Part shown: piece by piece, positions 1 through 47,798 of the stretch
How positions within the stretch are numbered: the first letter of the stretch is position 1
Layout of the letters: each line of letters starts with the position of its first letter
Source of the DNA: Caldimonas sp.
Lineage (GTDB): Bacteria > Pseudomonadota > Gammaproteobacteria > Burkholderiales > Burkholderiaceae_C
DNA length: 47,798 nucleotides
Assembly (NCBI GenBank): GCA_035493195.1
Contig: DATJIM010000293.1
Location: 1 to 47,798 of the forward strand
Reading direction: 5' to 3'
Position numbers and translations under genes: made by a program
The notes under the pieces: generated by a model
Told to the model about the DNA's origin: nothing
What the model saw: the letters and a program-made list of their open reading frames with translations, nothing else
Database searches by the model: none

Positions 1-606
1 TCGACGACGACCGGGACGACCGCGCACGTCTTCCTCGATCGCGCGCTGCGGAAGGCTTCGCTCGATCCGACCAAGGACGTGCAGATCGTCAACCAGCGGA
101 TGGCCGAGGCGGTGACGTCGTTCGTCTCCGGCGCGGTCCCCGCGGTCGCGCTCTGGGTTCCGTTCGACCAGACGGTGAAGCAGAAGGTCCCGGGCGCACG
201 CAAGATCGTCGACGCCTCGGCGTTCTTCCCCGAGGCCGCGATCATGGGCGGCTGGGCGGCCCGCAACGACTACTACGAGAACGCCGCCAACAAGGCGACG
301 CTCGTTGCGCTCGTCGCCGGCTGGGTCGAGACCAACGATGCGATGCTCGCCAACTTCGACGCCGCCGCCGAGACGCTGCAGAAGACGCAGTACAAGGACG
401 TCCCGCTCGCCGACTTCAAGGACTCGATGAAGTACTCGAAGTACTACACGTCGGCCGAGTGGCGCAAGCTCTACCAGGACGGCACCGCGACCAAGTGGCT
501 GCAGCAGGTGACCGACTTCTTCGTCGGCGCGGGCAACATCCAGAACCCGGTGCCGGCGTCGAAGTACTTCGATCCGCAGCTCTATCTCTCGAACGTCAAG
601 GCCTGA
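1..606 (+). CDS. ABC transporter substrate-binding protein, NitT/TauT/SsuA family (5' truncated by window edge)
   Basis: Frame 1 open from base 1 (STTTGTTAHVFLDRALRKASLDPTKDVQIVNQ...AVALWVPF); GTTAH and 'A.ALW.P' patterns typical of SsuA/NMT1-like binding proteins. Confidence 0.8.
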   Translation, partial: STTTGTTAHVFLDRALRKASLDPTKDVQIVNQRMAEAVTSFVSGAVPAVALWVPFDQTVKQKVPGARKIVDASAFFPEAAIMGGWAARNDYYENAANKATLVALVAGWVETNDAMLANFDAAAETLQKTQYKDVPLADFKDSMKYSKYYTSAEWRKLYQDGTATKWLQQVTDFFVGAGNIQNPVPASKYFDPQLYLSNVKA

Positions 607-628
607 GGACCGCGGCAAGAGAGGCGCG

Positions 629-2281
629 GTGGCGCTCGACAACGGCTTCGACGTCGTCGTCGTCGGTGGCGGCTCGGCGGGCTGCGTGCTCGCCAACCGC
701 CTCTCCGCCGACCCGGCGTGCCGCGTCCTGCTGCTCGAGGCAGGGCGCGACGCGCGCCACTTCTGGTTGCGCCTGCCGGTCGGCTACTTCCGCTCGATCT
801 ACGACCCGCGCTTCACCTGGCAGTTTCCGCTCGAGCCCGAAGCGAGCACCGGCAGCCGCGCGATCGCGTGGCCGCGCGGCAAGGCGCTCGGCGGCTCGAG
901 CGTCGTCAACGGCTTGCTCTACATCCGTGGCCAGCCGGCCGACTTCGACGACTGGGCGAACGTGCACGGCGCGCGCGGCTGGAGCTACCGCGAGGTGCTG
1001 CCGTTCTTCAAGCGCTCCGAGCGCTACGAAGGCGGCGAGAACGAGTGGCACGGCGCACGCGGCGAGCTCGGCGTCTCCGACCTGCGCAACGACCATTCGT
1101 ATTGCGAGGCGTGGCTCGCGGCGGGCGTCCAGGCCGGGCATCCGTTCACTTCCGATTTCAACGGCGCGCACAGCGACGGCCTCGGCCGCTACCAGCTGAC
1201 GCTGCGAGGCCGTTGGCGCTGCGACGCGGCGACGGCGTTCCTGGCGCCGGTGCGACAGCGGCCGAACCTCGTTGTCGCGACCGCCGCGCACGTCACCCGC
1301 GTCGTCGTCGAGCACGGCCGCGCGGTCGGCGTCGAGTACGTCGTGAACGGTCAAAGGCTGAGCACGCGCGCCGACCGCGAGGTGATCCTCGCCGCCGGCG
1401 CGCTGCAGTCGCCGCAGCTGCTCCAGCTCTCGGGAGTCGGGCCGCCCGAGCTGCTGGCGCGCCACGGCATCGCGGTCGCCGCCGACGCGCCCGATGTCGG
1501 CCGCAACCTGCAGGACCACTACCAGGCGCGCGTGATCGTCAAGCTGAAGGAGAAGCGCTCGCTCAACGACGACGTCCGCAATCCGCTTCGACTCGCCCAG
1601 ATGGGCGCCCAGTGGCTGTTCGCACAGCGCGGGCCGCTCACCGTCGGTGCCGGCCAGGTCGGCGGTGTCGTCGCGAGCGAGCACGCGCGCGGCGACCGCG
1701 CCGACGTCCTTCTGAACGTCATGCCGCTCTCGGTCGACAAGCCCGGCGATCCGCTGCATCGCTTCTCGGGATTCTCGGCGTCGGCCGCGCAATGCCGTCC
1801 GGAGTCGACCGGCAGCGTCGAGATCGCGAGCGCCGATCCGCTCGCGCCGCCGCGGATCCGCGCCGGCTACCTGAGCGATCCGCTCGACGCCAAGGTGCTC
1901 GTCGCCGGCCTCAAGATGCTGCGCGAGATCTACGCGCAGCCGGCGTTTCGCCGTCTCGTCACCGGCGAGGAATACCTGCCCGGCAACGACCTCACGACCG
2001 ACACCGGCCTCGAGGCGTTCGCGCGCGCGCGCGGCGGCACGGTGTTCCACCCCGCCGGCACGTGCCGCATGGGCGGCGACGCGCGCTCGGTCGTCGACGA
2101 GCGCTTGCGCGTGCGCGGCGTCGAGCGGCTGCGCGTCATCGACGCATCGGTGATGCCGCGCGTGGTCTCGACCAACACCAACGCGGCGGCGATCATGATC
2201 GGCGAGAAGGGTGCAGCGCTCGTTCTCGAGGACGCGGGCAGCGGCGCGGCAGCGCGTCCCGGCGGGAGGGCGGCGGCGTGA
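629..2281 (+). CDS. GMC family FAD oxidoreductase (choline dehydrogenase-like)
   Basis: GGGSAGC dinucleotide-binding motif, RGKALGGSSVVNG, GALQSPQLLQLSGVG, VGRNLQDH, FHPAGTCRMG, DASVMP..TNTN. Confidence 0.93.
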   Translation: MALDNGFDVVVVGGGSAGCVLANRLSADPACRVLLLEAGRDARHFWLRLPVGYFRSIYDPRFTWQFPLEPEASTGSRAIAWPRGKALGGSSVVNGLLYIRGQPADFDDWANVHGARGWSYREVLPFFKRSERYEGGENEWHGARGELGVSDLRNDHSYCEAWLAAGVQAGHPFTSDFNGAHSDGLGRYQLTLRGRWRCDAATAFLAPVRQRPNLVVATAAHVTRVVVEHGRAVGVEYVVNGQRLSTRADREVILAAGALQSPQLLQLSGVGPPELLARHGIAVAADAPDVGRNLQDHYQARVIVKLKEKRSLNDDVRNPLRLAQMGAQWLFAQRGPLTVGAGQVGGVVASEHARGDRADVLLNVMPLSVDKPGDPLHRFSGFSASAAQCRPESTGSVEIASADPLAPPRIRAGYLSDPLDAKVLVAGLKMLREIYAQPAFRRLVTGEEYLPGNDLTTDTGLEAFARARGGTVFHPAGTCRMGGDARSVVDERLRVRGVERLRVIDASVMPRVVSTNTNAAAIMIGEKGAALVLEDAGSGAAARPGGRAAA

Positions 2282-3003
2282 TCCTCGCCAACGCCGACCT
2301 GCCGCTCTACGTCCAGCTCGCCGATCTGTTTCGTCAGCGCATCGCGCGCGGCGTCTGGCGCGAAGGCCAGAAGCTGCCGTCCCTCGAGCAGCTCGTCGCC
2401 GAGTTCGAGGTTGCTCGCGTCACCGTCCGCCAGGCGATCGACCGGCTCGCCAGGGACGGGCTCGTCTCGCCGCAGCGCGGCCGCGGCACGTTCGTCACCG
2501 GTGCGCCGCGCAGCGACCGCTGGCTTCGCGTCGAGACGACGCTGAAGAACCTGGCCAACGTCTACCGCGACACGCAGCCGACGATCCTCAACATCGACGA
2601 GAAGGAGTCGTCGCGGACGCCGCGCCTGCGCGACGACGACGGTGTCGCGGCGCCGAAGTACGTCTACATGCGCCGCGTCCACGCCAACGGCGACCGGCCG
2701 TACTGCGTGATCGACATCTATCTCGACGCCGAGATCTTCGCGCGCCACCCGCGGCGATTCCGCGAGGAGACGGTGATCCCGCTCCTGACCGCGATGCCGT
2801 CCGTGAAGATCGCGACCGCGCGCCAGGTGCTGACGATCTCGACCGCCGACGTCGAGGTCGCGCGCCTGCTCGAGATCGCGGTCAACGCTCCGGTTGCCGA
2901 CGTGCGCCGCGTCTTCACCGGCCCGAAGCGGCGCGTCATCTATCTCGCCGAGGTGACGTACCGCGGCGACTTCGTCCACGTCGAGTTCGACCTCAAGTCC
3001 TGA
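2278..3003 (+). CDS. GntR family transcriptional regulator, HutC/UTRA type
   Basis: GTG start overlaps the GMC stop (GTGA); PLYVQLA...LPS..QL..EF.VARVTVRQAI...RGRGTFV winged helix plus UTRA-like C-terminus. Confidence 0.92.
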   Translation: MILANADLPLYVQLADLFRQRIARGVWREGQKLPSLEQLVAEFEVARVTVRQAIDRLARDGLVSPQRGRGTFVTGAPRSDRWLRVETTLKNLANVYRDTQPTILNIDEKESSRTPRLRDDDGVAAPKYVYMRRVHANGDRPYCVIDIYLDAEIFARHPRRFREETVIPLLTAMPSVKIATARQVLTISTADVEVARLLEIAVNAPVADVRRVFTGPKRRVIYLAEVTYRGDFVHVEFDLKS

Positions 3004-3094
3004 CGTCGCCCCGCTGCGGCGCAAGCCGGTCGGAGCAGGGGCACAATCGCCGCCTTCGTGGTGCCGGCGAGCGCCGGCGCAGCAAGGAGGCGGG

Positions 3095-3400
3095 ATGGCG
3101 AAGGGCTACTGGGTCGCGCGCGGCGACGTCCGCGACGTCGAGGCATACAAGGCGTACATCGCGGCCAACGCGGCGCCGATCGCGAAGCACGGCGGTCGTT
3201 TCCTCGTTCGCGGCGGCCGCTTCGAGAACCCGGAAGGGTCGAGCCGATCGCGCAACATCGTCATCGAGTTCCCGTCGTACCAGGCGGCGCTCGACTGCTA
3301 CCGCTCGCCCGAGTACCAGGCCGCGATCCAGATCCGCCTGCCGATCTCGACCATCGACATGGTCGTCATCGAGGGCTACGACGGCCCGCAGCCGGGCTGA
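3095..3400 (+). CDS. DUF1330 family protein
   Basis: AAGGAGG RBS; [22 protein letters not shown] motifs. Confidence 0.88.
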
Positions 3401-3441
3401 CGGCAGGCGCAGCTTCTTCATCCTCAACGCGAGAGATCCGC

Positions 3442-4875
3442 ATGTACCCCGACATCCAGCTCTACATCGACGGCGCCTGGACCCCGGCCGCTTCCGGCCG
3501 CACGCATCCGGTCGTCAACCCCGCCACCGGCGAGACGATCGGCACGTTCGCGTTCGCCGAACGCGCCGACCTCGACCGCGCGCTCGAAGCGGCGCAGAAG
3601 GGCTTTCAGACCTGGCGCAAGGTCTCGGCATACGAGCGTTCGAAGGTGATGCGCAAGGCCGCCGACCTGCTGCGCGAGCGGCTGCAGACGGTCGCCGAGA
3701 TCATGACGCAGGAGCAGGGCAAGACCGTCGCCGAGGCGAAGGGTGAGATCCTCAACGGTGCCGACACGATCGACTGGTTCGCCGAGGAAGGTCGCCGCAC
3801 CTATGGCCGTGTCATTCCGGCGCGCAGCGAAGGGATCTATCAGCTCGTCATCAAGGAGCCGGTCGGCCCGGTCGCCGCGTTCACGCCGTGGAACTTCCCG
3901 ATCAACCAGATCGTGCGCAAGCTCTCGGCGGCGCTCGCCGCCGGCTGCTCGATCATCGTCAAGGCGCCCGAGGAAACGCCGGGGTCGCCTGCCGAGCTGA
4001 TCCGCGCCTTCGCCGACGCCGGCGTTCCTGCCGGTGCGGTCAACCTCGTCTACGGTGATCCGGCGGCGATCTCGTCGTACCTGATCCCGCATCCGGTGAT
4101 CCGCAAGATCTCGTTCACCGGCTCGACCGTCGTCGGCAAGCAGCTCGCTGCGCTCGCCGGCCAGCACATGAAGCGGGTCACGATGGAACTCGGCGGCCAC
4201 GCGCCGGTGATCGTTTTCGACGACGCCGACGCCGCGGTCGCGGCGAAAGTGATGGCGGCGAGCAAGTTCCGCAATGCCGGCCAGGTCTGCATCTCGCCGA
4301 CGCGCTTTCTTGTCCAGGAAGGCATCTACAAGAGCTTCGTCGAGCAGTTCGCCGCGCACGCGAAGGCGCTCAAGGTCGGCAACGGCCTCGAGAAGGACGT
4401 CAAGATGGGCGCGCTCGCCAACCCGCGCCGCGCCCGCGCGATGGAGGCCAACGTCGAAGACGCTTCGAAGCACGGCGCCAAGCTCCTCGCCGGCGGCCAT
4501 GCGATCGGCGACAAGGGCAACTTCTGGGAGCCGACCGTCGTCGCCGAGCTGCCCAACGACGCCAAGGCGATGAACGAGGAGCCGTTCGGGCCGCTCGCGA
4601 TCATCAATCCGTTCCGCAGCTTCGACGACGCGGTGCAGGAAGCGAACCGGCTGCCGTTCGGCCTCGCCGCGTACGCGTGGACGAAGTCGGCGAAGACCGC
4701 GAACGCGATCGCCAACGCGGTCGAGACCGGGATGATCTCGATCAACAACACCGGTCTCGGCATCCCCGAGGTTCCGTTCGGCGGCGTCAAGGATTCTGGC
4801 TACGGCTCCGAAGGCGGCAGCGAGGCGATCGAGCCGTACCTCAATCCGAAGTTCGTCTCGCAAGCCGGCCTGTAG
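3442..4875 (+). CDS. NAD-dependent aldehyde dehydrogenase (succinate-semialdehyde / alpha-ketoglutaric semialdehyde dehydrogenase family)
   Basis: [52 protein letters not shown]; ATG at 3442. Confidence 0.93.
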
Positions 4876-4886
4876 GTCGTCGCGCC

Positions 4887-5153
4887 ATGGCGATCGAGCT
4901 CGACAAGGAAGCGCGCAAGGAGGCGATCGCCTCGATCGAGCGCTGGTTCCAGGAAGAGCGCGACGAGCGCGTCGGCAACATCTTCGCCGGCGCGCTGCTC
5001 GGCTTCTTCCTCGAGGAGATCGCGCCGACGGTCTACAACCGCGCCGTCGCCGACGTCCAAGATCGGTTGCGGATGCGCGTCGACGATCTCGAGATCGAGA
5101 TCCACGAGGACGAGTTCGGCCACTGGCGCAAGCGCCAGCCGCAGCGGCGCTGA
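4887..5153 (+). CDS. DUF2164 family protein
   Basis: MAIELDKE...GNIFAGALLGFFLEEIAPTVYNRAVAD pattern. Confidence 0.8.
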   Translation: MAIELDKEARKEAIASIERWFQEERDERVGNIFAGALLGFFLEEIAPTVYNRAVADVQDRLRMRVDDLEIEIHEDEFGHWRKRQPQRR

Positions 5154-5359
5154 GCGCCGCGGCGCCTGGCAGTCACGACGCGCGGGTTGCGCTCGGCGAG
5201 TTCGCGGTTCTTGGTGGCGCCGCACGGGATCGGGACGGCAGGGCACCCTGCTTTGCTCCATGTCCCCCGGGCTTGGCCTGGACGGCCGGCCCTCCTCCTC
5301 TACTTCCGCAAACCCGCCGCCCGCGCCCGCGTGCGCGACGGCGAGACGACCCTACGACC

Positions 5360-6669
5360 TCAGCCGATCAACGCCGGCAGCCAGGTCGCGACCGCGGGCA
5401 CGAGGAAGACCAGCGCGAGCAGGAGCACGCTCATCGCGAGGTACGGCACGACGGCGCGGAAGATGTCGAGCATCGTCACCTGAGGCGGCGCGACGCCCTT
5501 CATCGTCATCAGCAGCAGGCCGTGCGGCGGCAGCAGCAGGCCCATCTGCATGCAGATGAGGAACAGCACGCCGAACCAGACGAGGTCGACGCCGAGCGTC
5601 TGCACGATCGGCATGAAGATCGGCAGCGTGATCATCATCATGCTCACCTGGTCGACGAAGACGCCGAGGAAGATGAGCAGAAGCATCATGCCGACGATCA
5701 CCGCCCACGGAGCGAGGCCGGCGTTGGTGATCGTCTGCGAGAGCCCGTTCGACGCGCCCGAGAACGAGAGGATCTGCGCGAACGTCGTCGCGCCGACGAT
5801 GATGAAGAGAATCATCGCCGAGATCGCGACCGTGCCCTTGAGCGACTCCAGCAGGATGCGCACGCTGAGCGCGCGGTAGGCGAGCGCGAAGACGATCGTC
5901 GCGGCGGCGCCGACGGCGGCCGACTCGGTGGGCGTCCCCCAGCCGGCGGCCATCGCGCCGACGACGACGGCGAAGATCGACACCAGCGGCAGCACGTAGA
6001 GCAGGAACGGCTTGAAGCGCGCGAAGCCGGGATGGCGCTCGAGGGGGACGTTCGGCGCCAGCGCCGGATTGGTCTTGACGCGAACGATGATCCAGGCGAC
6101 GAACGCGACCGAGAGAACGAGACCGGGGATGACCCCGCCGATCAGCAGCTTCGAGATCGAGATCCCCGAGAGCGAGCCGAGCAGCACCGTCAGTGCCGAC
6201 GGTGGGATCAGCATGTCGACGGCGCCGATCGCCATCACCGGCCCGCACGCGAGCCTCGGGTCGTAGCCGCGCGAAAGCATCACCGGCACCATCAGCGATC
6301 CGAGCATTGCAGTGGTCGCGATCGTCGACCCGGAGATCGCCGAGAAGACGGTGCCGGCGACGACGGCGACGATCGCGAGCCGGCCGGGCACCTGCGCGAT
6401 CAGCCGCTCGATGCCGTCGATCACCTTGACGGCGAGGCCGGTGTGGAAGAGCACCTCGCCCATCAGGACGAAGAGCGGGATCGGCGTCAGCGAGAAGCTC
6501 ATCACCGAGCTGACGCTGTTGCGGGCGAGCTGCACGAGGCCAGGGTCGCCGCCGAGCCAGAGCCAGGCGCCGAGCAGGTTGATCGCGAGGAACGCGAACG
6601 CGACCGGCAGGCCGACGAAGAGCAACACCGTCGAGCCGCCGAGCAGCAGCCACGCGGCGCCGACCCAGC

Positions 6670-6673
<4 letters not shown>
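5360..6673 (-). CDS. dctM: TRAP transporter large permease
   Basis: IPLFVLMGE, FSAISGS, LIPPS, TPTESAAVG, GLLLPPHG motifs; many TM segments; ATG at 6673 overlaps dctQ stop. Confidence 0.92.
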
Positions 6674-8801
<2,128 letters not shown>

Positions 8802-8887
8802 TCAATGTAGGAAAGTGTCGGCGCATCGCCGAGTGAGGACGGCGCTGCGAACGAGTGACCGATTCACGCGCCAGCGCCGGCGCTCGT

Positions 8888-9580
8888 TCAACCGTCGTCG
8901 CGATCGGGCCAGCCCTGCGCGCCGACGAGCGGGACGAACATCACGCCGCCGAGGTCGTCTTCTCGCCACTCGCAGTCGCCGCGTCGCTCGACGAGGATGA
9001 GCCGTTGCACGCCGGGGCCGCTCGCGACCGGAAGGACGAGGCGGCCGCCGATCGCGAGCTGCTCGCGCAGCGCCTCGGGGACCCGCGGCCCCGCCGCGGC
9101 GACGACGATCGCGTCGTAGGGCGCGCCGCTCGGCCAGCCGGCGCTGCCGTCACCTGCGTGGACCGCGACGTTCGTGATGCCGAGCCGCGCCAGCCGTTCG
9201 CGGGCGAGCTCGACGAGCCGCGGGTGGCGCTCGATCGCGTCGACGCGGGCGACGAGCTGCGCAGCGACCGCGCTCGCGTAGCCCGAGCCGGCGCCGACTT
9301 CGAGCATGCGGTCGTCGGCGCCGAGCCGCGCTTCCTGGAGCATCAGCGCGACGATGTACGGCTGCGAGATCGTCTGGCCTTCCTCGATCGGCAGCGGCGA
9401 ATCCTCGTACGCCTCGCCGCGCATCGCCGCGGCGACGAAGGCGTGCCGCGGGATGCGGCCCATCGCCTCGATGACGCGGGCGTCGCGGATGCCGCGCGCC
9501 GCGAGCTGCCGGGCGACCATCCAGCCGCGCTGCTGGCGGGTGTTGGTGTCGTCGTCCACGGCAGCTGCTGCCGATCGCAA
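8888..9580 (-). CDS. pcm: Protein-L-isoaspartate O-methyltransferase
   Basis: IPRHAFV, AYEDSPLPI.EGQTISQPYIVA, LEVGAGSGY, GDGSAGW..APYDAI, FVPL; start uncertain (TTG 9580 or GTG 9559). Confidence 0.92.
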   Translation of the reverse strand: MRSAAAAVDDDTNTRQQRGWMVARQLAARGIRDARVIEAMGRIPRHAFVAAAMRGEAYEDSPLPIEEGQTISQPYIVALMLQEARLGADDRMLEVGAGSGYASAVAAQLVARVDAIERHPRLVELARERLARLGITNVAVHAGDGSAGWPSGAPYDAIVVAAAGPRVPEALREQLAIGGRLVLPVASGPGVQRLILVERRGDCEWREDDLGGVMFVPLVGAQGWPDRDDG

Positions 9581-9584
9581 AGCT

Positions 9585-10760
9585 CTACTGCTGGCGGTGC
9601 GTCTGCAGCCACTGCAGCTTGGCGGCGTAGAGGTCGTGCTGGTTGCGCGTCAGGCTGTTGTCGATCGCGATCGAGAGATGGCGACGCGCCGCGGCCTCGT
9701 CGCCGAGTCGCCAGTCGGCGACGCCGAGCCAGAAGTGGAACTCGTGGTACGTGTCGGCGCGCGCGACCTCGCGCGCGAAGAGCTCGCGGGCAGTGCGCCA
9801 ATCGTTGCGTTGCACCGCCGCCATGCCGAGCTCGAAGAAATAGAACGGCGGGTACGGCTCGAGCGCGGCGAGCCGCGTGCGCGCGCCGCGCGCGTCGGCG
9901 TCGCGGCCCAGCCGCTCGTACGCCATCGCCAGGTTGGCGAGCGCGCGCGTGTCGCGCGGGTCGGCGGCGAGGACGCGCTCGAAGACGCGCGCCGCCTGGC
10001 CGAGATCGCCGTGGCGCAGGTAGACGACACCGAGCGTGTTGAACGCGCCCGCGAAGCCCGGGTCCTTGCGCACGCTCGCCGCCGCCCACGCGTACGCATC
10101 GTCGAGGCGGCCGTCGGCGAGCGCTTCGGCGGCGCGGTTGTTCGCATACATCGCGACGACCGTGCGCTCGTCGATCTCGCGGGTCCGGAATCCGGTGATC
10201 TCCTCGGGCGGCAGGAAGTCGATCGTCAGCTTCGGGACGTCGGTCGCGGCGCGGACGTCGACGAGCCGGCGAGACAGCGTGATGTTGACGTGGCCGCTCG
10301 CGATGAGGAGCGCTCCGGTGCGGCTCCACGTCTCCGGGATCGAGACGGTCTGGTAGCTGACCGGCAGACCGAGCTCCTTGGCGAAGGCCGCCGTCATCAG
10401 GACGAGCGACAGGCAGTTGCCGCTGCGCGAATCGAACGTCGCCGCCGCGGTCTTGGTGAGCCCCGAGTCGTATTCGAGCTTGAGCTGAGCGCGGTGCTGG
10501 AGCGCGTTGGTCAAGGCGAGCTGCGGACCGTCGCGGCGCAGCTGATGCGCGATCTCGGTCTTCAGGAACGAGCGCATCGCGGGACTGACGGTGAACAGGT
10601 CGTCGGTCCGGATCGACTCGTGCGGCGCTGCGAACAGCGCGTCGGCGAGGACGTCGTCGGGAGGGGCCGGCGGCGGCGTCGACGCGCAACCGGCGACGAG
10701 GCAGGCGAGGAGCGCGGCGGCGCTGAAGGCGCCGTGAAGCTGGCGGTGAACGGTCGGCAT
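9585..10760 (-). CDS. Lipoprotein with transglutaminase-like domain and C-terminal TPRs
   Basis: Lipobox LVAG-C; GNCLS / SGHVN / IDF putative Cys-His-Asp triad; TPR-like AFNTLGVVYLRHG, ALANLAMAYERLG. Confidence 0.72.
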   Translation of the reverse strand: MPTVHRQLHGAFSAAALLACLVAGCASTPPPAPPDDVLADALFAAPHESIRTDDLFTVSPAMRSFLKTEIAHQLRRDGPQLALTNALQHRAQLKLEYDSGLTKTAAATFDSRSGNCLSLVLMTAAFAKELGLPVSYQTVSIPETWSRTGALLIASGHVNITLSRRLVDVRAATDVPKLTIDFLPPEEITGFRTREIDERTVVAMYANNRAAEALADGRLDDAYAWAAASVRKDPGFAGAFNTLGVVYLRHGDLGQAARVFERVLAADPRDTRALANLAMAYERLGRDADARGARTRLAALEPYPPFYFFELGMAAVQRNDWRTARELFAREVARADTYHEFHFWLGVADWRLGDEAAARRHLSIAIDNSLTRNQHDLYAAKLQWLQTHRQQ

Positions 10761-10876
10761 GCTGACCCGCAGGGCTCGCGCCGGAAGCGGCGAGGCCTCC
10801 ACTTTCCGCCAACTCGGGCCGCTCTGCCAATGCCGCAAACGCGGATGCGAGCGCGGCAGGGAATAGGCCCGGAAAC

Positions 10877-10900
10877 GGGGAAGGCGCAGGCGCCTTCCCC
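10877..10900 (-). terminator. Probable intrinsic terminator of the hsp20 pair
   Basis: Perfect 10-bp stem GGGGAAGGCG/CGCCTTCCCC with 4-nt loop, 7 bp after the stop; short GTTT tail on minus strand. Confidence 0.65.
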
Positions 10901-10907
10901 TCCGGCG

Positions 10908-11321
10908 TCACTCGACGCGAACGTCGATGCGACGCGGCTTGGCCTGCTCGGCCTTCGGGATGCGCAGCGTCAGCACGCCGTCGCGCAGCCCGGCGTCGAT
11001 CTTCGCGGTGTCGAGATCGCTGCTCAACTCGAAGCTGCGGCGGAAGTGGTTGGCGCGCACTTCTGCGTAGACCGACGTCAGCGTGGTCGATTCACCGAGC
11101 TGGACCGGCGCTTCGATCGTCAGGTTGCGGCCGTCGACGCCGATCGCGAGGTCTTCGCGCGCGACACCGGGCAGGTCGGCGAGCAGCGTGATGCCGCCAG
11201 CGTCTTCGAAGATGTCGACCGGCGGCAGCAGCGCCGGGCCGGTGCGCTGGCTGCTGCGCTGCAGGTTTTGCGGTTGCGTCGACTGCGACGACTCGGTGAC
11301 GGTGTTGGCTTGCGGTTGCAT
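10908..11321 (-). CDS. Hsp20/alpha-crystallin family small heat shock protein
   Basis: PPVDIFED, ADLPGV, FRRSFEL, AGLRDGVLTLRIPK...PRRIDV; GAGGAG RBS. Confidence 0.93.
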   Translation of the reverse strand: MQPQANTVTESSQSTQPQNLQRSSQRTGPALLPPVDIFEDAGGITLLADLPGVAREDLAIGVDGRNLTIEAPVQLGESTTLTSVYAEVRANHFRRSFELSSDLDTAKIDAGLRDGVLTLRIPKAEQAKPRRIDVRVE

Positions 11322-11353
11322 GGTGGGCTCCTCTTGTTCGTGAGCGCTCGGCG

Positions 11354-11830
11354 TCAGCTTGCGCTCGAGACCTGGATCTGGCGCGGCTTGGACGATTCGC
11401 GCTTCGGCACGACGATCTTCAGCACGCCGTTCCTGTACGTCGCCTCGACGCGCGTCGGCTCGGCGTCCTCGGGGAGCGCGATGACGCGGCGGAACTTGCC
11501 CACGAAGCGCTCGCTCGCGTAGACGTTGCGCTCGCCGCCCTTCGCGCCTTCCGGGTTGCCGTTCGCGGCGGTGCGCTCGCCGGCGACCGCCAGGATGCCC
11601 TTCTCGACCGAGACGTCGATCGACTTCGGGTCGATGCCGGGCGCGAACGCGTAGACCTCGAGGGCGTCGGCCGAGGTGCCGACGTTGAGCGCGGGGAACG
11701 CGCCAGCGCGGCCGACCGCGCGGATGCTCGACGGCATCGAGCGGCCCGTGAGCAGCTCGTCGATCCTGTCCTGCAGCTGCTCGAAATCGGCGAACCAGTC
11801 GCCGGCAGTTCTCAACATGGACGGGTACAT
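11354..11830 (-). CDS. Hsp20/alpha-crystallin family small heat shock protein
   Basis: FPALNV, APGIDP, ERFVGKFRRVIALP, ATYRNGVLKIVVPK...PRQIQV; AAAGGAG RBS. Confidence 0.93.
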   Translation of the reverse strand: MYPSMLRTAGDWFADFEQLQDRIDELLTGRSMPSSIRAVGRAGAFPALNVGTSADALEVYAFAPGIDPKSIDVSVEKGILAVAGERTAANGNPEGAKGGERNVYASERFVGKFRRVIALPEDAEPTRVEATYRNGVLKIVVPKRESSKPRQIQVSSAS

Positions 11831-11883
11831 GTCTGTTCGCTCCTTTCGTGTGAATGCGCGGGCGGCTCGCCCGCTTCGGCCGG

Positions 11884-11911
11884 AGATAGGAGCGCACGCG
11901 GCGCTTTCAAG
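11884..11911 (-). promoter_or_regulatory. Sigma32 (RpoH)-type heat-shock promoter
   Basis: CTTGAAA-N13-TCCTATCT upstream of the hsp20 pair, close to consensus CTTGAAA-N13/14-CCCCATnT. Confidence 0.72.
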
Positions 11912-12076
11912 GGCCCGCGCGTAGGCGCAATCCGACGCCGGGGTGCGGCGCGACCCCCGTGTGCGATGCGGCGTTTGGGCATGGTGCGTCGCCGGGGCGC
12001 TGCCTACATTGGCGAGCAACGTCGGAACACCCGACGTTCACTCCCACCACTTGGGCCCACGAGGCGAGGAAACGGT

Positions 12077-12346
12077 ATGAACTTCATCATTTGGCTGATC
12101 GTCGGCGGCATCATCGGCTGGCTGGCGAGCATGATCATGCGCACCGACGCGCAGCAAGGGATCGTGCTCAACGTCGTCGTCGGCATCATCGGCGCGCTGC
12201 TCGGCGGCTGGCTGATCTCGCCGCTGGTCGGCGTCGGCACCATCAACCAGGACGCGTTCAGCTTGCCCGCGATGCTCGTGTCGCTCGTCGGTGCGGTGAT
12301 CCTGCTGGCGATCGTCAACCTGTTCCGCCGCGGCCGCGTCCGCTGA
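12077..12346 (+). CDS. GlsB/YeaQ/YmgE family stress-response membrane protein
   Basis: MNFIIWLIVGGIIGWLAS...NVVVGIIGALLGG...SLVGAVILL. Confidence 0.92.
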   Translation: MNFIIWLIVGGIIGWLASMIMRTDAQQGIVLNVVVGIIGALLGGWLISPLVGVGTINQDAFSLPAMLVSLVGAVILLAIVNLFRRGRVR

Positions 12347-12412
12347 CCGGTCGTTCTTCGAGGGCGGCCTCGCGGCGCGCCCTCTTTCATTCCTGACATC
12401 GAGGAGCAGTCC

Positions 12413-12943
12413 ATGAACAACGACACCAAGACGTATGGCACGACGACGGGCACCGATGCCAACCGCGATCCGCTGACCGGCGCTCCGGGCTCGCACCCGG
12501 TCGGCACGGCCGCGGGCGCGGTGGCAGGCGGCGCCGCCGGCGCCGCGGTCGGCACGGCCGCAGGGCCGGTCGGCACCGTCGTCGGCGCCGCGGTCGGCGC
12601 CGTCGTCGGCGGCCTGGCGGGCAAGGGCATCGCCGAGCAGATCGACCCGACGGTCGAGGACGCCTACTGGCGCGACAACTTCACGAGCCGTCCGTACGCG
12701 ACTGGGTCGACGTACGACGAATACCGTCCCGCGTATCGCTACGGCTGGGATTCGTACTCGAAGTACCCGGGCCGCCGCTTCGACGAGGTCGAGTCCGACC
12801 TGTCGCGCGACTGGGACCGCACCAAGGGCGAATCGAAGCTGACCTGGGACCGCGCCAAGCTGGCGACCAAGGACGCCTGGAACCGCGTCAGCGACAACGT
12901 CGAGCGCGCCATCCCCGGCGATTCGGACCGCGACGGCAAGTAG
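12413..12943 (+). CDS. Glycine-zipper-containing hypothetical protein (stress-associated type)
   Basis: GAGGAG RBS; NRDPLTGAPGSHPVGT, glycine zipper, EDAYWR...PAYRYGW...W.RAK.A.KDAW. Confidence 0.8.
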   Translation: MNNDTKTYGTTTGTDANRDPLTGAPGSHPVGTAAGAVAGGAAGAAVGTAAGPVGTVVGAAVGAVVGGLAGKGIAEQIDPTVEDAYWRDNFTSRPYATGSTYDEYRPAYRYGWDSYSKYPGRRFDEVESDLSRDWDRTKGESKLTWDRAKLATKDAWNRVSDNVERAIPGDSDRDGK

Positions 12944-12961
12944 GCCGCGCGTCCTTCGACC

Positions 12962-12987
12962 AAAGCGCCCTTCGGGGCGCTTTTTTG
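12962..12987 (+). terminator. Rho-independent terminator
   Basis: AAAGCGCCC-TTCG-GGGCGCTTT stem-loop with T-tract, 18 bp after stop. Confidence 0.88.
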
Positions 12988-13014
12988 CGATGCCCCCGCC
13001 GTCGAAAGTGCAAC

Positions 13015-14349
13015 ATGCGCCCGCGTAAGCGCGGGCCCACCCGGTTCGCCCTGCTGCGCGAACGCTTCGGCACGAAGACCCTCGTCATGGCCGTCCTCGC
13101 CGCGATCGTCGTCACGCTGCTCGTCGCGCTGGTCGTCGTCAACGCCGGCAGCGGCGAGAAGAAGATCCAGCAGCGGATCGAGCACCTCTATGGCGTCGAG
13201 GACCCCGAGTTCCTCCACGTCATGGGCGTGCTGCTCGGGCCGCCGGTCGTCGTCGGCAACCGCTACCAGGTGCTCGTTAACGGCGACCGCATCTTCCCGT
13301 CGATGCTCGCGGCGATCCGCGGTGCGCAGAAGACGATCGACTTCGAGACCTACATCTACTGGTCGGGCGACATCGGCAAGGCGTTCGCCGATGCGCTCGC
13401 CGAGCGCGCGCGCGCAGGCGTCCACGTCCACGTGCTGCTCGACTGGGTCGGCTCGGCGAAGATGGAGGACAACCTGATCGACGAGTTGAAATCGGCCGGG
13501 GTCGAGATCGAGAAGTACCACCCGCCGCACTGGTCGCACCTCGGGCGGCTGAACAACCGGACGCACAGGAAGCTCCTCGTCGTCGATGGCGCCGTCGGCT
13601 TCACCGGCGGCGTCGGGATCGCCGACAAGTGGACCGGCGACGCGCAGGATCCCGACCACTGGCGTGACACGCACTTCCGCATCGAGGGCCCGGTCGTCGC
13701 GCAGATGCAGGGCGTCTTCATGGACAACTGGATCAAGACATCGGGCGCGGTGCTGCCCGGCGCGGAATACTTCCCCGGGCTCGCGCCCATGCAAGGCGGC
13801 GGCCCGGCGCAGGTGTTCAGCAGCTCGCCGACCGGCGGCAGCGCGAGCATGGAGCTGATGTACCTGATGGCGATCACCGCCGCGAAGCGGACGATCCGCC
13901 TCTCGAGCTCGTACTTCGTGCCGAACGAGCTCGCGGTGAAGACGATGGTCGAGGCGATGCGGCGCGGCGTGAAACTGCAGATCATCGTTCCCGGCGCGCA
14001 CACCGACACCGAGACCGTGCGCAGCGCGTCGAAGGCGCGCTGGGGCGATCTGCTGGCGGCCGGCGCCGAGATCTACGAGTACCAGCCGACGATGTACCAC
14101 TGCAAGGTGATGATCGTCGACGAGTTCATGGTCTCGAGCGGGTCGACCAACTTCGACGACCGATCGTTCCGCCTCAACGACGAGGCCAATCTCAACATCT
14201 ACGACCGCGCGTTCGCCGCCGAGCAGGTCGCGATCTTCGACGCCGACCTGGCGAAGTCCCGGCGCATCGATCTCGCGACCTGGCAGGCGCGGCCGCTGCG
14301 CGAAAAGCTCGTCGAACACCTCGCGTCGCTGCTCGGATCGCAACTCTGA
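13015..14349 (+). CDS. cls: Cardiolipin synthase / phospholipase D family
   Basis: Two HKD motifs (HRKLLVVDG, HCKVMIVD), WRDTH, GSTNFD.RS..LNDE; N-terminal TM. Confidence 0.9.
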   Translation: MRPRKRGPTRFALLRERFGTKTLVMAVLAAIVVTLLVALVVVNAGSGEKKIQQRIEHLYGVEDPEFLHVMGVLLGPPVVVGNRYQVLVNGDRIFPSMLAAIRGAQKTIDFETYIYWSGDIGKAFADALAERARAGVHVHVLLDWVGSAKMEDNLIDELKSAGVEIEKYHPPHWSHLGRLNNRTHRKLLVVDGAVGFTGGVGIADKWTGDAQDPDHWRDTHFRIEGPVVAQMQGVFMDNWIKTSGAVLPGAEYFPGLAPMQGGGPAQVFSSSPTGGSASMELMYLMAITAAKRTIRLSSSYFVPNELAVKTMVEAMRRGVKLQIIVPGAHTDTETVRSASKARWGDLLAAGAEIYEYQPTMYHCKVMIVDEFMVSSGSTNFDDRSFRLNDEANLNIYDRAFAAEQVAIFDADLAKSRRIDLATWQARPLREKLVEHLASLLGSQL

Positions 14350-14391
14350 GCGACCGCGACGAGGCCACCGCGTCGGCCGACAATCGGCGCC

Positions 14392-15120
14392 GTGCGGCCC
14401 GCACCGAACCGCTTTCCGCCGACGTCGCCGCGCCTCCCCGACCGCGTCGCTGCGCTGCGCGGTCGGGCCGGCGCGCTCGCCTGGCTGTACGCGCTCGTCG
14501 CCGTCCCGCTCGTCACCGACTGGATCGAGAACGGCGGCCTGCCGACGTCGCCGCGCGGTTGGCTCACCGAGGTCTGCGGCGGTCTCGTGATCGCGGTGCT
14601 GATCGCGCGCGTGCGCCGCGATCAGCGAGCGCTCGAGGCGCTCGCACGCACGGACGGGCTCACCGGGCTCTTCAACCGGCGCGCCTTCGAAGCGGCGCTC
14701 GAGGTCGAGTGCGCACGTGCGCGCCGCTCGGGCGACCCGCTCAGCGTCGTCTATCTCGACATCGACGCGTTCAAGGGCATCAACGACCGCTTCGGCCACG
14801 CCGCCGGCGACCAGGTGCTGCGCCAGCTCGCCGTCGCGATCGGCGCGACGATCCGCGCCCATGTCGACAGCGCGTTCAGGCTCGGCGGCGACGAGTTCGC
14901 GCTGCTGCTGCCGGCGAGCACGCGCGCGCAGGCGGGGGCGGTCGTCGAGCGGATCCGCTCGTTCTGCGCCGTCCACGATCCGCGCTGGGCGGTCGGTGCG
15001 TTCGAGTTCAGCGCCGGCATCGTCTGTCTCGCGGCCGGCGAGAACGCGCAGGCGCTGCTGACGCGAAGCGACCGTGCGATGTACGACGACAAGACGGCGC
15101 GGCACGCCGCCAACGGCTAG
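14392..15120 (+). CDS. Membrane-anchored diguanylate cyclase
   Basis: Two TM segments, DGLTGLFNRR, DIDAFKGINDRFGH..GD, RLGGDEF. Confidence 0.9.
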   Translation: MRPAPNRFPPTSPRLPDRVAALRGRAGALAWLYALVAVPLVTDWIENGGLPTSPRGWLTEVCGGLVIAVLIARVRRDQRALEALARTDGLTGLFNRRAFEAALEVECARARRSGDPLSVVYLDIDAFKGINDRFGHAAGDQVLRQLAVAIGATIRAHVDSAFRLGGDEFALLLPASTRAQAGAVVERIRSFCAVHDPRWAVGAFEFSAGIVCLAAGENAQALLTRSDRAMYDDKTARHAANG

Positions 15121-15134
15121 CGATCAGCGGATCT

Positions 15135-15581
15135 CTAGGCAGCGGCGATCTCGACGTCGTCGAAGGCGAGCTCGATCGTTTCCATCAAGACCGAGCCGTC
15201 GAGGGCATCGAGCGGCGAGTACGCGAGGCTCACGGGCCGGGCATTGCGAAGCCGCCAGGTCATCCGCACCGTCGCGTGGTCGTCGGCGAGAAGCTTGACG
15301 GTCACCGTTCGCCGCGGCGGTGCGCGACCGTCGCGCGCCTGCCGCCACCAGGCGTAGAGGTCGAGCGCACCGGTGGCGCCGCGGCGCAGCAGGACGCGAT
15401 CGGCGAGGGGCGCTGTTGGCGTCGCGCCGACCGACGGCAGCGCAGCACCCGGCTTCGCGGTGAAGGCACCGAAGACCACCGCGGCGAAGCCGCCCGCCTT
15501 GCCGGCGCCGATCTCGACGACGAAGTTCGCGTTCAGCAGCGGGCGCTCGCGCGCTGCCGCCGCCTTCTTCGCCGCGGCCAT
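15135..15581 (-). CDS. Divergent phage-tail tube-like protein (T4 gp19/Afp1-Afp5 family)
   Basis: Colinear with neighbour: NFVVEI, GF..V, LRRG..G..DLYAW, RTVTV.L...D, TW.L..A.P, E.IELAFD. Confidence 0.72.
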   Translation of the reverse strand: MAAAKKAAAARERPLLNANFVVEIGAGKAGGFAAVVFGAFTAKPGAALPSVGATPTAPLADRVLLRRGATGALDLYAWWRQARDGRAPPRRTVTVKLLADDHATVRMTWRLRNARPVSLAYSPLDALDGSVLMETIELAFDDVEIAAA

Positions 15582-16034
15582 CTATTCGAGCTCGAGCCGC
15601 TCGTAGGCGAGCACGATCTCCTCCATCGCGACGTCGTTGCCGCGGCCGTTGAGCGGGCCGCTCGAATACTTGACGATGCGCGCGCGCAGCAGCTTCCACG
15701 TCTGCACGACCTGGCTGTGGTCCTCGCTCTGCAGCTGGATCGTCACGGTGCGCAGCGCGTTCTGGTTGCCGTTGCGAATGTCGTTCAGCCAGCTGTAGAG
15801 GTCGAGCGCGCCGATCACCCCGCGCTTCATCGTGACGTCGGTCGCCTTGTTGAGCCCGGTGATCTTGATCGGGCTGTTCTCCTTGGAGTTGCCGTTGCGG
15901 TACTCGACGACCGCGACCTCGGTCGAGATCGCGCTCACGTCCTGAAATCCCGCTTGCGGGCCCTCCGTCGTTCCGCTCCCGAGGTCGACGAGGAAGTTGA
16001 ACTGCGTGTACGGGCGTTCGCGCGCGACGGCCAT
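15582..16034 (-). CDS. Phage-tail tube protein (T4 gp19-like, contractile injection system Afp1/Afp5 type)
   Basis: PY.QFNFLV, GFQ.VS, VEYRNGN, KITGL....DVT.KRG, W.L..A...K.S.G.LN..GNDVA.EE..L.YE; GAAGGGAG RBS. Confidence 0.9.
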   Translation of the reverse strand: MAVARERPYTQFNFLVDLGSGTTEGPQAGFQDVSAISTEVAVVEYRNGNSKENSPIKITGLNKATDVTMKRGVIGALDLYSWLNDIRNGNQNALRTVTIQLQSEDHSQVVQTWKLLRARIVKYSSGPLNGRGNDVAMEEIVLAYERLELE

Positions 16035-16096
16035 CTCGCTCTCCCTTCGAGTGGTGGCGGCGCATTCTCGCCGCATCGCCGCGGTCGGCGCCAGCG

Positions 16097-17293
16097 CTAC
16101 CGCACGAGGCAGCGCTCGGCGGTCCAGCCGTAGAGCCATTCGAGCGCGTCGTAGAAGCGCTCGGGCGAACGGCCGCTCCAGAGGTCGTTGCGGACCAGGC
16201 GCTCGACGCCGTGGGCGTGGTAGACGCGTCCCATCTCGCGCGTCATGAGGACGACGCGCGCGGTGCGCGCAACGCGCGAGCGCTGGTAGAGCGCGAAGCC
16301 GGCGTCGAGGTCGTCCTCGCACGCGGCGAGCGCGCGGCCGAGCGTCACCGCGTCTTCGATCGCCATGCACGCGCCCTGCGCGAGGTACTGCAGCAGCGGA
16401 TGCGCAGCGTCGCCGAGCAGCGTCGTGCGGCCGTGCGTCCAGTCGGCGATCGGCGCGCGGTCGGCGGTCGCCCAGCGCTTCCAGCTCTTCGGCAGGTGCA
16501 GCAGCCGGCGCGGCTGCGGCGCGATGCCTTCGAAGTACGACAGTACTTCGGCTTGGCTCCCTTCGCTGACGCTCCACGTCTCGACCTCGCGGCTGTGGAA
16601 CGTGACGACGACGTTGTACTGCTCGCCGCCGCGCAGCGGATAGTGGACGAGGTGGCAGTTCGGCCCGGCCCAGACCGCCGCCGCGTTCCACCGCAGCTCG
16701 GCCGGGAAGTCGGCGACGTCGACGACGGCACGGTAGACGACGTGCCCGGAGACGCGGACGTCGTCGCCGACGGTCTGCGCGCGCACCGCCGACTTGACGC
16801 CGTCGCAGCCGACCAGGGCGGCGCCGGCGTGGCGCGCGCCGCTCGCGTCGCAGACGACGACGCCGTCCGCGGTCGCCTCGAAGCCGACGACGCGCGTCGA
16901 CGTCAGCAGCTCGACACCGTCTTGCCCTCGGACCCCTTCGAGGAGCGCGCGATGGACGTCGGCGCGGTGGATGACGGCGTAGGGATTGCCGAAGCGGGCA
17001 CGGAATGCCTCGCCGGTCGGCACCTCGGCGACGATCGATTCGTCGATCGCGTCCATCATCACGAGACGATCGATGTAGACCGCGCGGCCGCGCGCCCGCT
17101 CGCCGACGCCGAGCGCATCGAACGCGGCGAACGCGTTCGGCCCGAGCTGGACGCCGGCGCCGATCTCGCCCAGCTCGCTCGACTGCTCGAGGACCTTGAC
17201 GCGAAAGCCGCGCTGCGCGAGGGCGAGCGCGGCGGCGAGACCGCCGATGCCGCCGCCGGCGACGATGACCGGCGCCGCGGCGCGCGCCGTCAC
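16097..17293 (-). CDS. 3-hydroxybenzoate 6-monooxygenase (FAD-dependent)
   Basis: GGGIGG, EIGAGVQLGPNA, FGNPYAVIHRAD, DGVKS, LGDAAHP..QYLAQGACMA.ED; coupled to gtdA. Confidence 0.88.
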   Translation of the reverse strand: MTARAAAPVIVAGGGIGGLAAALALAQRGFRVKVLEQSSELGEIGAGVQLGPNAFAAFDALGVGERARGRAVYIDRLVMMDAIDESIVAEVPTGEAFRARFGNPYAVIHRADVHRALLEGVRGQDGVELLTSTRVVGFEATADGVVVCDASGARHAGAALVGCDGVKSAVRAQTVGDDVRVSGHVVYRAVVDVADFPAELRWNAAAVWAGPNCHLVHYPLRGGEQYNVVVTFHSREVETWSVSEGSQAEVLSYFEGIAPQPRRLLHLPKSWKRWATADRAPIADWTHGRTTLLGDAAHPLLQYLAQGACMAIEDAVTLGRALAACEDDLDAGFALYQRSRVARTARVVLMTREMGRVYHAHGVERLVRNDLWSGRSPERFYDALEWLYGWTAERCLVR

Positions 17294-18354
17294 TCCATCC
17301 GCTCCTCTCGCCAGAGACCGAGCACTTCCTGCACCGGTCGGTCAGAGAAGCTGAAGAGCGTCGTGTCGTCGCGCGCCGCGAGCGTGAACGCGCGCCACGA
17401 CGGCACGACGAAGACGTCGCGTGGCGCGAAGTCGTACGTCGCCTCGGCCGCGTCGCCGCCGGCGTCGACGGTCACACGGCCGCCGCCTTCGAGACAGACA
17501 TAGACGGTGCTGTCGCTGCTGCGCATCGGCCGCGTCGCGAAGCCCTTCGGCAGGCGTTGGGCGAAGGGGCCGATCGTCGGCATCGGCGAGCGGCCGGTCG
17601 CCGGATTGACGTAGCGCAGCTTGAAGCCGACGTGCGGATCGGCGTCGCCGCGGGCAATGCCGGCGAGCGCCTCGCGCGTGCGCGCGAACGGATAGACGAA
17701 GACGCGCGACGGCTCCCACGCGCGCGGCGCGTGGTCGAGCGGCAGCATGTTGTAGCCGTAGCGAAAGAGCGCGTCGCCTTCGGGCCGCGTTGCGTTGCGC
17801 GATGCGACCGCGCTCTTCTCGGCGAAGCCGGCGTCGAGGAAGCGCACGAGCGGGATGTCGAGGCCGTCGAGCCAGACGACCGGATCTCGCCCCGCGTTGC
17901 CGTGGTCGTGGTACGTCCACGACGGGGTGATGATGAAGTCGCCGAAGCGCATGGTCGTGCGCTCGCCGTCGACCGCGGTGTACGCGCCTTCGCCGTCGAG
18001 AACGAGGCGAAGCGCCGACTGGGTGTGGCGATGCGCCGGCGCGACCTCGCCGGGCAGGATCAACTGCAGCCCGGCGTAGAGCGATTGCGTGATCGACGAG
18101 CGGCCGCGCAGCGCCGGGTTCTCGAGGACGAGGACACGGCGCTCCGCCTCCTCGGCGGTGATCAGCGTGCCGGCCGCCATCACGTGCGGCCGGATCGCGT
18201 CGTAGCGGAAGTGGGCCGGCGCGACCGGGCTCTTCGGCGCCGGCGGAACGAGCGCGCCGAGCACCTCCCACAACGGCGTCATGCCGAGCGCGTCGATCGT
18301 TTCGTAGAAGGCGCGGCGCTGCGCGGTCTGCGCTGCGCCCGGATGACGGTCCAT
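17290..18354 (-). CDS. gtdA: Gentisate 1,2-dioxygenase
   Basis: AERRVLVLENP, LYAGLQLILPGEVAPAHRH, TPSWTYHDH, WLDGLDIP, FSFSDRPVQ..LG. Confidence 0.92.
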   Translation of the reverse strand: MDRHPGAAQTAQRRAFYETIDALGMTPLWEVLGALVPPAPKSPVAPAHFRYDAIRPHVMAAGTLITAEEAERRVLVLENPALRGRSSITQSLYAGLQLILPGEVAPAHRHTQSALRLVLDGEGAYTAVDGERTTMRFGDFIITPSWTYHDHGNAGRDPVVWLDGLDIPLVRFLDAGFAEKSAVASRNATRPEGDALFRYGYNMLPLDHAPRAWEPSRVFVYPFARTREALAGIARGDADPHVGFKLRYVNPATGRSPMPTIGPFAQRLPKGFATRPMRSSDSTVYVCLEGGGRVTVDAGGDAAEATYDFAPRDVFVVPSWRAFTLAARDDTTLFSFSDRPVQEVLGLWREERME

Positions 18355-18481
18355 CGGTCGATTGTGCGCCACGGTGCAAGCACCGCTGTCGGCGCGCCGG
18401 CCGAAGCGCTACAAGTCGGGACCGCTCCGAAAGCCCTGCCATGAGCCAGATCGAGCACCCGCGCCTGACGCTGCGCTGACC

Positions 18482-18841
18482 ATGCGACTCGCCGCCGACA
18501 TCGCCGTCGCGCTCGTCGCGCTGCTGCACGTGTACTTCCTCGTCCTCGAGATGTTCCTCTGGGACAAGCCGACCGGCCTCAGGACGTTCGGCCACACCGC
18601 CGAGCACGCCGCGGCGTCGAAGGTGCTCGCTGCCAACCAGGGTCTCTACAACGGATTCCTCGCCGCCGGCCTCGTCTGGGGGCTGTCGATGGGCGTCGCC
18701 GGCACGGGCGTGACGATCTTCTTCCTCGCCTGCGTGATCATCGCCGGCGTCTACGGCGCCGCGACCGCGTCGCGCAAGATCCTGTTCGTGCAGGCGTTGC
18801 CGGGAACGATCGCGCTCGCGCTCGTGCTGGCGACGCGCTGA
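18482..18841 (+). CDS. DUF1304 family membrane protein
   Basis: HVYFLVLEMFLW, ANQGLYNGFLAAG, VQALP. Confidence 0.9.
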   Translation: MRLAADIAVALVALLHVYFLVLEMFLWDKPTGLRTFGHTAEHAAASKVLAANQGLYNGFLAAGLVWGLSMGVAGTGVTIFFLACVIIAGVYGAATASRKILFVQALPGTIALALVLATR

Positions 18842-18854
18842 TCGCGCTGCCGCG

Positions 18855-19247
18855 TCAGAGCGAGCGGATCACTCCGGCAGCAAAGCCGCGCGCGGTCTGC
18901 AGCGCCGGTGCAGGCGTTGGAGCGCGCGCGTCCTCGACCGCGACGGCCACCGGCCCGCGCTCGCCACCGAGCCCGAGCATCGCGGCGACAAGCCACGTCG
19001 AGCCAGCGAAGAGGGCGATCGAGAGCACCGCGAGGGCGAGGAAGACGGCGCCGCCCATGAACGATGGCGCGAGCGTCGCGAAGCCGATCCCGGAGACGAA
19101 CGCCGCGCTCGCCGCGCCGCTGCGCAATCCGCCACCGAACGAACCGTTGATCGCGACCGCGTACGCGCTGACGGCTGCAAACAGAAGCGCGAGCTGGACG
19201 AAGCCCATGTCGACGAGCGTGGAGGCGAGGGCTTCGAGCATCGACAT
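18855..19247 (-). CDS. Hypothetical membrane protein
   Basis: Hydrophobic ORF with about 3 TM segments filling the gap; start uncertain. Confidence 0.6.
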   Translation of the reverse strand: MSMLEALASTLVDMGFVQLALLFAAVSAYAVAINGSFGGGLRSGAASAAFVSGIGFATLAPSFMGGAVFLALAVLSIALFAGSTWLVAAMLGLGGERGPVAVAVEDARAPTPAPALQTARGFAAGVIRSL

Positions 19248-19385
19248 GGTGCGTCCTAGGCTTTGCGCCATTGGACAGGCAACGCGCGTGCGCAGGAATC
19301 GGTGCGCCTCCGTGTTCCGTGTAGGACGCGTTCGTACTCCCGACGAACGGTGGCTGCAGCCGATGAACGGCGCGCCCGGTCGGCG

Positions 19386-21785
19386 TCAGAACTCGATCCG
19401 GCCGCGGCCGCAGCGCTTCGCGCGGTAGAGCGCGGCGTCGGCGATCTCGACCAGCGCCGAGCAGTCGACCGCCGGGCTCGCGACCTGGCTCGCGACGCCG
19501 ATGCTGACGCCGAGCCACGCCGACGTCGTCGACGCGCGGTGCTCGATCTTGGCGTCGATCACCTGTTGCCGGCAGCGCTCGGCGACCGCGACCGCCGCCG
19601 CGAGGTCGGCGCCGGGCAGCAGCAGCGCGAACTCCTCGCCGCCGTAGCGCGCGACGAGCTCGCCACCGCGTCGCACCGACTCGCCGACCATCGTCGCGAT
19701 CTGCCGCAGCACGGCGTCGCCGGCGGGATGGCCGTAGTGGTCGTTGTATTCCTTGAAGTGGTCGACGTCGATCATCAGGAGGCCGATCGACGCGCCGCGC
19801 CGCGCCGCGCGCGCCCACTCCGCGCGCAACGTCTGGTCGAACAGTCGCCGGTTGCCGACCTCGGTCAGCGGGTCGGTCGTCGACAGCCGCGTCAGCTCCT
19901 CGTTGAGCCGGTGCAGCTCGAGCGCGTTGGTCTTCTTCTCGGTGATGTCCTGGAACGCGCCGAGCAGGCGAACCGGCTTGCCCTCGTCGCAGACCGCGAC
20001 GCCTTGCGCGCGCAGCCAGCGCGCGTTGCCCTTCGCGGTGACGAACGGCAGCTCGAGGTCCCACGGTTCGCCTTCGCGTGCCGCCGCCTCGATCGCCGCC
20101 TGCAGCGCCGGCCGACCCGTCGCGCCGTAGAACTGCATCGTCTCCTCGAGGCGCGGCGTCGCGCCGGGCGGCAGCTCATGGATGCGAAAGACCTGCTCGC
20201 TCCATTCGACCTGCATCGTCGTCAGGTCGAGCTCCCAGCCGCCGATGTTGGCGAGCTCGCCGGTGCGGCGCAGCATCTCGGCGGTGCGCTGGACTTCGGC
20301 CTCGGTTCGGATCCGCCGCGTCAGGTCCATGTGCGTGCCCGCCATCCGCACCGGCGTGTCGTCGCTCTCGCGCTCGACGACCTTGCCGCGGCTCAGCAGC
20401 CAGACCCAGTGACCGTCCTTGTGGCGGACACGGAACTCGCATTCGTACGCCGGCGTTTCGCGCCGGAAATGCGCTTCGATCGCCGAGATCAGCCGTTCGG
20501 CGTCGTCGCGGTGGACGAGCCTGCGCCAGGCGTCGCCGCTGTCGCCGATCTCGCCCGGCGCGTAGCCGAGCTGGCCGCGCATGACCTCGTTCGACGTGAA
20601 GCGGTCGTTGCGGACGTCCCAGTCCCAGAGGCCGAGCTCGGCGCCTTCGAGTGCGAGCTGGAGCTGCTCGGCGTTCTTCCTGCGCTCGCGCTCGGCGCTC
20701 GCCTCGAGCAGCGCGTACGACTTGCGCCGCCACTGGCCCCGGTAAAGGCCGAACGCTGCGCCGGCGCTCAGGACCGCGAAGAACGTCAGGTACGCGAACG
20801 CCTGCTGACGCCAGAGCGCGAAGACCTCGGCGCTCGAGCGGCTGACCGCGATGACCAGCGGATGGTCCATGTGCAGCGGCGGCGGTGCGATGCGGCCGAG
20901 CGCGGTGATCCGCACTTCGCCGGACCCGTCGATCGGAGCGACCACGATGCGGCCGTCGTCGCCGGCCTGCTCGCGTCCGAACGCTGCGATCAGCGGCTGG
21001 GAGTCGCCCGCGATGCGGCGCGCGTCCTCCGGCATCGTCACGAACACCTTGCCCTTGCCGTGACCGAGCGAGACCCACATGTCGGGCGCGTACAGGATCG
21101 AGCGCAGCAGGACGCGGAAGTACTCGGGCTCGAGCGCGGCCGCGACGGCGCCGATGAAGACTCCGCTCTGCGAATGGATCGGGCGGACAAAGATCACCGT
21201 GTAGTTGTCGAGCGGCGTTTTCAACGGCGCAGCGACGTGCAGCGCGTCGGGATTGCCGTCGCGCGCGGCACGGAAGTAGTCGCGGTCGGCGAAGTCGCGC
21301 CCGAGCAGCGAATCGACGCTGCTCGCGACGACGGTGCCTTCGCGGTCGAGCAGCGCCATCGAGCGAACCCCGGGGATCGCGTCGCTCAGCGCCTTCATGC
21401 GCTGCGACAGCACGGTCGGGACGATGCCGACCGGGGTCGCTCGGTAGTCGTCGCGGACCGTCGCGAGCGCGTGGCTCATGCCTTCGATCTGCTGGCCGAC
21501 GTTCGCCTCGACGACGTGCGCCTGCACCTGCAGGCGGTCGCGCTCGGTCGCGTCGCGCGCTTCGTGCGCCTTCAGCAGCGACCAGGCGATCAGCGCGCCG
21601 ACGATGGCGAGGCCGAACAGGAGCGCGAGCCACTCGGCGGCGAACTGGCGCGAGAAGCGCGCCTCGAGGTCGTCTTCGACGGCCGGCGTCGCCGCGGCGC
21701 GGCGGCGTACGACCGGCGAGGAGGACACCTCGACCAGCGGCAGCTCGCCGCCGGCGAGCGCTGCGAATCCGGATTCGCCAGCCAC
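19386..21785 (-). CDS. Diguanylate cyclase with Cache-like periplasmic sensor and two PAS/PAC domains
   Basis: TM-DFADRDYF-TM, GLWDWD...VHRDD...EFRVRHKDGHWVW, GGWELD, DPLT...NRR, DVDHFKEYNDHYGH, RYGGEEF; start uncertain. Confidence 0.92.
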   Translation of the reverse strand: MAGESGFAALAGGELPLVEVSSSPVVRRRAAATPAVEDDLEARFSRQFAAEWLALLFGLAIVGALIAWSLLKAHEARDATERDRLQVQAHVVEANVGQQIEGMSHALATVRDDYRATPVGIVPTVLSQRMKALSDAIPGVRSMALLDREGTVVASSVDSLLGRDFADRDYFRAARDGNPDALHVAAPLKTPLDNYTVIFVRPIHSQSGVFIGAVAAALEPEYFRVLLRSILYAPDMWVSLGHGKGKVFVTMPEDARRIAGDSQPLIAAFGREQAGDDGRIVVAPIDGSGEVRITALGRIAPPPLHMDHPLVIAVSRSSAEVFALWRQQAFAYLTFFAVLSAGAAFGLYRGQWRRKSYALLEASAERERRKNAEQLQLALEGAELGLWDWDVRNDRFTSNEVMRGQLGYAPGEIGDSGDAWRRLVHRDDAERLISAIEAHFRRETPAYECEFRVRHKDGHWVWLLSRGKVVERESDDTPVRMAGTHMDLTRRIRTEAEVQRTAEMLRRTGELANIGGWELDLTTMQVEWSEQVFRIHELPPGATPRLEETMQFYGATGRPALQAAIEAAAREGEPWDLELPFVTAKGNARWLRAQGVAVCDEGKPVRLLGAFQDITEKKTNALELHRLNEELTRLSTTDPLTEVGNRRLFDQTLRAEWARAARRGASIGLLMIDVDHFKEYNDHYGHPAGDAVLRQIATMVGESVRRGGELVARYGGEEFALLLPGADLAAAVAVAERCRQQVIDAKIEHRASTTSAWLGVSIGVASQVASPAVDCSALVEIADAALYRAKRCGRGRIEF

Positions 21786-21916
21786 GTCAGCGGGCCGGAG
21801 CCAGGCGGCGCGGCTGCGCCGCTCTCGAAGTCGAGCCCATGCGTAGCTATCGGCACGAAGGCGGCGGCCTGAAGCGGCGACCGCTGCCGCGCCGTGGCCG
21901 ATTGGGCTTCCCGACG

Positions 21917-21932
21917 CTGGATGGATTTACAG
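21917..21932. promoter_or_regulatory. LexA (SOS) box
   Basis: CTGGATGGATTTACAG = CTG-N10-CAG with AT-rich core in a GC-rich background, overlapping TACAGT -10-like hexamer, 33 bp before helicase ATG. Confidence 0.75.
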
Positions 21933-21965
21933 TCCGGCACCGCCACCGCGAGCGTGCTCCGCCCG

Positions 21966-24059
21966 ATGTCCGTCCCGCCGCCGCCTGCTCGCCCTGCCGG
22001 GCTCCTCGATCGCCTGAACAACGCGCAGCGACGCGCCGCCGGCTTCGGCATCGACGGCGGCGTGCCGGCAGCGCAGACGCCGCCGCTCCTCGTCGTGGCC
22101 GGTGCCGGCTCGGGCAAGACGATGACGCTCGCCGCGCGCGTCGCCCGCCTCGTCCTCGCCGGCGCCGACCCGAGCCGCTTGTTGCTGCTGACGTTCTCGC
22201 GCCGCGCCGCGCTCGAGATGGAGCGCCGCGTCGGCGGTGCGCTGCACGACACGCTCGGCCTCGCCGCGCTGCAGCGCGCGCCGCGACTGCCGTGGTGCGG
22301 CACGTTCCACAGCGTCGGCGCGCGGCTGCTGCGCAGCGTCGCCGCCGCCGTCGGCCTCGACCCCGCGTTCACCGTCGACGACCGCACCGACTCGGAAGAC
22401 CTGCTCCACCTCCTGCGCCAGCGGCTCGCGCTTGCGAGCGGTGCGCGCCGCTTTCCGCAGAAGGCGACTTGCGTCGCGATCTACTCGCGCACTGTCAATT
22501 CGCGCCGGCCGCTCGCCGCCGTTCTGGCCGACGCATTCCCCTGGTGCAGCGAGCACGCCGAAGCGCTCGGCCGGCTCTTCGCCGCATACGTCGACGAGAA
22601 GCAGAAGCAGCGCGTGCTCGACTTCGACGACCTCCTGCTCTGGTGGGCCGAGGCGATGGCGACGCCTGCCGCCGGCGCCGCGATCCGCGCGCGCTTCGAC
22701 CACGTCCTCGTCGACGAGTACCAGGACACCAACCGCATCCAGGCCGAGATCGTGCGCGCGCTCCGTCCCGACGGCCGCGGCCTCACCGTCGTCGGCGACG
22801 ATGCGCAGTCGATCTATTCGTTTCGTGCCGCCGAGGTGCGCAACATCCTGGACTTCGCCGCGCAGTTCGATCCTCCCGCAACGGTGCTCGCGCTCGAGCA
22901 GAACTACCGTTCGACGGCGCCGCTCCTCGCGGCGTCGAACGCGGTGATCGCGCTCGCCGCCGAGCGCCACGCCAAGGAGCTCTGGAGCGACGTCCGGTCC
23001 GGTGAGCGCCCGGCGCTCGTCTGGGTCGACGACGAAGCCGCCGAGGCGGCGTGGGTCGCCGAGCGCGTCCTCGCGCTGCGCGAGTCGGGCCTCGCTCTGA
23101 AGAGCCAGGCGGTGCTTTTTCGCAGCAGCCAGCACAGCAGCGCGCTCGAGCTCGAGCTGGCACGGCGCGACATCCCGTTCGTCAAGTACGGCGGCCTGCG
23201 CTTCCTCGACGCCGCGCACATCAAGGACATCCTCGCCGTGCTGCGTTTCGCCGCCAACCCGCACGGCGAGCGCGCCGGCTTGCGCGCACTGCAGCTCGTG
23301 CCCGGGATCGGGCCGGCGACGGCCGAGCGCGTGCTGGCGGCGATTGCCGCCGGCGGCGACCCCGTCGAGCGGCTGCGCGATGTCGCGGTGCCGGCGGCGC
23401 TCGCGCCTGCATGGCACGACTTCGTCGCGCTCTACGCCGCGTTGCGCGCCGCGCGCTCGCCGTGGCCGGGTGAGCTCGTCGCGGTCGAACGCTGGTACCG
23501 GCCGCTCCTCGAGCGGTTGCACGACGACGCCGCGCCGCGCGCCGACGTCGTCGCGCACCTCGTCCGTCTCGCCGGCGGCTATCCGTCGCGCGAACGCTTC
23601 CTCACCGAGCTCGCGCTCGATCCACCGGCGGCGACGAGCGACGACGCCGCATCGCCTGGCCTCGATGAGGACTACCTGATCCTGTCGACGATCCACTCGG
23701 CGAAAGGGCAGGAGTGGAGCGCAGTGTCGCTGCTGCGCGTCGTCGACGGCTGCGTGCCGTCGGACATGGCGACGGGAAGCGACGTCGAGATCGAGGAGGA
23801 GCGTCGGCTCCTGTACGTCGCGATGACGCGCGCGCGCCATCACCTCCATCTGCTCGTGCCGCAGCGCTTCTACGTCTCGCAGCAGACCGCGTTCGGCGAT
23901 CGCCACGTCTATGGTGCGGTCAGCCGCTTCCTGCCGCCTTCGCTGCACGGCCTCTTCGACCACGTCGCGCCGACCGCCGGCGGCGCGGTCGGAGAGGCCT
24001 CGCCGCCGCCGCACGCGTCCGTCGACGTTGGTGCGCGCGTGCGCTCGCTGTGGGCCTGA
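21966..24059 (+). CDS. ATP-dependent DNA helicase, UvrD/REP (SF1A) family
   Basis: AGAGSGKT, LTFSRRAA, GTFHS, DEYQD, VGDDAQSIYSFR, LEQNYRS, TIHSAKG.EW, EERRLLYVAMTRA; start placed downstream of the SOS box. Confidence 0.93.
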   Translation: MSVPPPPARPAGLLDRLNNAQRRAAGFGIDGGVPAAQTPPLLVVAGAGSGKTMTLAARVARLVLAGADPSRLLLLTFSRRAALEMERRVGGALHDTLGLAALQRAPRLPWCGTFHSVGARLLRSVAAAVGLDPAFTVDDRTDSEDLLHLLRQRLALASGARRFPQKATCVAIYSRTVNSRRPLAAVLADAFPWCSEHAEALGRLFAAYVDEKQKQRVLDFDDLLLWWAEAMATPAAGAAIRARFDHVLVDEYQDTNRIQAEIVRALRPDGRGLTVVGDDAQSIYSFRAAEVRNILDFAAQFDPPATVLALEQNYRSTAPLLAASNAVIALAAERHAKELWSDVRSGERPALVWVDDEAAEAAWVAERVLALRESGLALKSQAVLFRSSQHSSALELELARRDIPFVKYGGLRFLDAAHIKDILAVLRFAANPHGERAGLRALQLVPGIGPATAERVLAAIAAGGDPVERLRDVAVPAALAPAWHDFVALYAALRAARSPWPGELVAVERWYRPLLERLHDDAAPRADVVAHLVRLAGGYPSRERFLTELALDPPAATSDDAASPGLDEDYLILSTIHSAKGQEWSAVSLLRVVDGCVPSDMATGSDVEIEEERRLLYVAMTRARHHLHLLVPQRFYVSQQTAFGDRHVYGAVSRFLPPSLHGLFDHVAPTAGGAVGEASPPPHASVDVGARVRSLWA

Positions 24060-24161
24060 GCGCGCGGCTCGGCGCGCAAACGAGAAGGCGGCAGCGCAGG
24101 TCGCCCCACGCTGCCGCCGATGAACGCGCCGACGCCGTTTCGCGTCGGCGCGACCCTGCAG

Positions 24162-24347
24162 TCAGATCTTGTCGATCGCGTCCTTGACCTTTTCCTTGGC
24201 GTCGCCGACCTTCGACTGCACCTTGCCGGCGGCCTTGTCGGCCGTGCCCTCGTCGCGCAGGTTCGGGTTGCCCATCGCCTCGCCCGTTTTTTCCTTGACG
24301 TTGCCCTTGGCCTCTTCCATCCGGCCCTTGACCTGGTCCTTGTTCAT
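24162..24347 (-). CDS. CsbD family general stress protein
   Basis: MNKDQVKG...KGNVKE..G...G...L..EG..DK..GKVQ..VGDAK. Confidence 0.92.
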   Translation of the reverse strand: MNKDQVKGRMEEAKGNVKEKTGEAMGNPNLRDEGTADKAAGKVQSKVGDAKEKVKDAIDKI

Positions 24348-24493
24348 GTCTGTACCTTTCTCTTCAGTGGGACGCGGGCGGTCGCCGAAACGGCTGCCCG
24401 TTGCGGCACTCTGGGGCAATCGCCGCCTGGTTGGTGTCGGCACCGACTGTCGCGCGGCGTAGGAAAGCGTCGCTCTCCGGCGCAGGCAGCGCC

Positions 24494-24736
24494 CTAATCG
24501 CCTTGCTTCGGCTCGGCCTTGACGGCGCCACGCACGTTGAGCGCGGCCAGGCAGAGCTGCAGGACGACGAGCGCCCACGCGCTCGTGTACCAGCCCCAGG
24601 CGATCCAGAGCCCATTGCTGACGAGGAACGCCCAGAAGCCGATCTCGCGTCGGCGCTTGTGCGTCGATGCGACGAACCACGCCGCCCAGACGGTCACCGC
24701 CATCGCCGGCCATTGGACGAGATCGAGCCAGTCCAT
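24494..24736 (-). CDS. Small membrane protein (3 TM), unknown function
   Basis: QWPAM..TV.AAW.VAS....RR..GFW.FL.SN.LW..WG pattern; typical codon bias. Confidence 0.7.
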   Translation of the reverse strand: MDWLDLVQWPAMAVTVWAAWFVASTHKRRREIGFWAFLVSNGLWIAWGWYTSAWALVVLQLCLAALNVRGAVKAEPKQGD

Positions 24737-24824
24737 CGTGCTCAGCGGAGCTTCACCGTTGTCGGCGCGGCGGCGCCGACGCTACAGTTTCCATCCCACC
24801 TCGACTTCGAAGCGCGTCATCGAC

Positions 24825-26075
24825 ATGCAGCATCTCGCCTCGTCGCCCCTGGCGCGTCTCTCGCTTCTCGTCGTCCTCGTCGCCGGCTGCGCGACACCGC
24901 CTCCCGAGCAGCCGCGTTCGGCCGAGCAGCCGCAGGCCCCCGCGCCGGCGCCCGTCGCCAGGCCGGCGCCGCCGCCGCTCGTCGCTGCGCCGTTCACCGA
25001 CGCCGTCGCGCGCGCCGGCGATCGGCTGCTGCAGGACGCGGCGGCGGCGCTCGGCAGCGGTGCGCGCGAGCTCGTCGTCGATCCATTCGTCGACGCCAAC
25101 ACCGGTCAGCAGACCAACGCCACCGTCCAGATGGGCGCCCAGCTCGCCGGACTCATCACCCGCCGCGTGCCGACCTGGAACGTGCAGGCGCTGACGCGCG
25201 CCGCGCTGGCGGCCAAGCCGCTGCTCCTGATCGGCACGCTGACGCCGATCAACAGCAAGGCGGCGAGAGACGAGAACGCCGACGCGTTTCGGGTCTGCCT
25301 CGCCCTCATCGATGTGCGCACCAGCAAGATCGTCGCCAGGCGCGTCGACCGCGCGACGCTCGCGAGCGTCGACGCCGAGCCGATCGCGCTCTTTCGCGAG
25401 GCGCCGACGTGGGCGCTCGACGCCACCGCCGAGGCCTACATCAAGAGCTGCGACGGCAGCAATCCGGGCGATCCGGTGGCGCCGCTCTACCTGAAGCGGC
25501 TGCCGGCGGCGGCGCTCGTCAACGAAGCGACGCTCGCGTTCACCGACAACAAGATGGCCGACGCGTATCGGCTCTATCGCGAGGCTCGCTCGCTCGCCGC
25601 GCCCGACGATCTTCGCGTCCTGAACGGGATCTACACGACGAGCTGGAAGAGCGGCCGCAGGAAGGAAGCCGGCGAAACGTTCGGCAAGATCATTGACATC
25701 GGCCTCGCCAACCGACGGCTGCCGATCAAGCTCTTCTTCAACCCGGGGACGACGACGCTCATGCAGTCGGCCGACCTGCAAGCGCAGTACACCCTCTGGC
25801 TGCAGGAGGTCGCGAGCCACGTCGCGGCGAGCGACGCGTGCGTGAAGGTCATCGGCCACACCAGCCGCACCGGCGATCCGCAGGCCAACGAAGTGCTTTC
25901 GCAGAAGCGCGCGTCGGTGATCAAGCAGAGCCTCGAGCGGCAGAACCGCAAGCTCGCGACGCGCGTCAGCGCCGAAGGCGTCGGCGCCCGCGAGATCATC
26001 GTCGGGCTCGGCACCGACGACGCCCGCGACGCGCTCGACCGTCGCGTCGAGTTCCGCAGGGTCGACTGCCGCTGA
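24825..26075 (+). CDS. Lipoprotein with C-terminal OmpA-like peptidoglycan-binding domain
   Basis: Lipobox LVAG-C, Pro-rich linker; GHTS..G....N..LS.KRA..I...L...GVG......RRVEF. Confidence 0.85.
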   Translation: MQHLASSPLARLSLLVVLVAGCATPPPEQPRSAEQPQAPAPAPVARPAPPPLVAAPFTDAVARAGDRLLQDAAAALGSGARELVVDPFVDANTGQQTNATVQMGAQLAGLITRRVPTWNVQALTRAALAAKPLLLIGTLTPINSKAARDENADAFRVCLALIDVRTSKIVARRVDRATLASVDAEPIALFREAPTWALDATAEAYIKSCDGSNPGDPVAPLYLKRLPAAALVNEATLAFTDNKMADAYRLYREARSLAAPDDLRVLNGIYTTSWKSGRRKEAGETFGKIIDIGLANRRLPIKLFFNPGTTTLMQSADLQAQYTLWLQEVASHVAASDACVKVIGHTSRTGDPQANEVLSQKRASVIKQSLERQNRKLATRVSAEGVGAREIIVGLGTDDARDALDRRVEFRRVDCR

Positions 26076-26096
26076 GCGGCCGCTCGGCATGCGCGG

Positions 26097-27317
26097 CTAG
26101 CGCTGCGCTGCGGCGGCGGCCTTGACCGCGCTGCCGTTGGTTCGGATCGGCCGCGCCGCTTCGTGCAGCGTGCCGAAACGCCGCGCCGGCTCGCGTTGCG
26201 CGACGAGCTGCAGCAGCAGCCGCGTCGTCGCGTCGACGCTCTGGTCGAGGCGCATCCGGTCGACCGCGCGCGCGCGCGCCGCGGCGCCCGCGGCGCTGCG
26301 CAGCGCGTCGTCGTCGAGCAGCTCGACGACGCGGGTGGCGAGCGTCTCGACGTCGCCAGCGTCGACGAGCCACCCGGTGACGCCGTGGGCGACGAGGTCC
26401 GGGATCCCGCCGACCTTGCAGGCGACGACGGGGACTCCGCTCGCCATCGCTTCCATCACCGCAAGCGGCATCGCCTCCGAGTGCGACGACGAGACGACGA
26501 CGTCGAGCTCGTTGAGGACCGCGGGCATGTCGCTCTGGTTGCCGGCGAAATGCACTGCGTCGGCGAGGCCGAACCGTTTCGCGAACGTCTGCAGCTGCTT
26601 CAGCATCGCGCCGTCGCCGACGAGGACGAACTCGGCGCTCGGCACCTGCGCGCGGACCGAGAGCGCCATGCGCAGGAAGAGGTCGGGCCCCTTCTCGGTG
26701 GACAGCCTGCCGATGAAGCCGACCAGCGGCGTTTGCGCGGCGATGCCGAACTTCGTCCGCAGCGCGCCGTCGCGGACTCGCTGCGGCCGGAAGCGCTCGG
26801 TGTCGACGCCGTTCGGCAGGTAGTGGACGTGGCGCGGGTCGATGCCGATGCCGAGCGCCTGGAAGTAGCTGTGCCGGCAGACGACCGCGAGCTGCGTGCC
26901 GGCGAGCTTGTGCACCTCGAGATCGAGCGTCGTCAACGCGCGGCCGTGCACGGTGGCGAGCACCGGACGTCCGCTGAGGCGCCCGGCGAGCGCGGCGAGG
27001 ACGTGCGCGTTCGGCAGGTGCGACTGGATGACGTCGATCGAGCGCGACTGGATCAGCGCGCTCGCGAGCTGGATCGACTGCCACGACGGCTCGTCGGTCA
27101 CCGGCGTGATGAAGACATCGGCGCCGACGTTGCGCAGCTGGTCGGTGAACGGGCTTTCGAACGGCGCCAGCACCGAGACGCCGAAGCGATCGCGCGGCAG
27201 CCGCTCGACGAGACGAACGACGTAGTTCTCCATGCCGCCGACGATCGCGTTGCCGACGATCTGGAGGATGTTGGTCCGGGAAGAGGCGGTCACCGGGACG
27301 GCCGAGTCGTGGTTCAT
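26097..27317 (-). CDS. Glycosyltransferase family 4
   Basis: GGMENYV, PNGVD..RF, GRLS.EKG, SS.SEAMPLAVMEAMASG.PVV, GGIP. Confidence 0.9.
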   Translation of the reverse strand: MNHDSAVPVTASSRTNILQIVGNAIVGGMENYVVRLVERLPRDRFGVSVLAPFESPFTDQLRNVGADVFITPVTDEPSWQSIQLASALIQSRSIDVIQSHLPNAHVLAALAGRLSGRPVLATVHGRALTTLDLEVHKLAGTQLAVVCRHSYFQALGIGIDPRHVHYLPNGVDTERFRPQRVRDGALRTKFGIAAQTPLVGFIGRLSTEKGPDLFLRMALSVRAQVPSAEFVLVGDGAMLKQLQTFAKRFGLADAVHFAGNQSDMPAVLNELDVVVSSSHSEAMPLAVMEAMASGVPVVACKVGGIPDLVAHGVTGWLVDAGDVETLATRVVELLDDDALRSAAGAAARARAVDRMRLDQSVDATTRLLLQLVAQREPARRFGTLHEAARPIRTNGSAVKAAAAAQR

Positions 27318-27324
27318 GGCAAGG

Positions 27325-28215
27325 TCAGCAGCAGACGTCGCGCAGTCGAAGAGGTGGTCCGGCGTCGGCGACCGCGGGCGTCGTCGCGAGGTGAGAGGAA
27401 GCGTCGGTGAGCGCGCCGCCGAGCCAGGCGGCGGCGGTGCCGCCCCAGATGCGCTCGCGCGCATCGGCGGCGACGTCGAGCTCGTCGAGCAAGGCGTGCA
27501 CCCAGCCCATGCGCTCGGCGATCTCGGCGCCGCTGCACGGCAGGAAGCAGTCGCTGCCGAACTGCAACAGCTCGGCGCCGAGCACCTCGAGCGCGCGGCC
27601 GAGCGCTTCCTTGCGGTAGGGCGGCGGTGGGCCGAACGAGATGTCGAAGCGAAACATCGAGGCATCGGCGGGGACGCCCAGGATGCGGTCGATCAGGCCG
27701 ACCGCGATCGCTTCGTCGACCCACGGCCAGCCGAGATGCGCGAGGCATACCTTGAGCCCCGGATGGTCGCGCAGCGCCTCGAAGTACGTCGGCCGGCAGA
27801 AGCGTCCCGAGCGACCGTCGATGAAGATGCCGCTGTGAAAGAGGAGCGGGATGCCGAGGCGTCTCGCCTCGGCGAACACCGGCTGGACGTCGGCGTCGTG
27901 CGGATACCAGCCGGTCGGCACCATCTTCGCGCCCGACAGGCCGAGCGTCTCGATCGCGTGGCGAAGGTGAAGCGGCGCGGCGCGGTCGCGTGGGTCGACG
28001 ACCGCGAAGCCGACGAGGCGGTCGCGGTGGCCGCGCACGAGGCGCGCGAGGTGCTCGTTGCCGCGCCTGAGCGATTGCGCGTCGTCGAGCGAGAAGCCGG
28101 GGCTCAGGAACGGCGCGAGCAGCACGCCCACGTCGACGCCAGCGTCGTCGAGCGAGCGCAGGACGTCGTCGGCGCGCTCGGCGCCGCTGCAGTGGAGGTG
28201 GGCATCGACGATCAC
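27325..28215 (-). CDS. Amidohydrolase family protein (Amidohydro_2)
   Basis: DAHLH, G.KM.P, LFHSG, LAHLG.PW, FGSD metal-site motifs. Confidence 0.85.
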   Translation of the reverse strand: MIVDAHLHCSGAERADDVLRSLDDAGVDVGVLLAPFLSPGFSLDDAQSLRRGNEHLARLVRGHRDRLVGFAVVDPRDRAAPLHLRHAIETLGLSGAKMVPTGWYPHDADVQPVFAEARRLGIPLLFHSGIFIDGRSGRFCRPTYFEALRDHPGLKVCLAHLGWPWVDEAIAVGLIDRILGVPADASMFRFDISFGPPPPYRKEALGRALEVLGAELLQFGSDCFLPCSGAEIAERMGWVHALLDELDVAADARERIWGGTAAAWLGGALTDASSHLATTPAVADAGPPLRLRDVCC

Positions 28216-28451
28216 GGCCGGATGCCGGCGCTGCCGGCGGCCACGATCGGGATCGATTTCAGGGTGCGGGGCCGCGCCGCTCGCCGCTCACGGCCCGCCG
28301 GGTGCGCCTGCTCTTGCTGTGCAATCAAGTCGAGAGGCCGCGCGGCGCTCCTTCGGGAATGGCGACGCAGGCGCGGGCTTGGTTGTGACGCAGTGGCCGA
28401 AGCCGGACAGACGTCGGCAAATCGTGTGCCGCTTCGGGTAAGGTCGCGCGC

Positions 28452-29492
28452 ATGCGCTTTTCGCTCGTCGCGACGCTGCCGCGACCGCTGCGTCCCGTGC
28501 TCGCGGCGACCCTCGTCGCCATCCTCTGCGGCTGTGCATCGGGGCCGCGGGCGCCGCAGCGCGCGCCGGTCGACGGTGGCGGCGACCGCGACGGCCCGGG
28601 CGCCAATCCGCCGACCGACCTCGCGGGCCGTGCCGACGCCGAGCCGCGCGTCGAAGCCGTTCGCGTGGGCGGCGCCAACAAGCCGTACCAGGTGCAAGGC
28701 AAGACCTACGTTCCCGAAACCCGCGACGTGCCGTTTCGCGAGCGCGGCCTGGCGTCGTGGTACGGCCGCAAGTTCCACGGCAAGATGACATCGAGCGGCG
28801 AGCCGTACGATATGTACGCGATGACGGCTGCGCACCCGACGCTGCCGATCCCGAGCTACGCGCGCATCCGCAACCCGGCGAACGGCCGCGAGGTGATCGT
28901 TCGCATCAACGACCGCGGTCCGTTCGTTTCCGGCCGCATCGTCGACCTCAGCTACACCGCGGCACTCAAGCTCGACCTCCTGCGCGGAGTCGGGCCAGTC
29001 GAGCTCGAGCGGATCACCTTCGACGACATCCGCACCGGCGCGTGGCGCGGCAACCGGGCCCCGCGCAGCGACGTCGATCCGTCGGTGCAGCTCGCCGCGG
29101 CGCCGTCGACTGCCGCGACGCCGGCAGCGCCGGCGCCGGTCGTCGCCGCAGCGGCGACTGTCGTTCTGCAGCCGACATCGCCAGCGACGGCCGCAACGGT
29201 GCCGACGCAGGATGTCGCGCTCGTCGCTGCGAGCCCTGCGGCCGTCGACGCCGGGCGCTTCTGGGTCCAGCTCGGCGCGTTTCGCGCGCGCGACGGCGCG
29301 GAGACGTTTCGCAGCCAGCTCGGCAGCGACGCAGTCGCACGCTGGCTCGAGCCGCTGCTCGTGATCGTCGGCGAGAGCGCGCCGTACCGCGTCCAGGCGG
29401 GCCCGTACCGCAGCCGCGACGAGGCCGACGAAGCGGCGCAGCGTGCGCGCTCGGCGCTCGCGATCGTTCCGGTCGTCGTCGAGCGGCGATGA
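28452..29492 (+). CDS. rlpA: Septal ring lytic transglycosylase RlpA with SPOR domain
   Basis: Lipobox LCG-C; GLASWYG.KFHG..TSSGE.YDM..MTAAH.TLP, RINDRGPF...RI.DLS; SPOR VQLGAF...YRVQAGP. Confidence 0.93.
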   Translation: MRFSLVATLPRPLRPVLAATLVAILCGCASGPRAPQRAPVDGGGDRDGPGANPPTDLAGRADAEPRVEAVRVGGANKPYQVQGKTYVPETRDVPFRERGLASWYGRKFHGKMTSSGEPYDMYAMTAAHPTLPIPSYARIRNPANGREVIVRINDRGPFVSGRIVDLSYTAALKLDLLRGVGPVELERITFDDIRTGAWRGNRAPRSDVDPSVQLAAAPSTAATPAAPAPVVAAAATVVLQPTSPATAATVPTQDVALVAASPAAVDAGRFWVQLGAFRARDGAETFRSQLGSDAVARWLEPLLVIVGESAPYRVQAGPYRSRDEADEAAQRARSALAIVPVVVERR

Positions 29493-30085
29493 CGGCGGCA
29501 ACGCGCGATGCCGCGGCAGGGCCGCGCCAGGCGATCGTCTTCACCGGCCACATGGTCGACGCTCCCGATCGACCGGTGCCGCGCTTCCCGTCCCGCCTCG
29601 TCGCTGCCGCGGCGCGCGCGATCGACGGCGCGCTCGCGTCGATCGACGCCGGCGCCAACGACGTCGCCTTCACCGAGGGAGCGGCGGGCGGGGACCTCCT
29701 CTTCGCCGAGGCGTGTCTCGCCCGCGGCGTGCCGCTCACGCTCCTGTTGCCGCTCGCCGAGGACGAGTTCGTCGACCGCTCTCTCCTGGCCGTCAGCGAC
29801 GGCGCAGCCTGGCTCGCGCGTTATCGCGCCGTCGTCGCGCGCCTCGCCGTCGCGCCCAGCGAAGCGCCGCGCGAGCTCGGCGCGCTCGCTGCCGGCGACG
29901 ACCCGTTCGTTCGCGGCAACCTGTGGCTGCTCGCGCGAGCGCTCGCCGCGAACGCCGAGCGGCTGTGCTGCATCTGCTTATGGGACGGCGGCGGCGGCGA
30001 CGGCCCGGGCGGCACGCGCCATCTCGTCGAGGCGGTGCGCGCCGCCGGCGGCGACGTGATCCGCATCGATACCCACGCGCTCTGA
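29489..30085 (+). CDS. Stand-alone SLOG-superfamily (YpsA-like) protein
   Basis: ATGA overlap with rlpA; FTGHMVD...RFP, GAAGGDLLFAE, LLLP, R.N.W.L, LWDG..GDGPGGT...V match the YpsA/SLOG motif order. Confidence 0.65.
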   Translation: MTAATRDAAAGPRQAIVFTGHMVDAPDRPVPRFPSRLVAAAARAIDGALASIDAGANDVAFTEGAAGGDLLFAEACLARGVPLTLLLPLAEDEFVDRSLLAVSDGAAWLARYRAVVARLAVAPSEAPRELGALAAGDDPFVRGNLWLLARALAANAERLCCICLWDGGGGDGPGGTRHLVEAVRAAGGDVIRIDTHAL

Positions 30086-30228
30086 CGCTTTCACCATTCG
30101 AAGGGATGTCGCGCGGTGGGTGCGGATGCTGCAATCGCCGGCCGGCGCGCGCTTGCCTCGGCCGCCCGCGCCAACGATGATCGGCCCCGTCGCACGCAGA
30201 CGACGAACCAACTTCACGGAGAGAGAGC

Positions 30229-31182
<954 letters not shown>

Positions 31183-31245
31183 GCGAGCGCGCGATCGGGC
31201 GTGCCGGCCGGCTCGTCGGCGCGCGATCGCGGCCCGGGAGCGTCC

Positions 31246-34200
31246 ATGGCGAGCGGCAGCAGCACGAACGACATCACCTTCATCGTTCCCGGGCAGGCGC
31301 AGGACGCCGCGCCTCCGAGCACGCGCGGCGCCCTCAAAGCGGCGGTGCGGGTCGGCACCGAACGCGGCGGCGGCGAGCCGGTGCGCGTCAGCGCGCGGCC
31401 CGGCCGCGACGTCGTCGTCCTCGAGATCGCCAATGGGCCGACGCTCGTCCTGCACCCCGCCGCGGCGCGCGACCTGATGCTTGCGCAGAGCGCGTCGGTG
31501 ACGCGCGATGCGCTCGCCGGCACGCGCGGCAAGCCGAGCGAGATCCTCGTTCCCGCGCAGCTCGGCTGGCCCGGGCTCGAAGCGGAGGCGACGCGCGGGA
31601 CGACGCGCGGTTGGCTCGGCCAGGCGCTGCTCACGGGCTTTCAGGTGCTGACCGGCGACGCGCTCGACCCGGCTGCCAAGCTCGCCGCCGCGGCGGTCAC
31701 GAAGAAGGTCGACGCCCAGGTCGATGTCGGCGTCTACCGACTCGACGCCAATTCGCTCGCGTCGCTGAAGGGCAGCGGCGCGAAGCTCGACATCGTGCCC
31801 GCCGCCGCCGACGGCGGTCCCCTTCTCGTCTTCGTGCACGGCACGTTCTCGGACACCGTCGGCACGTTCGGCAAGCTCTGGACGTTGCACAGCGCGACGG
31901 TTCGCCAGCTGTTCTCGAGCTACGACGACCGCGTCTACGCGCTCGACCACCCGACGCTCGGCACGAGCCCGATCGGCAACGCGCTCACGCTGGTGCGCGC
32001 ATTGCCCGTGGGCGCACGCATCCATCTGGTGACGCACTCACGTGGCGGCCTCGTCGCCGAGGCCGTCTCGCGCGCCTGCGCCGGCGGCGACTCGATCGGC
32101 GAGGACGTGCTCGCGCTCTTCGCCGGCGACGGCTTCCAGCAGCACCGCAGCGACCTGCGCGCGCTCGCCAAGGAAGCGAAGGCCAAGGGCATCCGGTGCG
32201 AGCGCCTCGTCCGCGTCGGCTGCCCGGCGCGCGGCACGCTGCTCGCATCGAAGCGGCTCGACGCGTATCTCTCGATCCTCACGTGGTGCCTCGGCCTGGC
32301 GAGCATTCCGGTCGCCGCCGAGGTGGTCGACTTTCTGCACGAGGTCGCGCGCCGCCGCTCCGAGCCTGCCGAGCTGCCCGGGCTCGAAGCGATGACTCCC
32401 CAGAGCCCGGTCATCGCGTGGCTGAACAACGCCGCCGACACGATCCCCGGCGAGCTGCGCGTCATCGCCGGCGACATGGAAGGCGACTCGATCGGCTCGT
32501 GGGTCAAGACGCTTCTCTCCGACGCGTTCTACTGGACCGACAACGATCTGGTCGTGCAGACGCGCTCGATGTACGGCGGCGCGCCGCGCGCCAAGACCGC
32601 GAGCGGCAGCGGCGCCCGCTTCCTGCTCGACAAGGGCGGCAAGGTCTCGCACTTCAACTACTTCAGCAACGAGCGCACCGTGCAGGCGATCGCGAGCGCG
32701 CTGCTCGACGACCAGCCTGCGGGCTTCGCGGCGATCGGGCCGCTGTCGTGGGCCGGCGAGGACGCGAGCGGAACGCGCGCCGCCGTCGCGGTCGCGCGCT
32801 CGCGCGGCGCCGCTGGCGCGGGCGCGGGGGAGCGGCCGGCGGTGTTCGTGATCCCCGGGATCGTCGGCTCGAACCTGAAGAAGGACGGCAAGCGGATCTG
32901 GCTCGGCTTTCGCATCGTCAACAACCTCAAGGCGCTCGCGTGGGATCCGTCGACCGCGTCGAGCGTCGAGCCCGACGGCCCGATCGGCAATCTCTACGGC
33001 GACTTGATCGAGCGGCTGGCCGACAGCCACGAGGTGATTCCGTTCGGGTACGACTGGCGGCGGCCGATCGAGGACGAAGCGCGCCGGCTCGCCTCCGAAG
33101 TCGACATCGCCCTCACCGCGCGCGCGAGCAGCCAACAGCCGGTGCGCATCGTCGCCCACTCGATGGGCGGCCTCGTCGCGCGCACGATGGCGCTCGAGAA
33201 GCCCGAAACGTGGACGCGCATGATGGCGCGCGACGGCGCGCGCTTTCTCATGCTCGGCACGCCGAACGGCGGCTCGTGGTCGCCGATGCAGACGCTGTCC
33301 GGCGACGACACCTTCGGCAACGCACTCGCCGCGTTCGGATCGCTGTTCGACAATATCGGCGCGCGCGAGGTCATGGCGGGGATGCCGGGCTTCCTGCAAC
33401 TGCAGGCGGCGTTGCTCGACAAGACGTTCGGGCTCGATCGCAGCGAGACGTGGCAACGGCTCGCTGCGGAAGACCTGCAGCGGCTGCTCGACCGCAGCCT
33501 CTGGCACCTCGAAGGCGTGCAGAAGACGATCTACGGCTGGAGCGCGCCGCCGCAACCGACTCTCGACCTCGCGGTCGCGCTGCGCCGCCGCCTCGACGCG
33601 CAGGCCGGCGCCTTCGCCGGCGACGGCAAGACGCTGCTCGTCGTCGGCCGCGCGCCGTTCACGCCGGGCGGCATCGTGATGGCCGAGAGCGGCCTCGAAT
33701 ACACCGAGGCGGTCGGCGGCGGCGACGGTCGCGTGCCGCTCACGAGCGCCGTCCTGCCCGGCGTGCGGACGTGGAAGTTCGACGCCGCGCACGGCGACCT
33801 GCCGTCGGTCGCGCAAGCGTTCCCCGCCTACCTCGAGCTGCTCGAGAGTGGCGAGACGGCGCTGCTCGAGGCGCTCGATCCGACGAGCGTGACGGCGCTG
33901 CGCTCGGCGCCCGCAGCGGCGACGGCGGGCGCGCGCAGCCGGCCTTCGCGCGGCGTCCAGCCGTCGACGCCGCCGTCGACGCCGGCCGACGTTCTCGGCG
34001 CCGGCATGCGCGCTCCGAGCGAGCCGGCGCGCAGCGCGAGCGCGGGCCGCGCGTTGCACGTCTCGGTGCTCAACGCAGACTTGAAGTTCGTCCACCAGCC
34101 CCTCGTCGTCGGCCACTACCGCTCGCTCGCGCTCACCGGCACCGAGGCGGTCGTCGACCGTCTGGTCAGCCGTGCGATGAGCCGCTCTCTCGCCGCGGGC

Positions 34201-36816
34201 CTCTATCCCGAGGCGATCGGCACGCACCAGATCTTCGGCAACGTCCGCAAGGACCCGAACAACGTGCTCGCGATGGCACGTCCACTCGCGGTCATCGTCG
34301 CCGGGCTCGGCGAAGAAGGAAAGCTGCGCGCGGTCGACCTCGTCTACACCGTGCGTCAGGCGGTGATCGCGTACGCGCAGCGGCTCGCCGAGAAGGAGAG
34401 CGGCGTGCCGGCCGAGTTCGAGGTCGCGGCGACGCTGATCGGCAGCGGCGGCACGGGCATCAGCGCCGGCAGCGCGGCGCGTCTCGTCGCGCAGGGGACG
34501 TGGGAGGCCAACCAGAAGCTGCACGACAGCGGCTGGCCGCAGGTCGGGCGGCTGATCCTCGTCGAGTTCTATCTCGATCGCGCGAGCGAGGCGTGGCGCT
34601 CGCTCCAGGTGCAGGCGACGGCGGCGCCGAGCCAGCTCAAGGTCGTCGGCTTCGTGCAGTCGGGCGCCGGTGCCCTGCGCCGATCGCTCGACTCGAGCTA
34701 CCGCGGCGCGTCGTACGACTTCATCAGTGCGACGCTCGGCAAGCCCGACGACGGCGGTGCGCCGACGATCACCTACACGCTCGACACCAAGCGCGCGCGC
34801 ACCGAGGTGCGTGCACAGCAGACGCAGACGACGCTCGTCAAGGAGCTCGTCGCCAAGGCGTCGAACAGCGCCAACCGCGATGGCCAGATCGGCAGCACGC
34901 TGTTCGACCTGCTCGTGCCGGTCGAGATGGAGCCTTTCCTCGGCGGCACGAGCGAGATGGTGATCGAGCTCGAGCGCGCGACCGCGGCGCTGCCGTGGGA
35001 GGTGCTCGACACGTCGTCGGCCGAGCTCTCGGGAAGCGACCCGCGGCCGTGGGCGATCCGCAGCAAGCTGCTGCGCAAGCTGCGCACGAAGGAGTTCCGC
35101 TCGCAGGTCTCGGACGCGAGCGCCGACGGCAGCATCCTCGTCATCGGTGAGCCGATGGTCGACGAGTCGATGTATCCGCCGCTGCCCGGAGCGCGCGCGG
35201 AAGCGATCGCGGTCGCGACCCGGCTGACGTCGGGTCCTGCCGGCGTCGACGCGGCGCGAGTGCGCGCGCTGACCAGCGGCAACGACGACGCGCGCAACAT
35301 CATCAACGCGCTCTTCGAGCGGCCGTACCGCATCGTCCACGTCGCCGGGCACGGCGCGCCTGGCGCCGACGGCGGCGTCGTCCTGTCCGGCGGCACCTAT
35401 CTCGGCGCCGCGGAAGTGAAGGCGATGCGCGTCGTCCCCGAGCTCGTCTTCCTCAACTGCTGCCATCTCGGCGCGCTCGACGCCAAGACGGTGCTCGCGC
35501 CGTACGACCGCGCCGAGTTCGCGGCCACGATCGCCGAGGCGCTGATCGAGGTCGGCGTGCGCTGCGTCATCGCCGCGGGCTGGGCGGTCGAGGACAAGCC
35601 GGCCGAGCTGTTCGCGACGACGTTCTACGACGCGCTCCTCTCGGGCAGCCGCTTCATCGACGCCGTTGCGGCGGCGCGCACTGCGGCATGGCGTGGCGGC
35701 GACGGCGGCAACACGTGGTCGGCGTACCAGTGCTACGGCGATCCGGGCTGGACGTGGCAACGCGACGTCGGCGATGCACAGCGGCAGAGCGCATCGCCGA
35801 GCGACGAGTTCGCCGGCGTCTCGTCGCCACCGGCGCTGACGCTCGCGCTCGAGACGATCTCGATCACGCTGCGTTTCGGCGGCGACATCGATCCGGCCAG
35901 GCAGAAGATCCTCGCCCAGGCGCAGCGCGACAAGATCCGCTTCCTCGAGGAGAAGTTCGCCGCGCTCTGGGGCAGGATGGGCGCGGTCGCCGAGGCGTTC
36001 GGGCTCGCCTATGCAGACGCGCGCGACGTCGACAAGGCGATCGACTGGTACCGCACCGCGGTCCACGCGGACGATGGCAGCGCGTCGTTCAAGGCCGCCG
36101 AGGAGCTCGGCAACCAGCTCGCGCGCCGCGGCGAGTCGAATCCGGACCCGACCGCAGGGCGCCGCGACGTCGAGGAGGCGATCGCGCGGCTCGGCAAGCT
36201 GGTCGTGATCCAGCCGACGGTCGAGCGCGAGGCGCTGCTCGGCTCGGCGTACAAGCGACTCGTGATGATCGAGAGCCGTGCCGACGCTGCCGCTGCGGGC
36301 GCGCGCGGCGGGCGCCGCGCGAAGTCGCAAGCGGTCGCGGGCGATCGCCTCGTGGCGTTGCGCGCGATGGTGCTGCACTACGGCAACGCCGAGCGCCTGG
36401 CGCGCGAGGCCAACGCCGACAATCTCTACTACCCCGCGAAGAACGGCATCAGCGCCGAGATCAGGCTCGCCTTCCTCGAGCGGCGACCGGCCGAGCTCGC
36501 GGTCGATCGAATGCGAGCGGTGCAGGAGTCGCTCGCGCGCGCCGCCAGCCAGAGCCCGGACTTCTGGTCGGTCGTCGGCCTGATCGAGCTGCGTGTCCTC
36601 GAAGCTGTCGCTGCGCAGCGACTCGCCGACACGTCGGGCGCGCTGATCGCCGAGTTCAGCGATCTGAAGGCGCGCGTGCCGGCGCGCGGCATGTGGGACT
36701 CGGTGCACTCCGAAGCGCGCTTCACGCTCGAACCGTATCTCGGGATCGCGAGCGCTGCGGAGAAGCGCGCCGCGACCGCGCTGCTCAATGCGCTTGCCGA
36801 GATGGCGCGCACGTGA
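31246..36816 (+). CDS. Large multidomain protein: two alpha/beta-hydrolase (lipase-like) domains, CHAT caspase-like protease, C-terminal TPR-like region
   Basis: FVHGTFS...THSRGG; IPGIVGS...YDWR...AHSMGG...LGTPNGGS...GDGRVP...HGDL; LPWE...HVAGHG...FLNCCH...AGWAV.D...YQCYGDP; LGSAYKRL helical repeats. Confidence 0.88.
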   Translation: MASGSSTNDITFIVPGQAQDAAPPSTRGALKAAVRVGTERGGGEPVRVSARPGRDVVVLEIANGPTLVLHPAAARDLMLAQSASVTRDALAGTRGKPSEILVPAQLGWPGLEAEATRGTTRGWLGQALLTGFQVLTGDALDPAAKLAAAAVTKKVDAQVDVGVYRLDANSLASLKGSGAKLDIVPAAADGGPLLVFVHGTFSDTVGTFGKLWTLHSATVRQLFSSYDDRVYALDHPTLGTSPIGNALTLVRALPVGARIHLVTHSRGGLVAEAVSRACAGGDSIGEDVLALFAGDGFQQHRSDLRALAKEAKAKGIRCERLVRVGCPARGTLLASKRLDAYLSILTWCLGLASIPVAAEVVDFLHEVARRRSEPAELPGLEAMTPQSPVIAWLNNAADTIPGELRVIAGDMEGDSIGSWVKTLLSDAFYWTDNDLVVQTRSMYGGAPRAKTASGSGARFLLDKGGKVSHFNYFSNERTVQAIASALLDDQPAGFAAIGPLSWAGEDASGTRAAVAVARSRGAAGAGAGERPAVFVIPGIVGSNLKKDGKRIWLGFRIVNNLKALAWDPSTASSVEPDGPIGNLYGDLIERLADSHEVIPFGYDWRRPIEDEARRLASEVDIALTARASSQQPVRIVAHSMGGLVARTMALEKPETWTRMMARDGARFLMLGTPNGGSWSPMQTLSGDDTFGNALAAFGSLFDNIGAREVMAGMPGFLQLQAALLDKTFGLDRSETWQRLAAEDLQRLLDRSLWHLEGVQKTIYGWSAPPQPTLDLAVALRRRLDAQAGAFAGDGKTLLVVGRAPFTPGGIVMAESGLEYTEAVGGGDGRVPLTSAVLPGVRTWKFDAAHGDLPSVAQAFPAYLELLESGETALLEALDPTSVTALRSAPAAATAGARSRPSRGVQPSTPPSTPADVLGAGMRAPSEPARSASAGRALHVSVLNADLKFVHQPLVVGHYRSLALTGTEAVVDRLVSRAMSRSLAAGLYPEAIGTHQIFGNVRKDPNNVLAMARPLAVIVAGLGEEGKLRAVDLVYTVRQAVIAYAQRLAEKESGVPAEFEVAATLIGSGGTGISAGSAARLVAQGTWEANQKLHDSGWPQVGRLILVEFYLDRASEAWRSLQVQATAAPSQLKVVGFVQSGAGALRRSLDSSYRGASYDFISATLGKPDDGGAPTITYTLDTKRARTEVRAQQTQTTLVKELVAKASNSANRDGQIGSTLFDLLVPVEMEPFLGGTSEMVIELERATAALPWEVLDTSSAELSGSDPRPWAIRSKLLRKLRTKEFRSQVSDASADGSILVIGEPMVDESMYPPLPGARAEAIAVATRLTSGPAGVDAARVRALTSGNDDARNIINALFERPYRIVHVAGHGAPGADGGVVLSGGTYLGAAEVKAMRVVPELVFLNCCHLGALDAKTVLAPYDRAEFAATIAEALIEVGVRCVIAAGWAVEDKPAELFATTFYDALLSGSRFIDAVAAARTAAWRGGDGGNTWSAYQCYGDPGWTWQRDVGDAQRQSASPSDEFAGVSSPPALTLALETISITLRFGGDIDPARQKILAQAQRDKIRFLEEKFAALWGRMGAVAEAFGLAYADARDVDKAIDWYRTAVHADDGSASFKAAEELGNQLARRGESNPDPTAGRRDVEEAIARLGKLVVIQPTVEREALLGSAYKRLVMIESRADAAAAGARGGRRAKSQAVAGDRLVALRAMVLHYGNAERLAREANADNLYYPAKNGISAEIRLAFLERRPAELAVDRMRAVQESLARAASQSPDFWSVVGLIELRVLEAVAAQRLADTSGALIAEFSDLKARVPARGMWDSVHSEARFTLEPYLGIASAAEKRAATALLNALAEMART

Positions 36817-36918
36817 GCCGTCAGCGGCCGTCGCGGCGGACGACCGGTGATCGACCCCTTCGGCGACGGCGTCGGGGCCTTGCCGAGGAAGATCGACGAC
36901 CTGTCGTCGACCGCGTCG

Positions 36919-37704
36919 CTAGCGGCCGCCGGTGATTTCCAGGACCGAGCCCGTCGTGTAGCTGGAGCGATCGGAGAGCAGCCAGACGATGGCTTCGCCG
37001 ACTTCCTCAGCCGTGCCGGCGCGGCGCATCGGTAGCTGCGGCGCCATCTGCTCCGCGCGGCCGGGAGCGCCCCCCGAGGCATGGATCTCGGTCGCGATGA
37101 TTCCCGGGCGCACCGCGTTGACGCGGATGCCTTCGCCCGCGACCTCCTTGGCGAGGCCGATCGTGAACGTCTCGATCGCGCCCTTGGCGGCGGCGTAGTC
37201 GACGTACTGCGCCGGGCCGCCGAGCTTGGCGGCGGCCGACGACACGTTGACGATCGCGCCGCCGGCGTGCGCCCCCGGCGCAGCCGCCACTGGCCGCGTC
37301 GTCATCCGCAGCACCGCCTCGCGCGCGCAGTAGAAGCTGCCGAAGACGTTGATCGCGAACATGCGCTGCAGCCGCTCGACCCCGATCGCGTCGACGCGCG
37401 CGGCGAGGTCGACGACGCCGGCGTTGTTGACGAGCCCGGCGAGCGGCGGCAGCGAAGCGTCGATCGCCGCGAACATCGCGCGCACCTCGTTGTCGTTCGC
37501 GACATCGGCTTGAACCGCGAGCGCGCGGCCACCGGCGCCGACGATCGCGGCGACGACAGCGTCCGCCGCGGCGCGGTCGCGCGCGTAGTTGACCGCGACC
37601 GCCCAACCGGCGGCGGCTGCGATGCGGCACGTCGCCGCGCCGATGCCGCGGCTGCCGCCGGTGACGAGCACGGTGCGCATCGCTGCGCCCGGCTCATTCG
37701 TCAT
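36919..37704 (-). CDS. SDR family oxidoreductase
   Basis: TGGSRGIG, NNAG, NVSS, YAAAK, RVNAVRPG; start 37704 or 37680. Confidence 0.93.
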   Translation of the reverse strand: MTNEPGAAMRTVLVTGGSRGIGAATCRIAAAAGWAVAVNYARDRAAADAVVAAIVGAGGRALAVQADVANDNEVRAMFAAIDASLPPLAGLVNNAGVVDLAARVDAIGVERLQRMFAINVFGSFYCAREAVLRMTTRPVAAAPGAHAGGAIVNVSSAAAKLGGPAQYVDYAAAKGAIETFTIGLAKEVAGEGIRVNAVRPGIIATEIHASGGAPGRAEQMAPQLPMRRAGTAEEVGEAIVWLLSDRSSYTTGSVLEITGGR

Positions 37705-38767
37705 CGTCGCCCCGCGCGTCGTCGCCTTCGCCGTTGCCGTGCTCCTTCGCCTGCTTGTCGAGGATCGCCTGCATCGGCGCGAGCCCATCGATGAAACGGT
37801 CGACCGACTTCGGCTTGGCGAGGCGCAGCTGCGGCGGGAAGAGGTGGTTCATGTAGAGCTCCTCGCCGAGGCGCCCGGTGCGCTGGACGTTGAACCAGAG
37901 CGAGAGCGCGACGCCGACGACGAAGCCGGTCGCGGCGACGCCGCGCATGAGCCTGCGCCGCGACGGCTCGACCGCGAGCAGGTGGAAGTAGATCGCCGCC
38001 GCCGCGGTCGCGTAGACGGCGACGAAGCTGAAGTCGGTCAGCCACGGCCACGAGAACGCGAACGCGAAGAGCGGCGGGACGACCGAGAGCGCGAGCAGCA
38101 CCAGGCTGGCGACGACGAAGACGCGGACGTGCCAGCCGAAGTGGCTCTGTCGCGTGAACGTCTTCGAGAGCAGCGCCCAGAGGCCGCACCAGATCGCGCC
38201 GCCGGCGATCGTCGACAGAACAACGGTGCCGGCGCTGCGCACGAGGGCCTCGGGGTCGGTGTCGATCCACACCGACGCGAGGACGAACAGAAGGACCGCG
38301 ACAGCGAAGCCGAGCGTCGGCGGCCAGCGGTGGTCGGTGTCGGCGACGGCGCTCATCGGCTGCTCGGCGGCGAGCGCGTCGCTCGGCAGGCGCAGGCGCA
38401 GCTGAGCACGGCCGATCTGCAACTCGACGCCGCGGCCGTCGTCGACGATCTCGCGCGCCGCGCCGCCGGCGACGCGATCGCGGCGGCCGACGACGACGCC
38501 GTTCCTCGTTTCGCCCGCGGCGACGACGACCCTCGCCGGCGCCGCGTCGCCGGCTGCGACGAGGTCGATCGTCGCGTGGTGGGCGGCGACGTGCGGGTCG
38601 CTGAGGACAATCGTGTTGTCGAGCGCGCGGCCGATCGTGACCGGCCAGCGGTCGATCCGCCACGACTGCCGAACCAGGCCGTCGCGGTCGACGATCTCGA
38701 GCAGAGCGGGCGCCGGCGGCGCCGCCAGCGCGCTCGGCTCGATCTGCGCTAGTGCGGCGCTACCCAT
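37694..38767 (-). CDS. FHA-domain membrane protein
   Basis: IGRALDNTIVLSDPHVAAHHA...RNG FHA pattern followed by about 5 TM segments. Confidence 0.85.
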   Translation of the reverse strand: MGSAALAQIEPSALAAPPAPALLEIVDRDGLVRQSWRIDRWPVTIGRALDNTIVLSDPHVAAHHATIDLVAAGDAAPARVVVAAGETRNGVVVGRRDRVAGGAAREIVDDGRGVELQIGRAQLRLRLPSDALAAEQPMSAVADTDHRWPPTLGFAVAVLLFVLASVWIDTDPEALVRSAGTVVLSTIAGGAIWCGLWALLSKTFTRQSHFGWHVRVFVVASLVLLALSVVPPLFAFAFSWPWLTDFSFVAVYATAAAAIYFHLLAVEPSRRRLMRGVAATGFVVGVALSLWFNVQRTGRLGEELYMNHLFPPQLRLAKPKSVDRFIDGLAPMQAILDKQAKEHGNGEGDDARGDDDE

Positions 38768-40209
38768 CGGTATGCGTCGAGATAGTGCCGGGCGAGGCGC
38801 TGCGCGTTGGCGAAGCTCACGCCCTGCGCGTCGAAGCGGCCCTGCACGCCGGTCTGGCTCTGGTCGAGCGTCGCGACGAGGACGGCGACGTCGTACAGCT
38901 GCGGCAGCTTCTTGTACGCGCGCATGCAGACGACGGCGCGCAGCGGCAGGCCGTCGCGGTCGATGTAGTCCTCCTCGCAGCGCGGCTTGGTCTGGTGCTG
39001 CGACGACAGCCGCACGAACGACTCGTTGCGAAAGCTCGCCGCGTAGCGCGACGCGAAGCGCAAGGCCCCGAGCTTGGTGCCGTCGTAGCTCTCGTGGCGC
39101 AGGCTGATCGTTCCGGTCGTGAAGTCGCCGACGAAGATGCGCGTGTCCATCACGCAGTCGGAGCGCTCGAAGTCGAGGCCGCCGGTCTGCGACACGGTGC
39201 TCGTCCCCCAGCAGCGCATGAAGACGTCGGGCGGCACCGGGACGCGGTAGCGCGGGTGCGTCGCCTCCTTCCAGCCCTGCGCGATGAAGCGGTCGGTGAG
39301 CGTCGCCTGGTGCTTGAGCAGCTGCTCGTCGACGATCGGGTACGCCGAGCCGACGAGCGGGGCGGCGTCCTTGCCGCGCGCGAGCAGCGCGCTCGCGAAC
39401 TCGCCGGGAACGAGAAAGCTGACCTGCTCGCCGTCGATGCGGCGCGCGACGTTGACGCCGACGACGTGGCCTTCCTCGTCGAGCGCGGGGCCGCCGCTCA
39501 TCCCCGCCGAAAGCGCGCCGCCGAAGAAGATCTGCGGATAGAAGCTTCGCTTGACGAGGCCGTTGTACGTGCCCTGCGTCACCGCGAAGCCGACGTCGAG
39601 CGGGTTGCCGAGCGAGTAGATGCGCTCGCCTTGCGCGAGCGGCTCGTTCGCCGGTCGGAACGCGAGCGCGTCGAAGCGCTTGCCAGCGCCGCTTGCTGCG
39701 CTCGGCGCGGCGTCGCCGGCGCGCAGCAGCGCGAGGTCGTGGAGGACGTCGAGCTGCAGGATCGTGAGCGGCGCCTCGCGGCCGTCGGCGGTGACGTAGA
39801 CGAGGTCGTGCTGCTCGGGCTTGAGCGCCGCCTCGCTGACGACGTGGAAGTTGGTGAGGATGTGGCCCTGCGGGGTGACGAAGAAGCCCGAACCGACCGA
39901 CGTCTGGCTGGCGCGCCCCTTCAGCACCGTGCGGATCTGAACCAGCTGCGAGCGCGCCTGCTCGTAGATCTTGCGCGCCGAGAGCGACACCGGCGCGGTC
40001 GGCACCGCCACTGCCGAGGCAGGCGATGCGGGCCCTTGCGCTTCGCTCGGCGCCGGGGGCGGCGCGGGCTCGGGACGGGGCGCGGCGGCCGCGGGAACGA
40101 CGATGCAGACGATGGCGGAGGCGATCAGCGCACCTGCCAGCCGGGCCGCGAGCGTCGGCGCGATGCCGACGAAGGCCGCGCCGAGAGAGGACGGCCCGAT
40201 CGCTTTCAC
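38749..40209 (-). CDS. Trypsin-like serine protease (S1) with Cys-containing C-terminal domain, no PDZ
   Basis: GSGFF, TNFHVV (His), DLALL (Asp), GMSGGP (Ser); N-terminal signal/TM. Confidence 0.88.
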   Translation of the reverse strand: MKAIGPSSLGAAFVGIAPTLAARLAGALIASAIVCIVVPAAAAPRPEPAPPPAPSEAQGPASPASAVAVPTAPVSLSARKIYEQARSQLVQIRTVLKGRASQTSVGSGFFVTPQGHILTNFHVVSEAALKPEQHDLVYVTADGREAPLTILQLDVLHDLALLRAGDAAPSAASGAGKRFDALAFRPANEPLAQGERIYSLGNPLDVGFAVTQGTYNGLVKRSFYPQIFFGGALSAGMSGGPALDEEGHVVGVNVARRIDGEQVSFLVPGEFASALLARGKDAAPLVGSAYPIVDEQLLKHQATLTDRFIAQGWKEATHPRYRVPVPPDVFMRCWGTSTVSQTGGLDFERSDCVMDTRIFVGDFTTGTISLRHESYDGTKLGALRFASRYAASFRNESFVRLSSQHQTKPRCEEDYIDRDGLPLRAVVCMRAYKKLPQLYDVAVLVATLDQSQTGVQGRFDAQGVSFANAQRLARHYLDAYRWVAPH

Positions 40210-40216
40210 GCGGGCG

Positions 40217-40222
40217 ATTCTA
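40217..40222 (-). promoter_or_regulatory. -10 element of a probable leaderless transcript
   Basis: TAGAAT 7 nt upstream of the GTG start, no Shine-Dalgarno. Confidence 0.6.
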
Positions 40223-40363
40223 CGAGTCGGCCCGGCGGGCCGTACCGCTCGTCACCACGTGGCCGTCGACTTCACATCCTCGACGCCTTCGTTCACATGG
40301 CCTTGACATCGCCGTGGAAACAATGAACGACGTAAAAGCGACTTTCGTCGTGAGGAGAGGACC

Positions 40364-41371
40364 ATGCACCGCCACCTGACTCGTATGTCGCATCGCTCCG
40401 CCGCGCTGGTCACGTGCACGCTCGCCGCGTGCCTCGCCGGTTGCGGCGGCGGCGGCGACGGCACCGGCGCGTCGCTCGACGACAGCACCGCGACCGCCGA
40501 TGCCGCCAATGCCGTTCTGATGGCGAGCGATGCCGGCGATTCCGCTGACACAGCGATCCTGACCGCGCAAAACGTCGTCGCCGCAGCTGCGGTCGGCGGA
40601 CTTTCGAGCGACGCCGGGCGCGCCACCGCGCTCGCCGTGCCGGCCGCGGCCAAGACGCAGGCCTGCATCGGCGGCGGCACCGCGACCGTCTCGATCACCG
40701 GCGGCACGCCGGCAAGCCAGCTCAACGGCAAGCTCGACGCCGGTGAGGTCTACAACGTCGCCTTCGCGGCGTGCAAGGGTGCGCTCGGCGCCGGCACGCT
40801 CGATGGTGCGCTGTCGATGACCGTGCTCGCCGCGAGCGGCGATGCGAGCAACGGCAGCCTCTCGGTCACGTTCACGGCGACCCAGCTCAAGCTGACGACG
40901 GCACGCGGCAACGCCACTCTCGACGGCACCGCGAGCCGCGACCTGGGCGTCAGCACCGATGGTCAGGGCGTCACCCACCTCACCGGGCACTACACCTCGA
41001 CCGGCATCACGCTGGCGACCCACTACAACAACCGCTCGAGCACCTTCACGGTGAGCGCGCTCGACATCCAGCGCACGGCAACGCTCGTCGGCGGCGTGCT
41101 GCAGTCGAGCAGCATCTCGGGAACGCATGCCCTTTCGGCGACATTGCCGAACGGCACCTTCAGCTACACCGTTGCCACGAACGGAAGCGCGTCCTACGGC
41201 GCCGACGGCACGCCGGTCGCGGGAAGCTGGACGGTGACCCTTCCCGACACGCTCATCGGCGTGACGGTGGCCGTCGGCACGGCGACGATCACGATCGACC
41301 GCGGCAAGGACGGGACGATCGACCGCACGATCACGCTCACGATCCCGCAGCTCGCCAGCGCTGCCGGCTGA
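40364..41371 (+). CDS. Hypothetical Thr/Gly/Ala-rich lipoprotein
   Basis: GAGGAGAGG RBS; lipobox LAG-C-GGGG; beta-strand-like alternating pattern; two further Cys. Confidence 0.75.
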   Translation: MHRHLTRMSHRSAALVTCTLAACLAGCGGGGDGTGASLDDSTATADAANAVLMASDAGDSADTAILTAQNVVAAAAVGGLSSDAGRATALAVPAAAKTQACIGGGTATVSITGGTPASQLNGKLDAGEVYNVAFAACKGALGAGTLDGALSMTVLAASGDASNGSLSVTFTATQLKLTTARGNATLDGTASRDLGVSTDGQGVTHLTGHYTSTGITLATHYNNRSSTFTVSALDIQRTATLVGGVLQSSSISGTHALSATLPNGTFSYTVATNGSASYGADGTPVAGSWTVTLPDTLIGVTVAVGTATITIDRGKDGTIDRTITLTIPQLASAAG

Positions 41372-41464
41372 TCGGGGCGCCGGTCGCGCCGGCGAGATCG
41401 GGACAGACCACTCTTGCGACGCCCGCCGGCGTTGCTAGAGTGAGTGTCTTTCCGAAGGACGCCG

Positions 41465-42493
41465 ATGCATCGCCGAACACTGATACTGTCGACCGTCGCC
41501 GCGGCGATCGCCGGGCCGCGCCTGGCCGCCGCACAGGCAGTCGAGAAGCCCAAGCTCACGGTCGCGGTCGGCGGCAAGAACCTGCTCTACTACCTGCCGC
41601 TCACGATCGCCGAGACGCAGGGTTATTACAAGCAGGAAGGCCTCGAGGTCACGATCGCCGACTTCGCCGGCGGCTCGCGCGCCCTGCAGGCGATGATCGG
41701 CGGCAGCGCCGACATCGTCTCGGGCGCGTTCGAGCACACGATCAACATGCAGGTCAAGGGCCAGCGGCTGCGCGCGTTCGCGCTGCAGGGCCGGGCGCCG
41801 CAGATCGTCCTCGGCATCAATCCGAAGACGATGCCGAACTTCAAGTCGCTCGCCGAGCTGAAAGGCAAGAAGCTCGGCGTCACCGCGCCCGGCTCGTCGA
41901 CCAACATCCTCGCCAACTTCGTCCTCGCCAAGGTGGGGCTGAAGCCGGGCGACGTCGCGATCATCGGCATCGGCGCCGGCAGCGGCGCGGTCGCGGCGAT
42001 GCGCTCGGGGCAGATCGACGCGATCTCGAACCTCGACCCGGTGATCACGCAGCTGGCGCGCTCGGGCGACCTCAAGATCATCTCCGACACCCGCATCGTC
42101 GCCGAGGCCGACCGCGTCTTCGGCGGCCCGATGCCGGCCGGCTGCCTCTACACGCAGCAGACGTTCCTCGACAAGAACCCGAAGACGGCGCAGGCGCTCG
42201 CCAACGCGATCGTGCGCGCCGACAAGTGGATCCAGAACGCCGGCGCGAGCGACATCATCAAGGCGGTGCCCGAGAGCTATCTGCTCGGCGACCGCGCCGT
42301 CTACGTCGATGCGTTCATCGCCGCCAAGGGAGCGCTGTCGCCCGACGGCATGATCCCCGAGGCTGGGGCCGAGACGGCGCGGCGCGCGCTCGCGAGCATC
42401 GACCCCGAGATCGCGAACGCGAAGATCGATCTCGCGGCGATCTGGACCAACGACTACGTCAAGCGCGCGAACGCGAAGTACCCGAAGGGCTGA
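41465..42493 (+). CDS. ABC transporter substrate-binding protein, NitT/TauT family
   Basis: VGGKNLLYYLPLTIAE, DFAGGSRALQA..GGSAD, GVTAPGSST, NLDP. Confidence 0.92.
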   Translation: MHRRTLILSTVAAAIAGPRLAAAQAVEKPKLTVAVGGKNLLYYLPLTIAETQGYYKQEGLEVTIADFAGGSRALQAMIGGSADIVSGAFEHTINMQVKGQRLRAFALQGRAPQIVLGINPKTMPNFKSLAELKGKKLGVTAPGSSTNILANFVLAKVGLKPGDVAIIGIGAGSGAVAAMRSGQIDAISNLDPVITQLARSGDLKIISDTRIVAEADRVFGGPMPAGCLYTQQTFLDKNPKTAQALANAIVRADKWIQNAGASDIIKAVPESYLLGDRAVYVDAFIAAKGALSPDGMIPEAGAETARRALASIDPEIANAKIDLAAIWTNDYVKRANAKYPKG

Positions 42494-42565
42494 TGAACAA
42501 CGCGCACCGTCGGCGCGCGTTGTGCGACGGGTCGCGTGCGAGGCGAGCCCGCGCGCGGTCGACGA

Positions 42566-42856
42566 TCACTCGGCCGGCTGCTCGGCCGAAGCGCGCAGGC
42601 ACACGGCGCGGCGCTCGCGCTCGCTGTCGACCCAGGCGACCGCGTCCTCGACGGTCAGCTGGTAGATCGGCTGCGTCCGGTGCACGAAGGCGACCAGCGA
42701 CTGCATGCCGCGTCCGGCGTGTTCTTCGATCCTGCGCTCGACGATCGAGCGCGAAGGTGCCGTGCACGCGCTCGTGGCGGGTGCCGCGGCGGCAGCGATC
42801 GGGGCAGCGAGCGTGGCGACGACGGCGGTCAGGGCGAAAAGGCGAAGTGCGTTCAT
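42566..42856 (-). CDS. Small secreted hypothetical protein with two Cys
   Basis: CAGGAG RBS; signal peptide; RI...A.RG.QSL..FV.RT.PIYQL. Confidence 0.7.
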   Translation of the reverse strand: MNALRLFALTAVVATLAAPIAAAAAPATSACTAPSRSIVERRIEEHAGRGMQSLVAFVHRTQPIYQLTVEDAVAWVDSERERRAVCLRASAEQPAE

Positions 42857-42893
42857 TCGAAACTCCTGTCGACCAATTTGCGGCCGCGGACGA

Positions 42894-42982
42894 AAGTTAG
42901 ACTTCGTCCCCGGCCTCGTCACTGCCGATGAGACGGAACGCCATTCCGTCGCCGCGAACGCCCCCAGAGCCCGACGAAATTT
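42894..42982 (-). promoter_or_regulatory. Putative LytTR-type promoter (degenerate triple repeat plus -10)
   Basis: GAGACGGAACGC (42930), GCCGCGAACGCC (42951), CCGACGAAATTT (42971); TAACTT at 42894-42899. Confidence 0.5.
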
Positions 42983-43823
42983 GGTCGCCGCTTCCGCCCT
43001 CGCCCCGCCAGCGCCGTCATCGCGACCGGTTGCGCTCGCGCTCTCGGGCATCACCTGCGCGTTCGCCCAACGTGACCGGCCCGGCGAGCGCTACACCGCG
43101 GTGCGCGACGTCGATCTCGTGATCGGCGCCGGCGAGTTCGTCGCCGTCGTCGGGCCGACCGGGTGCGGCAAAAGCACGCTGCTCAACGTCGCAGCCGGGC
43201 TGCTCGCACCGAGCAGCGGCACGGTCGACGTCTTCGGCGAACGCCTCGCCGGAATCAATCGCCGCGCGGGCTACATGTTCCAGAGCGAGAGCCTGATGCC
43301 GTGGCGCACGGCGCTCGCCAACGTCGCCGCCGGGCTCGAGTTTCGCGGCACGCGCGACGCTGCCGCGCGCGCGCAAGAGTGGCTCAAGCGCGTCGGCCTG
43401 GGCGCGTTCCCCGATCGCTATCCGCACCAGCTCTCGGGCGGAATGCGCAAGCGCGTCAGCCTCGCGCAGACGCTCGTCCTCGACCCCGACATCCTGCTCA
43501 TGGACGAGCCGTTCTCGGCGCTCGACATCCAGACGCGCCAGCTGATGGAAAACGAGCTGCTGGCGCTCTGGGCCGAGAAGCAGAAGGCGGTGCTCTTCAT
43601 CACCCACGACCTCGACGAGGCGATCGCGCTCAGCGACCGCGTCGTCTGTCTTTCCGCCGGGCCGGCATCGCATCCGATCGGCGAGTTCGCGATCGACCTG
43701 CCGCGGCCGCGCGACGTCGCCGAGGTTCGCTCGACGCCGCGCTTCGTCGAGCTCCACCAGGCGATCTGGGCGGTGCTGCGCGAAGAGGTGCTGGCGGGAT
43801 ATCGCCAGCAGCTCGCGGTCTGA
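42981..43823 (+). CDS. ABC transporter ATP-binding protein, NitT/TauT family
   Basis: GPTGCGKST, LSGGMRKR, LLMDEPFSALD, ITHDLDEA; start uncertain (TTG 42981). Confidence 0.92.
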   Translation: MVAASALAPPAPSSRPVALALSGITCAFAQRDRPGERYTAVRDVDLVIGAGEFVAVVGPTGCGKSTLLNVAAGLLAPSSGTVDVFGERLAGINRRAGYMFQSESLMPWRTALANVAAGLEFRGTRDAAARAQEWLKRVGLGAFPDRYPHQLSGGMRKRVSLAQTLVLDPDILLMDEPFSALDIQTRQLMENELLALWAEKQKAVLFITHDLDEAIALSDRVVCLSAGPASHPIGEFAIDLPRPRDVAEVRSTPRFVELHQAIWAVLREEVLAGYRQQLAV

Positions 43824-43830
43824 CTCTTCT

Positions 43831-44334
43831 CTACTTGAGCGGATCGATCGGCAGCATCAAGGTGATGCGCGGTCGGGCGGCGACCCAGGCTGCGCACGCG
43901 TTCTCGCCGGCGAACTTCTGCGGGAAGTCGAACTTCTGCCAGCCGCCCTTGCGGCAATGGTCGACCGCGCTCGGCGGACCGCAGTGCCCCATCGTGTCGG
44001 GGACGTTCCTGCCCAGATCGGCTTGCCCTCCGTGTTGCGATAGCCGCGGGCAGGATGAACATGTTCTCCTCGACGGCGTCTTCTTTGCCCGCGTCCTTCC
44101 CGGGCTCATTGGGAACGAAGGCGCGGTGGACGCGGCCTTCGGAGGTTCGAACGCCTCGCCTGCACCGTAGAGCCTGGCTTCCGCGTCGCAACCGTCCTGG
44201 ACCGCGATCGTTCCGGACTTGACGACGTTGTAGACGTAGCCTGGGTGGTAGTGCCAGCCGCCGTTGTTCTCGTTGGCGTGCGTCGTGAGCGTGCGATGGA
44301 CGACGATGGCAGAGCCGCCTGACGCCCCGCGCAT
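43831..44334 (-). pseudogene. Cupin-domain gene with apparent internal frameshifts
   Basis: Cupin motif 1 GWHYHPGYVYNVVKSG and AGEAFE in one frame; continuation TSEGRVHRA...EENMFILP in another; C-terminal CGPP...C..GGW..F..P..F....AC returns to first frame. Confidence 0.6.
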
Positions 44335-44335
44335 G

Positions 44336-44423
44336 AACGTAGACGTTGTCTGCGCGTCGGCATCCGCAAGGCGACGAATCGGCGAGAGCTCCGACCAACC
44401 GGCAACCGCGCGCGACGAATCGG
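44336..44423 (-). promoter_or_regulatory. Putative LytTR-type promoter (triple direct repeat plus -10)
   Basis: GCGACGAATCGG (44371), CCGACCAACCGG (44391), GCGACGAATCGG (44412); TACGTT at 44336-44341. Confidence 0.7.
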
Positions 44424-44451
44424 GACGGCACCCTCTCGCTGCGGCTTCGCG

Positions 44452-45207
44452 CTACATCTGTCGGAACAGGTGCAGATAGGGATCGCTGACGAGCAGTCGG
44501 CGATCGACGCCTTTCAAGTGCACTTCGAGGCGGCCGTTGGGCAGACGATGCACCGAGTCGATCGCGTTGACGTTGACCACCGTGCTGCGGTGGATCTGCC
44601 AAAACACCTGCGGATCGAGTCCGCGCAAGAGCTCCTTCAGCGGCGTCGTGATGAGCGATTCCCCCTCGGCGGTGACGACGGCGACGTACTTGCTGTCGGC
44701 CTCGAAGCAGAGGACGTCCTCGATCGTGATGAGGCGGATGTCGCGGCCGCGCAGGACCGTGATCCAGCGCGTGCGCTCTTCGGATTCGGCAGGCTTGGCG
44801 AGCCGGTCGAGAAGATGGCGCAGGTCGGCAGGCGCGCTGCCGAGGCGTTCTTTCAGGCGCTGCACTGCACGAACGAGCCGCGCCGGCTGCAGCGGCTTGA
44901 CGAGATAGTCGACGGCACCTTCCTCGAACGCCTGCACCGCGTAGCGGTCGAATGCGGTGACGAAGACGACGTGCGCCTTGCTGCTGCTCAGCCGGGCGAC
45001 CTCGAGCCCGCTCAGGCCCGGCATCTGGACGTCGAGGAAGAGGACCTGCGGCTGCAGCCGCTCGATCGCCGCGAGCGCGGCGTGGCCGTCGTGGACGACG
45101 GCGCAGATGTCGAGCTCGGGCCACGCCCGTTCCAGCTCGTCGCGAATCTCGCCGGCGAGGAGCGGCTCGTCTTCTGCAATCAATGCGCTCGGTCGTGTCT
45201 GAGTCAT
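44452..45207 (-). CDS. LytTR (LytR/AlgR) family response regulator
   Basis: AEDEP, FLDVQMPG, FVTAFD.YAV.AFE..AVDYLVKP; LytTR ADSKY...FWQIHRS.VVN. Confidence 0.95.
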   Translation of the reverse strand: MTQTRPSALIAEDEPLLAGEIRDELERAWPELDICAVVHDGHAALAAIERLQPQVLFLDVQMPGLSGLEVARLSSSKAHVVFVTAFDRYAVQAFEEGAVDYLVKPLQPARLVRAVQRLKERLGSAPADLRHLLDRLAKPAESEERTRWITVLRGRDIRLITIEDVLCFEADSKYVAVVTAEGESLITTPLKELLRGLDPQVFWQIHRSTVVNVNAIDSVHRLPNGRLEVHLKGVDRRLLVSDPYLHLFRQM

Positions 45208-46319
45208 GGTTGAAGCGGCAGGTGCAGCGTCACTGTCGCGCCGGAATCCGTGGCGATCACGCTCGCCATGCCGCTGCCGTAGCCTTGGTCGAGGCGACGC
45301 TGCAGCTCGGCCAGGTCGCTGTTGTCGACCAGCGGTGCGTCATTGGCGTCCGCGCGAGCGAACACGAGATGGAGGGTGCCTTCGGCGACGCCCGCGTGAA
45401 TGCGAAGAGGTGCGCGCACCGCACCCTCGCGGCGCACGATTGTGCGAGCGATCGGAAGCACCAGCACCGGCGGAAGCGCCTGCGCCGCAGCCTCCGGTGC
45501 GATCTCGATCTCGATCGCGCGGCTCGCGTCGACGCAGCCATCGTGGACGCGCAGGTAGGCGACTGCGGTTGCGAGCTCGTGCTCGACCGTCGTGGCATCG
45601 CGGTCGTCGGGGCTGCTGCCGCCCGGCATCAGCAGTCGCAAGAGGGCAATCAGCTCGTCGAGCAACTGATCGGCACGTTCGTTCGCGCCGCTGCCCGCGA
45701 GCTCGCCGACGCGCTGCAAGCCGCTGAACAGGAGCTCCGGTTCGACGCGCGCCTGCATCGCGAGAAGCTGCGTCTGCCGCACGTGGCGCTCGGTCTTCGC
45801 GCGCTGCATCTCGCTCGAGCGCAGGAGCCGCGAGCTCGCCTCGCTCTCGCGCCACTGGAGATAGGCGGCTGTGCCGAATCCCGCCTGCACCATGAGCAGG
45901 ATCGAGCTGAAGAACATCTCCGTGCGCTGGACCGCGACCGGATCTTCCGGATCGAACCAGTTGTGGCCGCCGAGCGCCGCAGTCAGATACCACTTGATGA
46001 CCGACGTTGCCACGGCCGTTGCGAACACCGCCGTGCCATAGGCAAGGAGCGGCCGGGCACCGTGGCGTACGTAGGCGTCCGCCGCGGCGAAGCCGATGAC
46101 GACCGCGACCCCGGTGACCAGGGATCCCGGAACCTTGAGCAGCAGGCTGTGCCCTCTCAGGTATTCCGAAAACAGGTAATGGCCGTTCAGCAGCGCGTGG
46201 AGCAGGGCAACGACGAGCACGGCCACGAGATGTCTGCGCCCGAGTCCGTGCAACGCCTCGAGCAGCGGTGCCAGGCGGCGGTGCGTTCCGGAAATACCCT
46301 GAAGGAAGGGAACGTTCAT
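45204..46319 (-). CDS. Degenerate LytS-type histidine kinase (pseudokinase)
   Basis: 4 TM; QARVEPELLFSGL in place of QAQ.EPHFLFN.L; no ENA.KHG or D.G.G boxes; ATGA-coupled on both sides. Confidence 0.75.
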   Translation of the reverse strand: MNVPFLQGISGTHRRLAPLLEALHGLGRRHLVAVLVVALLHALLNGHYLFSEYLRGHSLLLKVPGSLVTGVAVVIGFAAADAYVRHGARPLLAYGTAVFATAVATSVIKWYLTAALGGHNWFDPEDPVAVQRTEMFFSSILLMVQAGFGTAAYLQWRESEASSRLLRSSEMQRAKTERHVRQTQLLAMQARVEPELLFSGLQRVGELAGSGANERADQLLDELIALLRLLMPGGSSPDDRDATTVEHELATAVAYLRVHDGCVDASRAIEIEIAPEAAAQALPPVLVLPIARTIVRREGAVRAPLRIHAGVAEGTLHLVFARADANDAPLVDNSDLAELQRRLDQGYGSGMASVIATDSGATVTLHLPLQP

Positions 46320-47428
46320 GCGCGTGGCAGGAGGATGCTCGCGATCACGCCGTGCGGGACGTTGGACTCCAGGAGGAGCGAAGCCTTCGGACCGTGCAGC
46401 GTGCGCAGCCGCGCGCGGACGTTCGCCAGGCCCGTGCCGCCGCCGCGGCCCGGCACGATGCCGCGGCCGGTATCGGCGACGCTGAGGCGCACGGCTGCGC
46501 CGCCGTCGTCCTCGGCGGCGACGCGAATGCTGCCGCCTTCGGGCAACGGCGCCAGGCCGTGCTTGAGAGCGTTCTCGATCAGCGTCAGCAGCATCATCGG
46601 CGGGACCGGAGTCGCGCCGAGATCAGGGGGAATCGCGAACTCGACGTCGAGGCGCCGGCCCATCCGGATCTTGTGGACCGCGAGGTAGGCACGCGCGACC
46701 TCGGCTTCGCGCGCCAGCGTCGAATCGGCTTCGCGCAGGCGCGGCAGCGTCTGCTGCAGGTACTGCAGGAGATCGGCCAGCATCGCCTTGCCGGCGGCGG
46801 CATCGAGACGGCCGAGCCGGCGCACGTTGGCGAGCGAGTTGAAGAGGAAGTGCGGTTCGACCTGCGCCTGCAGCATCTGCAGCTCGGCTTCGGCGAGGCG
46901 CGCCTGCACCGCAACACGGCGCACTTCGCTTTCGTGCAGCGCCACCAGCGTCGCGCGGCGCTTCCAGAGCGCTTCGCGCCAGACGGCGATGAGGACGAGC
47001 CAGGTCACGTGATTTCCGACGAGCAGGCGCCATCCGGTCGCGTCGAACCCGTCGTCGTCGCCGAAGGCGGCCGCTGCGGCGACCTGCAGCGACGATGCCA
47101 GTACCGTCGCGGCCACCACGCCGCCGGCGAGTGCCAGCCAACGTCTGCGGCGGGCGGTCGGCAGCCTACGCTCGAGAACGAAAAGGAACGCGATCGCCGG
47201 TGCAAGCCCGCAGAACACGCTGATCGTCGAACTGGCGAAGGCCAGGAGCAGCTCCGCACGGTCGATGACCGGCATCTGATTGACGGCGATCTGCAGACCG
47301 AACGAGAACGCCAGGAGCGTCGCCAGCCAGAGCGCGACCGACGCGTCGCCGGCGAACGCGGTCCCGCGTCGGGAGGGGAGCTGGTCCGATCTCGCCGCTG
47401 ACCCGCGTTCCATCGACGTCTCGGCCAT
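46316..47428 (-). CDS. LytS-type (His_kinase) sensor histidine kinase
   Basis: 4 TM; QAQVEPHFLFNSL, RMG.RL, LIENALKHG, DTGRG, GTGLANVRARL. Confidence 0.93.
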   Translation of the reverse strand: MAETSMERGSAARSDQLPSRRGTAFAGDASVALWLATLLAFSFGLQIAVNQMPVIDRAELLLAFASSTISVFCGLAPAIAFLFVLERRLPTARRRRWLALAGGVVAATVLASSLQVAAAAAFGDDDGFDATGWRLLVGNHVTWLVLIAVWREALWKRRATLVALHESEVRRVAVQARLAEAELQMLQAQVEPHFLFNSLANVRRLGRLDAAAGKAMLADLLQYLQQTLPRLREADSTLAREAEVARAYLAVHKIRMGRRLDVEFAIPPDLGATPVPPMMLLTLIENALKHGLAPLPEGGSIRVAAEDDGGAAVRLSVADTGRGIVPGRGGGTGLANVRARLRTLHGPKASLLLESNVPHGVIASILLPRA

Positions 47429-47435
47429 TCGCCAC

Positions 47436-47523
47436 ACACTACACGACGCATCGGCCGGCGGCAGGCCGAACCGACGCTTCGGCGTACCGCACGACGAACG
47501 GGCATGGGCAGCCGACGATTCGG
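47436..47523 (-). promoter_or_regulatory. Putative LytTR-type autoregulated promoter (triple direct repeat plus -10, leaderless)
   Basis: CCGACGCTTCGG (47471), ACGACGAACGGG (47491), CCGACGATTCGG (47512); TAGTGT at 47436-47441, 7 nt before ATG 47428. Confidence 0.68.
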
Positions 47524-47554
47524 GTCGCTACAGTCCTTGCCTGACGACGCCCTC

Positions 47555-47798
47555 ATGAAGCACCTTCGCCTCTGGCAGCTCGCGCTGCTCGCCGCCGTCT
47601 TCGTCGCCTGGCACGTGCTGACGGCGCCGGGCCTTCTGCCCAACTTCTTCTTCGAGAACGACCGCCAAGCCGCATTCTTCTTCGGCGAGCCGATCAAGAT
47701 CTTCGAGCGGATCTGGGCGTGGTTCGTCACCCACCACGACATCTACGAGCACCTCGCAGTGACGCTCGTCGAGACCGTGCTCGCGTTCGCGATCGGCA
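47555..47798 (+). CDS. ABC transporter permease, NitT/TauT family (3' truncated by window edge)
   Basis: Translated by hand: MKHLRLWQLALL...FFFGEPIKIF..IW.WF....IYEHL.VTLVETVLAFAIG. Confidence 0.85.
   Translation, partial: MKHLRLWQLALLAAVFVAWHVLTAPGLLPNFFFENDRQAAFFFGEPIKIFERIWAWFVTHHDIYEHLAVTLVETVLAFAIG

What the first reader, a model, noticed from the sequence alone, without database searches (positions are those of the whole stretch)
15135..16034. Sheathless two-gene cassette of contractile-injection-system tube proteins
Seen: two abutting gp19/Afp1-type tube genes (stop and start adjacent at 15582/15581), intact, strong RBS, host-like codons, between a diguanylate cyclase and a hydroxybenzoate monooxygenase. 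No sheath, baseplate, spike, PAAR, AAA ATPase or other phage gene lies within 15 kb left or 31 kb right. Established: such tubes normally sit directly after the sheath gene in eCIS, T6SS-iv or tailocin loci. Inference: a domesticated stand-alone nanotube or filament, an interchangeable tube module for a CIS encoded elsewhere, or a decoy that poisons phage tail assembly.
Basis: partly seen in the sequence, partly recalled or inferred. Interest (0 to 1): 0.76.

Follow-up and report, generated by a model that had tools for sequence, protein, structure and literature searches.

The report
Sheathless tail-tube with loopless partner ring
Many soil and freshwater bacteria keep, under strong selection, just two genes of a phage-tail-like injection machine and none of the rest: an intact tube protein and a copy that has lost its ring-stacking loop, which likely together build a self-seeded, non-firing tube inside the cell whose job is untested.

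Summary
Observation confirmed, with one correction: the two genes are not equivalent. T1 (16034-15582) is a full eCIS main-tube protein, 66-76% identical to tubes inside complete eCIS loci, with an invariant stacking hairpin. T2 (15581-15135) keeps the tube core but has that hairpin replaced by a 20-54-residue variable linker, and has a basic outer helix. The T1-T2 pair occurs in 29 genomes (Burkholderiales, Acidobacteriota) in at least 8 gene contexts. 25 of 28 tested have no sheath match, including two closed genomes. Selection is purifying (dN/dS 0.06 for T1, 0.08 for the T2 core, like neighbouring enzymes). No relative has a CIS at this site, and T2 was never seen in a CIS locus. So it is not a simple remnant or a spare part. 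Best model, inferred: T1 polymerises and T2 forms the blunt end ring that replaces initiator and baseplate, giving a cytoplasmic sheathless tube. Rivals: short cargo-holding ring stack, or tail-assembly decoy. Binding and expression are not shown. This scan reported a similar sheathless tube pair before on other DNA (e1-7345555); I found none in print.

The parts
15582..16034 (-). T1, intact eCIS main-tube (Cis1/Afp1/gp19-type) protein, 150 aa
   Evidence: PF06841 115.5 bits; best PDB match AlgoCIS tube 7adz_1a E 1.4e-22; AlphaFold pLDDT 80, Foldseek top hit 7adz_1a; dN/dS 0.061 over 35 sequences
15840..15911 (-). T1 beta2-beta3 stacking hairpin (residues 42-65)
   Evidence: E44-N49, K57, G60 invariant in 27 of 27 sheath-less T1; dN/dS 0.044; spacing 35 residues in 34 of 34; long strand pair in the model
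15135..15581 (-). T2, loop-less tube paralogue, 148 aa, translationally coupled to T1
   Evidence: PF06841 62.1 bits; profile match to T1 99.8% except the hairpin; core dN/dS 0.082 over 34 sequences
15402..15461 (-). T2 variable Ala/Pro-rich linker in place of the hairpin (about residues 41-60)
   Evidence: alignments; GFxEV-to-LRRG spacing 20-54 residues in 34 sequences
15297..15347 (-). T2 basic helix-loop segment (about residues 79-95), predicted to face outward
   Evidence: median charge +4 in 37 of 54 T2-type rows where the segment was found, against 0 to +0.5 in T1; outward position inferred from tube structures
16040..16047 (-). Shine-Dalgarno-like AAGGGAGA of T1
   Evidence: sequence; GAGG/GGAG-type sites before T1 in relatives
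16064..16069 (-). conserved -10-like hexamer GAGAAT, candidate own promoter
   Evidence: A[GC]AAT at -50..-19 in 15 of 17 genus loci, 0 of 7 eCIS T1, 0 of 10 pair loci outside the genus; background 83 of 1007 host genes; not found by the sigma-70 scan

Best explanation
The pair is a conserved, stand-alone two-gene module derived from an eCIS main tube, in which T1 likely stacks into a sheathless tube in the cytoplasm and the loop-less T2 is predicted to form the blunt end ring that seeds it in place of the lost initiator and baseplate. Shown: module status, selection, absence of the other parts, hairpin kept in T1 and lost in T2, descent of T2 from the main-tube lineage. Inferred: in tail tubes each ring's beta2-beta3 loop reaches into the ring below, so the bottom ring of a free tube is the one ring that needs sockets but no loop; that is the pattern T2 shows. 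T2's basic outer segment would tether that end to an anionic surface (membrane or nucleic acid), and the T1:T2 ratio would set length, as there is no tape measure or cap. The tube cannot fire. Its most likely use is as a scaffold or container for protein cargo in the lumen; that last step has no direct evidence.
For: Pair in 18 of 49 congeners and 11 further genomes; T1 directly before T2 in 71 of 71 metagenome loci with room, no CIS gene in 80 of 80; no sheath match in 25 of 28 pair genomes, including closed G193 and G1023; dN/dS 0.061 and 0.082 against 0.055-0.146 for seven neighbours; hairpin invariant in T1, replaced in T2; T2 clade (18 rows, 99/99 support, all from sheath-less loci) groups with T1-type main tubes and not with Afp5-type tubes; a second lineage of intact plus loop-less pairs exists (L048, L156, L195). 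Literature passages: loop deletion abolishes tube growth in T5 and SPP1 and gives hexameric rings in YSD1; SPP1 tube protein self-polymerises (PMC8718954); monomers add to the socket face (PMC10034513); eCIS tubes stack by beta-loop intercalation on Pvc5/Pvc7 (PMC12546770).
Against: No T1-T2 interaction, ring or tube was observed or modelled; the T2 fold prediction failed (pLDDT 41.7). In P74-26 the loop is also needed within rings, so loop-less T2 may not close a ring alone. T5 tube protein needs a trigger to polymerise. Loop-intact singletons of the T2 clade (L180, L194) stand without any T1, so the clade can work without the pair. T1 shows some relaxation against eCIS T1 (dN/dS 0.064 in 27 versus 0.023 in 7; about 12 positions near-fixed in eCIS vary in orphans; groups unequal and eCIS rows probably saturated). 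No cargo or partner gene is conserved. The loop evidence comes mostly from siphophage tubes, not eCIS tubes.
Confidence: 0.5

Rival explanations
1. T1 and T2 form only a short closed stack or mixed ring (Hcp-like soluble hexamer or two-ring cage) that binds or chaperones proteins; no long tube is made because coupled T2 ends growth at once.
For: Loop-less YSD1 tube protein gives rings (PMC8718954 passage); translational coupling could give near-equal amounts; T1 is better codon-adapted than T2 in only 15 of 19 loci; no length-control genes.
Against: T1 hairpin invariance fits repeated T1-T1 stacking, though one T1-T2 contact could also keep it; T1 has the strong SD and T2 does not.
Confidence: 0.2
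2. The pair is a decoy that poisons assembly of incoming phage tails (or of a resident or incoming eCIS): loop-less T2 acts as chain terminator, T1 as a sink.
For: Loop deletion blocks tube growth; tail-assembly defences exist (Tab, PMC10884400 abstract; Tai, PMC11364771 listing); pair and T1-type eCIS do not share a genome in the congeners seen (G011 has the eCIS and an empty site).
Against: No PADLOC match for T1 or T2; housekeeping and stress-gene context, not a defence island; slow evolution; T1 matches only 2 of 50,697 phage records, at 31%; T2 has no viral-contig or plasmid match.
Confidence: 0.15
3. Deletion remnant of an eCIS; T2's loop loss is decay.
For: Orphan T1 are intermixed with eCIS T1 in the tree, with weak support; mild relaxation of T1; patchy presence, 18 of 49; T2 linker dN/dS 0.41 on an unreliable alignment.
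Against: Core dN/dS 0.06-0.08; no stop or frameshift in the genus matches; T2 absent from 8 of 8 eCIS loci with a T1 orthologue; 16 of 16 congener sites fetched without the pair hold no tube trace or CIS gene; transfer as a unit into at least 8 contexts and two phyla.
Confidence: 0.08
4. Spare tube module for a CIS or T6SS encoded elsewhere in the genome.
For: 4 of 28 pair genomes have CIS parts elsewhere (G314, G316, G325, G983); T6SS sheath in 2 of 5 tested; G000 is only 81% complete.
Against: Closed G193 has no match to PF04984, PF17482, baseplate J, VipB, Pvc16 or CIS_tube (the last two searches had no positive control, and baseplate J missed 1 of 3 known eCIS); closed G1023 has no sheath match; G314's own CIS has its own tube (28% to T1).
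Confidence: 0.07

Closest known systems
eCIS inner tube Cis1/Alg1/Afp1/Pvc1 (PDB 7adz_1a, 7b5h, 6j0b, 6rao)
   Same: T1 has the fold and hairpin and is 66-76% identical to main tubes of complete eCIS loci.
   Different: No sheath, baseplate, spike, cap or Afp7 in the locus or, mostly, the genome; followed by a loop-less paralogue rather than a second sheath.
Tube initiator rings Afp5/Pvc5/Alg5 and Afp7 (gp54, gp48)
   Same: T2 is predicted to play the same positional role, the first ring under the tube.
   Different: T2 descends from the main-tube lineage, not from Afp5-type tubes; scores 28.5 bits on CIS5_fam, cut-off 260; Afp5-type tubes keep the loop; no LysM domain.
Orphan hcp genes of T6SS
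   Same: Tube gene away from its machine.
   Different: Orphan hcp is used by a T6SS in the same genome (recalled; listings); here the machine is usually absent, and the family is gp19/PF06841.
Cytoplasmic CIS of Streptomyces (PMC10066040 passages)
   Same: CIS parts acting inside the producing cell.
   Different: It is complete and acts by sheath contraction, which this pair cannot do.
Tail-assembly defences Tab and Tai
   Same: Possible interference with tail assembly.
   Different: Tab is prophage-encoded and targets tape-measure-dependent assembly (abstract and section titles); no defence context here.

Membership tests
gp19/Afp1-type tube family (PF06841) | profile score over the curated cut-off | tested here: met
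   T1 115.5, T2 62.1 bits, cut-off 28.2; TIGR02241 met by T1 (94.9) but not T2 (50.5, cut-off 62.4)
gp19/Afp1-type tube family (PF06841) | beta2-beta3 stacking hairpin | tested here: inconclusive
   met for T1, not met for T2
gp19/Afp1-type tube family (PF06841) | hexameric rings that stack into a tube | not testable with these tools
   needs EM; the complex predictor was not available
eCIS (Afp/PVC/AlgoCIS) | sheath gene Afp2/3/4 | tested here: not met
   (own genome, 81% complete); 25 of 28 pair genomes without PF04984 match
eCIS (Afp/PVC/AlgoCIS) | baseplate J Afp11, gp25, spike Afp8 | tested here: not met
   baseplate J in 3 of the pair genomes only
eCIS (Afp/PVC/AlgoCIS) | cap Afp16 and initiator Afp7 | tested here: not met
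   tblastn of seven eCIS loci against own genome hits only T1/T2 among CIS genes; family searches in 5 genomes negative but without positive control
Afp5/Cis5 tube initiator | CIS5 model cut-off and grouping with Afp5-type tubes | tested here: not met
T6SS orphan Hcp | T6SS sheath VipB in the genome | tested here: not met
   absent in G000, G019, G193; present in G310, G207
anti-phage defence system | match to known defence models or defence-island context | tested here: not met
anti-phage defence system | protection in phage challenge | not testable with these tools
   bench test

The most novel reading that the evidence does not exclude
A minimal two-protein, self-seeding nanotube: bacteria have repeatedly turned the needle of an injection machine into a sheathless cytoplasmic tube by evolving a loop-less ring that nucleates it, closes one end and anchors it through a basic belt, with T1:T2 ratio replacing the tape measure. 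This would be a new class of bacterial intracellular filament or compartment.
Probability: 0.35. Interest if true: 0.85.

Novelty: new variant of a known kind. Interest (0 to 1): 0.64.

Why it matters
eCIS surveys required a baseplate gene next to the tube gene (PMC6899500 passages), so tube-only modules fall outside them. A conserved, mobile, 0.9-kb module in closed genomes without any sheath shows that a contractile-tail part has a second life. Two 150-residue proteins are easy to express and image, so the question of how tail tubes are seeded and ended without baseplate or tape measure becomes directly testable, and a natural loop-less ring would be a simple tool for controlling tube length.

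Tried and rejected
AlphaFold of T2 failed (pLDDT 41.7) and was not used for fold search. The complex predictor was not available, so T1-T2 binding has no verdict. ESM Atlas gave only gp19 clusters and no model. Expression: 6 RNA runs held 5-10% of the words; four were laid; one listed 184-nt contig in a soil metatranscriptome is identical to T1 15710-15893 at depth 3, but contigs cannot exclude DNA, so this is not counted as evidence. The T1-loop dN/dS of 1.000 is an unoptimised fit (kappa also 1.000); it was redone on a fixed tree (0.044). The count of T1 upstream of T2 was wrong (split matches) and was redone. The tree is a quick tree with long-branch warnings; (73 rows, 103 core columns, loop left out) was used instead; monophyly of orphan T1 was not tested and is unresolved. 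Signal peptide: no hydrophobic stretch (max 19-residue mean 0.57 and 1.45), so export was rejected. No sigma-70 promoter or minus-strand terminator by consensus scan. No conserved third gene across contexts. Large searches scored only 10-33 candidates per genome, so counts outside the genus are lower bounds. Eight literature searches listed no paper on sheathless tube pairs; no supplements were read, and eCIS survey tables could list partial loci.

Full report
Observation. Two abutting minus-strand ORFs, T1 (16034-15582, 150 aa) and T2 (15581-15135, 148 aa), both pass Pfam PF06841. They lie between a GGDEF gene and an FAD monooxygenase plus cupin dioxygenase. Of 47 genes called in the window, 46 were scanned with Pfam and none is a CIS or phage structural gene. 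The genome (G000, 81% complete) has no other PF06841 match and no match to two sheath families, baseplate J, gp25 or the spike OB domain; all proteins of seven eCIS loci searched against it hit only T1/T2 among CIS genes. The closest named records are MAGs labelled Caldimonas, Rhizobacter and Burkholderiales.

Distribution. The pair is in 18 of 49 congeners (in two it is split over contig ends), 17 of them at the same site and one (G314) elsewhere. It is also in G046, G193, G207, G323, G1023 and in Acidobacteriota G324-G326, G983, G1356, G1359: 29 genomes, G322 being counted with G310 because both proteins are identical. At least 8 gene contexts were seen with no shared third gene. In 80 metagenome loci found with T2, T1 ends directly upstream in 71 of 71 with room (9 had none), and none holds a CIS gene, 25 being 5 kb or longer; many of these loci are close kin and not independent. 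Of 28 pair genomes tested with PF04984, 25 have no match; G314, G325 and G983 do, and G316 has a baseplate match, so 4 of 28 carry CIS parts elsewhere. Closed genomes G193 (100%) and G1023 (99%) have the pair and no sheath match with either family. The same searches found the sheaths of T1-type eCIS at E about 1e-20.

Not a remnant at this site. The dioxygenase site was fetched from 16 congeners that lack the pair there; none has a tube trace or CIS gene, including G011, which carries a full eCIS with a 75% T1 orthologue on another contig. Eight eCIS loci with T1 orthologues (66-76%) run cap, unknown, sheath, T1, second sheath, Afp5-type tube, Afp7, Afp8; none has T2. Codon-model dN/dS is 0.061 for T1 (35 sequences), 0.112 for whole T2 and 0.082 for its core (34), against 0.055-0.146 for seven neighbours. 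Against this, orphan T1 is somewhat less constrained than eCIS T1 (0.064 in 27 versus 0.023 in 7; unequal and probably saturated). A -10-like A[GC]AAT sits about 30 nt before T1 in 15 of 17 genus loci, also where the upstream gene changes, against 8% of host genes and 0 of 7 eCIS T1, which suggests an own promoter in the genus.

Anatomy. T1 folds as an eCIS tube (pLDDT 80; top hit AlgoCIS 7adz_1a). Its beta2-beta3 hairpin has 8 residues invariant in 27 of 27 orphans, dN/dS 0.044, and fixed length in 34 of 34. T2 aligns to T1 throughout except there: the hairpin is replaced by an Ala/Pro-rich linker, spacing 20-54 residues. T2 also has a basic helix-loop segment (median +4 against 0). Neither protein has a signal peptide-like stretch. 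A profile search found 1164 clusters at E up to 0.001 (mostly ordinary tubes); the top 150 include many loop-less forms and loop-intact forms with the same motifs (output partly cut). On core columns only, T2, loop-intact singletons (L180, L194) and the loop-reduced partners of a second lineage of pairs (L048, L156, L195, L183) form one clade of 18 rows (99/99), all from sheath-less loci, sister to T1-type main tubes (100/97) and apart from Afp5-type tubes. Long branches may inflate this grouping.

Mechanism. From passages read: the beta2-beta3 loop folds onto the ring below; deleting it stops tube growth in T5 and SPP1 and yields hexameric rings in YSD1; SPP1 tube protein self-polymerises while T5's needs a trigger (PMC8718954); monomers are proposed to add to the socket face, and in P74-26 the loop also holds rings together (PMC10034513); eCIS tubes stack by the same loops on Pvc5 and Pvc7 (PMC12546770; PMC8894135). 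In a tube without baseplate the bottom ring needs sockets but no loop. T2 shows that pattern and T1 keeps its loop, so I infer a T1 tube seeded and ended by a T2 ring, cytoplasmic and non-contractile (0.5). A short ring stack (0.2), a tail-assembly decoy (0.15), a remnant (0.08) and a spare part (0.07) are the rivals. No binding, assembly or expression was shown, and the physiological job, most likely holding cargo or serving as a tethered scaffold, has no direct evidence; the stress-gene neighbourhood holds only within the genus.

Known versus new. T1 is a member of the eCIS tube family; the locus fails every other eCIS membership test. The eCIS survey required afp11 with afp1/5 (PMC6899500 passages) and would not list it. 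Eight searches listed no paper on such pairs; supplements were not read. Earlier notes of this scan describe a sheath-less tube pair in a Gemmatimonadota genome and other orphan-tube modules; a look-up by sequence found no look-alike. I did not check their DNA. Verdict: real, conserved, selected module; new variant of a known kind; interest 0.64.

Noticed in passing
window 30229-40209: Caspase-like peptidase beside a 1856-aa DUF7379/lipase-like/CHAT/TPR-S protein, followed by FHA and trypsin-like genes; possible signalling or defence module.
   Followed up: no
window 8888-14349 and 24162-24419: General-stress-type cluster: PCMT, two Hsp20, transglycosylase-associated protein, glycine-zipper protein, phospholipase D (cardiolipin synthase-like), CsbD; long catalase in congeners.
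   Followed up: partly
L180:9507-9962, L194:9499-9951: Loop-intact, sheath-less single tube genes of the T2 clade; similar proteins are named in Rhodoferax/Albidiferax records.
   Followed up: partly
L048:8848-9725, L156:9519-10407, L195:8597-9502, L183:8652-9987: Second lineage of intact plus loop-reduced tube pairs with no CIS gene in the fetched stretch; in L183 the order is reversed and a 129-aa unknown gene precedes.
   Followed up: partly
L143, L179, L055: A PQQ dehydrogenase gene lies next to or two genes from the pair in three different contexts; may be chance.
   Followed up: no
L140:10058-10510 and L141:69-521 (G207): Two copies of T1 with the same upstream ProQ, arginase and decarboxylase-like genes in one assembly; duplication or strain mixture.
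   Followed up: no
L040:4637-7456, L142, L144: T1-type eCIS loci carry an unusually long (about 940-960 aa), divergent second sheath gene between the two tube genes.
   Followed up: no
L155, L169, L182, L185, L187, L202-L206: Further single tube genes with no CIS gene in the fetched stretch, some with a 129-131-aa unknown gene upstream.
   Followed up: no

Follow-up and report, generated by a model that had tools for sequence, protein, structure and literature searches.

For most bacterial caspase-family proteins, the trigger or the substrate is not known, going by the available text of 10.1101/2024.10.24.620036. Among the closest described systems, SAVED-CHAT of the Haliangium type III-B CRISPR system carries a ligand-type domain N-terminal to CHAT and activates a second caspase-like protease, PCaspase, according to the accessible part of the report (10.1101/2023.06.23.546230). 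Thoeris types I, II, IV, and VIII deploy SLOG, macro, caspase, and TPR domains as sensors or effectors, as described in the accessible portions of 10.64898/2025.12.03.692087 and 10.1101/2024.10.24.620036. TPR-S-centred conflict systems were predicted by Burroughs and Aravind in 2020, as relayed in 10.1101/2023.05.26.542521; in the part of that source available, TPR-S is partnered with YpsA-type SLOG, TIR, patatin, and caspase domains, and the core is a glycosidase-TPR protein.

The window, a stretch of 47,798 nucleotides from Caldimonas sp. (GCA_035493195.1 DATJIM010000293.1:1-47798), holds a three-gene locus with likenesses to each of these. As in SAVED-CHAT/PCaspase, a ligand-type domain precedes CHAT and a second caspase-like protease is encoded, but here a predicted macro fold replaces SAVED, additional hydrolases, a pseudo-protease, and TPR-S are present, and cleavage is predicted. 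The domain kinds of Thoeris recur, and ThsB-like TIRs lie beside some relatives; however, no TIR gene shares the operon, and the effector is multi-enzymatic, unlike the two-gene operon of Thoeris. The TPR-S-centred systems share the domain partners listed above, whereas their core is of a different kind. The module is a variant of the predicted TPR-S/TIR class, with a linked TIR or glycosidase (DRHyd-like) generator absent at the locus and present at some related loci. Its combination of hydrolase-hydrolase-macro-CHAT-TPR-S with a metacaspase is absent from the relayed description of TPR-S systems, as far as that is available, and literature searches yielded no description of this architecture, though the original 2020 paper or its supplements may contain an earlier computational listing. 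PADLOC assigned no named system to the three proteins, as the sequence-only reading had expected, and its Thoeris models matched none of them. Cmr2 and SMODS had no match in the 81%-complete genome, Cas10, Cas7-11, and CBASS CD-NTases were not found among the flanking genes (rlpA, SDR, FHA, trypsin), and SAVED was not found in the three proteins. The annotation of the flanking genes, made without a gasdermin profile, gives them identities other than gasdermin.

Organization of the locus

Three co-oriented plus-strand ORFs follow rlpA in the window sequence, as first read from the DNA alone:

28452..29492, plus strand: rlpA, left flank of the insertion site, outside the module
29489..30085, plus strand: standalone gene for a predicted YpsA-like SLOG protein, 198 aa
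30229..31182, plus strand: metacaspase (peptidase C14) gene, 317 aa
31246..36816, plus strand: giant multidomain gene, 1856 aa from the ATG
31246..31812, plus strand: N-terminal domain (N-domain) of the giant protein, fold unassigned, rich in [STA]R[GS] motifs
31813..32730, plus strand: alpha/beta hydrolase 1 (DUF7379), triad S280-D449-H484
32833..33855, plus strand: alpha/beta hydrolase 2, LCAT/group XV phospholipase A2-like by prediction, triad S654-D842-H864
34045..34629, plus strand: domain predicted to adopt a macro fold, residues 949-1143; its GHY, G-x-E, and GSGG loops are conserved
34708..35775, plus strand: separase-type pseudo-protease, then CHAT protease, probable dyad H1384-C1421
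35818..36813, plus strand: TPR-S repeat domain (PF20308)
36919..37704, minus strand: short-chain dehydrogenase (SDR), right flank of the insertion site, outside the module

Residues of the giant protein, whose domains run in the order given, are numbered on the 1871-aa form that begins at the GTG at 31201. Recomputed motif starts in its gene equal those given earlier (THSRGG, 32032; AHSMGG, 33154; HVAGHG, 35338; LNCC, 35452). An FHA gene and then a trypsin gene lie beyond the SDR gene, outside the module, and rlpA abuts or adjoins the SDR gene in three genomes without the module. The locus contains no TIR, cyclase, or STAND gene, and the contig of the window likewise has no TIR. The earlier statement that the proteins have no signal peptides agrees with a hydropathy scan of all three, in which no segment exceeded the threshold, such a scan being distinct from a formal signal-peptide predictor. 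A sigma-70 promoter search gave no match; each of the three genes is covered by short contigs in soil and rhizosphere RNA libraries, but at shares of 0.07-0.11 these may be of DNA origin and give no evidence of expression. Alignment of glycosidase/TIR profiles to the cytoplasmic domain of a multi-TM neighbour (c17) brings the Glu into register but stays below significance, a likeness that is a lead only. The module is not a chance assembly: 43/43 full-length close homologues of the giant protein keep every residue of the two Ser-Asp-His triads and of the CHAT dyad, and dN/dS is below 1 for all three genes.

The SLOG and metacaspase proteins

The small protein had no match in Pfam, NCBIfam, or PADLOC, and a PDB sequence search with the SLOG profile gave nothing useful. 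The best structural match of its AF2 model (pLDDT 89.8) is Bacillus subtilis YpsA (2nx2; Foldseek E 2.3e-5; VIA Z 16.0, rmsd 3.0, 158 aligned), followed by DprA, ShosA, and LOG, so that the YpsA-like SLOG Rossmannoid fold proposed earlier is borne out by the model. G67 and D69, invariant in 30/30 sequences in a register judged by eye, would correspond to the GxD/E motif of YpsA-type SLOG domains (PMC6459960, available text), and a nucleotide role is predicted. The same family forms the C-terminal domain of DUF4071-type TPR-S-SLOG proteins: TPR-S is present in 117 of the 120 best longer SLOG homologues, and one has a patatin fusion. No giant among the collected proteins contains a fused SLOG. 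A lone rlpA-SLOG fusion record (P0394) was rejected as a probable frameshift.

The metacaspase is a peptidase C14 (PF00656, E 5.5e-24) related to yeast Mca1 (E 1.8e-17), and the earlier assignment of intact His and Cys holds: the motifs YSGHGG (from 30547) and DSCHSG (from 30703) are in all listed homologues, indicating a caspase fold with a His-Cys dyad. Its closest solved relative is GSU0716 of Geobacter sulfurreducens (PDB 3bij, E 1.8e-85), deposited as uncharacterised. It probably has Arg/Lys specificity and carries an acidic DEDDKKDE loop and a Lys-rich N-terminal tail. As it has no large additional regulatory domain and its acidic loop is like that of calcium-activated metacaspases, the caspase may work without CHAT.

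A proposed mechanism

The gene set is likely to be a switch for self-destruction or defence that a signal would trip. We give an even chance to one form of this, a nucleotide-gated death or dormancy effector of CHAT, metacaspase, and lipases that is fed by unlinked TIRs. TIR or related enzymes encoded elsewhere would generate an ADP-ribose-type (NAD-derived) messenger, and the macro fold, aided by SLOG and TPR-S, would bind it and switch on the adjoining CHAT, comparable to SAVED in SAVED-CHAT. CHAT and the metacaspase would then act as a two-step protease cascade, in either order, and cuts at Arg motifs, within the N-domain as well as the linker that follows hydrolase 2, would unlock both hydrolases. 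The freed hydrolases would attack membrane lipids, while the caspase would degrade other proteins.

The two serine-hydrolase elbows read earlier in a protein of about 1,850 aa belong to the invariant triads noted above. Hydrolase 2 matches PF02450 (E 7.1e-9) and human LCAT (E 7e-5), which with its triad suggests an LCAT/group XV phospholipase A2-like enzyme with a predicted lipid substrate; its Ser is retained in 40/49 diverse representatives, and catalytic residues overall in 40-49 of 49. Some relatives do without the hydrolases, so lipase release, proposed earlier as the output, cannot be the sole output. The N-domain had no informative match in Pfam, PDB, or Atlas. For this domain, 86 [STA]R[GS] motifs were observed against 28.9 expected, for a motif picked after viewing the sequences, an enrichment that is about threefold in both clades; in the linker, enrichment did not beat all shuffles in the distant clade. 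These motifs are candidate Arg cut sites.

The candidate sensor

The earlier anatomy of the giant protein holds, save that it had overlooked the macro fold between hydrolase 2 and CHAT. This assignment draws on structural matches of the predicted domain at Z 15-17 over 164-174 residues, including the PARP9 and PARP14 macro domains (VIA Z 15.1 and 15.0). Canonical ligand-binding macro motifs, taken in part from L112-L116, are GDI, NAAN, and two Gly loops. Here NxDL and the Gly loops are present and GHY stands in place of NAAN. The profile of the domain was not significant against four ordinary macro proteins and found nothing useful in a PDB sequence search. We regard the macro fold as the best in-cis candidate sensor.

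An unlikely alternative keeps the immune or death output but involves no messenger nucleotide: an invader protein would be sensed directly by TPR-S or by a STAND partner, which would switch on CHAT, and the macro domain would be structural only, as in leucine aminopeptidase. It would accommodate the top fold match of the domain, which is an aminopeptidase N-domain (7y1s, VIA Z 17.2), as well as the Pfam and Atlas leads to Peptidase_M17_N, the direct fusion of STAND modules to the core in some relatives, and the switching of Csx29 by a partner complex, as described in the available text on that protein. However, conservation along the giant protein is highest in the macro domain (dN/dS 0.14-0.25), its Gly-rich loops are invariant in 129 homologues, TPR-S does not evolve fast, as a sensor of phage proteins might, and TIR and SLOG partners are recurrent.

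The CHAT region (PF12770, E 1.3e-28) forms, with the preceding pseudo-protease, a fold that matches separase (VIA Z 21.3), Csx29 of Craspase (19.4), and SAVED-CHAT (18.9, 24% identity), and has a His-Cys dyad. The dyad reported earlier is confirmed as intact, with the exact Cys now placed most likely at the second C of LNCC: C1421 is retained in 48/49 diverse representatives and C1420 in 45/49. The TPR-like tail seen earlier does consist of TPRs and can be specified as TPR-S (PF20308, 29.5 bits against a cut-off of 27.6), resembling the ASK1 central regulatory region (5ulm, VIA Z 19.8, rmsd 3.7, 266 aligned). These TPRs are C-terminal and ASK1-like, not N-terminal as in Craspase Csx29 and separase, and the window holds no Cas7-11 partner.

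Distribution and inheritance

The metacaspase, SLOG, and giant genes are gained and lost together. In a sample of 200 genomes of the family, 25/34 giant-positive genomes have the caspase, against 1/166 giant-negative ones; for SLOG the counts are 12/34 and 3/166, and TIR genes number 3.35 per giant-positive genome versus 0.44 in the others. Kinship and genome size inflate these co-occurrence counts. The caspase lies immediately upstream of the giant gene in 60/94 loci that have an upstream gene, and SLOG within four genes of it in 26/84. The co-conservation expected earlier thus holds for caspase and giant, with SLOG as a recurrent but not obligatory accessory. Carriers are soil-type bacteria, those in culture including Piscinibacter koreensis, Azotobacter chroococcum HR1, and Rhizobium leguminosarum 31B; no phage record matched the macro-CHAT core.

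Within the genus, the giant gene is near-core (23/30) and diverges at the rate of housekeeping neighbours, without hints of an arms race. The module occupies one fixed place in the chromosome and is mostly inherited vertically, unlike a typical defence island. These features, together with the position after rlpA, the resemblance of hydrolase 2 to LCAT, an acyltransferase, the occasional cell-wall enzymes among the neighbours, and the precedent of HetF, a CHAT protease that is a divisome component (PMC8406250, available text), would suit a non-immune role in stress or envelope remodelling, with regulated proteolysis and lipid acyl transfer serving membrane repair, division, or development. We think this improbable, given the sparse distribution of the module (34/200 family and 3/400 phylum genomes), the links to TIR, STAND, EAD1, and R-M, and its clean loss or replacement: in three genus relatives the site retains rlpA but has none of the three genes (L125 was left out of the losses, its contig ending inside the giant gene), and two have swapped in a giant of the distant clade, 32-33% identical, beside a 76-77% identical caspase.

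Least probable, and quite doubtful, is that caspase and giant form the functional pair and SLOG is a bystander, a remnant of a DUF4071-TPR-S-SLOG gene that has become coupled to rlpA. Although SLOG overlaps the rlpA stop by ATGA, lies 143 bases from the caspase, is replaced at its position by the full gene of about 665 aa in L047, L053, and L054, is missing from most loci, and has the weakest constraint of the three (dN/dS 0.27-0.55), it is lost with the other two while rlpA persists, lies next to the giant in differently arranged loci and in other clades (L083, L091, L105, L126, L127, and a Rhizobium plasmid), and is accompanied by the giant in 12/15 SLOG-positive family genomes.

Immune-type context in relatives

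Across relatives, the constant core is macro-CHAT-TPR-S, and the N terminus varies among hydrolases, STAND, and ParA-TIR modules, with core fusions to nSTAND1, ParA-TIR-nSTAND1, and EAD1-trypsin-AAA. A TIR gene lies within two genes of the giant in 13/66 loci, on at least six tree branches (the other 53/66 have none), and by its score one of these TIR types falls under Thoeris ThsB1 (E 2.5e-45); the present genome has seven TIR genes, all on other contigs. The Azotobacter plasmid copy adjoins a type I R-M system, and the Rhizobium plasmid copy lies amid three TIR genes, two of them of TIR-nSTAND1-WD40 type, and a standalone SLOG of the same family. Of five plasmid loci inspected, two (Paracoccus) have no defence context, and housekeeping genes make up many of the neighbours across the family sample. 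An immune role is indicated by the TIR genes, the plasmid copies, and the type I restriction island. An immune-type setting (TIR, STAND, type I R-M, plasmids) is seen in relatives, but not at the fixed, mostly vertically inherited site of the genus.

On the nucleotide-gated effector, we counted in favour the macro fold beside pseudo-protease-CHAT, the ASK1-like tail, the GxD/E of SLOG, the kept catalytic residues, co-occurrence, joint loss, TIR adjacency, fusions, plasmid copies, Arg motifs, and the precedents of SAVED-CHAT/PCaspase and of type II and IV Thoeris, as far as their sources are available. Counted against it were a locus without TIR, cyclase, or STAND, the majority of loci with no TIR close by, near-core presence in the genus, housekeeping-like divergence, the aminopeptidase as top fold match, GHY in place of NAAN, the non-significant macro profile comparison, housekeeping neighbours, the Paracoccus plasmids, inflated counts, a possibly CHAT-independent caspase, the post hoc Arg motif, and the linker result in the distant clade.

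Implications

For the GSU0716 metacaspase clade, the module supplies a regular partner and a way of activation that can be tested. If the nucleotide-gated effector is real, a macro-gated CHAT would join the known signal-gated proteases, one locus would unite sensor domains that are spread over separate Thoeris types, and an effector would be on offer for many orphan TIR genes of these genomes. In a more ambitious form, which we hold to be rather unlikely, the module is a vertically kept central executioner in which a macro-gated CHAT-metacaspase cascade, phospholipases, and an ASK1-like scaffold integrate signals from many unlinked TIR receptors throughout the genome instead of serving a single operon. 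Were this true, these bacteria would possess a network of innate immunity in which one protease initiates and another executes, and in which sensors and effectors can be exchanged while the site stays fixed.

Domain architecture of the module

The sequence-only reading had picked out three co-oriented genes past rlpA. The module that it observed is real, and every one of its motif positions proved exact:

29489-30085, + strand: SLOG gene, ORF, first of three downstream of rlpA
30229-31182, + strand: caspase gene, ORF with PF00656
31246-36816, + strand: giant gene, ORF with Pfam DUF7379, LCAT, PGAP1, CHAT and TPR-S (residues numbered from the GTG at 31201)

The SLOG protein gave no family match in domain-family and PADLOC profile searches. 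Its predicted model (pLDDT 89.8) has YpsA as its top match (Z 16.0, rmsd 3.0, 158 aligned), as had been proposed from sequence, with DprA, ShosA and LOG proteins ranked below. G67 and D69, invariant in 30/30 aligned homologues, are equated, in a register set by eye, with the GxD/E motif described for YpsA in the available text of PMC6459960. TPR-S is present in 117 of the best 120 longer homologues listed, the other three being a patatin fusion, an RlpA fusion and a protein with no Pfam entry; the window's SLOG protein is therefore the standalone version of a domain that mostly follows TPR-S within one polypeptide. The same SLOG family occurs in a patatin-SLOG fusion and a ParA-type-DUF4071-type-TPR-S-SLOG fusion (proteins P0492 and P0489). 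The caspase is indeed a peptidase C14 protein (PF00656, E 5.5e-24); among solved structures, Geobacter GSU0716, itself uncharacterised, is nearest (E 1.8e-85), followed by yeast, plant and trypanosome metacaspases. From that family, we presume Arg/Lys specificity and calcium activation.

The two serine-hydrolase elbows and intact CHAT dyad noticed in the giant stand: none of 43 full-length homologues departs from the triads S280-D449-H484 and S654-D842-H864 or from the CHAT residues. In 50%-identity clusters, represented by 49 long proteins, the same positions are retained in 48 or 49, except S654 (40/49); of the LNCC cysteines, C1421 is retained in 48 and C1420 in 45. A model of residues 945-1871 (pLDDT 89.1, pTM 0.84) resolved three parts: a macro fold (Z 17.2 against an aminopeptidase N-domain, 15.1 and 15.0 against the macro domains of PARP9 and PARP14), a unit combining a pseudo-protease with CHAT (separase Z 21.3, Csx29 19.4, SAVED-CHAT 18.9, DdvA 18.7), and a TPR array resembling the ASK1 central regulatory region (Z 19.8), which, with Pfam TPR-S, confirms the suspected TPR-like tail. 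Across 129 homologues, the macro columns GH, G-x-E, GLG and SGG are kept, with GHY where NAAN is expected. Because of this replacement, and because the macro profile gave no significant score when compared with four ordinary macro proteins, we infer ligand binding by the fold only tentatively; that the fold is purely structural and sensing is direct is, in our estimate, unlikely.

The macro profile matched 1,511 cluster representatives, and among the best 150 of these macro-CHAT-TPR-S is the constant unit. The window's architecture recurs in 47 of the 49 long proteins in that set; the shorter ones carry one hydrolase or none, some possibly being contig-end fragments. An annotated 936-aa Rhizobium gene encodes the core without any hydrolase, nSTAND1 or ParA-TIR-nSTAND1 is fused to the core in some homologues, and in a close relative the giant's C-terminus bears EAD1-trypsin-AAA.

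In the N-domains, [STA]R[GS] occurs 86 times in 45 representatives (28.9 expected) and 33 times in 16 distant-clade proteins (11.2 expected), both above all 200 shuffles. In the linker between hydrolase 2 and the macro fold, it occurs 42 times in the first set (19.3 expected) and 7 times in the distant clade (3.5 expected), the latter count lying inside the range of the shuffles; observed/expected ratios in seven neighbouring protein families are 0.2-1.4. As the motif was picked post hoc and the homologues counted are related, these counts only weakly suggest Arg-directed cutting of the giant.

Chromosomal site, plasmid copies, and selection

The window spans its entire contig in a genome that is 81% complete, whose nearest named relatives are labeled Caldimonas and Rhizobacter, and the module's G+C resembles the remainder of the window. 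The module is matched in 23 of 30 genus genomes (a tally including the unpublished G625). The insertion site was inspected in five of the seven others: in three, the SDR gene is the neighbour of rlpA, and SLOG, caspase and giant are all absent; a fourth retains 150 aa from one end of the giant, and in the last the contig ends inside it. Two genomes carry at this site a giant only 32-33% identical, placed by the tree in the distant clade, with a caspase 76-77% and a SLOG protein 52-53% identical. Other relatives have instead a DUF4071-type TPR-S-SLOG gene, a multi-TM gene, STAND and cyclase genes, a TIR-receiver gene (PADLOC ThsB1, E 2.5e-45), or a TIR-TPR gene whose product is likely membrane-anchored.

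A conserved pair of FHA-domain and trypsin-like (S1C) genes flanks the site (37694-40011, minus strand), the trypsin gene being present in 29/30 genus genomes, and an OmpA-domain lipoprotein-like gene (24825-26075, plus strand) is conserved 5' of rlpA in many relatives. Two adjoining paralogous ~150-aa genes lie at 15135-16034 (minus strand), and no further phage genes were noticed around them; one we take, by motif, for a phage-tail-tube (gp19-like) gene.

Thirteen plasmid records match, nine covering >80% of the query. In the five examined for gene context, the Azotobacter copy adjoins a type I R-M system and IS elements, the Rhizobium copy has three TIR genes around it as well as a standalone SLOG gene belonging to the window's family (E 3.8e-56), the Burkholderia copy is surrounded by transposases, and the two Paracoccus loci have metabolic neighbours.

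Across six pairwise comparisons, the dN/dS ranges are 0.27-0.55 (SLOG), 0.26-0.38 (caspase) and 0.25-0.33 (giant), and module dS lies within the flanking-gene range. Housekeeping genes make up many of the giant's neighbours in the family sample, and no TIR gene was found on the window contig (seven lie elsewhere in the 81%-complete genome). Together, these observations are evidence against a classic defence island. A non-immune role in the envelope we hold to be improbable.

Co-occurrence with caspase, SLOG, and TIR genes

Among 106 non-duplicate loci (11 duplicates removed; gene calls by custom script), the caspase lies immediately 5' of the giant in 60 of 94 having an upstream gene, SLOG within four genes in 26/84, and TIR within two genes in 13/66. 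The 33 family-sample loci alone give lower figures (11, 3 and 3, respectively). The macro domain occurs in 34 of 200 evenly sampled family genomes; caspase is found in 25/34 of these versus 1/166 others, SLOG in 12/34 versus 3/166, and TIR genes in 25/34 versus 43/166 (3.35 versus 0.44 per genome), contrasts inflated by kinship and genome size. The supposed three-gene co-conservation therefore holds for the caspase, with SLOG a less frequent companion. We think it very unlikely that SLOG is a mere bystander. Of the three matches among 400 genomes sampled across the phylum, two fall in the window's family.

At locus L083 (186-12841), co-oriented genes encode SLOG, TIR, an AAA ATPase, a 1248-aa membrane protein and the giant, with a caspase ~1 kb further upstream, a cluster reminiscent of MoxR-type ternary systems. 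A SIR2-CHAT fusion gene lies immediately 3' of a distant-clade giant (L100, 4340-6628, minus strand). An unannotated ~520-aa multi-TM protein (L022, 7323-8906), with a homologue in the window's genome (contig C336, 27704-29317), is found near the giant at 11 loci; its C-terminal domain is weakly like nucleoside deoxyribosyltransferase/TIR folds. In contig C291 of the window's genome (5559-8445, minus strand), a TIR gene whose product has a predicted TM segment adjoins a 642-aa caspase-domain ORF, a second TIR-caspase pair.

Functional implications

Burroughs and Aravind 2020, as relayed in 10.1101/2023.05.26.542521, predicted assemblies in which TPR-S is joined by YpsA, TIR, patatin and caspase. 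The accessible portions of PMC8195603, PMC9503650 and 10.64898/2026.10.19.760177 do not describe the giant, and a literature search run without the two most relevant papers and bioRxiv supplements found no description of the module. By analogy, the module may work similarly to SAVED-CHAT/PCaspase (in the available text of 10.1101/2023.06.23.546230) and to Thoeris types II and IV (in those of 10.64898/2025.12.03.692087 and 10.1101/2024.10.24.620036). However, the former requires Cas10 and SAVED and Thoeris a linked TIR, none of which is linked to the module; SMODS and Cmr2 had no match in the 81%-complete genome.

The analysis establishes only anatomy and genomic association, from which we infer the mechanism. 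The reading that we prefer, to which we give about even weight for and against, is a latent effector: an NAD-derived messenger would switch it on by way of the macro fold, SLOG and TPR-S, and CHAT and the metacaspase, working in series, would unlock the giant's hydrolases.
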